Below, in pieces: positions 1 to 58,689 of a stretch of 58,689 nucleotides of DNA. The translations under genes were made by a program, and so were the position numbers. Source of the DNA: an uncultured Pseudomonas sp. (GTDB lineage: Bacteria; Pseudomonadota; Gammaproteobacteria; Pseudomonadales; Pseudomonadaceae); NCBI GenBank assembly GCA_964493255.1, contig CAZBNX010000001.1, positions 8,613 through 67,301 on the forward strand. The letters run 5' to 3'. The number at the start of each line of letters is the position of its first letter. Position 1 is the first letter of the stretch. The notes under the pieces were generated by a model that was not told where the DNA came from, searched no databases, and worked only from the letters and a program-made list of their open reading frames with translations.

Positions 1-196
1 GCGGCAGATGATGAGCATCGGGCGGATTATCGGCTTCGGCTAACGGGCGCGCGCGTAGCCACTGCGAGAGCTCCGGCCATGTGTGTTCCCAACGCAGTTG
101 CGGTGTTGTGAACGGTTTTTCACGCCACAACGCCGAATGTTCATGCAGAAAGGTGCCCAAGGCGTTGAAGCGTGTGCGGAGCTGCTCGGTGTGCAT
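1..196 (-). CDS. 5' part of a CDS running off the window; probable SAM-dependent methyltransferase (host backbone gene)
   Basis: Not in the ORF track. Translated by hand from ATG at 196: MHTEQLRTRFNALGTFLHEHSALWREKPFTTPQLRWEHTWPELSQWLRARPL..., open to the window edge. The RF..L..FL..H..LW...PF....L.WE...PEL..WL pattern resembles the N-terminus of a Pseudomonas methyltransferase family (from recall only). Confidence 0.5.
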   Translation of the reverse strand, partial: MHTEQLRTRFNALGTFLHEHSALWREKPFTTPQLRWEHTWPELSQWLRARPLAEADNPPDAHHLP

Positions 197-221
197 AAAA
201 AGTCAGCGTGTTTTTTTGCCG

Positions 222-1451
222 TTATTGCGCCAATTCGACGCGGTTGCGGCCACCTGCTTTGGCGGCGTAGAGGGCTTGGTCGGCGCGGCGGACGAGCTGG
301 TCTGGTGTTTCTTCCGGTTTGAGCTGCGCTACGCCAAGCGATACGGTGATTTTTCCCACTTCGTCATCGGTCATTTCTTCGACGTTGCTACGAACGCGCT
401 CGGCTAACTTGCTGGCTGTTTGTAAATCCGCTTCTGGAATGATGGCCAAAAATTCTTCACCACCCCAACGGATGAGCGTGTCTGCACCGCGCACGGAGCG
501 GCGTAACGCGGCACCAAATTGCGTCAGGATACGGTCACCGGAGGCATGGCCATAGGTGTCGTTTATGCGTTTGAAGTGGTCGATATCCGCCATGATGACG
601 CTGAGAGGGCGTTTGTAACGCACGGCTTGTCGCCATGCTTTGGTGAGTTGTTGCTCGCCAAAACTGCGATTATTGAGACCCGTTAAACGGTCGTGGAATG
701 CAAGGGCTTGCAGGGCCTTTTCACGCGCGACGTACTGGGTCATATCGCGGCTGATGCTGATGAAATGCGTGGCGTCACCGGCGTCATTGCGTACCGGCGT
801 GACGGTTTGTTCAATGTGCAACAGGGAGCCGTCACGATGGCGATTGGTGAACACGGCGGAAAAACCTTCGCCATGTTCAAGGTTACGCCACAACGATTGG
901 TAAAAATCTAAACCGTGCGGGCCAGAGCGTAGAGCGGTGGGTGTTTTGCCGATTATCTCGTTAGCGTGATAGCCGGTCTGAGACTCAAGGGCATGATTAG
1001 CAAAGAGAATGTTTCCATCTTCGTCGGTAATTAATACGCCGGTATTGGTGGCCTCTAGCGCCATTTGCAACAAATGAACACGCTCGGTACTTGGTGCTAA
1101 CGGCGTGTGTTGCTCGCGTAGGGTGGCAATCTGATATGTGAGTTGTCCGTGGGTATCGTGTATAGGAGAGAGGTTCCACTCCACGTTACTCAGTTCACCG
1201 TTGCGCTTTTTAAGCGGTGCTGTGAGTGAATTGCCTTGCCAGACGTTGCTGATTAAATAGGCGTCAACGCACAGAAATGCTAAAGATTTGCCTTGCAGGG
1301 TGTGGATGTCATAACCCGTGAAGGCGGCTAATGCCGGGTTTCCATGACAAATCAGCAAAGTTGATTGATGTGCTTCTAGAATGAGCGTCGGCTCACGCGA
1401 TTGCTCAAAAGCGGTTAAAAAAAACTGCGAAGAGAGAGTGGTAGATGTCAT
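222..1451 (-). CDS. PAS-PAS-GGDEF diguanylate cyclase
   Basis: Two PAS-like domains, then HDRLTGLNNR, DIDHFKRINDTYGH, an RGAD I-site five residues before RWGGEEF, and RADQALYAAKAGGRNRV. No transmembrane segment. Confidence 0.93.
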   Translation of the reverse strand: MTSTTLSSQFFLTAFEQSREPTLILEAHQSTLLICHGNPALAAFTGYDIHTLQGKSLAFLCVDAYLISNVWQGNSLTAPLKKRNGELSNVEWNLSPIHDTHGQLTYQIATLREQHTPLAPSTERVHLLQMALEATNTGVLITDEDGNILFANHALESQTGYHANEIIGKTPTALRSGPHGLDFYQSLWRNLEHGEGFSAVFTNRHRDGSLLHIEQTVTPVRNDAGDATHFISISRDMTQYVAREKALQALAFHDRLTGLNNRSFGEQQLTKAWRQAVRYKRPLSVIMADIDHFKRINDTYGHASGDRILTQFGAALRRSVRGADTLIRWGGEEFLAIIPEADLQTASKLAERVRSNVEEMTDDEVGKITVSLGVAQLKPEETPDQLVRRADQALYAAKAGGRNRVELAQ

Positions 1452-1461
1452 GCGACGCTCT

Positions 1462-1917
1462 TCAGGCTTTGGAAGACAGCCCTATCAGACTACGCCGCCG
1501 TGCCTGTCCGTTTGGCCCGTACAGCGACTGTCCGGCCGCTTCACTCAGAAAATTGAGAATGCGCTGATTTTGTTCCATACGCATTCTGATGGTTTGGCCA
1601 TTTAATTCATTGAGTTGCTTGGCGCGCTCGGCAAGGTCGATAAGGGTTTGCCATGCGTCAGAGCAACGGGCGTCGCGTGCGGCTTTTTCTGCACCGGCGC
1701 GGCCTTCTGGGTATCCCAAGCGGTGCTGCGCGCGCGTACGGATAGCTTCTAAACGCTCAATTTCGGCTAATACTTCACGTTTTCGTTCTGAAATTTTGGT
1801 TAGTTGTTGGCCGTCTATGGTTGCGGTGCTAATGAGGCGCTGTTCATGCTCCATTAAGCGGATACATTCACGCAAGACGTGTTGCTGGGTCGCAAGATGT
1901 TTGGCCAAGCTCATCAT
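1462..1917 (-). CDS. flgN: Flagellar export chaperone FlgN
   Basis: Follows flgM; helical protein with W...AKQLNELNG and the C-terminal LYGPNG motif. Confidence 0.9.
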   Translation of the reverse strand: MMSLAKHLATQQHVLRECIRLMEHEQRLISTATIDGQQLTKISERKREVLAEIERLEAIRTRAQHRLGYPEGRAGAEKAARDARCSDAWQTLIDLAERAKQLNELNGQTIRMRMEQNQRILNFLSEAAGQSLYGPNGQARRRSLIGLSSKA

Positions 1918-1944
1918 CTATCCGAAAAGCAAGCAGAGTAAAAA

Positions 1945-2214
1945 TCAACGGCCCAGCAATTCACGAACACTGTTGATAAGGCCGTCAGCGATACGTTCAG
2001 CGTTAAGGGTGAGTTTTCCCTCACTGATAGCCTGACGAATTTCTGCAACACGCGCTTCGTTAATATCTTGTGAGGTGTCGGTTTGTGCGTTGGCGCGCGC
2101 ACCGCCAGCGGGTGTGCTTTCGTGCGTGTTGGTTGTATGGCGTCCGCGACTTATGGGGTCTTTCCCGTCAGTAGGCGTCAAGCGAGTTATCAAGGGGGAG
2201 CTGTCGATTTTCAC
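1945..2214 (-). CDS. flgM: Anti-sigma-28 factor FlgM
   Basis: MKID start; C-terminal DINEARVAEIRQAISEGKLTLNAERIADGLI; lies between flgA and flgN. Confidence 0.93.
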   Translation of the reverse strand: MKIDSSPLITRLTPTDGKDPISRGRHTTNTHESTPAGGARANAQTDTSQDINEARVAEIRQAISEGKLTLNAERIADGLINSVRELLGR

Positions 2215-2251
2215 GGGAAGGTCTCTCGCATGGCAAATATTTCAGTCGCAC

Positions 2252-2278
2252 GTATCGGCAAAATGCTGACAAACTTGA
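2252..2278 (-). promoter_or_regulatory. Sigma-28 (FliA) promoter for flgM-flgN(-DGC)
   Basis: Minus strand TCAAGTTT...GCCGATAC, i.e. TCAA-N15-GCCGATAC versus consensus TAAA-N15-GCCGATAA. Confidence 0.85.
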
Positions 2279-2337
2279 GCGCCCATTAGAAAAAACCAAA
2301 ACCGCAAAACGCAACCTATTCTATCGAGCGTTACCAA

Positions 2338-3054
2338 TTACTGTAACAGTTGTAGATGGTTAGGCGCTACGACGCGCGCGCGCAAGGTTTCGCCTTTATC
2401 ATTTCGGATACGAATCTCGCTGTCTATTGAACCATCTTCCAGTGCGGTGCCTTCGCTACGAATGCGGAAACCCGCACCCATTACTTCGATGGTAACGCGC
2501 GCGCCTTTTTGCACGGCGGGGCGTTCGCGTAGCTGTGTCGATAACAAGGGCGTATCCGCTGTTAGCGCGCGTGTTGTTTGTAATCCGATGATTGTTTTGG
2601 GGTCGGTGAGTGTGTTGCGTGGCAGTGATTCCAGCGCGCCTTGGCGTATTTCCACCATATCGCTGCTGAGAATTTCGCCCATAGCGATGGCGCGGGTTGT
2701 GACAAGGTATTCGCTTTTCACGCTCACACGCACTGAAATGTAGCGTGTTGGCGCTTTTTCGCAGTGAACGCCCACTGTAAATCGCCCCAAAAGACGTGTT
2801 TGATGCGCGGGCAAAAACGGCTGCGGATTACGGCAAAGCGTCTGTGCATTAAGCGGTTGAATTTCGATGTCCCCGAATGTTTTTTGTTCGCGTAAAGCCT
2901 GTTCTAAAAAAGAGCGTACAGATTCTTCTAGGCGAACTGGCTCTGGTGGCGTGGATAAGGGTGGCGGCGGTTGTTCTTCGGCGAATGCGGTCACTGTGAA
3001 GCAGTTTCCACCCAGCCAACCGCTAATCAGCATAAAAAGTAATAAACGTGACAT
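2338..3054 (-). CDS. flgA: P-ring assembly chaperone FlgA
   Basis: Signal peptide, two Cys, SAF domain, GFRIRSEGTALEDG...IRIRN. Start refined to ATG 3054 after an AGGA RBS. Divergent from flgB. Confidence 0.9.
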   Translation of the reverse strand: MSRLLLFMLISGWLGGNCFTVTAFAEEQPPPPLSTPPEPVRLEESVRSFLEQALREQKTFGDIEIQPLNAQTLCRNPQPFLPAHQTRLLGRFTVGVHCEKAPTRYISVRVSVKSEYLVTTRAIAMGEILSSDMVEIRQGALESLPRNTLTDPKTIIGLQTTRALTADTPLLSTQLRERPAVQKGARVTIEVMGAGFRIRSEGTALEDGSIDSEIRIRNDKGETLRARVVAPNHLQLLQ

Positions 3055-3202
3055 ATCAGATTCCTGCACGGTTCTGTATCGAATTAGTGCGTACTAATGG
3101 GGACAGAATTAATTTACGAAAGGCCGCCTGTTTTTCTCATCATTGGCTTCTGTGCCGGTTTATCCTAAGCGTCAGCATTTCTCTGCCAAAAGGTCACAAT
3201 TC

Positions 3203-3622
3203 ATGCTCGACAAGCTCGATGGTGCGCTGCGTTTCCATCAAGAGGCCCTAAACTTGCGTGCGGAACGCCAGCAGGTCTTGGCGAATAACATCGCTAACGC
3301 AGATACTCCTCACTTCAAGGCGCGCGATTTTGATTTTGCCAATGCCCTTGAAAGTGCGCTAAAGGAAGGCCGACCAGCGGCAAATGGTATGGTGAGTCAG
3401 TTAGCGACAACGTCTCCCCTGCACCTTCAAGCTCAGTTAGCGCAACGAGAGTCTATGGCATTGTTGTATCGCACGCCTGAGCAACCAAGCCTAGACGGTA
3501 ACACCGTCGATATGGATAGAGAGCGTACAGAATTTGCAGATAACGCCGTGAAATATCAGGCTAGCTTGATGGTTTTAACAAGTCGCATCCAAGGTATTAA
3601 AACCGCCTTGCAACCCGAGTAA
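3203..3622 (+). CDS. flgB: Proximal rod protein FlgB
   Basis: [28 protein letters not shown] and [12 protein letters not shown]; start refined to ATG 3203. Confidence 0.96.
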
Positions 3623-3633
3623 GGTAATTAACC

Positions 3634-4044
3634 GTGTCCATGTTTAGTATTTTTGAAATCTCAGGTTCAGCATTACGCGCCCAATCACAGCGCATGAATG
3701 TAACGGCCAGTAATTTAGCAAATACGGATAGTGTGGTTGGGCCAGATGGTCAACCGTACCGCGCTAGACAGGTTATATTTGAGGCCCGCCCTTTAGGGGG
3801 GAGCTCCAGTGTAGGCGGAGTGCAAGTAACGAAAGTAACTGAAAGTGATGCGCCTTTTCGGTTGGAATATCGTCCTGGGCATCCTTTGGCCAACGAGAGC
3901 GGTTATGTGCGTATGCCGAACGTGGAGCCAGTCAATGAAATGGTTAATATGATATCAGCGTCTCGTTCTTATCAAGCTAATATCGAAGTTCTAAATACAA
4001 ACAAACAACTCCTGCTCAAAACATTAACCTTGGGCGAAGGCTAG
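3634..4044 (+). CDS. flgC: Proximal rod protein FlgC
   Basis: [41 protein letters not shown]. Confidence 0.96.
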
Positions 4045-4055
4045 AGAGATATATC

Positions 4056-4739
4056 ATGACAACGACAGCCAGCAGCACAGCGTTTAGTACCCAAACGCTG
4101 GATAAAGTAAACGGCACGAGCAGCACCACACAAAAAACGTCTGAAGAATTGCAAAATAATTTCATGACGTTATTGGTAACGCAATTAAAAAATCAAGACC
4201 CTTTAAAGCCATTAGAAAACTCTGAGCTGACATCGCAGTTAGCGCAAATTAATACGTTAAATGGTATCGAAAGTTTAAATACGACATTGCAATCTATTAC
4301 GGGTCAAATTGATGCCGGTCAAATGTTACAGGCTGCTTCGTTGGTGGGGCGTAGCGTATTAGTTCCGGGCGACCATGTTTTAGTAGGTAATTCGCAGGCA
4401 ACGCCATTCGGTTTTGAGTTAAATAGCGCCGCAGACGCTGTTACCGTTAGTATCGTAAATGGTGCAGGTAATGTTGTGCGTCAATTTGATTTGGGTGCTA
4501 TGCAGGCAGGCACAGAATCGTTCTCATGGGACGCGACGTTAAATGATGGCAGCCAAGCGCCTGATGGTGCATACCGTATAAAAATAGACGCCAAAACAGA
4601 AGATGGTAAAAGTGTTGATGTGACGACGCTAAGTTATGGCGAAGTAGGGTCAGTAGCAGCCAGCAGTAATGGGCCTTTATTAGACTTAGGCGCAACGCTG
4701 GGCAGAGTTCAATTAAGTAACGTCCGCCAGATTCTGTAA
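4056..4739 (+). CDS. flgD: Hook cap FlgD
   Basis: FMTLLVTQLKNQDPLKP...SQLAQI motif. Confidence 0.95.
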   Translation: MTTTASSTAFSTQTLDKVNGTSSTTQKTSEELQNNFMTLLVTQLKNQDPLKPLENSELTSQLAQINTLNGIESLNTTLQSITGQIDAGQMLQAASLVGRSVLVPGDHVLVGNSQATPFGFELNSAADAVTVSIVNGAGNVVRQFDLGAMQAGTESFSWDATLNDGSQAPDGAYRIKIDAKTEDGKSVDVTTLSYGEVGSVAASSNGPLLDLGATLGRVQLSNVRQIL

Positions 4740-4799
4740 CGCATATCAAAAAAATTATCTATACAGAGCAATTTTTATTGCTTTTGTGTTAAGGAGAGA

Positions 4800-6146
4800 G
4801 TGATGGGTTTTTCTCAAGCACTGAGTGGTCTTAGTGCAGCAACTACAAATCTGGACGTTATTGGTAACAACGTTGCGAACTCGCAGACAGTGGGTTTTAA
4901 AAGTTCCTCCACGACGTTTGCGGATGTTTATGCCAATTCGCGTATTGGTTTGGGTGTGCGTGCGTCCGGTGTTGTACAAAATTTTACGCGCGGCAACTTA
5001 GAAACAACGGGGCGCTCGCTAGACTTGGCGATCAGTGGCGATGGTTTTTTTAAATTACAACAGGGTGGCCAAGTTATTTATTCGCGGAATGGTCAATTAA
5101 CGCTCACAACTGAAGGCTATTTAGAAAATGCCCAAGGTGGACGTTTAATGACAGGTAACGATATTATCAAGGTACCTGCTACTGCGATGACGGCATCGGC
5201 AACTACACGATTAGAGTCCGAGTATAACTTACAAGCCAGTTCGCTAGCACCTGCCCGCGCACCTTTTAGCGCGCAAGATTCTGGTACTTATAATTATGCA
5301 AGTACCGCGACTGTTTATGATTCGCTTGGTAATCCGCACCAATTAACGACCTATTTTGTGAAGTTGGATCCAGCCGTAAATAATAAATGGCAGATGTATG
5401 CTACGCTGGACGGTAAAGAGCTAACAGCAAAGCAAGTTGATGCCGAAGGAAATATTATTGAGCCTGCTACTGAAATAGTACCAACATTAACATTCAGCAA
5501 TAATGGTACTCTGTTACCAACAGTGCCGCGCCGTACCGATTTTGCGGATACCCAAGCGGGGCAAGCAGCATATGATGCCGCGCTGGTTACTTATAATACA
5601 GACGTAAATAATTCATACGCAGCTACCTTTAGTATGCCCGCTCGTTCTACCGAAGCAACAGGTTCAACGGTTGCAGTTCAAGGCTTAGATAATGGTGCGG
5701 ATGTTTTAGTTTTTAAGATGGATTTAACAGGAACAACACAGTTCGGTAATGAGTTTGACCAAGCAAAATTGACGCAAAATGGTTATGCGGGCGGTAGCTT
5801 GGTAGGCGTTACTATTGATAAAAGCGGTAATATTGTCGGTAACTATTCAAACGACCAACAGCAAACTGTTGCCAGTGTTTTATTAGCTTCGTTCCGTAAT
5901 GCAGAAGGTTTAAAGCCAGCCGGTGATAATGGTTGGATTGAAACTAACGAATCTGGACAGCCCTTATTAGGGGTGCCAGGTGTTGGACGTTTTGGCGCAT
6001 TGCAGGGTGGTGCATTAGAGGCTTCTAACGTCGATTTAACTCGGCAATTAGTGAATCTAATTGTAGCGCAGCGTACCTTCCAAGCAAACGCGCAAGCCGT
6101 TAAAACGCAAAGTGAAGTGTTGCAAGAAACGGTTAACCTGCGTTAA
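4800..6146 (+). CDS. flgE: Hook protein FlgE
   Basis: ALSGL..LDVIGNNVANSQTVGFK, TGRSLDLAISGDGFF, GALEASNVDL..LIVAQRTFQAN. Confidence 0.96.
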   Translation: MMGFSQALSGLSAATTNLDVIGNNVANSQTVGFKSSSTTFADVYANSRIGLGVRASGVVQNFTRGNLETTGRSLDLAISGDGFFKLQQGGQVIYSRNGQLTLTTEGYLENAQGGRLMTGNDIIKVPATAMTASATTRLESEYNLQASSLAPARAPFSAQDSGTYNYASTATVYDSLGNPHQLTTYFVKLDPAVNNKWQMYATLDGKELTAKQVDAEGNIIEPATEIVPTLTFSNNGTLLPTVPRRTDFADTQAGQAAYDAALVTYNTDVNNSYAATFSMPARSTEATGSTVAVQGLDNGADVLVFKMDLTGTTQFGNEFDQAKLTQNGYAGGSLVGVTIDKSGNIVGNYSNDQQQTVASVLLASFRNAEGLKPAGDNGWIETNESGQPLLGVPGVGRFGALQGGALEASNVDLTRQLVNLIVAQRTFQANAQAVKTQSEVLQETVNLR

Positions 6147-6162
6147 TTATCGGGGATAACTG

Positions 6163-6900
6163 ATGGATCATATGCTTTATACCGCAATGAGTGGCGCACG
6201 GCAGGCGTTAGATCAGCAGGCGGTTGTTACGCATAATCTGGCGAACGTCACGACGCCCGGTTTTCGTGCTCAATTACATGCAGCCCGCGCTGTTGAAGTG
6301 CGCGGGGATGGATTATTAACGCGCGCAATGACGCAATCTACTACGCCTATTGCAGATTTTTCCCCTGGAGCTATTAGTACAAGCGGGCGCGAGCTTGATG
6401 TTGCTATTATGGGGAAAGGCTGGTTAGCAGTGCAGGCGCAGGATGGTAGTGAAGCCTATACCCGCCGTGGTGATATTCAAGTTAATAATGAAGGTATGTT
6501 ACTGATTGCGGGTCGTCCTGTTATTGGTGATGGTGGCCCTATTAATGTGCCTCAAGGTAGTCAAGTTGCTATCGGTAGTGACGGTACTATTAGTGTGCGT
6601 GGTCAGGGTGATGCGGCTACGAACGTGGCCGCTGTTGGGCGTTTAAAATTAGTAGCAGCCCCTGAACCAGGGTTATTGCGTGGTGGCGATGGTTTATTTC
6701 GAACACGCAATAATCAGCCTTTACAGGCAGATGAAACGATACGATTAGCCAGTGGTGCGCTTGAGGGGAGTAATGTGAGTCCCACTGAAGCCATGGTGTC
6801 GTTAATAGATAATGCACGTCGTTATGAAATGCACATGCAAAGTATTAGTACCGCTAAAGATGACGCCCAGCGTGCGAATAGCATTTTATCGTTGAGTTAA
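6163..6900 (+). CDS. flgF: Proximal rod protein FlgF
   Basis: MDHMLYTAMSGA, NLANVTTPGFR, EAYTRRG, LEGSNV. Confidence 0.95.
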   Translation: MDHMLYTAMSGARQALDQQAVVTHNLANVTTPGFRAQLHAARAVEVRGDGLLTRAMTQSTTPIADFSPGAISTSGRELDVAIMGKGWLAVQAQDGSEAYTRRGDIQVNNEGMLLIAGRPVIGDGGPINVPQGSQVAIGSDGTISVRGQGDAATNVAAVGRLKLVAAPEPGLLRGGDGLFRTRNNQPLQADETIRLASGALEGSNVSPTEAMVSLIDNARRYEMHMQSISTAKDDAQRANSILSLS

Positions 6901-6922
6901 TAGCTGATACGGAGAAAATAGT

Positions 6923-7705
6923 ATGATTAGATCATTGTGGACAGCGAAAACGGGATTAGAAGCGCAACAAACACAGCTTGATGTTATTGCGAATAACTTA
7001 GCTAACGTCAGCACCAGTGGATTTAAAAAATCGCGTGCTGTATTTGAAGATTTGTTGTATCAGAATTTACGCCAGCCAGGTGGCCAAAATACAACACAAA
7101 CCCAATTACCTTCAGGTTTACAATTAGGAACAGGGGTTCGTCCTGTGGCTACTGAGCGTTTACACACGCAAGGTAGTTTGCAGAACACCGGAAATTCCCG
7201 TGATTTGGCTATTAGTGGGAATGGCTTTTTCAAGGTTTTAATGCCAGATGGTACGGCAGCCTATACCCGTGACGGCAGCTTTCAGATTAATCAAAACGGT
7301 CAATTAGTAACCGCCAGTGGTTATCCTATAGATCCAGCGATAACGATTCCAGCTAATGCGTTAAGTGTAACAGTAGGGCCAGATGGTACTGTGAGTATCA
7401 CGGAGCCTGGTAATGCACAAGGCACGCAAGTAGGCCAAATTTCGATTACGCAATTTATTAATCCAGCCGGTTTAGAATCAGTTGGTGAGAATTTATTAGC
7501 AGAAACTACATCATCAGGAACGCCAACGGAGGGAGTTCCCGGAACTAATGGCGCAGGTCGTATTTATCAAAATTACGTTGAAACGTCGAATGTTAATGTT
7601 GTTGAAGAAATGGTGAGTATGATTCAAACGCAACGCGCGTATGAAATAAATAGCAAAGCTATTACAACGTCCGATGAAATGTTAGGCCGACTGACACAGT
7701 TGTGA
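6923..7705 (+). CDS. flgG: Distal rod protein FlgG
   Basis: [36 protein letters not shown]; 260 aa. Confidence 0.97.
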
Positions 7706-7713
7706 GGCATTTA

Positions 7714-8403
7714 ATGGCATATAAATCGCGCGTAATACGTCAGGTTGTAAAAGTGGCGCTATGTGCTATTGGGTTGTTGGCAGTGGGGTGCGCCCAGTTA
7801 CCGCGCCCCTCTGTTGTCGGCGAGCGTGAACAACCTGTCGTGCCGTTGCGGCCCATGCCGCAGGCAAATGGCGCTATTTTTCAAGCCAGTTATGGCTATC
7901 AGCCGTTATTTGAGGATCGTCGCCCGCGTATGGTGGGCGATATTCTCACTATTGTGCTCAATGAGCAGGTCAGTGCTAGTAAAAGTTCAGCAGCTAATGC
8001 AACCCGTGATGGCAGTGCCAGTTTTACGCCGACTATTATGCCGCAAGGTTTACGCGGTCTTGGTAATTTAGCTGCTGAAGTAGAAGGTCAAAATGATTTC
8101 GCCGGTAGTGGCGGCGCGCAGGCAAATAACTCTTTTACAGGTACGCTCACTGTTTCGGTGGTTGAAGTTATGCCGAACGGTAATTTAAAAGTACATGGCG
8201 AAAAACAAATCGCTATTAATCAAGGTACCGAGTTTATTCGTTTTTCAGGAATAGTGAATCCACGCACTATTACTGGTCAAAACACTGTCCCTTCAACTCA
8301 AGTGGCCGAAGCGCGTATTGAGTATATTGGTGATGGTTATATTAACGAAGCGCAGACAATGGGTTGGTTGCAGCGCTTTTTCCTAAACGTGTCGCCTTTC
8401 TGA
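7714..8403 (+). CDS. flgH: L-ring lipoprotein FlgH
   Basis: Lipobox [32 protein letters not shown]; start refined to ATG 7714. Confidence 0.95.
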
Positions 8404-9551
8404 TGAAAAAAATAGCTGAATATGTTGCCGCTTTACTGGCTGCTGGTCGTAGTACGCTGGTCGCTGGCTTATTAGCGATAGGGTGTGTATGGGTGCCTGC
8501 GGTACAGGCTGACCGTGTGCGCGATATGACGGATTTTGCGGGTGTTCGTGAAAATGCCTTGGTAGGTTATGGACTTATCATCGGTTTAGATGGTACTGGT
8601 GACCAAACTACTCAGGCACCTTTTACGGGGCAAGGCTTGACGAACATGTTATCTCAATTAGGTGTAACTGTTCCTGCGGGCACCAATATGCAGCTAAAAA
8701 ATATCGCAGCGGTCATGGTTACGGCTAAACTTCCGCCTTTTACGCGCCCTGGTCAGCAATTAGATATTGTAGTTTCTTCAATTGGTAATGCGCGGAGTTT
8801 ACGCGGTGGCACATTATTAATGACGCCATTAAAAGGTATGGATGGTGATACCTACGCTGTTGCTCAAGGTAATTTATTAATGAGCGGTGCCGGTGCTGAA
8901 GCCAATGGTAGCAGTGTGCAAATAAACCAACAAGCAGGTGGGCGTATTCCGCGTGGTGCAACAGTTGAGCGGGAAGTTCCTTTACAATTAGGTAGAAATA
9001 ACGGTGATTTAGATTTATATCTACGTCAGCCTGATTTTGCGTCAGCTCAGCGTATTGTAAATGCTATTAATCGAGAGTTTGGGCGTTCGGTTGCTACTGC
9101 TCAAGATGGTGGTTTAATTCGCCTGCAAGGCCCGCTTTCTCCTAATGAACGTGTTAATTTCATGGCGCGTATACAGAATGTAGAAGTATCGCCTATCGAC
9201 CCGGTGCCAAAAGTTATTTTAAATTCACGAAATGGTGCCGTTGTACTTAACGGTGAAGTTAAATTAGGTCGTGCGGCAGTAGCGCATGGAAATTTATCAA
9301 TTGTTATTGATACGGATACACCCGTAAGTCAGCCTAATGCGTTAGCAGGCGGGCAAACAGTGGCAGCACCCCGTAGCAATGTTTCTGTTCAGCAAAAAGG
9401 AACGGCTCTTCGTATGATTGAAGGGGGAGCTGATTTAGCCGATGTGGTGAAAGCATTAAATGCGCTGGGTGCAACGCCGCAAGATTTAATGTCTATTTTA
9501 GAAGCACTAAAAGCGGCAGGAGCGTTGCGCGCAGAACTGGAGATTATCTAA
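8403..9551 (+). CDS. flgI: P-ring protein FlgI
   Basis: GVRENALVGYGLIIGLDGTGD, SLRGGTLLMTPL, AGALRAELEII; TGATG overlap with the flgH stop. Confidence 0.96.
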   Translation: MKKIAEYVAALLAAGRSTLVAGLLAIGCVWVPAVQADRVRDMTDFAGVRENALVGYGLIIGLDGTGDQTTQAPFTGQGLTNMLSQLGVTVPAGTNMQLKNIAAVMVTAKLPPFTRPGQQLDIVVSSIGNARSLRGGTLLMTPLKGMDGDTYAVAQGNLLMSGAGAEANGSSVQINQQAGGRIPRGATVEREVPLQLGRNNGDLDLYLRQPDFASAQRIVNAINREFGRSVATAQDGGLIRLQGPLSPNERVNFMARIQNVEVSPIDPVPKVILNSRNGAVVLNGEVKLGRAAVAHGNLSIVIDTDTPVSQPNALAGGQTVAAPRSNVSVQQKGTALRMIEGGADLADVVKALNALGATPQDLMSILEALKAAGALRAELEII

Positions 9552-10631
9552 ATGACGATGACAGGTTTATCTCCGCGTAGTGCAATAGATTTACAGGGTT
9601 TACAGCGGCTCAAGCAAACAGCGCGCTCTGAATCAGGACAGGCTGAAGCATTACAAGAAGCTAGCCGACAATTTGAAGCATTATTTTTACAAATGATGCT
9701 AAAAAGTATGCGTGATGCCACTCCGACATCTGGCTTGTTAGATAGCCCACAACAGGATATGTATACGGAAATGCTGGATCAGCAATGGTCGCAGCAGTTA
9801 GCTGGGCAGGGAGTTGGAGTTTCAGAACAATTAATACGTCAATTACAACAACAATTGCCGCAGGACCAACAAGCCTTATTAGCCTCTGCGCGTGCTAATA
9901 AAGCCCGTCGTACTGTACAAGTTAATAACAATAGTGTTGATCCACTCACTGGAATTCCGCAGATAACACCGCGTCCACTGTATGGTAGTATTACGGTGGC
10001 TAAAACTCTGACGGCGTTAGAAACGCAGCGCAATAAATCGGAGGCTATGAATGTTCCCTCCCCATTCCGTAATTCATCTAAAATAAATAATACTGAAAGT
10101 AAAAAATCAGATGTTCAAGGTCGTCCTGTACATATTCAAAATTTCTTCAATGCGTTTGAAGCGCCTGCCCGCGCAGCGAGTGCTATGAGCGGAGTTCCTG
10201 CTGAATTAATTATGGCGCAAGCAGCATTAGAAACAGGCTGGGGACGTCAGCAAATTCCCACGGGGAATGGGGGTAATAGCCATAATTTATTTGGAATAAA
10301 AGCAAATAGCACTTGGAAAGGTACTACGACGGCTGTAACGACTACTGAATTTATTGAAGGCGTGGCACAAGAGCGTGTAGAGAGTTTTCGTGTTTATCCT
10401 TCCTACCATGCTGCGTTTGCAGATTATGCGCGTTTAATTAGTAATAATCCTCGTTATGCGGGAGTTATTTCTGCCAGTACGCCAGCTCAAGCAGCGCGTG
10501 CGCTTCAACAAGGCGGTTATGCCACAGACCCTAATTATGCAAACAAACTGATTGCTATCATGAAAAATATGGGTTCTGTAGACGAAAAACAAGCACCCCT
10601 GTTCGCACGCGGTGATCAAAAAACAAACTGA
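9552..10631 (+). CDS. flgJ: Rod cap / peptidoglycan hydrolase FlgJ
   Basis: QFEALFLQMMLKSMRDA rod-cap domain plus a glucosaminidase domain (AQAALETGWG, NLFGIKA, GYATDPNYA). Confidence 0.95.
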   Translation: MTMTGLSPRSAIDLQGLQRLKQTARSESGQAEALQEASRQFEALFLQMMLKSMRDATPTSGLLDSPQQDMYTEMLDQQWSQQLAGQGVGVSEQLIRQLQQQLPQDQQALLASARANKARRTVQVNNNSVDPLTGIPQITPRPLYGSITVAKTLTALETQRNKSEAMNVPSPFRNSSKINNTESKKSDVQGRPVHIQNFFNAFEAPARAASAMSGVPAELIMAQAALETGWGRQQIPTGNGGNSHNLFGIKANSTWKGTTTAVTTTEFIEGVAQERVESFRVYPSYHAAFADYARLISNNPRYAGVISASTPAQAARALQQGGYATDPNYANKLIAIMKNMGSVDEKQAPLFARGDQKTN

Positions 10632-10641
10632 CGCTCTCGCC

Positions 10642-10669
10642 TCAAGTAAACTGCGAGAGAGGTCGATAT
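10642..10669 (+). promoter_or_regulatory. Probable sigma-28 promoter for flgKL
   Basis: TCAAG...GTCGATAT (TCAA-N16-GTCGATAT) upstream of flgK, where enteric systems have a class-3 promoter; the spacer is one base long. Confidence 0.6.
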
Positions 10670-10705
10670 TCTAAACAGATAACAGAACTTACTGAGACGT
10701 GAGCC

Positions 10706-12352
10706 ATGAGTATTTATTCTATTGGTGTGAGCGGTATGAATGCTGCTCAGGTAGCGTTAGCTGCTGCGGGTAATAATATTGCTAACGTTTATACTCCAGG
10801 TTATAACCGTGAAGTAGTGCAGCTTTCCAGTAATCTTCAAGGGAGTGGCGTTGATGTTAGTGCAACTGCGCGACAGTTTAGCCAATTTATCTCAAGTCAG
10901 TTAAATCAAGCTGTCAGTAGAGAAAGTGCTTTAACGAGCTATCAGTCTCAAATTGGTCAAATTGATAGTTTAATGGCGGATAATACAGCAGGTTTAGCGC
11001 CGCTAGTTCAAGAATTTTTTTCGGCGATTCAAGATGTTGTATCGACGCCATCAGATCCTGCGGCGCGTCAAGGTTTAATAGGTTCTGCCGAAACCTTAGC
11101 GGGGCAATTTAGAGCGTTTGGCTCGTATTTCGAAGAAATGCGGACCGCTATTAATAACCAAATTAAAGATCAGGTAACTCAGGTTAATAATATTGCTACT
11201 CAGTTAGCGGATGTGAACAAACAGATTACCTTGGTAAAAGGAAAAAGCAGTGAAGAGCCCAATGGCTTATTAAATGAGAGAGATCGTTTAATTTCAGAGT
11301 TGAGTGGTTATGTTGATACAAAAGTTGTAAAGCAAGATGGTGAAAGCTATAACGTCAGTATTGGCGATGGCTTATCGTTAGTGTCTGGCTCGACCAGCTT
11401 CAAATTAGCAGCGTTACCCGCTTCTGCTGATCCAACGCGCGTTGTAATTGGTTATCGCGATAGTTTAGGTAATATAGTTGAGCTGGGAGAAGATAATTTT
11501 AATAATGGCGAATTAGGGGGTGTGTTATCGTTTCGCAGTGAAGCACTAGATGAAGTGCAAAATCAGTTAGGGCTATTAGCTGCTTCTCTGGCTATGGCTA
11601 TGAATGAAGTTCATCAGAAAGGTATCAATTTAGATAACGAAATTGGTCAAGCGATGTTTTCTGTTGGCAGCCCCCAAAGTTTTAGAAATAGAAATAATGA
11701 AAGCGATGCTTATTTAGCTGTTGAGTTTAACGTGGATAAACGTGCTAATTTAGCTGCAACAGATTATGAGGTGGTTTACTCACCGGATAATCAAAATGCT
11801 ACTGCGGGTTTTGTTGTAAGACGCACGGACAGCGGGGCACAAGTAACACCTACATTGAGCACAAATGCGGAAGGTAACTCTGTGCTGGAATTTGGTGGTT
11901 TAACTGTAACAGTTAAAGGAACTGTTGCGGCGGGGGATAGCTTTCGCGTTCAACCGTTGCGTAACGCAGCCGCTGGTTTGGAAAGTTTAATAAAAGAAGT
12001 AGATAAAATTGCAGCCGCAAAACAAGCCAGTTCTCCTGGTGATAATAGTAATGCTTTGGATTTGTTAGCATTGCAAGAAGATGTTACCGTTGTTGCTGGC
12101 GGAGGAACTATTAGCCAAGCATATGCTGGTATGATCGGCAATATAGGTAATAGAACAAATATCGTAAACTCTAATTTGTCCGCACAAACAGGTTTGGTTG
12201 AGCAATTATCGTCCGTACAGCAATCCGAGTCTGGTGTGAGTTTAAATGAAGAGGGGGCGAATTTAATGCGTTATCAACGATACTTTCAAGCTAATGCTAA
12301 ATTAATAGAAGTTGCCACGAACGTCTTTGATAGTTTATTGGCTATTCGCTAA
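10706..12352 (+). CDS. flgK: Hook-filament junction protein FlgK
   Basis: GNNIANVYTPGYNRE, PSDPAARQ, SGVSLNEEGANLMRYQRYFQANAK. Confidence 0.95.
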   Translation: MSIYSIGVSGMNAAQVALAAAGNNIANVYTPGYNREVVQLSSNLQGSGVDVSATARQFSQFISSQLNQAVSRESALTSYQSQIGQIDSLMADNTAGLAPLVQEFFSAIQDVVSTPSDPAARQGLIGSAETLAGQFRAFGSYFEEMRTAINNQIKDQVTQVNNIATQLADVNKQITLVKGKSSEEPNGLLNERDRLISELSGYVDTKVVKQDGESYNVSIGDGLSLVSGSTSFKLAALPASADPTRVVIGYRDSLGNIVELGEDNFNNGELGGVLSFRSEALDEVQNQLGLLAASLAMAMNEVHQKGINLDNEIGQAMFSVGSPQSFRNRNNESDAYLAVEFNVDKRANLAATDYEVVYSPDNQNATAGFVVRRTDSGAQVTPTLSTNAEGNSVLEFGGLTVTVKGTVAAGDSFRVQPLRNAAAGLESLIKEVDKIAAAKQASSPGDNSNALDLLALQEDVTVVAGGGTISQAYAGMIGNIGNRTNIVNSNLSAQTGLVEQLSSVQQSESGVSLNEEGANLMRYQRYFQANAKLIEVATNVFDSLLAIR

Positions 12353-12373
12353 TTTTTTAGGAGTATCACTATT

Positions 12374-13561
12374 ATGCGTATCAGTACTATTACCTCATTC
12401 CGTCAAAGTATGGATGCAATGGTTCGCCAGCAAAGTGACTTTTTAAAGCTGGGATTGCAGATATCGAGTGGTCAGCGAGTGTTAACGCCTTCCGAAGACC
12501 CGCAATCGGCCTCTGCTGCTGTGGCTATGGAGCAATCGTTAGCGTTAAATGAACAGTTTTCCCAGGCGCGGGTTAGTAGTCGCAATTTATTAAGTCAAGA
12601 AGATAACGTATTGGGGAGCGTATCTGATGTACTAAGCACGGCCAAAAGTTTATTAGTGCAGGCATCTAATGGCACCTTGAATGATGCTGACCGAATTTCG
12701 GTTGCTAGTGAGTTGAATGGTTTATACGAAACATTAATTGGTCAAGCTAATGTAACTGATGGAAATGGTCGCTATTTATTTGGAGGAACGAAAGATAAAA
12801 GTGCGCCTTTTGTACGGCAAGATGGTCATGTTGTTTACGTTGGTGATACAGGTCAACCAGCGCAACAAGTCGATTCTTCGCGCCAAATTGCCAATGGTGA
12901 TCATGGTGAACAAGTATTTATGACGGTGCATGGTTCTTCGGGTTATCTAGCAAAGGCTAATCCAGATAATCAGGGTAATGTTACTTTTTCTGGCCCCAGT
13001 ATAGTGAGCGGTACAACGGCTGCATTTAACGTACAATTTGCTGTTGATGGTGATGCTATTACATATAGTACAGATGAAGGTGGAAGTTGGCAGGCATACA
13101 CATCGGGTATGAGTATAGAGAGCAACGGTTTATTAATTAATTTGCAGGGCACACCTGCAAATGGCGATAGTATTGATATTGTTCGTGCTTCTGATTCCAA
13201 TCCGAATATATTTCGCACAATTGAAAGTACGTTAGCAGCTTTAAACGCTCCGGCGGCTGACGCACAAGCACAAGCACAATTAAAAAATTTATTATCAACA
13301 TCTATGCGTGAATTAGATGGTGCTCTTGATAATGTACTGACTACTAGAGCGTCTGCTGGTGCCCGACTGAATGAGCTGGATTTACTCGACAAAATTGGAA
13401 GTAACCGAGAGCTTAATTATAAGCAAACTTTATCTGATTTAGTTGATCTTGATTACAATGAAGCAATTTCTTCTTATGTGATGAGAATGGTGGGTTTGCA
13501 AGCAGCGCAAAAATCTTTCGTAGATTTGCAACAGCTCTCCCTATTTAATTACATGAAATAA
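12374..13561 (+). CDS. flgL: Hook-filament junction protein FlgL
   Basis: MRIST, QISSGQRVLTPSEDP, GRYLFGG, LQAAQKSF..LSLFNY. Confidence 0.95.
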   Translation: MRISTITSFRQSMDAMVRQQSDFLKLGLQISSGQRVLTPSEDPQSASAAVAMEQSLALNEQFSQARVSSRNLLSQEDNVLGSVSDVLSTAKSLLVQASNGTLNDADRISVASELNGLYETLIGQANVTDGNGRYLFGGTKDKSAPFVRQDGHVVYVGDTGQPAQQVDSSRQIANGDHGEQVFMTVHGSSGYLAKANPDNQGNVTFSGPSIVSGTTAAFNVQFAVDGDAITYSTDEGGSWQAYTSGMSIESNGLLINLQGTPANGDSIDIVRASDSNPNIFRTIESTLAALNAPAADAQAQAQLKNLLSTSMRELDGALDNVLTTRASAGARLNELDLLDKIGSNRELNYKQTLSDLVDLDYNEAISSYVMRMVGLQAAQKSFVDLQQLSLFNYMK

Positions 13562-13581
13562 TTTAATAGTGGTGTGATGGG

Positions 13582-14373
13582 TTAATTAGTAATCAACATT
13601 AACCCATCTAACCATTGTTTGAGAAAATGAATACCGTTTCCAAACACGCTTTCGAGTGTTTTTCCCATATCTTTCATGAGAATCATCAATAAAAATAACC
13701 CTATGGCTAAGGTTAATGGAAAGCCTACAGAAAAAACAGTTAACTGAGGTGCTGATCTATTTAGAATGCCCATCGCTAAGTTGATAATTAATAGCGCGGC
13801 TATCATAGGTAATGCCAGTAGTATTCCTGTTGTAAACAATATACCGACATAACCTGATATTGAGCGCCATGATTCAGGACTAAAATTAGCTTGCCCGATT
13901 GGTATTGTCTGAAATGTTCCTGCTAGTATTTCTAAAACGACTAAATGACCGTTCAGAGAAATGAACAGAAGTAAGGCTATCATATAAAGTAGCCTTGCTA
14001 AAATCATGGTATTACCACTTTCCGGTGTGAATAATGTAGCGAAAGCAAGGCCCATTTGTAAACCAATCAAATCGCCGACAACTTGTGCGGTTGTAAAAGT
14101 GACGCGCATTATAAAGCCGATAGCTAATCCAATCAGCATTTGCTCTATTAAAAGACCAAACCCAGCCCAAGAGAAAATAGTTATTTCTGGTAATGTTGGT
14201 AACGTGGGTGCAACGAGTATTGAAAGAAAAACAGCAAATCCGATTTTGACGTGTAAAGGAATACTACTATGCCCTAATAAAGGTGATGCAAGTAGAAAGG
14301 CTAATATACGACACAATGGCCAAAATAAATTAGCAATAATAATTTGTAATTGTGACGAGCTAATTTCGAGCAT
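13582..14373 (-). CDS. fliR: Export gate FliR
   Basis: Hydrophobic; GLQMGLAFA, GILNRSAPQLTVFSVGFP. Confidence 0.95.
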   Translation of the reverse strand: MLEISSSQLQIIIANLFWPLCRILAFLLASPLLGHSSIPLHVKIGFAVFLSILVAPTLPTLPEITIFSWAGFGLLIEQMLIGLAIGFIMRVTFTTAQVVGDLIGLQMGLAFATLFTPESGNTMILARLLYMIALLLFISLNGHLVVLEILAGTFQTIPIGQANFSPESWRSISGYVGILFTTGILLALPMIAALLIINLAMGILNRSAPQLTVFSVGFPLTLAIGLFLLMILMKDMGKTLESVFGNGIHFLKQWLDGLMLITN

Positions 14374-14380
14374 CGTGGCA

Positions 14381-14650
14381 CTAATTTATCATAGAGGGAA
14401 TATTGCTGATGAGTTCGCGTGTGAAATCAGTAATCTGTTGAATAAGAAAAGGGCCACCCAATATAAGTAGACCAAAAACGCCAAGAATTTTTGGAATGAA
14501 GGAAAGGGTCATTTCGTTAATTTGAGTAGCCGCTTGAAATAAACTGACCAATAGACCAATGGTTAAGGCTGTCAATAATAAAGGAGCGGCTAAAATTACA
14601 GTGACTCGCATTCCCTGATAAGCAAGGTCCATAACCATTTCGGGTGTCAT
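14381..14650 (-). CDS. fliQ: Export gate FliQ
   Basis: MTPE start (refined to 14650), GLLVSLFQAATQINEMTLSFIPK. Confidence 0.96.
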   Translation of the reverse strand: MTPEMVMDLAYQGMRVTVILAAPLLLTALTIGLLVSLFQAATQINEMTLSFIPKILGVFGLLILGGPFLIQQITDFTRELISNIPSMIN

Positions 14651-14664
14651 GATGAATACGCCTG

Positions 14665-15426
14665 TTATAAATAAAAGCTCTGTGCGAGCGAGCCTAGTAA
14701 TAACTGCCAACCGTCCACTAATACAAAAAGCATTAATTTGAAAGGAAGCGATATGGTCGCAGGAGGAACCATCATCATACCTAAAGCCATTAAAACACTG
14801 GCAACAACTAAATCAATGATGAGAAATGGTATGAATATAGTAAAACCTATCTGGAAGGCGGTTTTTAATTCACTGGTAACAAAAGCGGGAATAAGTACCG
14901 TCATGGGTACTTGCTCGACACTTTCTAGCGTACCCACTTTGGCTAATTGCGAAAAAAGTGCTAAATCTGGTTGTCTTGTTTGAGCAAGCATAAACTCTCT
15001 AAAGGGACGACTACCTTTATCGACGAATTGCTCAAATGAAATTTTATCCTGAGAAAAAGGCTGCCATGCTTCTTTATGTACTTTATCCAGAACAGGAGAC
15101 ATAATAAAAAAAGTCATGAATAAAGCCAATCCGAGAATAACTTGGTTTGGAGGTGCTGATGGTGTGCCTAAGGCTGTTCTTAACAGTCCTAATACAATGA
15201 TAATGCGTGTAAAGCTGGTCATCATTAATAAAAGGGCAGGTAAGAATGTCAGTGAGCTTAGAAATATTAACGTCTGTAAGTTAAGAGACCATTGCTGACT
15301 ACCATTATTCAATGGTTGACTGGTAATAGCTGGTATAACCGTTTGTGAAAGCGCATATTCTACAGGCATTAATAGCCCTAAAAGACCAATCACCCCTATG
15401 ATATAGCGTGTGCTAATTGTGCTCAT
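14665..15426 (-). CDS. fliP: Export gate FliP
   Basis: [53 protein letters not shown]. Confidence 0.97.
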
Positions 15427-15839
15427 AAAGGTGGTTCCTTACGATGTATTACGTTAGTTTGAAGGCTTTCTAAAAATTTCCGTGCAAATGAGTTGTTGTT
15501 ATCGGTGAGTTTAGATAAATCAGTATCCTGAGGTATGGCAGGTAATTCGTGAAGCATATTTATGCTTTGTGGAGTGATACCGAGTACCAGCCATTTATCT
15601 TGTATTTCAACGATAATAATACGCTCTTTGGAACCAATCGGTATACTGCCGACGATGTGCATCGGCGTATTCTTATTTTGCAGCGAATTGATTTTTTTTA
15701 TTAACCAAGCGCATAGTAAAATTATTATAATTAATAAAATCAATGCGAACGCTGTTTTCCCAAACAAAGCGAAGCTATTTAGGTCACTTGTTGATTCAGC
15801 TAGACCTATGCCTACAGAAGAAGGGGAAGTGGTGGTCAT
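15423..15839 (-). CDS. fliO: FliO
   Basis: One transmembrane segment, then [28 protein letters not shown]; lies between fliN and fliP. Confidence 0.92.
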
Positions 15840-16327
15840 CTATTAAGTTTCTGTACTCGCTCAGAGGGAGTAATAATTTCCGTAATACGGATACCATACT
15901 TATCGTCAACGACGACGACTTCACCTTGAGCAATGAGGTATCCATTAATTAAGATGTCCATAGGCTCACCCGCTAGACCATCTAACTCAATAACAGAACC
16001 TTGGGCAAGCTCTAGTAATTGCTTAATAGTGATGCGTGTACGCCCTAATTCTACGGTCAGCTTTACGGGGATATTCATGATCATTTCTAGATCACGCATA
16101 TTTCCGCTTGGTGTACCTTTATCTAGAGGCTTAAAAACACTTTCGCCTGCACTGGTAGCGTTATTGGTACTCACATTTGTACTAGACGAACTGGTCTGTT
16201 CAGCCAATGCGGCTGCCCAAGGATCATCGTCAGCGGCTGAACCAGATATACCGACTTGTTCCGCCATTGCACTTGCCCAGTCATCATCTAGGCTGCTCAG
16301 GTCATCGGGTTGATTCGGATCTGTCAT
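15836..16327 (-). CDS. fliN: C-ring protein FliN
   Basis: IPVKLTVELGRTRITIKQLL..GSVIELDGLAGEP..GEVVVV..YGIRIT. Confidence 0.97.
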   Translation of the reverse strand: MTDPNQPDDLSSLDDDWASAMAEQVGISGSAADDDPWAAALAEQTSSSSTNVSTNNATSAGESVFKPLDKGTPSGNMRDLEMIMNIPVKLTVELGRTRITIKQLLELAQGSVIELDGLAGEPMDILINGYLIAQGEVVVVDDKYGIRITEIITPSERVQKLNR

Positions 16328-17375
16328 GGTGGGATTCCTTGGCGTTCAGCGTTGGGCTTTTCACGAAACGTTCAGCTATCGATTTAGCGGGAATAGGTGG
16401 GGAATGATCGACCAGCTCTTTGACGCGCAACGCGCGTTTGCCATTTTGGTTGCCGTATTCACATTCCATAACGGGCACGCCATCGACACGCGCTACTACA
16501 GTTTCAGGCAGCTCAAAAGGCAAAACGTCCCCAACTTTTAGAGCCATTACTTCGGAGATGCTGCATGGAATATCAGTAAAATCTGCGACTAATTCGATTT
16601 GAGACTGACGTAATTCGCCAGCCATGCGGCTATTCCAAAGTTGTTCTTCTTCTGCGTTACTATCCGTGAGCGGGCCGTTTAATAAGCTACGAATAGGCTC
16701 AATCATCGCGTAAGGCAATACGATATTAAAGTCGCTAGCCAAGTTACCGACTTCTAAATGGAACGTATTATTTACGACAATTTCATTCGGTGAGCTGGTG
16801 ATATTAGCGAATTTTACCTGCATTTCTGAACGCAGATAATCAATTTCGATTGGGTAGACGGATTGCCATGCACTTTTATAAGCGTCAATGGCTAAACCGA
16901 GCATGCGTCGTATAATGCGCTGTTCAGTATTTGTGAATTCGCGTCCTTCTGAACGAGTCAAAAAACGACCATCACCACCGAATAAATTATCCACCACCAT
17001 AAATACAAGGTTAGGTGGGAATAAAACTAACGCTGTGCCACGCAGTGGCTTCAATGCAATCAAATTTAAGTTTGTTGGAACGGCAACATTTCGTGAAAAT
17101 TCACTATAGCTCTGATAGCGAACGCCGCCGGTTGTTATATCGGCGCTACGCCGAATGAGATTAAAAAGGCTCATTCGGAAGCTACGAGCAAAACGCTCGT
17201 TAATAATATCAAGGGCGTGCAAACGCTCGCGTATAACCCGGTGCTGCGTTGCCGGGTTATAGGGGCGAATTCGACCAGTTGGATTCTTGGGTTCACTAAC
17301 CGAAGAGTCTTCCTCGCCACTGACGCCTTTAAGTAAAGCGTCAATCTCTTCCTGCGAAAGCAGATCTTGAGACAT
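16302..17375 (-). CDS. fliM: C-ring protein FliM
   Basis: LLSQEEIDALL CheY-binding peptide, VDNLFGGDGRF, REFTNTEQRII. Confidence 0.97.
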   Translation of the reverse strand: MSQDLLSQEEIDALLKGVSGEEDSSVSEPKNPTGRIRPYNPATQHRVIRERLHALDIINERFARSFRMSLFNLIRRSADITTGGVRYQSYSEFSRNVAVPTNLNLIALKPLRGTALVLFPPNLVFMVVDNLFGGDGRFLTRSEGREFTNTEQRIIRRMLGLAIDAYKSAWQSVYPIEIDYLRSEMQVKFANITSSPNEIVVNNTFHLEVGNLASDFNIVLPYAMIEPIRSLLNGPLTDSNAEEEQLWNSRMAGELRQSQIELVADFTDIPCSISEVMALKVGDVLPFELPETVVARVDGVPVMECEYGNQNGKRALRVKELVDHSPPIPAKSIAERFVKSPTLNAKESHHDRSESTR

Positions 17376-17380
17376 GGAAC

Positions 17381-17926
17381 TTACTGCACTATGAAATCGG
17401 TATAAAGAATATTAACGACGTTCAGCGGAGGTTGCGGAACAGCCAGTGGTGTTTGGAATAAACCAATAATCTGAGCGTTTAGCGCATCTTTACCCGCAGG
17501 CGTCATTAAAGTTTCTGCCTGTTGAGAAGCCATTAATACTAATAAACGGCTACGCAATTGGGGCATGTTCTGCGTTAAGAAGTCCATTGTTTGTTTGTCT
17601 CCCACTTGAAACGAGAGACCCACATACAATAATCGTGGCTGACGTCGCTCACTTTGTACGTTGACGGTAAAGGGCGAAATATTGACGAACATAGGTGCAT
17701 TTGCAGGGGCTGCTGGTGCGCCGTGGCCGCCACCGTGTGCAGGTTCTGCTGGAGCAGCCGCTGCTGCATGTTCTTCGGTGTTGGCACCTGCGTCAGTTTT
17801 ACCCTTTATCATGAAAAAATACATGCCGCCCGCAGTACCGCCGACCGCAATTAATGCGACCAAAATCAAAAGGACCGGAAGAAGCCAGCCTTTTTTCTTC
17901 TTCTCTTCAGGTTGTGGAGTGCTCAT
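17381..17926 (-). CDS. fliL: FliL
   Basis: KKKK followed by one transmembrane segment, PFTVN, PQLRSRLL, ILYTDFIVQ. Confidence 0.93.
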   Translation of the reverse strand: MSTPQPEEKKKKGWLLPVLLILVALIAVGGTAGGMYFFMIKGKTDAGANTEEHAAAAAPAEPAHGGGHGAPAAPANAPMFVNISPFTVNVQSERRQPRLLYVGLSFQVGDKQTMDFLTQNMPQLRSRLLVLMASQQAETLMTPAGKDALNAQIIGLFQTPLAVPQPPLNVVNILYTDFIVQ

Positions 17927-18039
17927 CGCGGGTGCCGTGTCCGTAGTGTATGCAACGTACTAAGAATATCATGCCAAGTATCATGTAAGCTGCCCTGACG
18001 TGTTTAATCATCGCATGTTTCGGGCGAGATGTTCATCAT

Positions 18040-19329
18040 TTAGGCGTAGAGACTTAAACGACCGCTCGGCGTAACTTGTTGTGCTGTCTGCGATGTTACA
18101 GATTCCAGTTCACTTTCGGTTAGATACTCACCCTTCTGGTTTGTGGGTGTGCGCGAAGGCGTTTCGTCACGGGTTTGTTGTTGCTGCCCACCAACAGACG
18201 TTTGTCCTAAATTGATGCCTTGTTCTGCTAACGCTTCGCGTAGTTGGGGTAATGCTTGTTCTACTGCATGTCGTACTTGTGGATGCGGTGATAAAAATTG
18301 AACCTGTGCTGTATTATCACTTACTTTTAAGCTAATGGACAGTGGACCTAAATCGGCAGGGTTTAAGTGTAATTCGATGTTTTTATCACCGCGTTGATGT
18401 AATTGAATCACTTGCTGATTTAAACCATCTTGCCATGCCGGTGTGCCCATCGGCGCTCTTATTGTAGAGGCTTCGTTGTTAGCTGTCGTAGATAAGTTAT
18501 TATTTATTGAGGATGGCGTTGAAATAGGTGTCGTTGTTGGCGTATTGTTTAAATCAGGTTTTGTGATGGCGTCTATTGTTGTTGCGGTAGAGCCTTCAGT
18601 AAACGTAGCGTGAGCGATACCTGTATTGATAATGCTAGAGGCTTCTTTATTTTGTGTTAATATATTTACTGAGGTGCTATCTAGATGCGTATCAATTGGA
18701 TTGATAGGCGTATTTGTAAATTGAGATGCACTGCTAGTGTTTTGAGAATGAGTCAGTTCTTTGGCGACATTAAGTGGTAGCTGAGTATTATTTTGAACCT
18801 GTGTTGCTTTATCAAGGACAGGTGTATTTTGTGTGCTTTGTGTAGTAAGCGTATTACTTATTCCTTGTTGTGCAATAAATTGAGCGGCCAAATTTTCTGC
18901 TGTGTCACTTAAAGTGGGTAGTTTTTTTTCCTCGTCGCTAATGGCAATGGGTGCCTTGCTATTCGCATGTATTGGGTTAGCGTTTGTTGGTTGTCCAGAT
19001 ATTTGGATTTGTAGATTAACCAAGGCCAATAAAGGACTGTCTATTGGTAGACCGGTCTGTTGATTTTCGTTGTGCGCTGTTGTGTTTGCATCTGGCAGCG
19101 TTGTTTCTTCGGTTTTGGTTGCTGCGGTAGATGGTTTTTCTTCAGGTGTATTTGAATTTTGTTGTTGCTGGTTAGCCGGTGGCGTTTTTTCTGTATTCGC
19201 TGTTTTTTCGCCTGCTTTTTGTAGCTGTTGGGAAAAATTAGACTCACCGTTCGTTGCTGTTTTAGCGATGTTATTAGCACCTAATTCACTGGTAGCTGAA
19301 GAGGGTGCAGATATTATATTTGTGGCCAT
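18040..19329 (-). CDS. fliK: Hook-length control protein FliK
   Basis: Low-complexity T/N/Q-rich N-terminus plus C-terminal domain ELHLNPADLGPL..VEQALPQLREALAEQGINLGQTSV. Confidence 0.93.
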   Translation of the reverse strand: MATNIISAPSSATSELGANNIAKTATNGESNFSQQLQKAGEKTANTEKTPPANQQQQNSNTPEEKPSTAATKTEETTLPDANTTAHNENQQTGLPIDSPLLALVNLQIQISGQPTNANPIHANSKAPIAISDEEKKLPTLSDTAENLAAQFIAQQGISNTLTTQSTQNTPVLDKATQVQNNTQLPLNVAKELTHSQNTSSASQFTNTPINPIDTHLDSTSVNILTQNKEASSIINTGIAHATFTEGSTATTIDAITKPDLNNTPTTTPISTPSSINNNLSTTANNEASTIRAPMGTPAWQDGLNQQVIQLHQRGDKNIELHLNPADLGPLSISLKVSDNTAQVQFLSPHPQVRHAVEQALPQLREALAEQGINLGQTSVGGQQQQTRDETPSRTPTNQKGEYLTESELESVTSQTAQQVTPSGRLSLYA

Positions 19330-19366
19330 GATTCTTCTCGCAGGCTATAAATTAAGCAAAAATTAA

Positions 19367-19822
19367 TTAGCGAAATCCGTTATTATTTCGGTTGGCGCGC
19401 ATTCCGTATTCATCGTTTGCTTTTTGTTCTGCTTTATAAGCAAGCAAATCATCGGCCAAACGACGACGCTCTAATAATGTATCGTAAGAATGCAAGCGAC
19501 GGCGTTCCTCTCGCCATTGTTGTTGTTGATTATCTACTTTTTGTTGTTGTGAGCGCAGCGCCTGATTGGCTTGTAAAACAGCCGTGTCTAATGAGCTAAG
19601 AAAAGCGCGGTAATTAAGAAGGCTTGCTGGGTCCATACCTTGTTGTAAACTTTGCTGAAGCCGACGACCATATTCTAAGCGGTATTGATTTAGGATATTT
19701 AATTGCTGTTGTACCTGCTCTTGTGTTCGACGCTCGTTGGCTAACAATTTAGTGGCACGGTCTAACGCTTCGCGCGTAAGGCCGATAAGAGTATCAAGAG
19801 CTGTATTTTGCTGCGTGGTCAT
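19367..19822 (-). CDS. fliJ: FliJ
   Basis: QLNILNQYRLEY, NYRAFLSSLD, EQKANDE; between fliI and fliK; start refined. Confidence 0.92.
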   Translation of the reverse strand: MTTQQNTALDTLIGLTREALDRATKLLANERRTQEQVQQQLNILNQYRLEYGRRLQQSLQQGMDPASLLNYRAFLSSLDTAVLQANQALRSQQQKVDNQQQQWREERRRLHSYDTLLERRRLADDLLAYKAEQKANDEYGMRANRNNNGFR

Positions 19823-19853
19823 GGTCGTCACCTAACTAGCCTAATAAAGTAAT

Positions 19854-21239
19854 TTACGCGCTAGAGACTAGGGTATTTAATACGTTTAGTGTTTCGGTAA
19901 TGTCAGCACGCTCGTGGATACGCTGTTGTAAAAAACGCTCTAACTGTGGATACAAAGCTACCGCCTGATCTAATTGAGGATCATGGCCGGGCGCGTAAGC
20001 ACCTACACTAATTAAATCGCGGTTTCTTTGGTATTTTGATAATAGCTGTTTGAATTGCTGCGCGCGACGTTGTTGTGTATCGGTCACGATGGCCGTCATG
20101 GCGCGGCTAATAGACGCCTCAATATCAATCGCGGGATAGTGTCCACTTTCTGCTAATGAGCGAGAAAGCACAATATGTCCGTCAAGAATGGCGCGCGCTG
20201 AGTCTGCAATCGGGTCTTGTTGGTCGTCGCCTTCGCTTAATACGGTGTAAAACGCGGTGATAGAGCCGCCGCCAACAGGCCCGTTTCCTGTTTTTTCGAC
20301 CAATTTCGGCAATTTTGCAAACACCGACGGCGGATAGCCTTTGGTTGCAGGCGGTTCGCCGATAGCGAGGGCAATTTCCCGCTGTGCCATCGCGTAACGG
20401 GTCAGGGAGTCCATGATGAGCAGCACATCACGCCCACGGTCGCGGAAATATTCGGCCAAGCGCGTGGTGTAAGCCGCACCCTGTAAGCGTTTTAGGGGCG
20501 AGGTATCTGCCGGTGCTGCCACCACTACCGAGCGGCGCAAGCCTTCTTCGCCGAGGATGTTGTCGATGAAGTCTTTGACTTCACGACCCCGTTCCCCGAT
20601 GAGCCCCACAACGATGACATCGGCACGGGTATAGCGTGCCATCATGCCCAGCAATACCGATTTACCCACGCCAGAACCAGCAAATAAACCCATCCGCTGC
20701 CCACGTCCCACGCTTAATAAACCGTTGATAGCGCGAATGCCGACATCAATTTGCGTATCAATGGGCGCGCGGTCGAGGGGGTTGAACGGCGGGGTGTGCA
20801 GTGTGGCGTAGTGCGCGTCGGTGAGAGGGCCTTTGCCATCAAGGGGTTCGCCGCTGCCATCCACCACGCGGCCTAACATGGATTCGCCCAGTGGAAAACG
20901 TCGCGCGCTGAGGTGGCCGAGTTTGCCTTCGCCGAGCGGTAACACACGCGCATCGGGTTGCAAGCCGCTGAGTTCTTCCAAGGGCATTAAAAAGAGTTTA
21001 TCTCCTGAAAAACCAACCACTTCGGCTTCAGCAAAGCGCCGTGTGCTGTTGGTTCCAGCCGTAGATAACTCGATACGACAACCGCCACCCAAGGGAATGC
21101 GTAAGCCCGTTGCTTCCAACACCATGCCGGTCGCGCGGGTAATGCGGCCGCTGGCATGGTAGCGCGGCAGTTGGCTAATGTGCTGACGGGTTTCGTCTAG
21201 CCGCTGTTGCCAGTAACGAGCGTGTGTGGCGGTGTGCAT
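19854..21239 (-). CDS. fliI: Export ATPase FliI
   Basis: [50 protein letters not shown]. Confidence 0.98.
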
Positions 21240-21242
21240 AAC

Positions 21243-21977
21243 TCAGTGCTCGTTTTCGGCGGTCTGTTGGCGTTGGCGCAATTGGCTGATGAGGTCGTCC
21301 CAGCGGGTTTCCCATGTGGCATCGAGTTCGCCACTGGCGCTATTTACGCGACAGCCGCCGCGCGCAATCAGTTCATCGGGTTGTAGTTGCCAGCCAGCGG
21401 CTTCTAGCTCGACGCCTAAACGCCCGCGTACCAGCAGTAAATCAGCAGGGTTTAACCATAAACGGGGACGCCCCGTGAGCGCGGGTTCGACATGCAGCAG
21501 CTCACGGACTAAACCCAGAATGTAGTCGGGGTGAGCGGTTAATGCTTCGCCCGCCAAATGACGTCCGGTTGCTAACGCTAAGGCCACAAGGTGGTCAGCG
21601 ATTTGCCCGTCTAAACGATGCAGCGCATGTCGAAAGTTATCCGCCAAGGTGTGTAACGGTTGCAGCGTTTGTGCAATTTGACGCTGTAATTCTTGTTCAC
21701 CCGCTTGGCGACCTTCATCAAAACCTTGCGCGTAACCGGCTGTTTTTCCGTCAGTAAAACCTTGATTAAAGCCTTCTTCGTAACCTTGCTGGCGTGCGTG
21801 TTCGTGTGCTTGTTGCCGCAAACCTTCTAACTCTGCATTGCGACGAAAAGCCTGTTGGCGAAGCGTTTCTCGGCGCGCGATATCGGGGTCTGGTTGCGAT
21901 TGGTTTGGACGACGCAACTCGTCCATGCTCCAGCGCCGCCATTGGTCGTTATCACCCGAAAAACCTTTATCAGACAT
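21243..21977 (-). CDS. fliH: FliH
   Basis: N-terminal WRRW, GxxxG repeats, RLWLNPADL, RGGCRV..GELDATWETRW; start refined. Confidence 0.94.
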   Translation of the reverse strand: MSDKGFSGDNDQWRRWSMDELRRPNQSQPDPDIARRETLRQQAFRRNAELEGLRQQAHEHARQQGYEEGFNQGFTDGKTAGYAQGFDEGRQAGEQELQRQIAQTLQPLHTLADNFRHALHRLDGQIADHLVALALATGRHLAGEALTAHPDYILGLVRELLHVEPALTGRPRLWLNPADLLLVRGRLGVELEAAGWQLQPDELIARGGCRVNSASGELDATWETRWDDLISQLRQRQQTAENEH

Positions 21978-22965
21978 ACGCATCGTCTCCGCCGCCTAAC
22001 ACGATATCGCCCGCGTCGGCCAAGCGTCTGACGATTTGCAGAATCTTTTTCTGTTCTTCTTCTACCTGAGAAACCCGAATGGGTCCGCGTGCCTGCATGT
22101 CTTCTTTGAACAACTGCGACGCGCGTTGTGACATGTTCATCAGGAACTTGTCTTGCAGTTCGGTTGGTGCGCCTTTGAGTGCGAGAACAAGCGAGTTGTT
22201 GTCTACTTCTTTGAGAATCATCTGGATGCCACGGTTGTCCACGTCCAACAGGTTTTCGAACAGGAACATCTCGTCGAGAATCTTTTGTGCAAGGTCTTCG
22301 CTGTGCGCGCGCACCGTCTCGATGGCCACCTCTTCCAGCGTGGAGTTCATCATGTTGAGGATTTCGGCAGCCGTTCTCACGCCGCCCATTTTGCTGCGCT
22401 TGAGGTTCTGGCCGTTGAGCATACTCCCCAAAACTTCTGTCAACTCTTGTAATGCAGCAGGTTGAACGCCGCTAAAGGTTGCAATCCGCAAAATAACGTC
22501 GTTGCGTAAGCGTTCATCGAATAGCTCCATGACGTTAGCCGCTTGATGACGCTCTAAATGAACCAAAATCGTGGCAATAATTTGTGGGTGCTCATCACGA
22601 ATCATTTCCGCAACCGTAGGCGCTTCCATGAGATTGAGCTTCTCGATGCCGTTGTCGGTATTGCTGGTTTCGAGAATATCTTCAATGAGAGATGCCGCCC
22701 GCTCGCTGCCCAAGGCTTTGGTTAGAACAGCACGGATATGCTCGCTAGATTGGATATTAATAGCGGCGTATTGGTCTGTTTCATCCATAAACTCTTCGAG
22801 CACCTGACGCATTTCTTCGTGAGAAATTTGCGTTAGGCGTGCCATTTCCAAGCTGACACGTTCGACGTCTTTTGCGGGCAAAAAGCGAATAATTTCCGCC
22901 GCGCTGTCTTCGTTCAAGCACAGTAATAAAATGGCACTACGGCGGACGGGCGTCATTTCGATCAT
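21970..22965 (-). CDS. fliG: Rotor/switch protein FliG
   Basis: EHPQIIATILVHL, KMGGVRTAAEI, EMFLFENL, NMSQRA. Confidence 0.97.
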   Translation of the reverse strand: MIEMTPVRRSAILLLCLNEDSAAEIIRFLPAKDVERVSLEMARLTQISHEEMRQVLEEFMDETDQYAAINIQSSEHIRAVLTKALGSERAASLIEDILETSNTDNGIEKLNLMEAPTVAEMIRDEHPQIIATILVHLERHQAANVMELFDERLRNDVILRIATFSGVQPAALQELTEVLGSMLNGQNLKRSKMGGVRTAAEILNMMNSTLEEVAIETVRAHSEDLAQKILDEMFLFENLLDVDNRGIQMILKEVDNNSLVLALKGAPTELQDKFLMNMSQRASQLFKEDMQARGPIRVSQVEEEQKKILQIVRRLADAGDIVLGGGDDAYV

Positions 22966-24758
22966 GGTTCTTTATCCATCCAGCTCTTAACAATCATGGC
23001 AATGAAACGTGGGTCATTGGTGGCCATTTCGCGCAAGCTTTCCAAGTTATGCTCGTAATCGGTTGAGCGGCGGCGTTTTTGTCGGCGTTTTTCTTGCGCT
23101 TGTGCTTCTGCCAAGGCTTGTGCTTCTTCGCTATCCGGATCGGCCATGCCGATAACTTCGCCGTTTTCGCCGATGATAGGTACCGGCGCGTTTTGAGCGG
23201 CGGCTGCGGCTGCGGCGGTTTCTGCGGCCTCGCGAATCGTATCCAGTTTTTCTTGGTGACGACGTTTGATGGGGCGCAAAATCATCAACCACAATAACAA
23301 GGCAACGAATGCAACCAACACATAACGCGATAGATAAGCTGCCAAGTTGAAGAATTCGGGTGTCTTCCACCAATCAACCACTTCAACTTTATCGTCACGC
23401 GGTGCGAATGGGCTATTAATCACCTCCAGCTCATCGCCGCGCGTTCCTGAAAAACCCATTGCTTGTTTTACTAAACGATTAATACGTTCTAGTTCTGCTG
23501 GCTCTAATGGTTCACGCACTATTTCGCCAGCGTCGTTGGTTTTTTCACGATAATTAATAACGACGGCGGCTGTCAGTCGTTGAATTTTACCGCGCTGATG
23601 TAAAATATGTTCGATATTGCGATCAACTTCATAATTAACCAGTTGGTCGCGTTTCAATGTAGAGCTGTTTTGATTGGCGGCTGCACCCTGTTGGGTGGCG
23701 TTGGGCGCGCCTTGAATAGTAGGACCACCGGTCTGTGCGGCGGCTGTTGCGGGGTCAGCGGGTGGCGTGTTGGTCAATGCGCCGGGAATACCGCGTGATG
23801 CAATCTCGCTGCCAGAAACATTTTCAGAGATTTGTTGGCTACGCACAGCGGCTTCGTTTGGCGGCTGATTAGGCCCAAAGCGTTCCGCTGTTTGTTCACG
23901 GCTAGAGAAGTCGATATTAGCGACCACTTGAGCGCGGACATTTTCTCGCCCAAATATAGGAATTAAAATATTTTCGATGCGGCGCTGGAATGAACGCTCT
24001 ACTTCATCGACGTAATTTAATTGCGTACCGTCTAAATCTTGTGCGCCATCACGTTTATTGTGGCGTGATAATAAGCGTCCTGCTTGGTCAACAACAGTGA
24101 CGGATTCGGCTGTTAAACCAGAAACGCTCGAAGAAACCATGTGAATAATTGCGTTCACTTGGCCTTCGCTGAGTTCCCTTCCGGGAATTAAATTTAATAC
24201 AACGGAGGCGCTGGCAGGTTCTCGCTCACGAACAAAAACGGATTGTCGCCCCATAGCTAAATGAATACGCGCTTTTGCAACAGGGCCTAACGATTCGATG
24301 GAGCGCGCTAATTCGCCCTCTAATCCGCGTTGAAAGTTAACTTGTTCTGTAAACTGGCTAATCCCAAACGCTTGATTATCCAACAGCTCAAAACCAACAT
24401 TGCCGCCTTGTGGCAATCCTTGTTCAGCTAACTGTAAGCGTAGCGTATGTATTTGTTCACTTGGCACTAATAACGCGCCACCATTTTCGCTGAAGCGATA
24501 AGGGATTTTTCGCTTATCAAGCTCGCTAATGATGCGCCCGCCGTCAGCTTCACTCAGGTTGTTATAGAGTGCGCGGTACTCGGGTTGACCGGCCCAAAGC
24601 AAAAGGACGGCAAGAATCGCCAACGAAAACACGCCCGCGATGCCAAACAAAATCAGGGGGTTATTGCGAACCTGATCGAATAGACGCGATAGCGGCGAAG
24701 ATTCTTGCGGATTGCTTTGGGTACCCAGAGGTTCTGTGCCTTGGGCAGCATTGCTCAC
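22962..24758 (-). CDS. fliF: MS-ring protein FliF
   Basis: LRLQLAEQGLP.GGNVGFELLD..FGISQFTEQVNFQRGLEGELARSI; two transmembrane segments. Start refined to GTG 24758 after GGAGGT. Confidence 0.96.
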   Translation of the reverse strand: MSNAAQGTEPLGTQSNPQESSPLSRLFDQVRNNPLILFGIAGVFSLAILAVLLLWAGQPEYRALYNNLSEADGGRIISELDKRKIPYRFSENGGALLVPSEQIHTLRLQLAEQGLPQGGNVGFELLDNQAFGISQFTEQVNFQRGLEGELARSIESLGPVAKARIHLAMGRQSVFVREREPASASVVLNLIPGRELSEGQVNAIIHMVSSSVSGLTAESVTVVDQAGRLLSRHNKRDGAQDLDGTQLNYVDEVERSFQRRIENILIPIFGRENVRAQVVANIDFSSREQTAERFGPNQPPNEAAVRSQQISENVSGSEIASRGIPGALTNTPPADPATAAAQTGGPTIQGAPNATQQGAAANQNSSTLKRDQLVNYEVDRNIEHILHQRGKIQRLTAAVVINYREKTNDAGEIVREPLEPAELERINRLVKQAMGFSGTRGDELEVINSPFAPRDDKVEVVDWWKTPEFFNLAAYLSRYVLVAFVALLLWLMILRPIKRRHQEKLDTIREAAETAAAAAAAQNAPVPIIGENGEVIGMADPDSEEAQALAEAQAQEKRRQKRRRSTDYEHNLESLREMATNDPRFIAMIVKSWMDKEP

Positions 24759-25049
24759 AAGCACCTCCGGCAACTGACCTGGGGTAAGACAAAAGGCATT
24801 ACTGCATCCGGTTTTGAAAGTTCTAGCGAAGGCCTGCTAAAAAGAAACAGCAGACTACAAGGAGTGCTGGCAATATAGCTGGCAGGTGTATGATGTGCAT
24901 TATTTTGCGGGGCAAAAATCAGCCTGAAAGCTAAAAAAGCCGAATCTTTCGCAATCAATTGACGATTACCCCCGTCGCGCACTGTTTTCTGAACACCCAT
25001 TTAGGGGCTTCCGGTGCCCACCGGCCCCATTCTATCGGTCGGAGACATT

Positions 25050-25385
25050 ATGAGCACCTCCCCTCTTTTACCCGCCGCGCAACAGTTGCACACTCAAATG
25101 CAGTCGTTAGCGGCTCAGGCGGCTGGACGCACGGTAGCTACCACCACAGAAAATACCGCGTTAAGTGGGTTCGCGGGTGAGCTACACGCCGCCGTGAATC
25201 GTATTAATCGTTTGCAGCAAACGGCAAGCACTCACTCGAAGCGGTTTCTTGCTGACGACCCGAGCGTCTCATTAAACGATTTGATGGTTGATATGCAGAA
25301 AGCGAGCGTCGCTTTTCAGATGGGTGTGCAGGTTCGTAATAAGTTGGTAGCTGCTTATAAAGATGTTATGAATATGCAAGTCTGA
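25050..25385 (+). CDS. fliE: FliE
   Basis: [37 protein letters not shown]; divergent from fliF as in enterics; start refined. Confidence 0.96.
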
Positions 25386-25398
25386 AGGCGACCTATTC

Positions 25399-25425
25399 TA
25401 AATATAGGCTGGGCTGATGAGATAA
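25399..25425 (+). promoter_or_regulatory. Possible weak sigma-28 promoter for fliDST
   Basis: TAAA-N15-TGAGATAA; the -10 element matches 5/8. Confidence 0.35.
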
Positions 25426-25519
25426 ACTTAGGATGAATGCTCGTGCCGTCGTTTTATGTCTCATGCGTGTGAAGCACAAGGTAAATAGTGCTTTTATTAA
25501 AAGTTAGGGGGCCAGCATC

Positions 25520-26908
25520 ATGGCAGCTATTACATCTTTTTTGGGATTAGGGTCTGGGCTAGACCTAAAGTCATTATTAGACCAGCTAGACTCAGCCGAG
25601 CGTTTAAAGTTAGAGCCGCTCACAGAGCGAAAAAAAGCCAACGAAACAAAGATTTCTGCTTTTGGCACTCTGCAAGGTAATTTATCTGCATTGCAAACAG
25701 CTTCTGATAAGCTGAACGATATACAAACTTTTCAGGGGCAAAAAAGTGCGACGTCAGGCACGGGTATTACTGTTGCGGCTTCAAGTGAAGCTGTGGCGGG
25801 TAGTTACCAAGTGAAAGTGACGCAATTAGCGCGTGCTCAAAGTTTAGCTACATCGGGCGTTGCTGATGTTGATAGTGAGTTAGGTTCAGGTGTATTAAGT
25901 ATTTCAGCAGGAAGTGTGGCGCTAGACGATATTACTGTTGATAGTAGCAATAATACATTGTTGGGCATCCGCGATGCCATTAACGCCCAAGGTAAAGGCG
26001 TTATGGCTACTATTATCAATGATGGAGACGCAACTGCGCCGTATCGGTTAGTGATAAGTTCAAGAGCAACAGGTGAAGCCTCTCCGGTTAATGTAAGTTT
26101 TACGGGAACAGGAGACGCAGTGAACTTATTGGGTTACGACTCTGCGGACCCTGCGGCGGCGGGTAACGTCATGACGGAGACGGTGCCAGCGGCTAATGCA
26201 AAATTGACGGTCAATGGTTTAAATATCGTCAGTCAAAGTAATACGGTTGAAGAAGCCATTCAGGGCGTAACTATCACGGCCACTTCAGTGAGCGATGAGC
26301 AAACCGTTACGATTTCCCGCGATACTGCTGCTATTCGTAAAGCGGTGACTGATTTTGTGGGTGCGTACAATACGTTGATAACAACAACGACCGAGCTAAC
26401 CAGCTACAATGCTGACACCAAGGTAGCGGGTGCTTTATTAGGCGACTCTTCGTTACGCAATATTCAGGCGCAAATTCGTACTGCATTAGTAACCCCTGTG
26501 GAAGGTGGTGCTTACAGCGTGCTTTCTGATTTGGGCGTCAGCTTGCAGGTTGACGGCAAATTAAAAATTGACGACAGTCAATTAGATGCAGTCTTGAATG
26601 ATGATATAAATGAACTGAGTAAAGTTTTAGCGGGCAGCAATAATATTACAAAAAGTGATGGTATTGCGGGCGGTTTAAGTAGTCGATTAGCCACTATTTT
26701 ATCGTCTGATGGTATCGTAAATCGCGCCATTGGGGGGCTGAAGTCGGCTAATTCTGCGTTAGATGAAGACTACAAACGTCTTGAAGCGTCGATTGTGAGT
26801 ACGGTTGACCGTTATCGCACGCAGTTCGCTCAATTAGATGCACTGGTTGCAGATATGAACTCGACAGCAAGTTACTTAACCCAACAGTTTAATGCTCTGA
26901 CAGCTTAA
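25520..26908 (+). CDS. fliD: Filament cap FliD
   Basis: LGLGSGLDL, V.VTQLARAQSL, GALLGDSSLR, RYRTQFAQLD..MNSTASYLTQQF. Confidence 0.95.
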   Translation: MAAITSFLGLGSGLDLKSLLDQLDSAERLKLEPLTERKKANETKISAFGTLQGNLSALQTASDKLNDIQTFQGQKSATSGTGITVAASSEAVAGSYQVKVTQLARAQSLATSGVADVDSELGSGVLSISAGSVALDDITVDSSNNTLLGIRDAINAQGKGVMATIINDGDATAPYRLVISSRATGEASPVNVSFTGTGDAVNLLGYDSADPAAAGNVMTETVPAANAKLTVNGLNIVSQSNTVEEAIQGVTITATSVSDEQTVTISRDTAAIRKAVTDFVGAYNTLITTTTELTSYNADTKVAGALLGDSSLRNIQAQIRTALVTPVEGGAYSVLSDLGVSLQVDGKLKIDDSQLDAVLNDDINELSKVLAGSNNITKSDGIAGGLSSRLATILSSDGIVNRAIGGLKSANSALDEDYKRLEASIVSTVDRYRTQFAQLDALVADMNSTASYLTQQFNALTA

Positions 26909-26930
26909 TCCTACATCAGCGAAGGTATTT

Positions 26931-27332
26931 ATGAACGCTTTTAATGCTGCGAATTCATACGCCAAACTAGGCATCCAAACGAGTGTGATGTCTGCTTCCC
27001 CCTATCGCTTAATTTCCATGTTATTTGATGGTGCTCAAACGGCTATTGGCGCGGCCAGAATACATATGGAAAGTGGAAATTTAGTTGAAAAAGGACTGTC
27101 GATTTCCAAGGCGTTGGACATTGTAAATAGTGGATTGTTAGCCGCTATTGATTACGAACGTGGTGGAGAAATTGCGGAGCGTTTGGCCCAGCTTTACGAT
27201 TACACTGCTCGTCTTTTATTGAAGGCTAATTTGCATAATGATTTAGCCGCACTTGAGGAAGCCTCCATGTTGCTTGAACAAATAGCGTCCGCTTGGCAGG
27301 AAATTGGACACCAACAGAGCGATGGGCTTTAA
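26931..27332 (+). CDS. fliS: Flagellin chaperone FliS
   Basis: SASPYRLISMLFDGA, KGLSISKALDI, GGEIAERLAQLYDY. Confidence 0.96.
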   Translation: MNAFNAANSYAKLGIQTSVMSASPYRLISMLFDGAQTAIGAARIHMESGNLVEKGLSISKALDIVNSGLLAAIDYERGGEIAERLAQLYDYTARLLLKANLHNDLAALEEASMLLEQIASAWQEIGHQQSDGL

Positions 27333-27335
27333 GAT

Positions 27336-27725
27336 ATGGGGGGTGCCACGCTGCCGTTGGTAGAACCCTATGAGCTATTGCTTCAACAAGTGGAGCACAT
27401 GCAAACATTAGCCGCTGCGGGCGATTTGGTAGCATTGATACAAGAAGCCTCGGCCTATGTAATTAATGTGGAAGCCCTCAAGCGCGCTGAGGCTTATTTA
27501 CCTCAAGACGAGGTATCTAAATCTCGGCGGCGCGAATTATTGGAGCGTATCTTGGCGATAGATGTAGAAATTCGCAGCAAACTTTCGACACGTCGCGACG
27601 AATTGAGCGAGTTATTAGAGCAATCGTCGCAGCCAAGAAATACGGGACGCACGATAAATACCGGAAAAAACTCTTCTAGCGTGGCGGCTATGTATCAAGC
27701 ATTTGAGCGTTTTGGGAAATCTTAA
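27336..27725 (+). CDS. fliT: FliT
   Basis: Follows fliS; helical; LLERILAIDVEIR..RRDELSELL and terminal AAMY. Confidence 0.82.
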   Translation: MGGATLPLVEPYELLLQQVEHMQTLAAAGDLVALIQEASAYVINVEALKRAEAYLPQDEVSKSRRRELLERILAIDVEIRSKLSTRRDELSELLEQSSQPRNTGRTINTGKNSSSVAAMYQAFERFGKS

Positions 27726-27727
27726 CG

Positions 27728-28843
27728 GTGAGTGGAATAACACCGTTAATTGATACTTTATTGCATCAAGTGCTGGGTAAGCGCGTTGATTTCTTGCGTG
27801 GTTTGCCATTGAATCCGCCAATTAATGCGCCTACTGCTTCAGAAGCGGCTCGCCCGGTAACTGATGATGCACAATTAGATAATGCTCCGACACCCGATCG
27901 AGCTACTTATTTATTAAGCAATAAAGCAGGGTTAGCTACAGCAAATGCTCAGGCGGCTATGAATCATGGCGCGGCAGTGATGTCAGCGCGCACACGTTTT
28001 AGTGAAGCGGCGCAATTAATATCCGATGCTTTATTAAGTGAAGAGGTGCAGATTCCTACCGTTAGTATTAAGAAACCCATTCTAACACCAGAAGTTGGTC
28101 AGCCTGTTTCGAGTCAGCAGGTAGCGGATAAATTAAAGCAAAGTATTTCAAGCAGTGGCTTATTTTATGAGTCGCATGTTGCTCGTTGGTATAAAGGAGA
28201 AATACCACTCAAAACTTTATTGGCTGAAGCGCAATCGCGTGCGTCGTTAATCTCAGCACAAGCCACCGCAGAGGATACGCCTGCCAATAGTACGGTAGTC
28301 GTTACTAAAGTAAATACAGACGCCGCCGTTGAAGCACCAGAGAAATTACTTTCATTAAATAATAAACAGATGCTTGCGAAAGAAGAAAGTGCTTCTGTTT
28401 TATTTGATAAGGGCGCATCGAATTCGCGCGAAAATTTAAATCCTACAACGCTGTTGCGTAATCAATTAGAGTTGATGAATACGCCCGTGTTGCGCTGGGA
28501 AGGTCAGGTATGGCCCGATTTTTCTGTTGCGCTGCAATTAAAACTCTTACCTTCTGGCGAGGAAGAAGAAGCAAAAAAACACAATAAAAAAGAGCAAAAC
28601 ACCTCTTCTTTTAAAGAGTGGGAGTTTCAATGTACTGTGCGCTCCTCTAATAAAAGTAAATTAGATATTCATGCGCGTAGTGACGGTATGAATTTATGGC
28701 TAACGCTAGGGAGTTGCTCAAAGGCGGTATTAGCGTTATTAGAACGAGATCGTGTTAAATTAACGCAGCGCCTTAAAGAACATGGATTTATTACGGTGGA
28801 GTTGCGCGGTCAATGGGTTCCGCGTGCAGAGGGTAGCGGATGA
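27728..28843 (+). CDS. FliK-family (hook-length-control-like) protein, second copy
   Basis: LKQSISSSGLFYESHVARW and QLELM..P.LRWEGQVWP motifs; low-complexity N-terminus; overlaps the downstream FlhB-domain gene. Confidence 0.65.
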   Translation: MSGITPLIDTLLHQVLGKRVDFLRGLPLNPPINAPTASEAARPVTDDAQLDNAPTPDRATYLLSNKAGLATANAQAAMNHGAAVMSARTRFSEAAQLISDALLSEEVQIPTVSIKKPILTPEVGQPVSSQQVADKLKQSISSSGLFYESHVARWYKGEIPLKTLLAEAQSRASLISAQATAEDTPANSTVVVTKVNTDAAVEAPEKLLSLNNKQMLAKEESASVLFDKGASNSRENLNPTTLLRNQLELMNTPVLRWEGQVWPDFSVALQLKLLPSGEEEEAKKHNKKEQNTSSFKEWEFQCTVRSSNKSKLDIHARSDGMNLWLTLGSCSKAVLALLERDRVKLTQRLKEHGFITVELRGQWVPRAEGSG

Positions 28844-29169
28844 TTATTGATGAAAAAACCGAGCAGCTAAAACGACAAGCTCTGGCACTACGGTATCGAG
28901 AAGGCGATTATGCACCGCGTGTTGTAGCTAAAGGCTATGGCGTTTTGGCCGAGCGAATTATTGCAGAAGCACAGCGTAATGGTGTGCCGATTCATGGCTC
29001 ACCTGAATTGTCTAGTTTATTGATGCAGGTTGATTTAGACGCACACATTCCTGAGCAGCTCTATCAAGCAGTCGCAGAGTTACTTGTTTGGATCTATAGC
29101 TTAGACCATCCGGTTCAGCCCGTTTCGAGTAGTGCAATGCCTCAATCAGCGCAACCATCGCTCGAATAA
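28840..29169 (+). CDS. Stand-alone FlhB C-terminal domain protein (EscU/YscU/HrcU family; FlhX/YlqH-like)
   Basis: Aligns by eye to the post-NPTH part of this window's FlhB (ALALRY...APRVVAKG..LAERI...VP...VDLDAHIPEQLYQAVAELLVW). No NPTH motif and no transmembrane segment. Confidence 0.88.
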   Translation: MIIDEKTEQLKRQALALRYREGDYAPRVVAKGYGVLAERIIAEAQRNGVPIHGSPELSSLLMQVDLDAHIPEQLYQAVAELLVWIYSLDHPVQPVSSSAMPQSAQPSLE

Positions 29170-29307
29170 CCCTTCAATGTATGTGATGCTCTGCTTATGT
29201 AAGAGTAGAGACTGTTATTTCTCCTTGATATTGCGCGTGATACAGTCCAAAGCCGAATCCTTGTGGCCATTTAGGCTGATATTTTGAAGATTTCAGGAGT
29301 ATGGGCT

Positions 29308-29634
29308 GTGAATGACGGTAGCATTCTTGAGGGTATTCAAGACCTGAATCTTTCCTATTTACTGCTTGTTCAGCGCCTGCTGCGTGAAGACCGCGCGATG
29401 GCTTTGTTTAGGTTGAATATGACCACTGAACAAGCGGATTTTCTAGCGAAATTATCAGGTAAGCAGTTGGGACAATTGGCTCGTAGTGGTCAGTTAGTGT
29501 GTCGTTTTGCGTTCGAAGATGTTACTCGGTTAGAGCGGATATTAGAAAGCTCGCGTGATCACGGATTAGAGCAGCTTCATGTTGCGTTGCTAATGACATC
29601 GTCAGGCCGCGAGACAGGGGGTCGAGTTGTCTGA
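29308..29634 (+). CDS. flhD: Master regulator FlhD
   Basis: [33 protein letters not shown]; GTG start after AGGAG. Confidence 0.95.
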
Positions 29635-30232
29635 CAAAAGCCTGATTAACGAAATGATGCAAATTCAGTTGGCGATAGAGCTGATTGAGTTGGGCGCGCG
29701 CCTGCAAGTATTGGAAAGTGAAACTGATCTTAGTCGTGGTCGATTAATTCGTTTGTACAAAGAAGTACGCGGAGTATCACCGCCTAAGGGGATGTTACCC
29801 TTTTCCACCGACTGGTTTATGACGTGGCTGCCTAACATTCATTCTTCGTTGTTTTACAACTTATATTCGGGGCTTATTGCAACAGGCTGTGAGCGTATGG
29901 AAGCCTTTGTAAAAGCATTCCGCTTGTATTTAGAGCACCTTGAAGAGGGCGAAGAAGGCGCGGTATTAGGGCTAACGCGCGCGTGGACTTTGGTGCGTTT
30001 TTTTGAAAGCGGGATGCTTGAACAGGTGCCTTGTACGGTATGTGGCGGACATTTTGTGACACATGCACACGGTGTTATTCGTAATAGTTATGTCTGTGGT
30101 TTGTGTCAACCGCCGTCGCGGGCGGGTAAAACCCGACGCCGCAAGGAACAAGAAGCTGAAGCGGCCAAGAATAAAGAAACACCTTCTGCGGGTACCCAAT
30201 GTTCTCTCGGTTCGACAGAGCGTAATTGCTGA
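29627..30232 (+). CDS. flhC: Master regulator FlhC
   Basis: [40 protein letters not shown], Zn site CTVC...CGLC, PPSRAGK; TTG start. Confidence 0.97.
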
Positions 30233-30394
30233 GAACAGGTGCCTGTTTATGCGGACTGTGTGTGTGTATATTGAGAGTGCCCTGTGATTGTGAGAATTAC
30301 AGTGAGCAGGTCGCTGGATGTGAAGCGTTGCGCGCTATCAACGTGCTTCAATACGTCCAAATCCACTAAATCGCATTGCTAGGAATACCTGATT

Positions 30395-31255
30395 GTGCTG
30401 ATTGCTTCTGGTTTTCTCATTCTTATTTTGACGGTATTTGGCGGCTATGTCCTATCGGGGGGCGCGTTAGGTCCCTTGTACCAGCCCACTGAATTTTTGA
30501 TGATTGGTGGTGCCGCGATTGGCACCTTCATCGCATCGAATAATGGCAAAGTGATTAAAGCCACGCTCAAAGTTACGCCCAAATTGAAGCGCACCTTGAA
30601 ATATAACAAGGCGCTTTACATGGATTTGATGGCGTTGCTGTACAACATCTTGTCTAAGGCCCGACGTGAGGGGATGTTGGCGATTGAAAAAGAAATCGAA
30701 AACCCTTCTGAAAGTGCCATTTTTAAAGATTATCCGACGCTAGTTCAGGATCCGATGATTATGAACTTTCTGACGGATTATCTACGCCTGATGATTAGCG
30801 GCAACATGAATCCCCATGAATTAGATGAGCTGATGCTGCATGAAATTGAGGAGTTTGAGCACGAAGCGCATGTACCCGCCGATGCCTTGAGTAAAGTCAG
30901 TGATGCGTTGCCCGCATTTGGTATCGTTGCGGCAGTGATGGGGGTGGTAAAAGCACTGACAGCGGCTGACGTACCGCCAGAAGTCATGGGCGAAATGATT
31001 GCTCACGCATTGGTGGGTACTTTCGTGGGTATTTTCTTGGCGTATGGCTTCATTACGCCGGTTTCTAACCGGATTGACCGCCAAGTAGGCGAGGCTATGA
31101 AAGTGTTGCAGTGTATGCGCGTTACACTGCTGGCAAGTTTGAATGGCTATGCTCCGCAATTAGCGGTTGAATTTGGCCGCAAAGCCCTTTATACCGCAGA
31201 GCGTCCGGGCGCGACTGAACTAGAAGAATATGTTCGTAACGGTAAAGGGAGCTAA
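30395..31255 (+). CDS. motA: Proton-type stator MotA
   Basis: LPAFGIVAAVMGVV, ALVGTFVGIFLAYG, GYAPQLAVEFGRK (enteric-like). Confidence 0.96.
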   Translation: MLIASGFLILILTVFGGYVLSGGALGPLYQPTEFLMIGGAAIGTFIASNNGKVIKATLKVTPKLKRTLKYNKALYMDLMALLYNILSKARREGMLAIEKEIENPSESAIFKDYPTLVQDPMIMNFLTDYLRLMISGNMNPHELDELMLHEIEEFEHEAHVPADALSKVSDALPAFGIVAAVMGVVKALTAADVPPEVMGEMIAHALVGTFVGIFLAYGFITPVSNRIDRQVGEAMKVLQCMRVTLLASLNGYAPQLAVEFGRKALYTAERPGATELEEYVRNGKGS

Positions 31256-31258
31256 TTA

Positions 31259-32347
31259 ATGAGCGGTGATGAACACCGGCCTATAATCATCATCCGCCGT
31301 AAAAAGGTGGTGCATGGTCACCACGGCGGCGCGTGGAAAATTGCTTTCGCTGACTTTATGACAGCGTTGATGGCACTTTTTCTTGTGTTGTGGCTGTTGT
31401 CTTCTTCATCGCCACAGCATAAACAGGCTGTGGCCGAGTATTTCAGTACGCCGCTCATTGCTGCTATTGGCGCGGGTGATCGTAATGCTTCCAGTGCCAG
31501 CGTTATTCCGGGAGGGGGGCCTGATCCTACTTTCTCCGAAGGTGAGCGCGATCGCATTGACCCGCGTGAACAGCAGCTTTTGGCTGAAGAACGTGAACGC
31601 ATGGAAGAGCTGAAAGAACGTATAGAAGACGTTATTAACAGCAATGCACAGCTCAAAGAAATCCGTGATCAAATTCGTATTGATGCAACCCCTGAAGGCT
31701 TACGAATTCAGTTAGTGGATACAGAACAGCGCCCGATGTTTGAATTGGGCAGTGTGCGTTTAGCGCCCTATATGAAGACGTTACTTCGTACAATTGCGCC
31801 GATGTTGAATCAGTTACCGAATCGTATTCAAATCAGTGGACACACCGACGGCGTTCCTTACGTTGGTGGTGAGTCGGGTTATAGTAACTGGGAATTGTCG
31901 GCAGACCGTGCGGGTGCATCAAGGCGCGAGCTGATTACCGGTGGCTTGGCACCAGACAAATTGCTACGTGTGTCTGGCATGGCTGATCGTGTACCTTTTC
32001 CTGGTGCAGCACCGAATGCGGCAACAAATAGGCGGATTATGGTCGTAGTTTTAAATAGCAGCACGACTAAAGCAGTGTTAAGTCCGGGCGAAACAGCCAA
32101 GCCTGTGCCGACGCCTGCGCCTGCCGCTGTACCTCCTGCGCCTCCAGCGACGGCTCCGGCGACGCCATCAACCTTGCCATCGCCGACGGGTTCTTTGTCG
32201 ATTCCGGCTGTGGCGGCACCTCCAGTTATTGTTTCGCCGCTGCTATCGCCTAAAACGCCACCCACTGCTCCGGCTGCTCCAACAGCAACGCCAGCACCTA
32301 TACAAATAACAACGCCTGCCGTGAACGCCCCTGCAAAAGGCCCATAG
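31259..32347 (+). CDS. motB: Stator MotB with Pro/Ala-rich tail
   Basis: HHGGAWKIAFADFMTALMALFLVLWL; OmpA-like domain ISGHTD..SNWELSADRA..NRRI. Confidence 0.96.
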   Translation: MSGDEHRPIIIIRRKKVVHGHHGGAWKIAFADFMTALMALFLVLWLLSSSSPQHKQAVAEYFSTPLIAAIGAGDRNASSASVIPGGGPDPTFSEGERDRIDPREQQLLAEERERMEELKERIEDVINSNAQLKEIRDQIRIDATPEGLRIQLVDTEQRPMFELGSVRLAPYMKTLLRTIAPMLNQLPNRIQISGHTDGVPYVGGESGYSNWELSADRAGASRRELITGGLAPDKLLRVSGMADRVPFPGAAPNAATNRRIMVVVLNSSTTKAVLSPGETAKPVPTPAPAAVPPAPPATAPATPSTLPSPTGSLSIPAVAAPPVIVSPLLSPKTPPTAPAAPTATPAPIQITTPAVNAPAKGP

Positions 32348-32388
32348 CGTAGGAATATTCACCCACTTACCACCATCTGGATGCCAGC

Positions 32389-34548
32389 ATGGATATCACC
32401 GACTTCTACGACACGTTCTTTGAAGAGGCTGCCGAGCTGCTGAGTGACATGGAGCGTTACTTGCTGGATCTGGATATTGAATCGCCGGATCCTGAGCAAC
32501 TCAATGCCATTTTCCGGGCCGCACACTCAATTAAAGGCGGCGCTGGTGCTTTTGGTTTTGATGTGCTGCAAAAAACCACGCACATCTTTGAAAACCTGCT
32601 CGACCATTTACGTCGTGGCGAGTTGACATTGCGCCGCGACATCGTTGACATTTTCTTGGAAACCAAAGACATGCTGCAAGATCAGCTGGACGCCTATCGT
32701 AATAGCGCCGAGCCTGATGCAGAGGCCTTTGCCCGCATTTGTCAAATTCTCCAGCGAATTGCGTTGGAAGAAATCGAGAACAAAAAGCCGGGAGCCTCTT
32801 CTACCGTCGTCGCTCAACCTGTCGTAGAGGCTCCTAAGCCTATTCCTACGCCGCCGCCTGCGGTCGTAAAGCAACCCGAAGCCGTTAAGAAAACGGAAGA
32901 GTATGCTGCTACCGGTGATGCCGCGCGCGTCAGTGTTGCGCTATTGGGTGTCAGCCTAAAAGACCGTGCGTTGCTGGTGGAGGAGTTAAAGCAATTCGGT
33001 AAGGTGGTTAAAGAGTCCGGCACCGAGCAGCGGTATGAAGTAGAACTGCTCAGTGCAGAAGACCCTAGCGACATCGAAGCAGTGCTGTGTTTTGTCGTAG
33101 AACCCGACCAATTAGAAATTTGTGTGTTAGGTATTGCTGAAGAGGCTGCCGACACGCCTGCTGCGTCGGTCAGTGCTCCGCCAGCTCCGGCGAACAATGC
33201 AGAAGATGATTTAGAGGCTATGTTTGATGCAGCCTCGGCGGCCACATTTGCCGCTATGAGTGCGCCTGCACCTAAAGCAGCGCCCGCTTCTGCTGCGCCG
33301 ATGCCTGCGCCTAAAGCCGCTCCCGCTGCTCCGCGCGCGCCTGCGGCTGAAAAAGCACCCGCAGCGAACAGTGAATCAACAACGCTGCGCGTTCCCGTTG
33401 ACAAAGTAGACCAAATCATCAACTTGGTGGGTGAATTGGTTATTACGCAGTCTATGCTGGAGCAGTCAGTCAGCCAATTAGACGGTGCTATTCACGGCGA
33501 ATTAGTGAATGGCATGAGTTTATTGCAGCGTAATGCGCGCGATTTACAAGAAGCGGTTATGTCTATTCGTATGGTGCCGATGGACTTTGTGTTCAGTCGC
33601 TTCCCGCGCCAAGTACGTGATTTAGCCAGTAAGCTCGGTAAAGATGTTGAGTTAATTACTGAAGGTAAATCTACTGAACTAGATAAAAGTTTGGTGGAGC
33701 GGATTGTCGATCCATTAAGCCACTTGGTCCGTAATAGTTTGGATCATGGCTTAGAAATGCCAGAAATACGGGTTGCCGCAGGCAAGCCTCGTACAGGGCG
33801 GTTGACACTTTCTGCACAGCACCAAGGCGGTAACATTGTCATTGATGTTATTGATGATGGCGCTGGTTTGAACCGTGACAAAATTCTCGCCAAGGCGCGT
33901 AGTAGTGGTCTGCCTGTTTCAGACAACATGACCGACGAGGATGTTTTCCAATTAATTTTTGCCCCCGGATTTTCCACTGCCGAGCAAGTAACCGATGTTT
34001 CTGGACGCGGTGTAGGCATGGACGTGGTGAAGCGAAATATTCAGTCTTTAGGTGGGCATGTACAAATTATTTCGCGTAAAGGCCAAGGCACTACCACGCG
34101 AATTGTATTACCACTGACACTGGCTATTTTGGATGGCATGTCGATTCGTGTTGCTGACGAGATATTTATTCTTCCGCTGAATGCAGTATTAGAATCTTTA
34201 CAGCCGCGCAGTGAAGATATTTATTCGATGGCAGGTACTGATCAGCTCTTAAAAGTGCGTGATGAATATTTGCCGATGGTTTCTCTTTATCAAGTCTTTA
34301 ATATTCCTGAAGCACGCACAAATGCTACGGAATGTATTGTAGTGATTGTGCAGGGTGAAGGGCGTCGTTATGCGCTGGTCGTGGACGACCTCATTGGCCA
34401 GCAACAGGTCGTGGTGAAGAATCTGGAAACGAACTACCGAAAAGTACCCGGTGTTTCCGCCGCTACTATTTTGGGTGATGGTAGCGTCGCTTTGATTCTC
34501 GATATCGCTGATCTTTATCGCCTTAGCCGTGTTTCGGGTGCGGCTTAA
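32389..34548 (+). CDS. cheA: Chemotaxis histidine kinase CheA
   Basis: IFRAAHSIKGG (Hpt), HLVRNSLDHG, IFAPGFSTAEQVTDVSGRGVGMDVV, C-terminal CheW domain. Confidence 0.98.
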   Translation: MDITDFYDTFFEEAAELLSDMERYLLDLDIESPDPEQLNAIFRAAHSIKGGAGAFGFDVLQKTTHIFENLLDHLRRGELTLRRDIVDIFLETKDMLQDQLDAYRNSAEPDAEAFARICQILQRIALEEIENKKPGASSTVVAQPVVEAPKPIPTPPPAVVKQPEAVKKTEEYAATGDAARVSVALLGVSLKDRALLVEELKQFGKVVKESGTEQRYEVELLSAEDPSDIEAVLCFVVEPDQLEICVLGIAEEAADTPAASVSAPPAPANNAEDDLEAMFDAASAATFAAMSAPAPKAAPASAAPMPAPKAAPAAPRAPAAEKAPAANSESTTLRVPVDKVDQIINLVGELVITQSMLEQSVSQLDGAIHGELVNGMSLLQRNARDLQEAVMSIRMVPMDFVFSRFPRQVRDLASKLGKDVELITEGKSTELDKSLVERIVDPLSHLVRNSLDHGLEMPEIRVAAGKPRTGRLTLSAQHQGGNIVIDVIDDGAGLNRDKILAKARSSGLPVSDNMTDEDVFQLIFAPGFSTAEQVTDVSGRGVGMDVVKRNIQSLGGHVQIISRKGQGTTTRIVLPLTLAILDGMSIRVADEIFILPLNAVLESLQPRSEDIYSMAGTDQLLKVRDEYLPMVSLYQVFNIPEARTNATECIVVIVQGEGRRYALVVDDLIGQQQVVVKNLETNYRKVPGVSAATILGDGSVALILDIADLYRLSRVSGAA

Positions 34549-34581
34549 ATCGGGCATCTGCTGTTTGCATAGGAGACTTCC

Positions 34582-35076
34582 ATGACGCTAAATCAATCTG
34601 AATTTGCTGCGACTAATGAAGGCCATAGCCGAGAGTATTTAGTTTTCTCGCTGGGAAGTGAGGAATACGCAATTGATATTCTGAAGGCGCAAGAAATTCG
34701 TGGTTATGAAAATGTGACCCGTATTGCAAATACGCCAAATTTTATTAAAGGCGTGACCAATCTTCGCGGTGTGATTGTACCTATTGTAGATTTGCGTATT
34801 AAGTTTAATTTAGCCAGTGTGGAATATGGCGGACAGACGGTCGTTATTGTTGTAAATGTTGGGCATCGTGTTGTGGGTGTGGTTGTAGATGGCGTCTCCG
34901 ATGTAATGACGTTAGATGCCAGTCAAATAAAACCTGCACCGGAATTTAGCTTGTCTTTATCGTCAGATTATTTAAGTGGTTTGGCCAGTGTTGGTGAGCG
35001 TATGTTGGTGCTCGTTGACATTGAAAAATTGCTGAACAGCGAGGAGATGGCGCTTGTAGATCGCGTCGCGCGCTAA
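34582..35076 (+). CDS. cheW: CheW
   Basis: [32 protein letters not shown]. Confidence 0.97.
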
Positions 35077-35212
35077 CACCCAGCACGCCAAGGATTTGGC
35101 GCGTCTTGGACTCAAGTCGGATTGTGCAATACGGACTATCTGGTCAATAAATTGACGTCAAAGATAGCTCCTGTACTTTGGTAGGAGTCATGCACACCGG
35201 AAGGGTCTTTTT

Positions 35213-36787
35213 ATGCGTAATCTGACGATCAAGCAAAAGCTGTGGGGCATTTTCTGGGCGTCTTGGTTGGCGATGTCGTTAATTGCTGGCTGGGGCGCTT
35301 GGAGCACACGTGTGGCGATGGTTGCTGAACGTGAGAAACAAGCCGAGCAGCAGGTGGCCATTGCCATGTCCGTGTTGGCTGATGCCGCCGAGCGTGTAAA
35401 TCGTGGCAGCATGACAATCGCCGAAGCGCAGAAATACGCAGTTGATTTGATAAAGCCGATGCGTTACAGCGGTGGACGTGGTTACTTCTTTATCTTTGAT
35501 CGTCCGCTTAATAATATTAGCCATCCAACTATTCCAATTGGTAGTAGCCTCGTTGATTTCAAAGATGTTGACGGCGGTTTATTGTTTCGTGAGTTCCTAG
35601 CTGCGGCTGAAAAAAACAATGGCCATGCCTTCGTTAATTATCGGTGGAAACATGCTGGAACCGGCGAGCCAGAGCCTAAGCGTTCGCATATTAAACGCTT
35701 TGATAATTGGAGCTGGTATGTAGGTACTGGCGTTTATATGAGCGATATTGATGCTGCTTTTATGAGTAGTTTAGTCGGTTCGCTTATACAGTTGCTCGTT
35801 GTTGGATTGCTGCTGAGTATATTTATTAATTGGGTAACGCGAGGGTTACAGCGTAGCTTAGGCGGTGATCCTGCTTATGCTGCAACGATTGTTCGCAAAA
35901 TCGCTGATGGTGATTTAAGTGTGCGCCCTAAATTAGAATCTGGCGATGAAAGCAGCTTATTAGCAGCCATTGCGCGTATGTCGGAACGGTTAGGTCGTAT
36001 TGTTGGCGATATTCAAAACAGTGCAGAAGAATTAAATGCGGCTGTCGGTAATATCAGTTCAGGTAATACGGAATTATCAGCACGCACTGAACAGCAAGCC
36101 GCAGCACTGACGCAAACCGCTTCTACTATGGAAGAGTTGACCGCGACTGTTAGGCAAAATGCAGAAAATGCGACGCAGGCATGTAGTTTAGCGGCTAATT
36201 GTGCGACGAATGCGCGTGAAGGCGGTACATCTATGGAGCAAGTGGTGGTTAGTATGCGTGCCATTCAAAGCAGCGCAGAGAAAATGGCCAGCATTGTGGA
36301 TACCATTGATTCTATTGCGTTTCAAACCAACATATTGGCGTTAAATGCCTCGGTTGAAGCGGCGCGTGCTGGTGAACAAGGGCGCGGTTTTGCGGTGGTG
36401 GCGGGGGAAGTGCGTAATTTAGCCAGTCGCAGTGCCGATGCAGCGCGTGAAATTAAAACACTGATTGGCAGTGCTGGTGAGCAGGTTCGGGCAGGCAATC
36501 TTCGTGTAGAAGAAGCGGGTGCTGTTATTCGTGGTGTCGTTACTGATATGGGACGCTTAAATACACTTATTGGCGAAATATCTTCGGCATCTAATGAGCA
36601 GAGTCATGGCATTGAACAAATTAATGTCGCTGTTGCAGAGATGGATCAAATGACACAGCGTAATGCGCGTTTAGTGCAAGATAGCGCCGCTTCATCTTCT
36701 TGTTTAGACCGACAGAGTGAGCGTTTAAAAGAGCATGTAGCGAGCTTCACTATTAATAACAGTGGGCGTTCGCAGAACCTGCATTAA
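35213..36787 (+). CDS. Methyl-accepting chemotaxis protein with single Cache-2-like sensor
   Basis: TM, then MRYSGGRGYFFI..HP..KDVDG..FVNYRWK..PKRSHIKRFDNWSWYVGTGVY, TM, HAMP and signalling domain [34 protein letters not shown]. Confidence 0.92.
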   Translation: MRNLTIKQKLWGIFWASWLAMSLIAGWGAWSTRVAMVAEREKQAEQQVAIAMSVLADAAERVNRGSMTIAEAQKYAVDLIKPMRYSGGRGYFFIFDRPLNNISHPTIPIGSSLVDFKDVDGGLLFREFLAAAEKNNGHAFVNYRWKHAGTGEPEPKRSHIKRFDNWSWYVGTGVYMSDIDAAFMSSLVGSLIQLLVVGLLLSIFINWVTRGLQRSLGGDPAYAATIVRKIADGDLSVRPKLESGDESSLLAAIARMSERLGRIVGDIQNSAEELNAAVGNISSGNTELSARTEQQAAALTQTASTMEELTATVRQNAENATQACSLAANCATNAREGGTSMEQVVVSMRAIQSSAEKMASIVDTIDSIAFQTNILALNASVEAARAGEQGRGFAVVAGEVRNLASRSADAAREIKTLIGSAGEQVRAGNLRVEEAGAVIRGVVTDMGRLNTLIGEISSASNEQSHGIEQINVAVAEMDQMTQRNARLVQDSAASSSCLDRQSERLKEHVASFTINNSGRSQNLH

Positions 36788-36838
36788 GCAGCATAGGCCA
36801 ACGCCAAAAATAGGCAATGACGTAACGGGGAGAAAAGA

Positions 36839-38155
36839 GTGAAATTACTCGATAATATGACCGTGCGCTTGAGTTGGGCGTTGGTTCTGGTGTTGTTTGT
36901 TGGATTAATTGTTGTATTGGGCATTTTGGGCTTGTATAGCGTGGGGCATACAGAGCGTATGTTATCCGCACTAGGTAATGTCGATGTTGCCCATGGTTTT
37001 TCTGATTTTGCGATGTGGATTAGAGTTGCAATTGCTGCTATCTTAATTATTACTGTGTTGGCGGTTGCTGTTGTGTTATGGGGCGTTTCAACTAATGTAT
37101 TACGTCCTTTACAGCGAGTGGTAGATCATTGCGAACAAATGGCATCGGGTAATCTTGCTGGGCAAATTACAGTACATAGTAACAATGAAATAGGAAAATT
37201 ATTTGCGGGTTTATCGCATATCCAGAAATATATCTCGGAAACGGTAAGCACTGTACGTCACAGTAGTCAGTTAATTGATGCAGGCGCGCAAGAAATTGCA
37301 GAAGGTGGCACGCGACTTTCTGACCGTACTATTGAGCAAGCGGCTTCTTTAGAGAATACCGCGTCTAGTATGGAAGAACTGACATCTACCGTGGGGCAAA
37401 ATGCCGACAATGCCCGACAAGCCAGCCGTTTAGCGGACGGTGCTGCTCAGGCGGCCAAACGTGGCGGAACGGTAATGGAAGACGTTGTTAATACAATGGG
37501 TGAAATAAATACTAGTTCGCGCAAAGTTGCGGAAATTATTCGCTTAATTGATTCCATTGCATTTCAAACTAATATATTGGCCTTAAATGCGTCGGTAGAA
37601 GCAGCGCGTGCTGGTGAGCAAGGGCGTGGTTTTGCCGTGGTGGCGGGTGAGGTGCGTAGTTTGGCGAGCCGCAGCGCGGCGGCAGCGCAAGAAATTCGAG
37701 CGTTGATTAATACTTCCGTTGAGCAAGTAGAGAATGGCAGTCATCTGGTAGAGCAAGCTGGCGATGCGATGCGCGAAATCGTTGATTCTGTGCAAAAAGT
37801 TGCTGACATTATGGACGAAATTGCGGCTGCTTCCCAAGAGCAAAGTAAGGGTATTTCTCTTGTAAATCAAGCTGTTACGCAGATGGATACCTCGACGCAA
37901 CAAAATGCGGGTTTGGTACAAGACACGACACGCAGCGCAGCCGATTTAGTGGGAGAGGCGCAACGCTTGCGCCAGGCGGTGGGTGGTTTCCGTGTTCGTG
38001 CGGAATTTGAAATTGCGTCATCTGAGCGTACCTACAAGCAATCATCTGCATTAACGCAGGCATCACCCAGTTTGATTAAAGTAAAAGCGACATCTTCCTC
38101 GAAATCTACAGAAACTGCTCCAGCCAAAGCGGTCGATGATTGGGAAATATTTTAA
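36839..38155 (+). CDS. Methyl-accepting chemotaxis protein with very short periplasmic loop and C-terminal pentapeptide DWEIF
   Basis: Two transmembrane segments about 25 aa apart, HAMP, signalling domain; ends VDDWEIF. Confidence 0.92.
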   Translation: MKLLDNMTVRLSWALVLVLFVGLIVVLGILGLYSVGHTERMLSALGNVDVAHGFSDFAMWIRVAIAAILIITVLAVAVVLWGVSTNVLRPLQRVVDHCEQMASGNLAGQITVHSNNEIGKLFAGLSHIQKYISETVSTVRHSSQLIDAGAQEIAEGGTRLSDRTIEQAASLENTASSMEELTSTVGQNADNARQASRLADGAAQAAKRGGTVMEDVVNTMGEINTSSRKVAEIIRLIDSIAFQTNILALNASVEAARAGEQGRGFAVVAGEVRSLASRSAAAAQEIRALINTSVEQVENGSHLVEQAGDAMREIVDSVQKVADIMDEIAAASQEQSKGISLVNQAVTQMDTSTQQNAGLVQDTTRSAADLVGEAQRLRQAVGGFRVRAEFEIASSERTYKQSSALTQASPSLIKVKATSSSKSTETAPAKAVDDWEIF

Positions 38156-38166
38156 TAGTTTCATTA

Positions 38167-38203
38167 GGCTGTGGCTGATAAGTATTGGCCGCAGCTTTTT
38201 ATT
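38167..38203 (+). terminator. Intrinsic terminator-like hairpin between the DWEIF receptor and aer
   Basis: GGCTGTGGCTGA-loop-TTGGCCGCAGCT (with GU pairs) followed by TTTTATT. Confidence 0.6.
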
Positions 38204-38233
38204 AGGATTTAAATAAATCAGGAGATCAGTATT

Positions 38234-39838
38234 ATGCGTAATAATCAACCTGTCACGCAGCAAGAGTATTTGCTGGCAGATGATGATTTCCTGATTTCGC
38301 GTACTGATGCTAAAGGACGTATTACTTATGCGAGTCCAGCGTTTGTGCGTGCGAGTGGTTTTTCGCTGGATGAATTAATGGGGGCTAGTCATAACATAGT
38401 CAGGCATCCAGATATGCCGCCAGCCGCTTTTGCTAATTTATGGGAAACAATTAAAAAAGGACAAAGTTGGAATGGTTTTGTAAAGAATAGGCGTAAAAAC
38501 GGAGACCATTACTGGGTTTACGCTAACGTGACGCCTATTTTCGATAGTGGGCAATTAACGGGTTATACCTCTGTCCGGGTTAAACCTAGTCGAGAGGATG
38601 TAGCAAAGGCAGACACTGCTTATCGAGATATAATCGCAGGACGTGGTAATCATTTAACGCTGCATCGTGGGCAGCTTAGAAAAAAGGGATTGCTGGGCTT
38701 TTTATCAACGCTGAAACCCTGGTCTTCGTTACAAGGAAGATTAGTGCTTTTTACCTTGCTGGCCGTGTTTTTTATTGCATTAAATGCGATATTGGGCGTC
38801 TATGCAATTCATACGTCAGCGCATGTAAATAGCATGTATATGCTGCTATTAGCAACCAGTATTATAGGTAGTTTGTCGCTGGCTGGATTGGGCTATTTAA
38901 TAATACGACGTGTGAAATTTCCTTTGCAGGCCGTGCGTGATTTTACTCTGCAATTAGCTGCCGGAAATTTAGAAGCGCAATTAAATGAAGGACGCCTCAT
39001 TGAAGTAAAGCAGCTAACGTCATCGTTATCGACGCTGCGTAAAGGGTTAATTAGTATTGCTTCTGATGTGAGAGGCGATATGGAGTTATTCTTGATATCG
39101 GCCCGTGAAATTGCACAAGGTAATCAGGATTTAGCTTCACGCACGGATGAACAGGCGCATTCGTTACAACAAACTGCCAGTAGTATGGAAGAAATCACCA
39201 GCACCGTTGAACAAAATGCGAGTAATGCGAAGCAGGCGAGTCAATTAGCGGGGGCGGCCACTTGCTCTGTGCAGACCAATGGTAAGGTGATGCGTGACGT
39301 TGTTGGAAAAATGAACGCGATTACGGAAAGCGCGCATAAAATGCGTGAAATTATTAACGTGATTGACGCTATTGCGTTTCAGACGAATATTTTAGCGTTA
39401 AATGCGTCTGTGGAAGCGGCGCGCGCGGGTGAGCAAGGGAAAGGCTTTGCTGTGGTAGCGACGGAAGTTCGTAATTTAGCGAGTCGTTCAGCCACGGCAG
39501 CTCAGGAAATTCGACACTTAATAGATAATTCATCTCAACAAATTGAAATGGGCGCGGATTTGGTGTGTGGCGCTGAAATGGGCATTGAAGATGTCATACA
39601 AGCTGTGACCAAGGTCAACGACATAATAGGGGAAATTTCTGTAGCGTCATCAGAACAGAGTAGTGGAATCACGTTGGTTAATCAGGCTGTCGCACAGATG
39701 GATGCGGTTACCCAACAGAATGCTATTCTAGTGCAAGACGCGGCGCGAATTGCCAAGCGGCTCGAAGACCAAGTGAGTGAGGTTGAGCGCGCTATTGCAG
39801 TTTTTCGTTTAGAACGCGTTGCCCGTAAACAGACCTAA
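38234..39838 (+). CDS. aer: Aerotaxis receptor Aer
   Basis: [12 protein letters not shown]; PAS domain with [27 protein letters not shown]; membrane hairpin, HAMP and MCP domain. Confidence 0.93.
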
Positions 39839-39997
39839 TTCTAAATAAAAAGAATAGGTGTGCTGTAAAACGCGGGCTTACCGTGCAAAATTTGCACGAC
39901 AAGGGAGCCCGCAGTTAAGCACTTACGCTAACTGGGGCATTCAGCCAAGCCTGTATCGAACCGAGTGATGACTCGGTGGTCGATGTTAGGAGTCACT

Positions 39998-40870
39998 TTG
40001 AGTAGCCAGTTGCAGACTGATCTAGTCGGTGCGTCTAGTTTGCTCGGACGCGATTTAGTGTTGACGGATGCCGATTTTAATCGCATCTGTCAGCTCATTT
40101 ATGAGCGTGCAGGTATTGTCTTGGCCGAAAATAAACGTGAAATGGTATACAGCCGTTTGGCAAAACGGCTTCGCCTGCATGGTATTAGCCATTTTGGTGA
40201 ATATCTTGACCGTTTGGCACGACAACCCGCCGCGCGTGAATGGGAAGCTTTCACCAACGCGCTTACCACAAACCTGACAGCCTTCTTTCGAGAAGCGCAT
40301 CATTTCCCCCTGTTGGCCCAGCATATTTCTGGCCGCACTGAGCCTGTGCGCGTCTGGTGTGCCGCAGCATCAACCGGCGAAGAGCCGTATTCAATTGCGA
40401 TGACTTTGTTAGAAACACTTTCTCCTAGTGTCGCCAGTCAATCCCAGGTTGTGGCAACAGATATTGATACGGATGCTTTGAATAAAGCGCGAATGGGGGT
40501 TTATCCCTTAAAACAAGTGCTTGAAGTGGGTGAAGAACGTGTTCGACGTTTCTTTTTAAAAGGCAGTGGAGAGCGTGTTGGATTGGCCCGTGTACGGCCC
40601 GAATTAATGAAAATGGTGGATTTTAGGCAGTTAAACTTACATGCCCCCCGTTGGGATGTGGGTGGGCCTTTCGATGTTATTTTCTGCCGTAATATCATGA
40701 TTTATTTCGATAAGCCAAGTCAGACGCGCATTTTGAAACGCTTTGTTTCGTGTATTAAACCTGACGGTTTATTAATAACGGGCCATTCCGAAAACTTCAC
40801 TTATCTCACTGAAGATTTCAAGCTTCGTGGTCAGACGGTATATACGTTAGCTCCCGGTGCTAAACCTTGA
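39998..40870 (+). CDS. cheR: Chemotaxis methyltransferase CheR
   Basis: LTTNLTAFFREAHHF, RVWCAAASTGEEPYSIA, FDVIFCRNIMIYF; start refined to TTG after AGGAG (uncertain). Confidence 0.95.
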   Translation: MSSQLQTDLVGASSLLGRDLVLTDADFNRICQLIYERAGIVLAENKREMVYSRLAKRLRLHGISHFGEYLDRLARQPAAREWEAFTNALTTNLTAFFREAHHFPLLAQHISGRTEPVRVWCAAASTGEEPYSIAMTLLETLSPSVASQSQVVATDIDTDALNKARMGVYPLKQVLEVGEERVRRFFLKGSGERVGLARVRPELMKMVDFRQLNLHAPRWDVGGPFDVIFCRNIMIYFDKPSQTRILKRFVSCIKPDGLLITGHSENFTYLTEDFKLRGQTVYTLAPGAKP

Positions 40871-40947
40871 CGTGGGGCGCGTGAGCAACTGCATCTTGAT
40901 GCCTATTCGGTTTCGTAGGTGTTCGGTTGCCGCAAAGGAGAAATGCC

Positions 40948-42015
40948 ATGAGTATTCCAAAAATTAAGGTTCTTTGTGTTGATGATTCAGCCCTGATTCG
41001 TGATTTATTAACTGAAATCATTAACTCTCAAGGTGATATGGAGGTGGTGGCTGTTGCACCAGACCCTTTAGTCGCCCGTGATTTAATTAAACAACATAAC
41101 CCAGACGTATTAACGCTTGATGTGGAAATGCCTCGTATGGATGGCTTGGATTTCCTTGATAGATTGATGCGTTTGCGGCCCATGCCAGTGTTAATGGTGT
41201 CTTCATTGACGCAAGCGGGTTCTGAAGTCACGTTGCGCGCATTAGAACTAGGCGCACTTGATTTTATTGCTAAACCTTCTGTCGGTATTCGTGGTGGCAT
41301 GTTGGAGTATGGCGATTTAATTGCGGAAAAGATTCGTGCAGCGGCGCGCTCTCGTCCGCGCGCGCGTCAAATTTCGAGCAATGAAGGGCAAAAAGCGCAG
41401 CCGTTGCGTGTGCCGCTTATTTCGAGTGAGAAACTCGTTATTATTGGCTCCTCAACGGGTGGAACCGAAGCATTGCGCGTTTTATTAGAGCCGCTGCCTA
41501 CCAATAGTCCGGCCATTTTAATTGCCCAGCACATGCCAGGCGGTTTTACACGGTCGTTTGCTGAACGGTTAGATCGGTTATGCAACATTCGTGTTAAAGA
41601 AGCGGAGCATGGCGAGCGTATTCTTCCCGGACATGCTTATATTGCGCCCGGTGTCGCGCACTTAAAATTAGGTCGCAGTGGTGCTAACTACGTCGCGGTA
41701 TTAGATGATGGTCCGCCGGTTAATCGCCATCGTCCGTCTGTGGATGTTTTATTTAATTCTGCTGCCGAAAATGCAGGCCGCAACGCTATTGGCGTTATTC
41801 TAACTGGCATGGGTAAAGACGGCGCTAAAGGGTTACTGGCGATGCGTCAGGCGGGTGCTTACACCTTTGCACAGGATGAGGCCAGTTGTGTGGTGTTTGG
41901 GATGCCTCGTGAGGCGATAGCGATTGGTGCCGCGTGTGATGTGGTGTCGTTAGATTACATGGCCGAGCGAATTTTGAAGCAAGTGGCAGCTTCGGGACGC
42001 GCACAGCGTGTCTAA
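40948..42015 (+). CDS. cheB: Chemotaxis methylesterase CheB
   Basis: Receiver domain (TLDVEMP), [25 protein letters not shown]; start refined. Confidence 0.97.
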
Positions 42016-42160
42016 CGGCTAACAGACGTTATTTCCACGAATTATTCGCCTTTCTGGGCTTGTCTAGGACTTGACAAAATTAAGTCCAGTCTAGAAGGTC
42101 AGCCCTGTTTTTTTGCGTGATTGTGCCGCTAATCGGTGTTGTAAAGCAGAGAGGAATAAA

Positions 42161-42550
42161 ATGGCTGATAAAAGTATGAGCATCTTGGTGGTAGACGACT
42201 TTCCGACAATGCGTCGAATTGTGCGCGGTCTGCTTAAAGAGCTTGGTTTCACGAATGTTGATGAAGCTGAGGATGGTCAAGATGCGCTGAATAAGTTGCG
42301 TTCTGGTTCGTTTGAATTTGTGGTATCTGATTGGAATATGCCCAATCTGGATGGTCTTGATATGCTCAAGCAAATCCGTGCAGATGCTGCGTTAAAACAT
42401 CTTCCTGTCCTCATGGTGACGGCGGAAGCAAAGAAAGAAAATATTATCGCTGCTGCTCAAGCAGGTGCTAATGGCTACGTTGTTAAGCCGTTTACAGCCG
42501 CTACACTTGAAGAAAAATTGAATAAAATCTTCGAGAAACTGGGCAAGTAA
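42161..42550 (+). CDS. cheY: CheY
   Basis: [58 protein letters not shown]; start refined. Confidence 0.98.
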
Positions 42551-42574
42551 GACGCGAGTAGGGGAGGCAGGCGC

Positions 42575-43261
42575 ATGAGCAACAACGCGCAAAATGATAC
42601 CGATAGCTGGGGCTCTGCTCCTGACGATTTAATTCTGAGAATAGGTCAAGTAACGCGCATGCTCCGGGAAAGTATGCGCGAATTGGGCTTAGACAAAGAA
42701 ATTGAAAAAGCCGCTCAAGCCATTCCTGATGCGCGAGATCGCCTGACATACGTTGCCGCGATGACGGAACAGGCCGCCGAGCGCGCGCTGAATGCAGTTG
42801 ATCGCGCCCAACCTTTACAAGATGCGATTGCGAAGGGTGCTGAAGAGCTGGATCAGCGTTGGCAGGAGTGGTTTGAAAATCCTGTGGAGTTGGATAAAGC
42901 GCGTGCGTTGGTGCAGGAAACCCGCGAGTACCTACGCGAAGCGCCAAAGCGTGCTCAGGCAACACAGAGTGAATTGTTGGAAATTTTGATGGCACAAGAT
43001 TTCCAAGACCTCACCGGCCAAGTCATCAAGAAAATGAACGAGGTGATTCGAGAAATAGAGCACCAGTTGGTTCAGGTTCTGATTGACAGTGTGCCGGAAG
43101 GTGCGGAACAGGCGATTTTGAAGCGTCTAGCCGAATCTGAATGGGAAGAAGAGAAAAAAGCCTCTAGCTTGTTGAATGGCCCGCAAATTAAGCCAACACC
43201 GGGTGATGCGGTTGCTAACCAAGATCAGGTAGATGATTTGTTAGCGCAGCTTGGCTTCTAA
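42575..43261 (+). CDS. cheZ: CheZ phosphatase
   Basis: MAQDFQDLTGQVIK, QDQVDDLLAQLGF. Confidence 0.97.
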   Translation: MSNNAQNDTDSWGSAPDDLILRIGQVTRMLRESMRELGLDKEIEKAAQAIPDARDRLTYVAAMTEQAAERALNAVDRAQPLQDAIAKGAEELDQRWQEWFENPVELDKARALVQETREYLREAPKRAQATQSELLEILMAQDFQDLTGQVIKKMNEVIREIEHQLVQVLIDSVPEGAEQAILKRLAESEWEEEKKASSLLNGPQIKPTPGDAVANQDQVDDLLAQLGF

Positions 43262-43292
43262 GTCAGACAGTGGCACGCATATAAGTCACATC

Positions 43293-43331
43293 GAGGGGGA
43301 AGGTGTAGTTTTGCCTTCCTCTTTCATTTTT
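43293..43331 (+). terminator. Probable intrinsic terminator after cheZ
   Basis: GGGGAAGGTG-loop-TGCCTTCCTC followed by TTTCATTTTT. Confidence 0.55.
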
Positions 43332-43358
43332 TATCACTATCGCTACAGGTAACGAGTC

Positions 43359-44513
43359 ATGGCTGATGACAGTAGCGATGACGATAAAACAGAATCGGCA
43401 ACGCCCCGACGGCTAGAGAAAGCACGCGAAGAAGGCCAAGTACCACGCTCGCGTGAATTAGCGACATTCTTTATTTTATTGGGCGGTATTTTAGGGCTAT
43501 GGGGCTTGGGTGGCTTATTGTATGAGCAACTCAGCTTGCTCATGGAGAAAGCATTTCTCTTTGACCGACAACAGATATTTGATACCGCAAGCACGCTGAC
43601 TTATTTATGGTCGATGTGTGAAAAAGCATTGTTAGCGATATTGCCGCTCTTTTTGTTATCGGTTGTTTTGGCAATTGTAGGGCCTTCTGTTATTGGTGGT
43701 ATTTTAATTTCGGCTAAGTCGTTACAGCCTCAATTATCACGCTTGAATCCTTTGAAGGGATTGCAGCGTATGGTTTCAGCGCAAGCCTTGGCAGAGTTAG
43801 GTAAAGCGATTGCTAAAAGTGTATTAGTCGGAACAGTTGCTTTTTTATTTATTAAAGCACATATGAGTGAGTTATTAGGGTTGCCCCGAATGCCATTACA
43901 ACAGGCATTAGCGCATACGCTGCATTTGGTGGTGTTGGCCTGTGTTCAAATTGCATTGGCATTAATTATAGTGGTTGCGATAGATGTTCCTTATCAGCTT
44001 TGGAGTTATGCCAAAAAATTACGCATGAGTAAGGAAGAGCTTAAACGCGAACATAAAGAGTCGGAAGGAGACCCGCATTTAAAAGGGCGTATCCGAGCGC
44101 AACAGCAAGCCATGGCGCGTTCTCGAATGATGAGCAAAGTGCCAACAGCGGATGTCATTGTGACCAACCCAACACATTTTGCCGTTGCCTTGTCGTATCA
44201 GGAAAATAAGATGAAAGCGCCTTTCGTGGTGGCGAAAGGCGTTGAAGCCATGGCTGCGCGTATTCGTGATACAGGTGCAGAGCATGAAGTACCCTTATTA
44301 GAGGCGGCGTCTTTAGCGCGTGCGCTTTACTATCATGTAGACCTTGAGCAGGAAATTCCTGCTGAACTGTATACCGCCGTCGCAGAAGTTTTGGCGTGGG
44401 CTTATCGACTAAAACGTGTGCGTGAAGAAGGCGGCGAACAGCCTGATACGCCACATGATTTGCCAGTACCGGCGGGCATGGATTTGCCACGGGGCAAGCA
44501 TCTTGAGGAATAA
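43359..44513 (+). CDS. flhB: Export switch protein FlhB
   Basis: KTESATPRRLEKAREEGQVPRSREL, EGDP, NPTH autocleavage motif. Confidence 0.97.
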   Translation: MADDSSDDDKTESATPRRLEKAREEGQVPRSRELATFFILLGGILGLWGLGGLLYEQLSLLMEKAFLFDRQQIFDTASTLTYLWSMCEKALLAILPLFLLSVVLAIVGPSVIGGILISAKSLQPQLSRLNPLKGLQRMVSAQALAELGKAIAKSVLVGTVAFLFIKAHMSELLGLPRMPLQQALAHTLHLVVLACVQIALALIIVVAIDVPYQLWSYAKKLRMSKEELKREHKESEGDPHLKGRIRAQQQAMARSRMMSKVPTADVIVTNPTHFAVALSYQENKMKAPFVVAKGVEAMAARIRDTGAEHEVPLLEAASLARALYYHVDLEQEIPAELYTAVAEVLAWAYRLKRVREEGGEQPDTPHDLPVPAGMDLPRGKHLEE

Positions 44514-44518
44514 CCGAG

Positions 44519-46597
44519 TTGAATTTGAATGACCTGCTAGGGCTACGGAGCCAATTAGCTGGCACCAATATGAAGGTGTTAGTCGGGCCGCTGCTGTTGC
44601 TGCTAATTCTGTCGATGATGGTGCTGCCGCTGCCGCCCCTCATGCTTGACCTGTTTTTCACCTTTAATATCGCCTTATCTATCATGGTGTTATTGGTGAG
44701 TATGTTCACGCAGCGTCCGTTAGAGTTTGCGGCTTTTCCTTCGGTATTGCTGTTTACGACGTTGCTGCGATTGTCCCTGAACGTCGCGTCAACGCGGGTC
44801 GTATTGATGCACGGCCATGAAGGTGCCGATGCTGCCGGTAAGGTCATTGAGGCGTTCGGCCATTTCTTGGTAGGCGGTAATTTTGCGGTTGGCTTGGCGC
44901 TGTTTATGATTTTGGTTGTTATCAACTTCATGGTAATTACCAAGGGTGCGGGGCGGATTGCAGAGGTAGGCGCACGCTTCACCTTGGATGCGATGCCCGG
45001 CAAACAAATGGCGATTGATGCCGACTTAAACGCCGGTCTGATTGGTGAGGAAGAAGCTCGCAAGCGCCGTAAAGAAGTGTCGCAAGAGTCGGATTTCTAC
45101 GGCTCGATGGACGGTGCCAGCAAATTCGTGCGTGGTGATGCTGTCGCCGGTTTAATCATTATGGGCGTCAACATTTTAGGCGGCCTGTTGATTGGGATGC
45201 TTCAGCACAATATGGCGTTCGCTCAGGCCGCACAAAACTACGTCATGTTGACGATTGGTGATGGTCTGGTGGCGCAAATTCCTGCGTTAGTTATTTCGAT
45301 TGCGGCGGGTGTCATTGTTTCGCGGGTGAATACCGAAGAAGACGTTGGCCAGCAGATGATTGGCCAGCTCTTTTCTAGCCCTAAAGTGATGTTTTTATCG
45401 GCGGGCGTCATTGGTTTGCTGGGCTTGGTGCCCGGAATGCCCAACATTGTTTTTCTGCTTTTCACCGCTATTTTGGTGGGCGCGGGATGGTGGTTGAAAC
45501 AACGCGCTACATTAACCACCGCAGGGGCTGCGGAGTCTCTTCCTGCGCCTGTACAACATACGCAAATTGAAGCCACATGGGACGATGTACAGCTTGTTGA
45601 TACATTGGGAATGGAAGTTGGACACCGACTTATTTCATTAGTCGATAATCGTCAACAAGGTGAATTATTAGTGCGCTTAAAAAGTGTACGTAAGAAGTTT
45701 GCACAAGAAATAGGTTTTTTACCGCCGGTTGTGCATATCCGCGATAATTTAGAGTTACCGCCTAATCAGTATTGTATTTTATTGAAAGGCGTAGAAATTG
45801 GGCAGGGCGAGTTACATCCTAATAAATGGTTAGCCATCGACCCTGGACAAGTGACAGGCCGTTTAGAAGGTATTCGCACCACAGACCCAGCATTCGGCCT
45901 GCCTGCGGTATGGATTGATATTGGAATGCGTGAACACGCGCAGGTGTACGGTTATACCGTGGTTGATGCCAGCACCGTTGCCGCAACGCACCTCAATCAT
46001 TTATTAACACGCAATGCAGGCGAATTGTTAGGCCGTGTTGAAGTAAAACAATTACTCGATAAACTCGATAAAGCACAAGTAGAAGAAGTAGTACCTAAAT
46101 TACTTTCGATAACGGCCTTGCAACGCATATTGCAAAGTTTGTTAGAAGAGTCAGTTTCTATCCGTGATATGAATACCATTTTGGATACGCTGGCCGAACA
46201 TGCTACGCAACAAGCCGATATTCTTGAATTAGCAGGCGTGGTGCGTGTGGCATTGGGGCGTGCAATTACGCAACAATGGTTCTCCGGTTTGCCCGAATTG
46301 CGTGTGATTGGTTTAGATATGGGGCTTGAACAAGTGCTCATGCAAGCAATGGCTGCGGGCGGCGGTGCGTTCGAGCCGGGTTTGGCCGCCAGCTTATTAC
46401 AGCAAGCGGAAACGGCTTTGCATCGTCAGGAAGCCAGCGGGGAGCCTCCCGTTTTGGTCGTGCCGCATCGTTTGCGTGCTGTATTGTCGCGTTTTTTGCG
46501 TCGGCGAATGCCTCAGCTCGTGGTGATGTCTTTAGCTGAAATACCGGATGACCGTACTTTGCGTGTTACCAGTTTGATTGGAGCAAATAATCAATGA
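44519..46597 (+). CDS. flhA: Export gate FlhA
   Basis: RIAEVGARFTLDAMPGKQMAIDADLNAG, DFYGSMDGASKFVRGD. Confidence 0.98.
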   Translation: MNLNDLLGLRSQLAGTNMKVLVGPLLLLLILSMMVLPLPPLMLDLFFTFNIALSIMVLLVSMFTQRPLEFAAFPSVLLFTTLLRLSLNVASTRVVLMHGHEGADAAGKVIEAFGHFLVGGNFAVGLALFMILVVINFMVITKGAGRIAEVGARFTLDAMPGKQMAIDADLNAGLIGEEEARKRRKEVSQESDFYGSMDGASKFVRGDAVAGLIIMGVNILGGLLIGMLQHNMAFAQAAQNYVMLTIGDGLVAQIPALVISIAAGVIVSRVNTEEDVGQQMIGQLFSSPKVMFLSAGVIGLLGLVPGMPNIVFLLFTAILVGAGWWLKQRATLTTAGAAESLPAPVQHTQIEATWDDVQLVDTLGMEVGHRLISLVDNRQQGELLVRLKSVRKKFAQEIGFLPPVVHIRDNLELPPNQYCILLKGVEIGQGELHPNKWLAIDPGQVTGRLEGIRTTDPAFGLPAVWIDIGMREHAQVYGYTVVDASTVAATHLNHLLTRNAGELLGRVEVKQLLDKLDKAQVEEVVPKLLSITALQRILQSLLEESVSIRDMNTILDTLAEHATQQADILELAGVVRVALGRAITQQWFSGLPELRVIGLDMGLEQVLMQAMAAGGGAFEPGLAASLLQQAETALHRQEASGEPPVLVVPHRLRAVLSRFLRRRMPQLVVMSLAEIPDDRTLRVTSLIGANNQ

Positions 46598-49074
46598 GCG
46601 TCAAACGCTTCGTAGGGCCAACAAGCCGTGATGCTATGCGTCTTGTACGCGCTGCTTTGGGTGAAAATGCCCTGATTTTGTCGAATCGCAGCACGCCCGA
46701 GGGCGTAGAAATTTTGGCTATGGCTGATGAAACCCACAGTCAATTGACGGGTATACCGTCGTCTGTGCCGACGCCGAATGCTTCGCCCAGACCACAGCCC
46801 TCTCCGCAATCGGCTCCGACACGACCAACGGCACCGTCGCAAACGCCGCCAGCGCGTCCGGCGGCTCCGGCAGCGGCCCCACGTCCAGCCACGCCACCGC
46901 CGTCTGTGCCTTCTGCGGCACCTTCCGCTGCCCCGAGTGCCTATCAGCGTGCCGCTAGTTTGGCCGCTTATAACGCGCAGCTCCCTAACGCAACGCCTCC
47001 CGCTGCAACGCCGCCCATGCCTGCGCCCGTCGCGCCGTCAATGCCTGCCCATGCTAATGCGGCGAGCAGCATGATGGATTTTGCGGCACTCAGTGAACGC
47101 CTGTTCAGTGAGCTGCATGGAATGCGCGAGTTGTTAAATCGGCAAGCCAGCACGGCTGCCACGCGCAGCGATTGCGGGACGCAGTTGCATCAACAGTTGC
47201 TCGGTGCTGGATTTGGCCCTTGTTTAAGTGCAGAAGTGCTAGGCGCTTTGCCTGCTGAGTTTGCTGATTGTTCGGCGGAGCAGCCGAATGTCAAAGCATG
47301 GTTGGAGCGGCAAATGGCCGCACGCTTACCGGTGCTAGATGATGAAGCGCAGTTATTAGATGGTGGTGGCATCATCGCGCTCGTAGGGCCTACGGGGGTA
47401 GGCAAAACGACAACAACAGCAAAATTAGCGGCGCGTTATGTGATGCGTCATGGTGGTCAGCATGTAGCGTTGGTGACAACGGATAGCTTCCGTATTGGCG
47501 CGCATGAGCAATTACGAATTTATGCGCGTTTATTGGGTGTAGAAGTCTATGCCTTAGCCGCAGATGCCCCGTTAGATGAATTACTACATCAGCTTATTAA
47601 TAAGCGGCTGGTCATTATTGATACCGTTGGTATGAGTCAGCGCGACCGACGTTTATTGACGCAAATTAGTCAATTAGGTGCTGCCGGGCGGCCTATCCGA
47701 TTAATGCTATTGCTCAATGCAGCCAGTCACGGCGATACCCTTGAAGAAGTTGTAGATACCTATCAACGCGCAGCGACAGCGGCGGGTGCTTCATTGCGTG
47801 ATTGCATTGTCAGTAAATCAGATGAAGCGGCGCGTTTAGGGCCGGTACTGGATATTCTAATTCGTCGGGGATTGCGCCTTAATTATGTCGCAACCGGTCA
47901 GCAAGTACCGGAGGACTTACAATTAGCGGATGCCAGTGCTTTATTAAAGCAAGCATTAGCGGTGAGTCAGCCATCTCCTTTTGTGCCACAAGACAGCGCG
48001 CCGAGTAATGCAGCGCAACGCCTTGAAGCCTTATCGCGCGGTTTATTGGGTCAAGGGCGTGCGTTAGCCACCATTTTGGATAGCTTGCGTCAAAACGTAG
48101 ATGGCTTTTTGGTGCTCGAATCGGTGTGGCAGCTTATTGGATTGCCGCGTGTCTTGCAGGGAGAGCGGTTAGCGCAGCGGTTGCAAGCCTTAGAAGGGCA
48201 AGCGGCTTTGTATGCCAGCCAAGCCCTGTGGGGCCGTAACGCACCGGGTGCAGGCTGGAATATGCCGCTGTTGAGCTTTGATGCTGAGGGTCGTTTGGGG
48301 GTGCGTCCTTGGTTGGCGCATCAATTGCCAGCCGGTCAAGACCGGCGCTTGCATTGGGCGAATCAAGTCTTGCGCGCCGTGACGCACATTCTTCCGACGT
48401 GTCCCGATACGGACGGATTAGCCGAATTATCGACGCAGCGCAGTGCATGGGTGTGTTTAAGCAAAGCAGCAACGCGCGTGGATTACTTAGGTGAGCGGCA
48501 TAGCCTTGGGCAATTAAGTGGTGTCGCTGAATTGCATACCACAATGGATGTGCGTTACCGAGGGCGTCCGGTGCGCTTGGAGTTACTGCGTGCCGGGGTT
48601 CAGTTGCGCCCACAATCGCGTCAGGCAGACCAACCGACTTGGCCGGTGCAGGCTTGGTTTGGTCATCTTATAGCGCCTGACGATGGGCAGACATTAGGGC
48701 ATCGACAGTGGTTAGGATGGAGTCCTGAATTAGGACAAGCTGGGATGCAGCGTCAGGTTCAGGCGCTCCGATTGCAGTTAGAAACCGATGATTTACCGTC
48801 GCTTACGTTACGCGCGTGGCAATCACTCGGCGACACACACGCTACGTTGCAGCAAGAGTTACGTTTATTTATTGCTGCTGGATTGGCGGCGACCGCCAGC
48901 CGACTTGACCATAGCAGCGAAGAATGGGCGATGGATACACGCGCACAGTTGCTGAATATCAATGGTAGCCGTCGTCCTCGTGGGCCGGGGCCATTGTTAG
49001 ATGCGTTGCTGTATCTGATGGCTGCTCGTGATGCGTTTCGGCAAGTGGGCGCTTTAAGTAGCGGGTTGCTTTGA
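46594..49074 (+). CDS. flhF: FlhF SRP-family GTPase with long C-terminal extension
   Basis: MSVKRF..AMRLVRAALGENALILSNR N-terminus; GPTGVGKTTT, DSFRIGAHEQL, DTVG, SKSDE, GQQVPEDL; then about 370 extra residues. Confidence 0.9.
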   Translation: MSVKRFVGPTSRDAMRLVRAALGENALILSNRSTPEGVEILAMADETHSQLTGIPSSVPTPNASPRPQPSPQSAPTRPTAPSQTPPARPAAPAAAPRPATPPPSVPSAAPSAAPSAYQRAASLAAYNAQLPNATPPAATPPMPAPVAPSMPAHANAASSMMDFAALSERLFSELHGMRELLNRQASTAATRSDCGTQLHQQLLGAGFGPCLSAEVLGALPAEFADCSAEQPNVKAWLERQMAARLPVLDDEAQLLDGGGIIALVGPTGVGKTTTTAKLAARYVMRHGGQHVALVTTDSFRIGAHEQLRIYARLLGVEVYALAADAPLDELLHQLINKRLVIIDTVGMSQRDRRLLTQISQLGAAGRPIRLMLLLNAASHGDTLEEVVDTYQRAATAAGASLRDCIVSKSDEAARLGPVLDILIRRGLRLNYVATGQQVPEDLQLADASALLKQALAVSQPSPFVPQDSAPSNAAQRLEALSRGLLGQGRALATILDSLRQNVDGFLVLESVWQLIGLPRVLQGERLAQRLQALEGQAALYASQALWGRNAPGAGWNMPLLSFDAEGRLGVRPWLAHQLPAGQDRRLHWANQVLRAVTHILPTCPDTDGLAELSTQRSAWVCLSKAATRVDYLGERHSLGQLSGVAELHTTMDVRYRGRPVRLELLRAGVQLRPQSRQADQPTWPVQAWFGHLIAPDDGQTLGHRQWLGWSPELGQAGMQRQVQALRLQLETDDLPSLTLRAWQSLGDTHATLQQELRLFIAAGLAATASRLDHSSEEWAMDTRAQLLNINGSRRPRGPGPLLDALLYLMAARDAFRQVGALSSGLL

Positions 49075-49709
49075 TGTTTGGCTTCGATGACGACGAAAAG
49101 CGTTTTGATAACGGGCTTGGCGCGACGGATCAAGCGGCTGGGTTGCGTCGTTGGGCCGAGCGCCAAGGCTTAATTGGGGCGGATGGCTTACCGGTGACGG
49201 CACCACCGCCTGTTAGCACGGATGCCGTGACGACACCGCCACCGCCTCCTGTACCGGCAGCGCCACCACCACCGGTTGTTACGCCGCCAGCGCCTCCCGT
49301 TATTCGGCATACGTTGATGGTTGTTGGATTGCCAGATACTTCGGCGTATCAAACCCAACGTGCATGGGAGACGCTCGCGCGTTGGCATCAAAACGGACAC
49401 CGTTGGATAGGAAATCCGCATGAATGGCGGGTCGTTGCGTTGGAAGCAGATAGCCCCCACATTGGTATCTTGGCGGCACAGCAATCACGCTGGGCGCTAT
49501 GGGTAGAAGGCGATTTAGACAGTTTTCGGCGCGCCTATGTCACGTTGCGCGCGTTGATGAGTGCGGGGCAAATCTGGCGTTTGTTGGTTTTGCACCCGGG
49601 TATTCCTTCAAGACGTGGTTTTTTAACAAACCTTCAACAATCAGCCGCCAGTTTTCTGGGCATTGAATTGCTGTTATTCCCCGAATATCCGGGGGGGGAC
49701 CCAGAGTGA
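49074..49709 (+). CDS. Degenerate FlhG/FleN-like protein lacking the ATPase P-loop
   Basis: DQAAGLRR motif, flhG position between flhF and fliA, FlhG-like C-terminal half (SFRRAYVTLRAL; NLQQSAASFLGIEL). No GKGGVGK. TGATG-coupled to flhF. Confidence 0.65.
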   Translation: MFGFDDDEKRFDNGLGATDQAAGLRRWAERQGLIGADGLPVTAPPPVSTDAVTTPPPPPVPAAPPPPVVTPPAPPVIRHTLMVVGLPDTSAYQTQRAWETLARWHQNGHRWIGNPHEWRVVALEADSPHIGILAAQQSRWALWVEGDLDSFRRAYVTLRALMSAGQIWRLLVLHPGIPSRRGFLTNLQQSAASFLGIELLLFPEYPGGDPE

Positions 49710-50104
49710 AGCGCCTAAAGAAAATACTTGGGCTGCTTATTCTTTTTTCCAATATGGCGAGTGCAACTGAACCAATTGTCGGTGTTTGGCATACCGTCGT
49801 TCCAACTGTGCAAATTGCACTGATGGGAAAAACAGTTTCGTCGTCACGGTTATATCCACCCGCGTTGGCAACGGGGCATCGGCTTGCTTTTGTACGGTGG
49901 GCGTATCAGCTTTCCGTGCCTTATGGAGCGATGGTGTGGTTATGTCACCCCAGCCGCTGCGTTAAATTAAATGCAACGCAGGGACGCATATCTGAACTCG
50001 CGGGATTGGATGCAGCAGAACCATTATGGTTTGAATTTCAGCGTATTTCAGAACATGCCATCGTTGAGGTTCGTAATTTACAAATTCATGTTCAATATCG
50101 TTGA
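49706..50104 (+). CDS. flhE: Periplasmic flagellar protein FlhE
   Basis: Signal peptide, VRW.YQL, LCHPSRC Cys pair, 132 aa, downstream of flhBA. Confidence 0.82.
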   Translation: MKRLKKILGLLILFSNMASATEPIVGVWHTVVPTVQIALMGKTVSSSRLYPPALATGHRLAFVRWAYQLSVPYGAMVWLCHPSRCVKLNATQGRISELAGLDAAEPLWFEFQRISEHAIVEVRNLQIHVQYR

Positions 50105-50206
50105 GGCAAATTGGTGCGTCGTTATAGGCAAAGTGATAGGCAAACGCATCGAAAGCGTCAAAAATAGGGCACCATAGCGTTCGTTTTTTAAAGTGCGGGC
50201 GGGGCA

Positions 50207-50902
50207 ATGTATACGGCACAGGGCAAACTTAAACAAAACTACTTGCTAGAGCAGCACTTGCCGCTTGTGCGTCGTCAGGCGCTTAATTTGCGTGCGCGGC
50301 TACCACCTAGCGTTGAGTTAGATGACTTGATACAAGCAGGTACTATCGGGTTATTAGATGCCATGAAACGCTATGACCCTACGCAGGGCGTGAGTTTTGC
50401 GACCTTTGCCAATCAGCGTATTCGGGGCGCTATGCTGGACGAGTTGCGTAGTCGAGATTGGGTGCCGCGTAGTGTGCGTCGTGCAAATCGAGAGGTGGAT
50501 TCCGTATTGCGCCAATTAGAACAGCGTTTAGGTCGCGCACCTGAGGAGCGTGAAGTAGCTGCTGCGTTAGGTATAGAGTTGGCTGAATATCAGCAGATTT
50601 TATTAGATACTAATGGCAGTTACTTGGTTTCATTTGATGAAATGAGCACCGAAGAGTTTGATGCGCGTAGTTGCGAACATTATGCGTCGCCTTTTATCGA
50701 GTTTGCCCAAGGTCGAGAGCGCGATCGTTTAATAAAAGCGATTGAAACGCTCCCAGAGCGTGAGAAATTATTGCTGGCGCTTTACTATCAAGAAGAACTT
50801 AATTTAAAAGAAATAGGTGCTGTATTGGGTGTGAGTGAATCACGGGTGTGTCAGTTACATAGCCAAGCTATAGCGCGCTTACGTCAGCGTTTGGCGGATT
50901 AG
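50207..50902 (+). CDS. fliA: Sigma-28 FliA
   Basis: LPPSVELDDLIQAG, RIRGAMLDELRSRDWVPRSVR, LNLKEIGAVLGVSESRVCQLHSQA. Confidence 0.98.
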   Translation: MYTAQGKLKQNYLLEQHLPLVRRQALNLRARLPPSVELDDLIQAGTIGLLDAMKRYDPTQGVSFATFANQRIRGAMLDELRSRDWVPRSVRRANREVDSVLRQLEQRLGRAPEEREVAAALGIELAEYQQILLDTNGSYLVSFDEMSTEEFDARSCEHYASPFIEFAQGRERDRLIKAIETLPEREKLLLALYYQEELNLKEIGAVLGVSESRVCQLHSQAIARLRQRLAD

Positions 50903-51011
50903 ATTAGTTAGAACATTTTATTTGGTTATTGTTGCATGTGTAGCCTTGCGAAGCCACATGCGATTTCGTATGCCTGTTATGGCAAGTAACGAACTCATTT
51001 AAGGAATTAAA

Positions 51012-52721
51012 ATGGAACAGCAGCAAGCTGAAGAAACCTATACGCGCCTTGATAATCCAGAGCGTTGCAAAGATTTACTAACGAATTTATGCGACAAGGG
51101 TGAAACGCATTTAGTGTGTATACACCAAGAGCAGCAGCCTTTACCCGTTGTATTACATCAAGTATTGCCAGGCGATATGTTGGTGTTAGATTTGACTACA
51201 GCGCCCGGCGTCGCAGACATGTTGGAAAAAATGCCCGCGTCGTTTGTATTGTCGGGGCGTTCCGGTGGTACGTTGCTGCAAACGTCACCGTTATATCCGC
51301 GTCAGCGTTTAGAAGCCGATGGGCGTATACAGATTTCATGCGATTGGCCTGCATGGTTGGAGGTATTACACCGTCGCAGCTCGTTCCGTGCTGAATTAAA
51401 TAACAGCATGAAGGTTGACGTTAATATCCGGTGTCAGCGTTATGATCGGTTGTTTAATGCGAAATTAATAAATTTATCATTAGGGGGCTGCTTATTAGAG
51501 TTGCCTGCATTGGGTGAGGCGCGTCATTTAGTATCGGGTGATATTTTAGAAAAGGTAGAACTGATTTTCCCAAATGGACAGCAAGTTATTTTAACGTCAT
51601 TAATTTGCCATGCTCAGTTAAACATAAATGGCAAAACAATGAGTCTAGGATGTGCTTTTAATGATTTAGATGCCGATTTAGAACGACGCATGTGGTTCTT
51701 TGTTCGAGAAATTGAACGTGAGCGTGCGCGTACTACGTTGGATGGTGATCCATCGTTAGCGCCTTCTGAATTATTTATTCCTGCGCGTAAAACGGGTATG
51801 CAGGCGTCAGACCGTCAACATGGTTTGGATTATGCGACGCCCATGGCACGTCGCTTGGCGCGTGTTGCTGTTTATTTAAATGCACAAATCCAGCGTTTGC
51901 AAAAAGGGGGAGATATTGATTCTGTACAATTATCTCGACACAGTGAGTTTCTTTTAGAGTTGTTAGATGAGGATCGTGAGTCATTATTGTTCGCCAGCCA
52001 CTGTTTAATAGAAGATTTACCGTTAATTCAACATAGTATTGCTGTTTCTGTACGGTTGGCTGATTTAATTATGGCGCGAAATGCGCCGCGCGAATTAGTT
52101 AAAAGTGTTGTTGCGTGTGCATTAGTACATGATTTGGGTAAAGCGTTATTGCCTGCTTCATTATTGCATGTTGAGCGTATGACGCTCGAACAACGACAAG
52201 AATTTGCCAGCCATGTTTCTCTGATACGAATGCGGATGGGGGCATGTAAATGGATTCCAGAAGGCGTTATGCGCGGTATTATTGATGGAATTAACGAGCG
52301 ATTAGATGGTAGTGGTTATCCATTATCATTGAGTGGAAATCAATTAGGTGAATTAGCCAGAGTTGCAGCAGTTGTTGATGTTATTGATGCAATGAGTCGT
52401 GCTAGACCTGACCGCCCCGGTCAGCCAGTAAGTGGTATATATCGTTATTTAATTGGGCGTGAGGCACAGCTTGATGCTCAGTGGTGCAGCCGATATATAA
52501 GACACTTTGGCATTATTCCTATTGGTGCGTTGGTGCGTTTTTCTACGGGGCAATTAGCGTGGGTACAGAGCTTGGATGCACAGGGGCGAATTGCAGGTGT
52601 TCATCTGACCGATTCAGCCACCCTACAAGGTAAGACGTTAGGGCATACGCTATCGGGGCCCACGCTGGAAGCATTAGGACGAGTTGACGGTATTATTGTT
52701 CCCAAAATGGGATGGGTTTAG
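51012..52721 (+). CDS. YcgR/PilZ flagellar-brake domain fused to an HD-GYP-like domain
   Basis: PilZ motifs RRSSFR and NLSLGG. HD-GYP elements HSIAVS, HDLGK, INERLDGSGYP, VVDVIDAM..RP.R. Confidence 0.85.
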   Translation: MEQQQAEETYTRLDNPERCKDLLTNLCDKGETHLVCIHQEQQPLPVVLHQVLPGDMLVLDLTTAPGVADMLEKMPASFVLSGRSGGTLLQTSPLYPRQRLEADGRIQISCDWPAWLEVLHRRSSFRAELNNSMKVDVNIRCQRYDRLFNAKLINLSLGGCLLELPALGEARHLVSGDILEKVELIFPNGQQVILTSLICHAQLNINGKTMSLGCAFNDLDADLERRMWFFVREIERERARTTLDGDPSLAPSELFIPARKTGMQASDRQHGLDYATPMARRLARVAVYLNAQIQRLQKGGDIDSVQLSRHSEFLLELLDEDRESLLFASHCLIEDLPLIQHSIAVSVRLADLIMARNAPRELVKSVVACALVHDLGKALLPASLLHVERMTLEQRQEFASHVSLIRMRMGACKWIPEGVMRGIIDGINERLDGSGYPLSLSGNQLGELARVAAVVDVIDAMSRARPDRPGQPVSGIYRYLIGREAQLDAQWCSRYIRHFGIIPIGALVRFSTGQLAWVQSLDAQGRIAGVHLTDSATLQGKTLGHTLSGPTLEALGRVDGIIVPKMGWV

Positions 52722-52729
52722 CTGTAAAG

Positions 52730-52773
52730 TAAAATGCAGCTCGGTCGGCAGGAAAAAATCGAGCTGCATTTTA
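52730..52773. terminator. Bidirectional terminator between convergent genes
   Basis: Perfect 14-bp inverted repeat TAAAATGCAGCTCG / CGAGCTGCATTTTA. Confidence 0.8.
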
Positions 52774-52785
52774 TCTGGCTGATAT

Positions 52786-53160
52786 TCAAGCCTTTTCTTG
52801 TAGTAAGCGGCCACTCATTTTTTCCAAGTTCTCTGCAATTCGTAGCACTTCTTCGCTTGGAAATTGGCGAATAACCTCTCCGCTTTCGCGATCAACAACG
52901 CGCGTGACGAGACGTTTACCCGGTTCAGCAACTTGGAACTCAACGCCGGTATTGCTCATGCTCTCGTTGATGCGTTGAACGGGTGCCAGCAGTTCATCTC
53001 TTGTTACCAGAGAGGGTTTATTGCTTTCGCTTTTTGCTGCTGCTGTGCCCGCCGCCGCTGGCTCTTGTGACAATGTATTCTCAAGTTTTTGACGTGGATT
53101 GAGGCTACTTGTCGCTGGGCTGGGAGTAACAGAGCTGGCATCCAAAAGTGGTGAATTCAT
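52786..53160 (-). CDS. flaG: FlaG family protein
   Basis: VEFQV...RLVTRVVDRESGEVIRQFPSEEVLRIAE..GRLLQEKA; downstream of fliC; start refined. Confidence 0.9.
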   Translation of the reverse strand: MNSPLLDASSVTPSPATSSLNPRQKLENTLSQEPAAAGTAAAKSESNKPSLVTRDELLAPVQRINESMSNTGVEFQVAEPGKRLVTRVVDRESGEVIRQFPSEEVLRIAENLEKMSGRLLQEKA

Positions 53161-53224
53161 AGTATTTCCCCCATTGATTAACACTGATATCACGACCCTA
53201 CCTACATACTGATTTTCTACCACT

Positions 53225-53251
53225 TTAGCGAAAGGGTGAAGTGCTTCTTTA
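53225..53251 (-). promoter_or_regulatory. Possible weak sigma-28 promoter for flaG
   Basis: TAAA-N15-TTCGCTAA on the minus strand (-10 matches 5/8), downstream of the fliC terminator. Confidence 0.3.
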
Positions 53252-53351
53252 GATATGAGTGGTGGAAGTATAGGGCAGTTAATAAGGCCGTCTTATGGTA
53301 TCAGTATAAAAGCGTTTTGCAGAATATATACGAGCATGAAATACAATAACG

Positions 53352-53384
53352 AAAAAAAGAAGCGCCTTTGAGGCGCTTCCTTTT
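53352..53384 (-). terminator. Intrinsic terminator of fliC
   Basis: Minus strand GAAGCGCCT-CAA-AGGCGCTTC followed by T7. Confidence 0.88.
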
Positions 53385-53409
53385 AACGTGTAGCCAATAA
53401 TTCCAGCTA

Positions 53410-54240
53410 TTACCGCAGCAGAGACAGGACGCCCTGTGGAATTTGGTTAGCTTGTGCCAGCACGCTGGTACCTGCTTGTTGCAGGATTTGGGCACGTGTC
53501 ATTTCTGCGACTTCTTTTGCGTAGTCGGCATCTTCGATACGTGAGCGCGCAGCGGAAAGATTGGTTTCGCTGTTTTGCAGGTTACTGATAACAGAGTCAA
53601 AACGGTTCAATGTTGCGCCGAGGCCACTGCGTGCGGTGTCAACGGTTTTCAGTGCCGCATCAACAGCGTCGATGGTAGCGTAAGCGGTGGTTGAGTCGGT
53701 AACTGCACCGGCTGCAAGATCGTCAACGGACAAGCCAGCAGTTGTGCCATCTGTCAGGCTGATAGTGATTGAGTCTTCCGCTTCAGTATTGGCACCAATC
53801 TGAATTTGCAGAGAAGTGTTAGTACCGTCTGCTAATTTAATGCCGTTGAATGAAGCACTTTTAGCAACGCGGTCGATCTCGTTAATACGCTCAGTGATTT
53901 CAGTTTGGATGGACTCACGGTCAGCAACGTCGTTGGTATCACTCGCCGCTTGAACAGCGAGTTCGCGCACACGTTGCAAGTTGTTGTTGATCTGATTCAA
54001 AGCACCTTCAGTGGTCTGAATCATGGAAATGCCGTCGTTAGCGTTGCGCTGTGCTTGAGCCATACCCTTGATTTGGGAGTTCATGCGGTTGGCAATTGCC
54101 TGACCAGCGGCGTCGTCTTTAGCACTGTTAATACGCATACCGGAAGAGAGACGCTCCATCGCGGTGCCCAGCGCATTACGGGAATGAGACAGGTTCTTCT
54201 GGGAAACCAGAGAGGACATGTTGGTGTTGATAATGGACAT
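53410..54240 (-). CDS. fliC: Flagellin (short, 276 aa)
   Basis: [62 protein letters not shown]. Confidence 0.98.
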
Positions 54241-54341
54241 ACTATGTACTCCTCACGTTTTCGATTGCTGCTTGCAACAGCGTAGTTTTTCTTGCATCAC
54301 AACAGCAGGGGTACGTACTACGCTGCTCGCTGTTACTTCCC

Positions 54342-54368
54342 CTATCGGCAAGCGTACCTAAAGCTTTA
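54342..54368 (-). promoter_or_regulatory. Sigma-28 promoter of fliC
   Basis: TAAA-GCTTTAGGTACGCTT(15)-GCCGATAG, preceded by an A/T tract resembling an UP element. Confidence 0.92.
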
Positions 54369-54511
54369 GGGAAAATTTCAAAAAAAAACGATTTTTCTAA
54401 AAAATCGGTGCAAGTCTTGGTGTAGCGTGCAAAACAGAAACGTCAGGATAACCTGTATAGAGCGAGTGTCTTTGCGTTGATTTTGATTTTTACTCGAATT
54501 TGGAGTGATGA

Positions 54512-55309
54512 ATGAACCCCTCTACGTTAATTGGGATATTTTCCAGCGTGGCTTTGTTGGCCGTGTTGCTATTATTTGCGGCCGAAGATCCAAGGCTTTT
54601 TTTAGATTTACCAAGTTTAGGGATCGTTCTTATTGGAACGCTCGCGGCTACTTTTATTAGTTACCCGTTGGGTGAGGTAATGCGTATATTTGGATTATTT
54701 GGTACCGTATTGCGTAATGAGAAAATGTACGCAGAAAACGATATTGAAGAGTTGGTCAATATATCAAGATTATGGATGTCTGGCAGTATTAGGCAAGTGG
54801 AGAGCGCATTAGAAAATGTACGTAATCCGTTTTTGAAAACAGGGGTGCAACTGGTTGTAGATAATACACCGGAGGAAGATATTTTAGAGTTATTACAATG
54901 GAGAATTGCGCGCTTACGAGCAAGAGAACATGCAGAAGCGCAGTTATTCCGCGTTATGGCAGGTTTTGCGCCTGCTTTTGGTATGGTGGGAACGCTGGTT
55001 GGTTTAGTTAATTTAATGTTTTTGTTAGGTGATGGAGATATGGTAGCTATCGGAAGACAGTTAGCCATTGCTCTTATGACTACATTTTATGGTGTTCTTC
55101 TCGCTAATCTTATCTTCAAGCCAGTTGCAGTAAAGTTAGAGCGTCGAACAGAACAGCGCGTCGTTTTAATGAACATGGTAATGCAGGGGATTTCTATGAT
55201 GAGTAATAAAAGAAGCCCCACATTAATGCGTGAAATCTTGAATACGTTTATGGCTCAATATCACGATGAAATTAATGATACTCGCTCGCGTCGCTCTAAT
55301 CGTGCGTAG
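54512..55309 (+). CDS. Second stator A subunit (PomA/MotP-like)
   Basis: FLDLPSLGIVLIGT, NPFLKTGVQLVVD, APAFGMVGTLVGLV, AIALMTTFYG..LANLIFKP. Confidence 0.88.
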   Translation: MNPSTLIGIFSSVALLAVLLLFAAEDPRLFLDLPSLGIVLIGTLAATFISYPLGEVMRIFGLFGTVLRNEKMYAENDIEELVNISRLWMSGSIRQVESALENVRNPFLKTGVQLVVDNTPEEDILELLQWRIARLRAREHAEAQLFRVMAGFAPAFGMVGTLVGLVNLMFLLGDGDMVAIGRQLAIALMTTFYGVLLANLIFKPVAVKLERRTEQRVVLMNMVMQGISMMSNKRSPTLMREILNTFMAQYHDEINDTRSRRSNRA

Positions 55310-55320
55310 GATGATGTCAT

Positions 55321-56199
55321 ATGAATACGCCATCAGATAAGCCAGATATTGAAGTAGTACCTCCTGAGTCGGTTGCAGCGGTTGTTGAAAACCCGCAGCC
55401 GCAAGCTGTTTCGGGAGGAACGATTACATCTTCTAAGCAAGCAATGTTACAACGGCAACGCGAATTAGAACGTGCTTTAGCACGATCTCAACAGGTAGCA
55501 CTGCGCGTTAAGCGTAAAAATATGAGTGCTACTGAAAATCTTACGGAGCCAGAAGAGGAAGTATGGTTAGTTACCTATCTTGATATGCTTACGTTATTAC
55601 TTGTTATGATGGTTATCATGGTAAGTTCAGCGGGGCATTTACAAAAAAAAGTAACTGAAAGTGAGGTAATAGCCACTTCGCAAAGTGGTATTTTACCGCT
55701 TAATTCTGGCGTTCTTCCTGATCAGCCGTTACCGCAGTCTCCTTCGTCTGTTGCAGATAACAATGATCCTTTGTCTGCGTTGTCTGTAGATCAATTGGGC
55801 AAAGATGTTGACGTTATTGTGAATGAAGGTTCGATTAGTTTTCGTATTAGTAGTGAAATTCTTTTCTCTTCTGGACAAGCCGAGCTTAGTTTAGATGGTT
55901 TGCGCGTATTACAAAAAATAGTTTCTGTACTCAGTAGTAGCCAGCATCAAATCTCTGTTGGTGGACATACGGATGCTGTTCCCATTCATAGTGTTCGTTT
56001 TCCTTCTAATTGGGAATTATCCAGTGCGCGTGCTGGAAGTGTTGTGCGCTATTTAGAAGCAAATGGCATCGCGAGTGGGCGTTTGCGTGCTGTTGGATAT
56101 GCCGATACTCATCCTTTGGCAGAAAATGCGAGCGCGGAAGGGCGTGCAACTAACAGACGTGTGGAGTTGGTTTTGGAAACGCCAAAGGCTACAAAATAG
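55321..56199 (+). CDS. Second stator B subunit (PomB/MotS-like, OmpA-type peptidoglycan-binding domain)
   Basis: WLVTYLDMLTLLLV transmembrane segment with the catalytic Asp; GHTD..FPSNWELSSARA..GYADTHP..NRRVE. Confidence 0.88.
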   Translation: MNTPSDKPDIEVVPPESVAAVVENPQPQAVSGGTITSSKQAMLQRQRELERALARSQQVALRVKRKNMSATENLTEPEEEVWLVTYLDMLTLLLVMMVIMVSSAGHLQKKVTESEVIATSQSGILPLNSGVLPDQPLPQSPSSVADNNDPLSALSVDQLGKDVDVIVNEGSISFRISSEILFSSGQAELSLDGLRVLQKIVSVLSSSQHQISVGGHTDAVPIHSVRFPSNWELSSARAGSVVRYLEANGIASGRLRAVGYADTHPLAENASAEGRATNRRVELVLETPKATK

Positions 56200-56227
56200 T
56201 GCGCTAATTTTAATTTTCTGCTCGTTA

Positions 56228-56244
56228 TGCGCCTTTTTTGTGCT
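56228..56244. promoter_or_regulatory. NtrC-like box (distal)
   Basis: TGCGCCTTTTTTGTGCT versus consensus TGCACCA-N3-TGGTGCA (17 bp). Confidence 0.4.
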
Positions 56245-56273
56245 TACAAACGGTTATTTGTAAGTAATTTTTT
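56242..56273 (+). terminator. Possible terminator after the second stator operon
   Basis: CTTACAAA / TTTGTAAG stem followed by TAATTTTTT; the stem is AT-rich, so weak. Confidence 0.4.
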
Positions 56274-56319
56274 CTTATAAAGCTAATTATGCAAGACACG
56301 ACACAAAAAAATCGTGTCT

Positions 56320-56336
56320 TGCTCATTTTTGGTGCA
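56320..56336. promoter_or_regulatory. NtrC-like box (proximal)
   Basis: TGCTCATTTTTGGTGCA; the right half TGGTGCA is perfect; about 80 bp upstream of the -24 element. Confidence 0.55.
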
Positions 56337-56406
56337 TTTTTGCGCGTGTTTTTCCTGATTTTTTAGCTGTCATTGAGTTGCTTTTTGAAAGGAATGCACA
56401 AAACTG

Positions 56407-56422
56407 TGGCATTGTTTTTGCT
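56407..56422 (+). promoter_or_regulatory. Sigma-54 (-24/-12) promoter
   Basis: TGGCATTGTTTTTGCT: GG-N10-GC with TGGCA and TTGCT, about 40 bp before the ATG at 56462. Confidence 0.75.
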
Positions 56423-56461
56423 CGAAATAGAGGTAAATCACGCTTCATTTCGGGAGATATC

Positions 56462-58585
56462 ATGTCCAAGCTAAAAAGCAGCACCATGCCACTTTCTGGC
56501 GCAGAGCGGCGCTGGTTACCTTGGCTTGGGCGAACTGGAAAAGTAGCGATGCGTTGGTCTTGTTGGTTAAATCGCAAAAGCTATCCGGTTGTTGAACAAA
56601 TATTTGAAGGCATTGCTCACACTCGCGTAAATATTTTACGTAATTGGGCGCAAACTCAATGGACGTGGTTAGCAGATATTGCTGAAAATATAAGCCAAGA
56701 TTTTAATCGCGTAACATCTAAGATGTTAGCCGAGAAATTAAAGCAATCTGCTAATACTACGGAATTGTTTGTAGTTTCAACAACAGGGCAACTCTTAGCC
56801 TCTAGCTGGGCGCATCATGATATTGATAGAAAATTAAATCCTCGTGCTCTACGCGCTGGTTTAAAGGCACCTTTCTTACATGGTCCTTATGTTGATACAT
56901 TAACATTGACCGTTGGTCCTTCTAGCTCGCGGTTTCATGATGAAGTCACGCTTATGTTTTATCAGCCAATTTATGCGGCGGGTAATTTATTAGGTTGTTT
57001 ATGTGCGCGCGTGCCTAATGATGTTTTAGGTGATTTAATTCAGCGTGAAGCGGGACATGTTTATACAGAGTCTGGTGACAATTACTTATTCATGGTTGAA
57101 TCCCGATTTGATACATCTATTTATCCAGGGACGGCACTTTCTCGTTCGCGTTTTGAAGACGATACATTTAGTCATGGGGATAATTTAAAAAATGGCATAC
57201 GTACTCGCTGGGGTACTGTGCAAATTAATCGCCATACTGAATTAGAGTTACGCTTTGTAGATCCTGCGACGAGAGAGTTACATCCTGGTGTGCGGGAAAC
57301 CATTCGTAATGGAAGTAATTTATTTGTAACTTATCCGGGTTATTCAGATTATCGGCACATTCCGGTGGTAGGCAAAGGCGTTACATTTCAGCTTCCGGGT
57401 TCTCCAGATCGCTGGGGTATGATGTGTGAAGCTGATTTAGAGGAGGTATATCGCCGCCGTTCTCTGACTTATAGTTTAATGTCTGCTTTTACTTTTGTGA
57501 TGGGTTTATGGTTAGGTTCCGGTATTTTATTGGAACACTACAGTGGTCTTCCGTTATTAGAGCGTAATTTGGCGCATTTGGCTTTATTAGTAGTCAGTAG
57601 TTTATTATTTTTGTTTTTAGGTCCGCGTCGCTTATCGCGTCGTTTGCGTGCTATGACAAGCGTTATTCGTGAGTTAGCTGAAGGTGAAGGAGATTTAAGT
57701 CAGCGATTAGATACCAAGCGTATGGCGCGCGATGAAACCGGTGACATGGTTTGCTGGATTAATAGCTTTATTGATAACTTAGATAATGTCGTAGGTGATG
57801 TAATTCGCGCCTCTCATGCTGTTGGGCGTACTAATGCACAGATGTTGGATCATAATAACAGTGCCTGTCACACTTCATCCGATATGGTAGATGCAATGGG
57901 TGCCATGTTAAGAATGGTGGAAGAGCAATTAGAAGAAATTCGTCAAGCCTCGCAAACGGCAGGCACAATGAAACAAGCAATGGACACCGTAATTGGTAGT
58001 GCGCGTGAAAGTACGCAAACTATTCGTAATGTAGTAGATCGTTCGGCCAATAGTGTGCAGGGCTTAGATAGTCGAATGGGTCAAATTGGAAAAATTGTTT
58101 CTTTAATTAGTGACGTGACGGTACAAACAAATCTTCTGGCCTTAAATGCCGCGATTGAAGCCGCGCGCGCTGGGCAGCACGGGCGTGGTTTTGCTGTGGT
58201 TGCCGGTGAGATTCGTACATTAGCGTCTCGTACAGCGGCAGCGGCTGAGGAAATTCGTCATGTTGTTGAGGGGTTGCAGGCGGAAACACGTGCTGCCGTT
58301 GCGTTTATGAACGATGGTGTGGCTAGTGTCGATGCCAGCTTGCGTGAAGCAGACCAAGGTTCTTCGGCGAATGCTCGACTACAGGCTTCTGTAGAGCAGG
58401 TATTTAGTTTAATGACGCATTTGGCGCATCGTAGCGAACAGTACGCGCATAACGTGCGTAAAGTAGACGAGTCAGCACATGAAACGCAGCATATTTTGTA
58501 TCAATTACAAGGAAGCTCGGCGAGTGTGCGTCATAACACTGAAAAGCTACAGCGTTTGGTTGGTCAGTTTACGGTGACAGATTAA
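56462..58585 (+). CDS. Atypical methyl-accepting chemotaxis protein with a large N-terminal domain preceding the membrane hairpin
   Basis: About 330-aa N-terminal domain with no obvious leading transmembrane segment, two close transmembrane segments, HAMP ([13 protein letters not shown]), [31 protein letters not shown]. Start refined after GGAGA. Confidence 0.88.
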
Positions 58586-58593
58586 GCAGAAAC

Positions 58594-58623
58594 AAAAAAG
58601 CCTGCATATCATTGGCAGGCTTT
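58594..58623. terminator. Bidirectional terminator between the MCP and tRNA-Phe
   Basis: AAAGCCTGC / GCAGGCTTT stem with an A6 run on the left (a U-tract for the tRNA strand). Confidence 0.8.
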
Positions 58624-58634
58624 GGGATTCTTTA

Positions 58635-58689
58635 TGGTGCCCAGGGACGGAATCGAACCGCCGACACGGGGATTTTCAATCCCCTGCTC
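58635..58689 (-). tRNA. tRNA-Phe(GAA), 3' part; 5' end lies beyond the window
   Basis: Reverse complement GAGCAGGGGA-TTGAAAA-TCCCCGTGTCGGCGGTTCGATTCCGTCCCTGGGCACCA: anticodon GAA at 58675-58677, T-loop GTTCGA, encoded CCA. Confidence 0.97.

What the first reader, a model, noticed from the sequence alone, without database searches (positions are those of the whole stretch)
46594..50104. Remodelled FlhF/FlhG module inserted into an enteric flhBA-flhE unit
Seen: gene order flhB-flhA-flhF-(flhG remnant)-flhE-fliA, with overlapping stop/start codons from flhA through flhE. Established: E. coli and Salmonella have flhBAE and no flhFG, whereas polar systems have flhA-flhF-flhG-fliA. Inference: this is a hybrid in which both placement/number-control proteins are heavily rebuilt. 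It may be an uncharacterised way to pattern flagella in an FlhDC-driven system. This is my best candidate for a new system in the window.
Basis: partly seen in the sequence, partly recalled or inferred. Interest (0 to 1): 0.8.

Follow-up and report, generated by a model that had tools for sequence, protein, structure and literature searches.

The report
Tamed transposase fused to flagellar GTPase
The flagellum-placing GTPase FlhF here carries a conserved 370-residue tail predicted to fold like Tn5 transposase and likely unable to cut DNA, next to a shrunken likely FlhG that keeps the FlhF-activating motif but has no ATP-binding loop; the tail would serve as a new anchor for non-polar flagella, in the flagellar lineage from which E. 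coli's likely descends.

Summary
The gene order flhB-flhA-flhF-orfX-flhE-fliA is real, but it is already in print (PMC11247099) and is not an insertion into an enteric unit. It is the betaproteobacterial-type FlhDC system; E. coli most likely lost flhFG from it (FlhA tree). The FlhF GTPase core is intact, not rebuilt. orfX is a mini-FlhG: the DQAxxLR activator motif is in 109 of 109 homologues, a Walker A motif in none, and there is no membrane tail. The new result is FlhF residues 455-826. A confident model (pLDDT 91) matches only Tn5 transposase in Foldseek (all 6 hits at E<=0.001) and gives Z 11.8 in VIA. Homologous tails from Burkholderiales FlhF hit IS4 transposase profiles (best E 1.4e-8). 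No tail keeps the DDE triad (0 of 202), yet the tail is under purifying selection (dN/dS 0.12-0.26). It occurs in Azotobacter, Halomonadaceae, Pseudomonas second flagella, Cupriavidus, Collimonas and Variovorax. I read it as a domesticated dead IS4 transposase fused to FlhF, probably once. Its likeliest role is a non-catalytic anchor, perhaps on nucleoid DNA, that frees FlhF from the pole; this is untested. Ten literature searches showed no report of it. New variant of a known kind; interest 0.72.

The parts
29284..30232 (+). flhD-flhC master regulator of this flagellar cluster
   Evidence: PF05247 E 2e-29, PF05280 E 1e-81
43359..44513 (+). flhB
   Evidence: PF01312 E 1e-128
44519..46597 (+). 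flhA, of the betaproteobacterial/enteric-type clade
   Evidence: PF00771; tree
46594..49074 (+). long flhF, 826 aa: conserved N-terminal ~48 aa, Pro/Ala linker, NG GTPase, transposase-like tail
47371..47958 (+). intact SRP-type GTPase domain of FlhF (residues 260-455; G1 265-272, D297/R300, G3 343-346, K408/D410, G5 435-441)
   Evidence: PF00448 E 5e-33; motifs intact in 51 of 51 homologues
47956..49071 (+). FlhF tail (residues 455-826): predicted Tn5/IS4-type transposase fold without the DDE triad (mapped positions N549, P601, D732)
   Evidence: model pLDDT 91.1; Foldseek; VIA Z 11.8 over residues 494-826
49074..49709 (+). orfX, mini-FlhG (211 aa): activator motif, Pro-rich linker, reduced MinD-like core, no Walker A, no membrane tail
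49128..49148 (+). DQAAGLR enhancer-helix motif of orfX (residues 19-25)
   Evidence: DQAxxLR in 109 of 109; role from PMC12826062
49706..50104 (+). flhE
   Evidence: PF06366 E 2e-15; NF047946 E 2e-14, below cut-off
50207..50902 (+). fliA (sigma-28)
   Evidence: sigma70 r2/r3/r4; position and identity to fliA of related loci

Best explanation
This is an FlhDC-type flagellar operon whose FlhF keeps an intact GTPase and carries a conserved tail predicted to be a domesticated, likely inactive IS4/Tn5-type transposase that would anchor FlhF away from the pole, probably on nucleoid DNA, while a likely mini-FlhG would switch the GTPase off through its DQAxxLR helix. Steps: (1) SHOWN: GTPase motifs intact; tail conserved and under purifying selection; orfX keeps DQAxxLR and lacks Walker A and the C-terminal membrane segment. 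(2) PREDICTED (about 0.9): the tail derives from an IS4-family transposase that fused in frame to flhF, probably once, in the ancestor of the Cupriavidus/Collimonas-type system, and lost its DDE chemistry. The cluster then spread to Halomonadaceae and Pseudomonadaceae; enterics lost flhFG. (3) INFERRED from family knowledge (about 0.75): GTP-bound FlhF dimers catch FliG/FliF through the N-terminus, and orfX acts as an ATP-independent, membrane-independent GTPase activator that releases FlhF so the C-ring can be finished. It has no FleQ-repressing role, since FlhDC is the master regulator here. (4) INFERRED (about 0.35): the tail replaces the polar landmark (HubP/FimV) as FlhF's tether by binding DNA without sequence specificity, so basal bodies start along the side of the cell over the nucleoid, giving lateral or peritrichous flagella.
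For: Fold: model of residues 455-826 made without templates and with no transposase in its alignment, pLDDT 91.1, pTM 0.88. All 6 Foldseek hits at E<=0.001 are Tn5 transposase entries (3.4e-7 to 8e-7; next hit 0.026). VIA: Tn5 1mm8 Z 11.8, 286 aligned, rmsd 5.8, the only Z>=8 of 48,161 chains; next is piggyBac transposase at 7.5. Sequence bridge: tails of 13 Burkholderiales long FlhFs hit IS4 model NF033590 in 8 of 13 (best E 1.4e-8), and three more IS4 models and one IS701 model in 1-3 rows each. They align colinearly over 371 columns with 6 IS4 transposases (hhalign E 1.9e-4); one of those six matches Tn5 at E 1e-30. Gamma-only and beta-only tail profiles find each other in 130 of 130 and 72 of 72 sequences (window tail 51 bits). 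Dead but kept: 0 of 130 beta and 0 of 72 gamma tails have all three acids; dN/dS is 0.12-0.26 in 12 of 12 pairs. Arginines or lysines are kept at 628, 654, 656 and 704 in 64-72 of 72 gamma tails. One origin is compatible with the FlhA tree: 16 long-FlhF systems plus E. coli plus one short-FlhF system form one clade, 100/99. Mini-FlhG: motif in 109 of 109, Walker A in 0 of 109; top VIA hit is FlhG 4rz2 (Z 7.8, rmsd 3.6, 126 aligned), FleN 8p53 Z 7.0; the orfX profile hits betaproteobacterial FlhGs at both ends and a MinD-like protein at E 4.6e-4 among 1.84 billion; intermediates with decayed P-loops exist; dN/dS 0.12-0.33 in 7 of 7 pairs. Peritrichous carriers: A. vinelandii (PMC5031763; 758-aa FlhF) and A. 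xylosoxidans (937-aa FlhF; preprint).
Against: The window's own tail has no direct sequence hit to transposases: no Pfam hit, the gamma-only profile scores at most 0.8 bits on IS4 proteins against 6.1 on shuffles, and hhalign of A5 with A9 finds nothing. TM-scores to Tn5 are only 0.38-0.47 and hhalign probability for the beta tails is 47%. Against DNA binding: net charge of the tails is +0.5 per 100 aa against +2.35 for 9 IS4 proteins, and the Tn5 Y-R-E-K and W298 positions are not kept in gamma tails. Against a simple link to peritrichy: the FlhDC-driven second flagella of P. fluorescens F113 form a polar tuft, and P. brassicacearum/fluorescens carry a full 763-aa FlhF (F113's own protein was not checked). 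Collimonas and Herminiimonas are polar flagellates as I recall. Some Pseudomonas copies lack residues ~540-615 of the tail yet stay under selection. For orfX, Z 7.8 is within the range of chance for alpha/beta folds, Foldseek ranks flavodoxins first, and hhalign to canonical FlhG is weak (E 0.042). In Vibrio the DQAxxLR motif is needed for FlhF activation in vitro but is dispensable for limiting flagellar number (preprint). Trees are single-gene; the FlhF-core tree needs 2 changes for the tail (quick tree).
Confidence: 0.4

Rival explanations
1. The tail is transposase-derived but works as a protein scaffold: it dimerises or oligomerises FlhF independently of GTP through the Tn5-like C-terminal helices, or binds a basal-body or envelope partner. 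DNA is not involved.
For: Many of the most conserved gamma positions lie in the C-terminal helices (L734-D813), the region aligned to Tn5's C-terminus, which I recall as its dimerisation domain. Net charge is low. The internal deletion in L015/L016 removes part of the RNase H core and keeps these helices. Long FlhF persists where no flhG follows it (L107, L108).
Against: The whole catalytic-domain fold, the basic beta-hairpin (R654, R656) and R628/R704 are retained in most lineages, which is more than a dimer helix bundle needs.
Confidence: 0.3
2. The tail is a sequence-specific DNA-binding module that makes FlhF a feedback regulator of flagellar transcription (for example at flhDC or fliA promoters). 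It replaces the FlhG-FleQ checkpoint that an FlhDC system cannot use.
For: The review says nothing is known of how FlhF or FlhG couple to master regulators other than FleQ/FlrA (PMC12826062). orfX has lost the ATPase needed for FleQ control. Transposase capture into regulators is a known route in eukaryotes (search listings).
Against: No binding site was sought or found. The N-terminal DNA-binding helices of the transposase align only weakly. FlhF is expected to act at the membrane.
Confidence: 0.13
3. The tail is a near-neutral passenger of an old IS insertion, kept only because truncation would destabilise FlhF. The module behaves as an ordinary FlhF/FlhG pair.
For: The tail evolves faster than the GTPase in 12 of 12 pairs. 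It is missing from a short-FlhF system inside the same FlhA clade (L114) and is partly deleted in L015/L016.
Against: dN/dS is well below 1 in 12 of 12 pairs, and ~370 residues with invariant W/R/L positions are kept across Pseudomonadaceae, Halomonadaceae and Burkholderiales.
Confidence: 0.1
4. The resemblance to Tn5 reflects only a generic RNase H-like fold. The tail comes from another nuclease-fold family.
For: Low TM-scores, rmsd 5.8, and no direct sequence hit for the window's tail. Argonaute PIWI domains appear at Z 5-6.
Against: Tn5 stands 4 Z units above the next chain and covers the insertion and C-terminal parts, not just the core. Independent IS4 profile hits and a full-length colinear alignment exist for the homologous beta tails.
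Confidence: 0.07

Closest known systems
flhB-flhA-(flhF-flhG)-flhE operons of Enterobacterales, Pseudomonadales and Burkholderiales (Halte et al. 2024, PMC11247099; passages read)
   Same: Same order, downstream of the chemotaxis genes. [quoted passage not shown]
   Different: The passages read say nothing about FlhF length, the transposase-like tail or the reduced FlhG. Its Fig. S1a is a picture and was not seen.
[quoted passage not shown]
   Same: Same kind of cluster in a pseudomonad. A. vinelandii has the same long FlhF, orfX and flhE (L006).
   Different: The paper never mentions flhF, flhG or flhE (0 occurrences). Pseudomonas second-flagellum loci lack flhE after orfX (10 of 10 such loci).
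FlhF-FlhG switch of Vibrio, Shewanella and Bacillus (review PMC12826062; main text read)
   Same: SRP-type GTPase motifs, flhG directly behind flhF, DQAxxLR enhancer helix.
   Different: Canonical FlhF ends about 20-60 residues after G5; here 385 follow. Canonical FlhG is an ATPase with a membrane-targeting tail; orfX has neither.
NCBIfam PRK14723 (NF011312), a 768-position long FlhF model
   Same: A long FlhF is already catalogued; the window tail alone hits positions 542-743 (E 4e-6).
   Different: Named only 'FlhF', with no domain assigned to the tail. The window protein scores 441 against cut-off 951.
Tn5 (IS50, IS4 family) transposase, PDB 1mm8/1mus/1b7e
   Same: Best structural match over FlhF residues 494-826.
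   Different: No DDE triad, no YREK motif, no flanking inverted repeats; fused to a GTPase, single copy, under purifying selection.
Burkholderia glumae FlhDC-dependent FlhF (PMC3885665; passages read)
   Same: FlhF places flagella in an FlhDC-driven system, so that combination is known.
   Different: Flagella are polar. Its FlhF length was not checked here.

Membership tests
FlhF (SRP-type GTPase) | G1-G5 GTPase motifs including DxxR and GQxVPxD | tested here: met
   51 of 51 homologues including the window protein
FlhF (SRP-type GTPase) | TIGR03499 above cut-off; gene directly after flhA | tested here: met
   239 bits against 174
FlhF (SRP-type GTPase) | N-terminal FliG-interaction domain | tested here: inconclusive
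   Residues 1-48 are conserved with short FlhFs; FliG binding not tested
FlhF (SRP-type GTPase) | GTP-dependent homodimer that places flagella | not testable with these tools
   needs biochemistry and mutants
PRK14723 long FlhF | score above curated cut-off | tested here: not met
   441 against 951 bits; no genome over cut-off
FlhG/FleN (MinD-type ATPase) | N-terminal DQAxxLR enhancer helix | tested here: met
   109 of 109; helix 20-30 in the model
FlhG/FleN (MinD-type ATPase) | gene directly downstream of flhF | tested here: met
   window; 20 of 21 long-FlhF loci
FlhG/FleN (MinD-type ATPase) | deviant Walker A (KGGxGK[TS]) | tested here: not met
   0 of 109
FlhG/FleN (MinD-type ATPase) | C-terminal membrane-targeting segment | tested here: not met
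   orfX ends a median 15 residues after the last aligned helix (86 of 109 measurable) against 76-78 in 3 complete canonical FlhGs
FlhG/FleN (MinD-type ATPase) | MinD fold | tested here: inconclusive
   FlhG is the top VIA hit but Z 7.8 ties with unrelated folds; Foldseek ranks flavodoxin first. Works like FlhG's activator part and derives from FlhG; not filed as a full member.
FlhG/FleN (MinD-type ATPase) | stimulates FlhF GTPase | not testable with these tools
   needs an assay
IS4-family (IS50/Tn5) transposase | Tn5-type RNase H fold with insertion and C-terminal domain | tested here: met
IS4-family (IS50/Tn5) transposase | match to IS4 family profiles | tested here: inconclusive
   Window tail: none. 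Homologous beta tails: 8 of 13 hit NF033590, best E 1.4e-8; the one row whose score was shown had 14.6 bits against cut-off 160
IS4-family (IS50/Tn5) transposase | catalytic D-D-E triad | tested here: not met
   0 of 130 beta and 0 of 72 gamma tails; window N549/P601/D732 (positions mapped by alignment)
IS4-family (IS50/Tn5) transposase | Y-x2-R-x3-E-x6-K motif (motif recalled; seen in alignment A9) | tested here: not met
   window L725/Q728/D732/L739; partly kept in beta tails (R 64, E 95 of 130)
IS4-family (IS50/Tn5) transposase | terminal inverted repeats, free-standing mobile element | tested here: not met
   no repeat pair brackets the tail; in-frame fusion; no IS4 match in G000
IS4-family (IS50/Tn5) transposase | DNA binding and dimerisation | not tested
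   DNA binding needs an experiment; a homodimer prediction could not be run
FlhE | PF06366 domain, last structural gene of the flhBA operon | tested here: met
   57 bits against cut-off 25
betaproteobacterial-type FlhDC flagellar system | flhDC master operon; cheZ-flhB-flhA order; FlhA outside the polar gamma clade | tested here: met

The most novel reading that the evidence does not exclude
An IS4 transposase was captured once by FlhF in the ancestor of the FlhDC flagellum, and its dead, DNA-binding body turned a pole-seeking GTPase into a nucleoid-tethered one. That was the step from polar to peritrichous flagellation in the lineage that later gave E. coli and Salmonella their flagellum; they then discarded both the fusion and FlhG. 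It would be a bacterial case of transposase domestication into a cell-patterning switch.
Probability: 0.25. Interest if true: 0.9.

Novelty: new variant of a known kind. Interest (0 to 1): 0.72.

Why it matters
A 2025 review names as open questions how FlhF/FlhG work in non-polar flagellates and whether enteric peritrichous placement is regulated or random (PMC12826062). This locus offers a concrete, deletable element: a transposase-derived tail on FlhF in the flagellar clade that contains E. coli's FlhA, plus a naturally minimal FlhG that separates GTPase activation from ATPase, membrane and FleQ functions. Both can be tested in tractable hosts such as A. vinelandii, Halomonas and Cupriavidus. 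A transposase kept under selection as a domain of a conserved bacterial housekeeping GTPase would also interest the mobile-DNA field. The gene order itself is not news.

Tried and rejected
Rejected: (a) Hybrid or insertion into an enteric operon: the order is published and the tree points to loss in enterics. (b) Degenerate FlhF GTPase: motifs intact. (c) Frameshift, read-through or recent IS insertion into flhF: the same 826-aa protein is on record from many contigs, the fusion is conserved across orders, dN/dS is low, and there are no IS ends. (d) The tail as orfX's dedicated partner: the tail also occurs with a fuller FlhG (L038, L068-L079, L109) and with no FlhG behind it (L107, L108). Led nowhere: Pfam on tails (in one search one DDE_Tnp_1 hit at E 0.1); PDB sequence-profile searches; hhalign A5 against A9; ESM Atlas (one search gave no answer for the window protein; with the A. 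vinelandii homologue gave no usable hit); earlier findings of this scan (nothing). The A5-A7 hhalign was set aside because A5 holds one beta row; one search repeats the test with disjoint sets. The joint MAFFT alignment misplaced the second catalytic aspartate, so that position was mapped from the hhalign alignment and motif instead. A homodimer prediction for the tail was never run because the queue was full, so dimerisation is open.
Full report
Observation. The window is one flagellar and chemotaxis cluster with flhD and flhC. The host assembly G000 is 68% complete and holds one FlhF over cut-off. Its FlhA is closest to that of Pseudomonas sp. NW5, then Azotobacter, so I infer a member of Pseudomonadaceae.

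Distribution. Of 27 loci returned for FlhF, 21 have a long FlhF: Azotobacter, Pseudomonas sp. NW5, Halomonadaceae and Pseudomonas second-flagellum clusters. An intact orfX follows in 20 of the 21 and flhE in 11 of 21. The other 6 loci have short FlhF. orfX occurs in 13 of 61 genomes searched around G000, including 10 of 12 of the same genus, and forms a compact family of 59 clusters among 1.84 billion representatives. A long FlhF also occurs in Burkholderiales: 13 of 251 genomes of one family, 6 of 401 genomes across the order by the tail profile, and proteins named FlhF from Collimonas, Herminiimonas, Polaromonas, Rhodoferax, Variovorax and Cupriavidus.

What is already known. Halte et al. 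[quoted passage not shown] Its text supplements held no mention of flhF or flhG; Fig. S1a was not visible. Ferreira et al. 2021 (PMC8042155, passages) derive the enteric flagellum from a betaproteobacterium and never mention flhF. The 2025 review (PMC12826062, main text read) says flhFG were either not transferred to enterics or lost. B. glumae uses FlhF under FlhDC for polar flagella (PMC3885665, passages). So neither the order nor FlhF under FlhDC is new. My FlhA tree (36 rows, 488 columns, careful search) puts all 16 long-FlhF systems, E. coli and one short-FlhF system (L114) in one clade with 100/99 support, apart from 9 polar gammaproteobacterial systems. Holding the 16 long systems together without those two is rejected (p-AU 0.013). 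Loss of the module in enterics is therefore likelier than insertion into an enteric unit. The rows were a hand-picked subset of the loci held, and it is a single-gene tree.

FlhF core. All five GTPase motifs are intact in 51 of 51 homologues, and the domain is strongly constrained (dN/dS 0.005-0.16). The oddity is the 385 residues after G5. NCBIfam already has a 768-position FlhF model that covers this tail (PRK14723; E 4e-6 for the window tail), but names no domain.

The tail is transposase-like. A template-free model of residues 455-826 from 70 FlhF sequences has pLDDT 91.1 and pTM 0.88. All 6 Foldseek hits at E<=0.001 are Tn5 transposase entries. VIA gives Tn5 Z 11.8, 286 aligned, rmsd 5.8, the only Z>=8 among 48,161 chains, followed by piggyBac transposases at 7.5 and 7.0. 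Sequence supports this through a bridge. Disjoint gamma and beta tail profiles find each other in 130 of 130 and 72 of 72 sequences (the sets contain near-duplicates). Beta tails hit IS4 model NF033590 in 8 of 13 (best E 1.4e-8) and align end to end with six genomic IS4 transposases (371 columns, E 1.9e-4, probability 47%). The beta profile scores 10.7-12 bits on 3 of 9 IS4 proteins (two of the three are near-identical copies) against at most 6.4 on 459 shuffled or reversed controls. Against this, the gamma profile alone does not beat its controls, hhalign A5-A9 fails, and TM-scores are 0.38-0.47. I put transposase ancestry at about 0.9.

It is dead but kept. Mapped by alignment (Tn5 numbering recalled; motifs seen), the first catalytic aspartate is G in 108 of 130 beta tails and absent from all 72 gamma tails. 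The second is D in 26 of 130 and 1 of 72. The third acid is kept as D or E in 125 of 130 and 63 of 72. No tail has all three. No inverted repeats bracket it. dN/dS is 0.12-0.26 in 12 of 12 pairs. Basic residues are kept at 585, 628, 654, 656, 704, 757 and 783, but overall charge is near neutral.

orfX is a mini-FlhG. DQAxxLR is in 109 of 109 homologues and a Walker A motif in none; the protein ends about 60 residues earlier than canonical FlhG, so the membrane segment is gone. The model (pLDDT 79.6) has FlhG as top VIA hit (Z 7.8) and FleN at 7.0, which is weak alone; Foldseek ranks flavodoxins first and hhalign is marginal. The orfX profile picks out betaproteobacterial FlhGs at the helix and at the C-terminal core, and those FlhGs already show decayed P-loops, giving a graded series. 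The review assigns FlhF GTPase stimulation to the motif's glutamine. A Vibrio preprint confirms this in vitro but finds the motif dispensable for limiting flagellar number (10.1101/2022.03.19.484964, passages). G000 also keeps a separate fleQ-fleN pair whose FleN has a P-loop and no DQAxxLR, so the two jobs of FlhG are split between two proteins in this genome.

Mechanism. Shown: intact GTPase, conserved tail without the triad, activator motif without ATPase. Inferred: FlhF-GTP catches the nascent MS/C-ring, orfX turns it off without needing ATP or membrane, and the tail supplies the tether that HubP/FimV give polar FlhF. I commit to non-specific DNA binding as that tether, which would start flagella along the cell side (about 0.35); a DNA-independent scaffold is a close rival (0.3). 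A. vinelandii and A. xylosoxidans (937-aa FlhF; preprint 10.1101/2025.07.29.667465, passages) are peritrichous, which fits. F113's second flagella are a polar tuft and Collimonas and Herminiimonas are polar as I recall, which does not. The dimer prediction could not be run because the queue was full.

Novelty. Ten searches of the open-access library (listings, with the papers above and PMC8036289 read in passages) showed no report of a transposase-like FlhF tail or of this mini-FlhG. One search matched 1,090 papers of which I saw 20, and subscription papers and preprint supplements were not searchable, so absence from print is not proven. The Achromobacter preprint modelled the long FlhF and has no occurrence of 'transposase' in its main text. 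Verdict: a known operon type, with a new FlhF/FlhG variant built on a domesticated IS4-type transposase. Interest 0.72.

Noticed in passing
G000:C28, locus L112:3566-5887: Orphan fleQ (PF06490 plus sigma-54 activator) and fleN-like gene (P-loop present, no DQAxxLR) directly upstream of ccm genes; likely a remnant of the lost polar flagellar system, recalling A. vinelandii, which keeps fleQ.
   Followed up: partly
window 30395-32347 and 54512-56199: Two stator pairs: motAB beside flhDC and a second MotA/MotB-like pair after fliC. The second pair also occurs beside fliC in several Pseudomonas second-flagellum loci.
   Followed up: no
window 51012-52721: 569-aa PilZ plus HD-domain protein directly after fliA, conserved at this place in Azotobacter and Pseudomonas sp. 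NW5 loci (L001-L006); a possible c-di-GMP flagellar brake or phosphodiesterase.
   Followed up: no
L015:9009-9818, L016:8910-9710: Pseudomonas second-flagellum FlhFs of 570-606 aa lack window-equivalent residues ~540-615 of the tail (part of the RNase H core) but keep the C-terminal helices.
   Followed up: partly
L020:9706-9900: orfX is broken shortly after its DQAAGLR motif while flhF and fliA are intact.
   Followed up: no
L107:5450-8167, L108:7015-9651: Long FlhF (about 880-900 aa) with no flhG-like gene behind it; other flagellar genes follow instead.
   Followed up: partly
L038-L044, L051, L059, L060, L068-L079, L109: Betaproteobacterial FlhG proteins widely show decayed Walker A loops, so ATPase-dead FlhG may be the rule in FlhDC systems.
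   Followed up: partly
L109:10608-11327, L110:12434-13012: An flhE-like gene lies after fliA, not before it, in two Burkholderiales loci (weak blastp hits).
   Followed up: no
L111:9757-10263; P0219, P0222, P0224-P0226: Even more reduced mini-FlhG forms (136-170 aa) in Halomonadaceae keep DQAxGLR.
   Followed up: no
window 27728-28843: 371-aa ORF between the fliT-like gene and a small FlhB-like gene with no Pfam hit at E 1e-5; possibly FliK-like by position (recalled).
   Followed up: no
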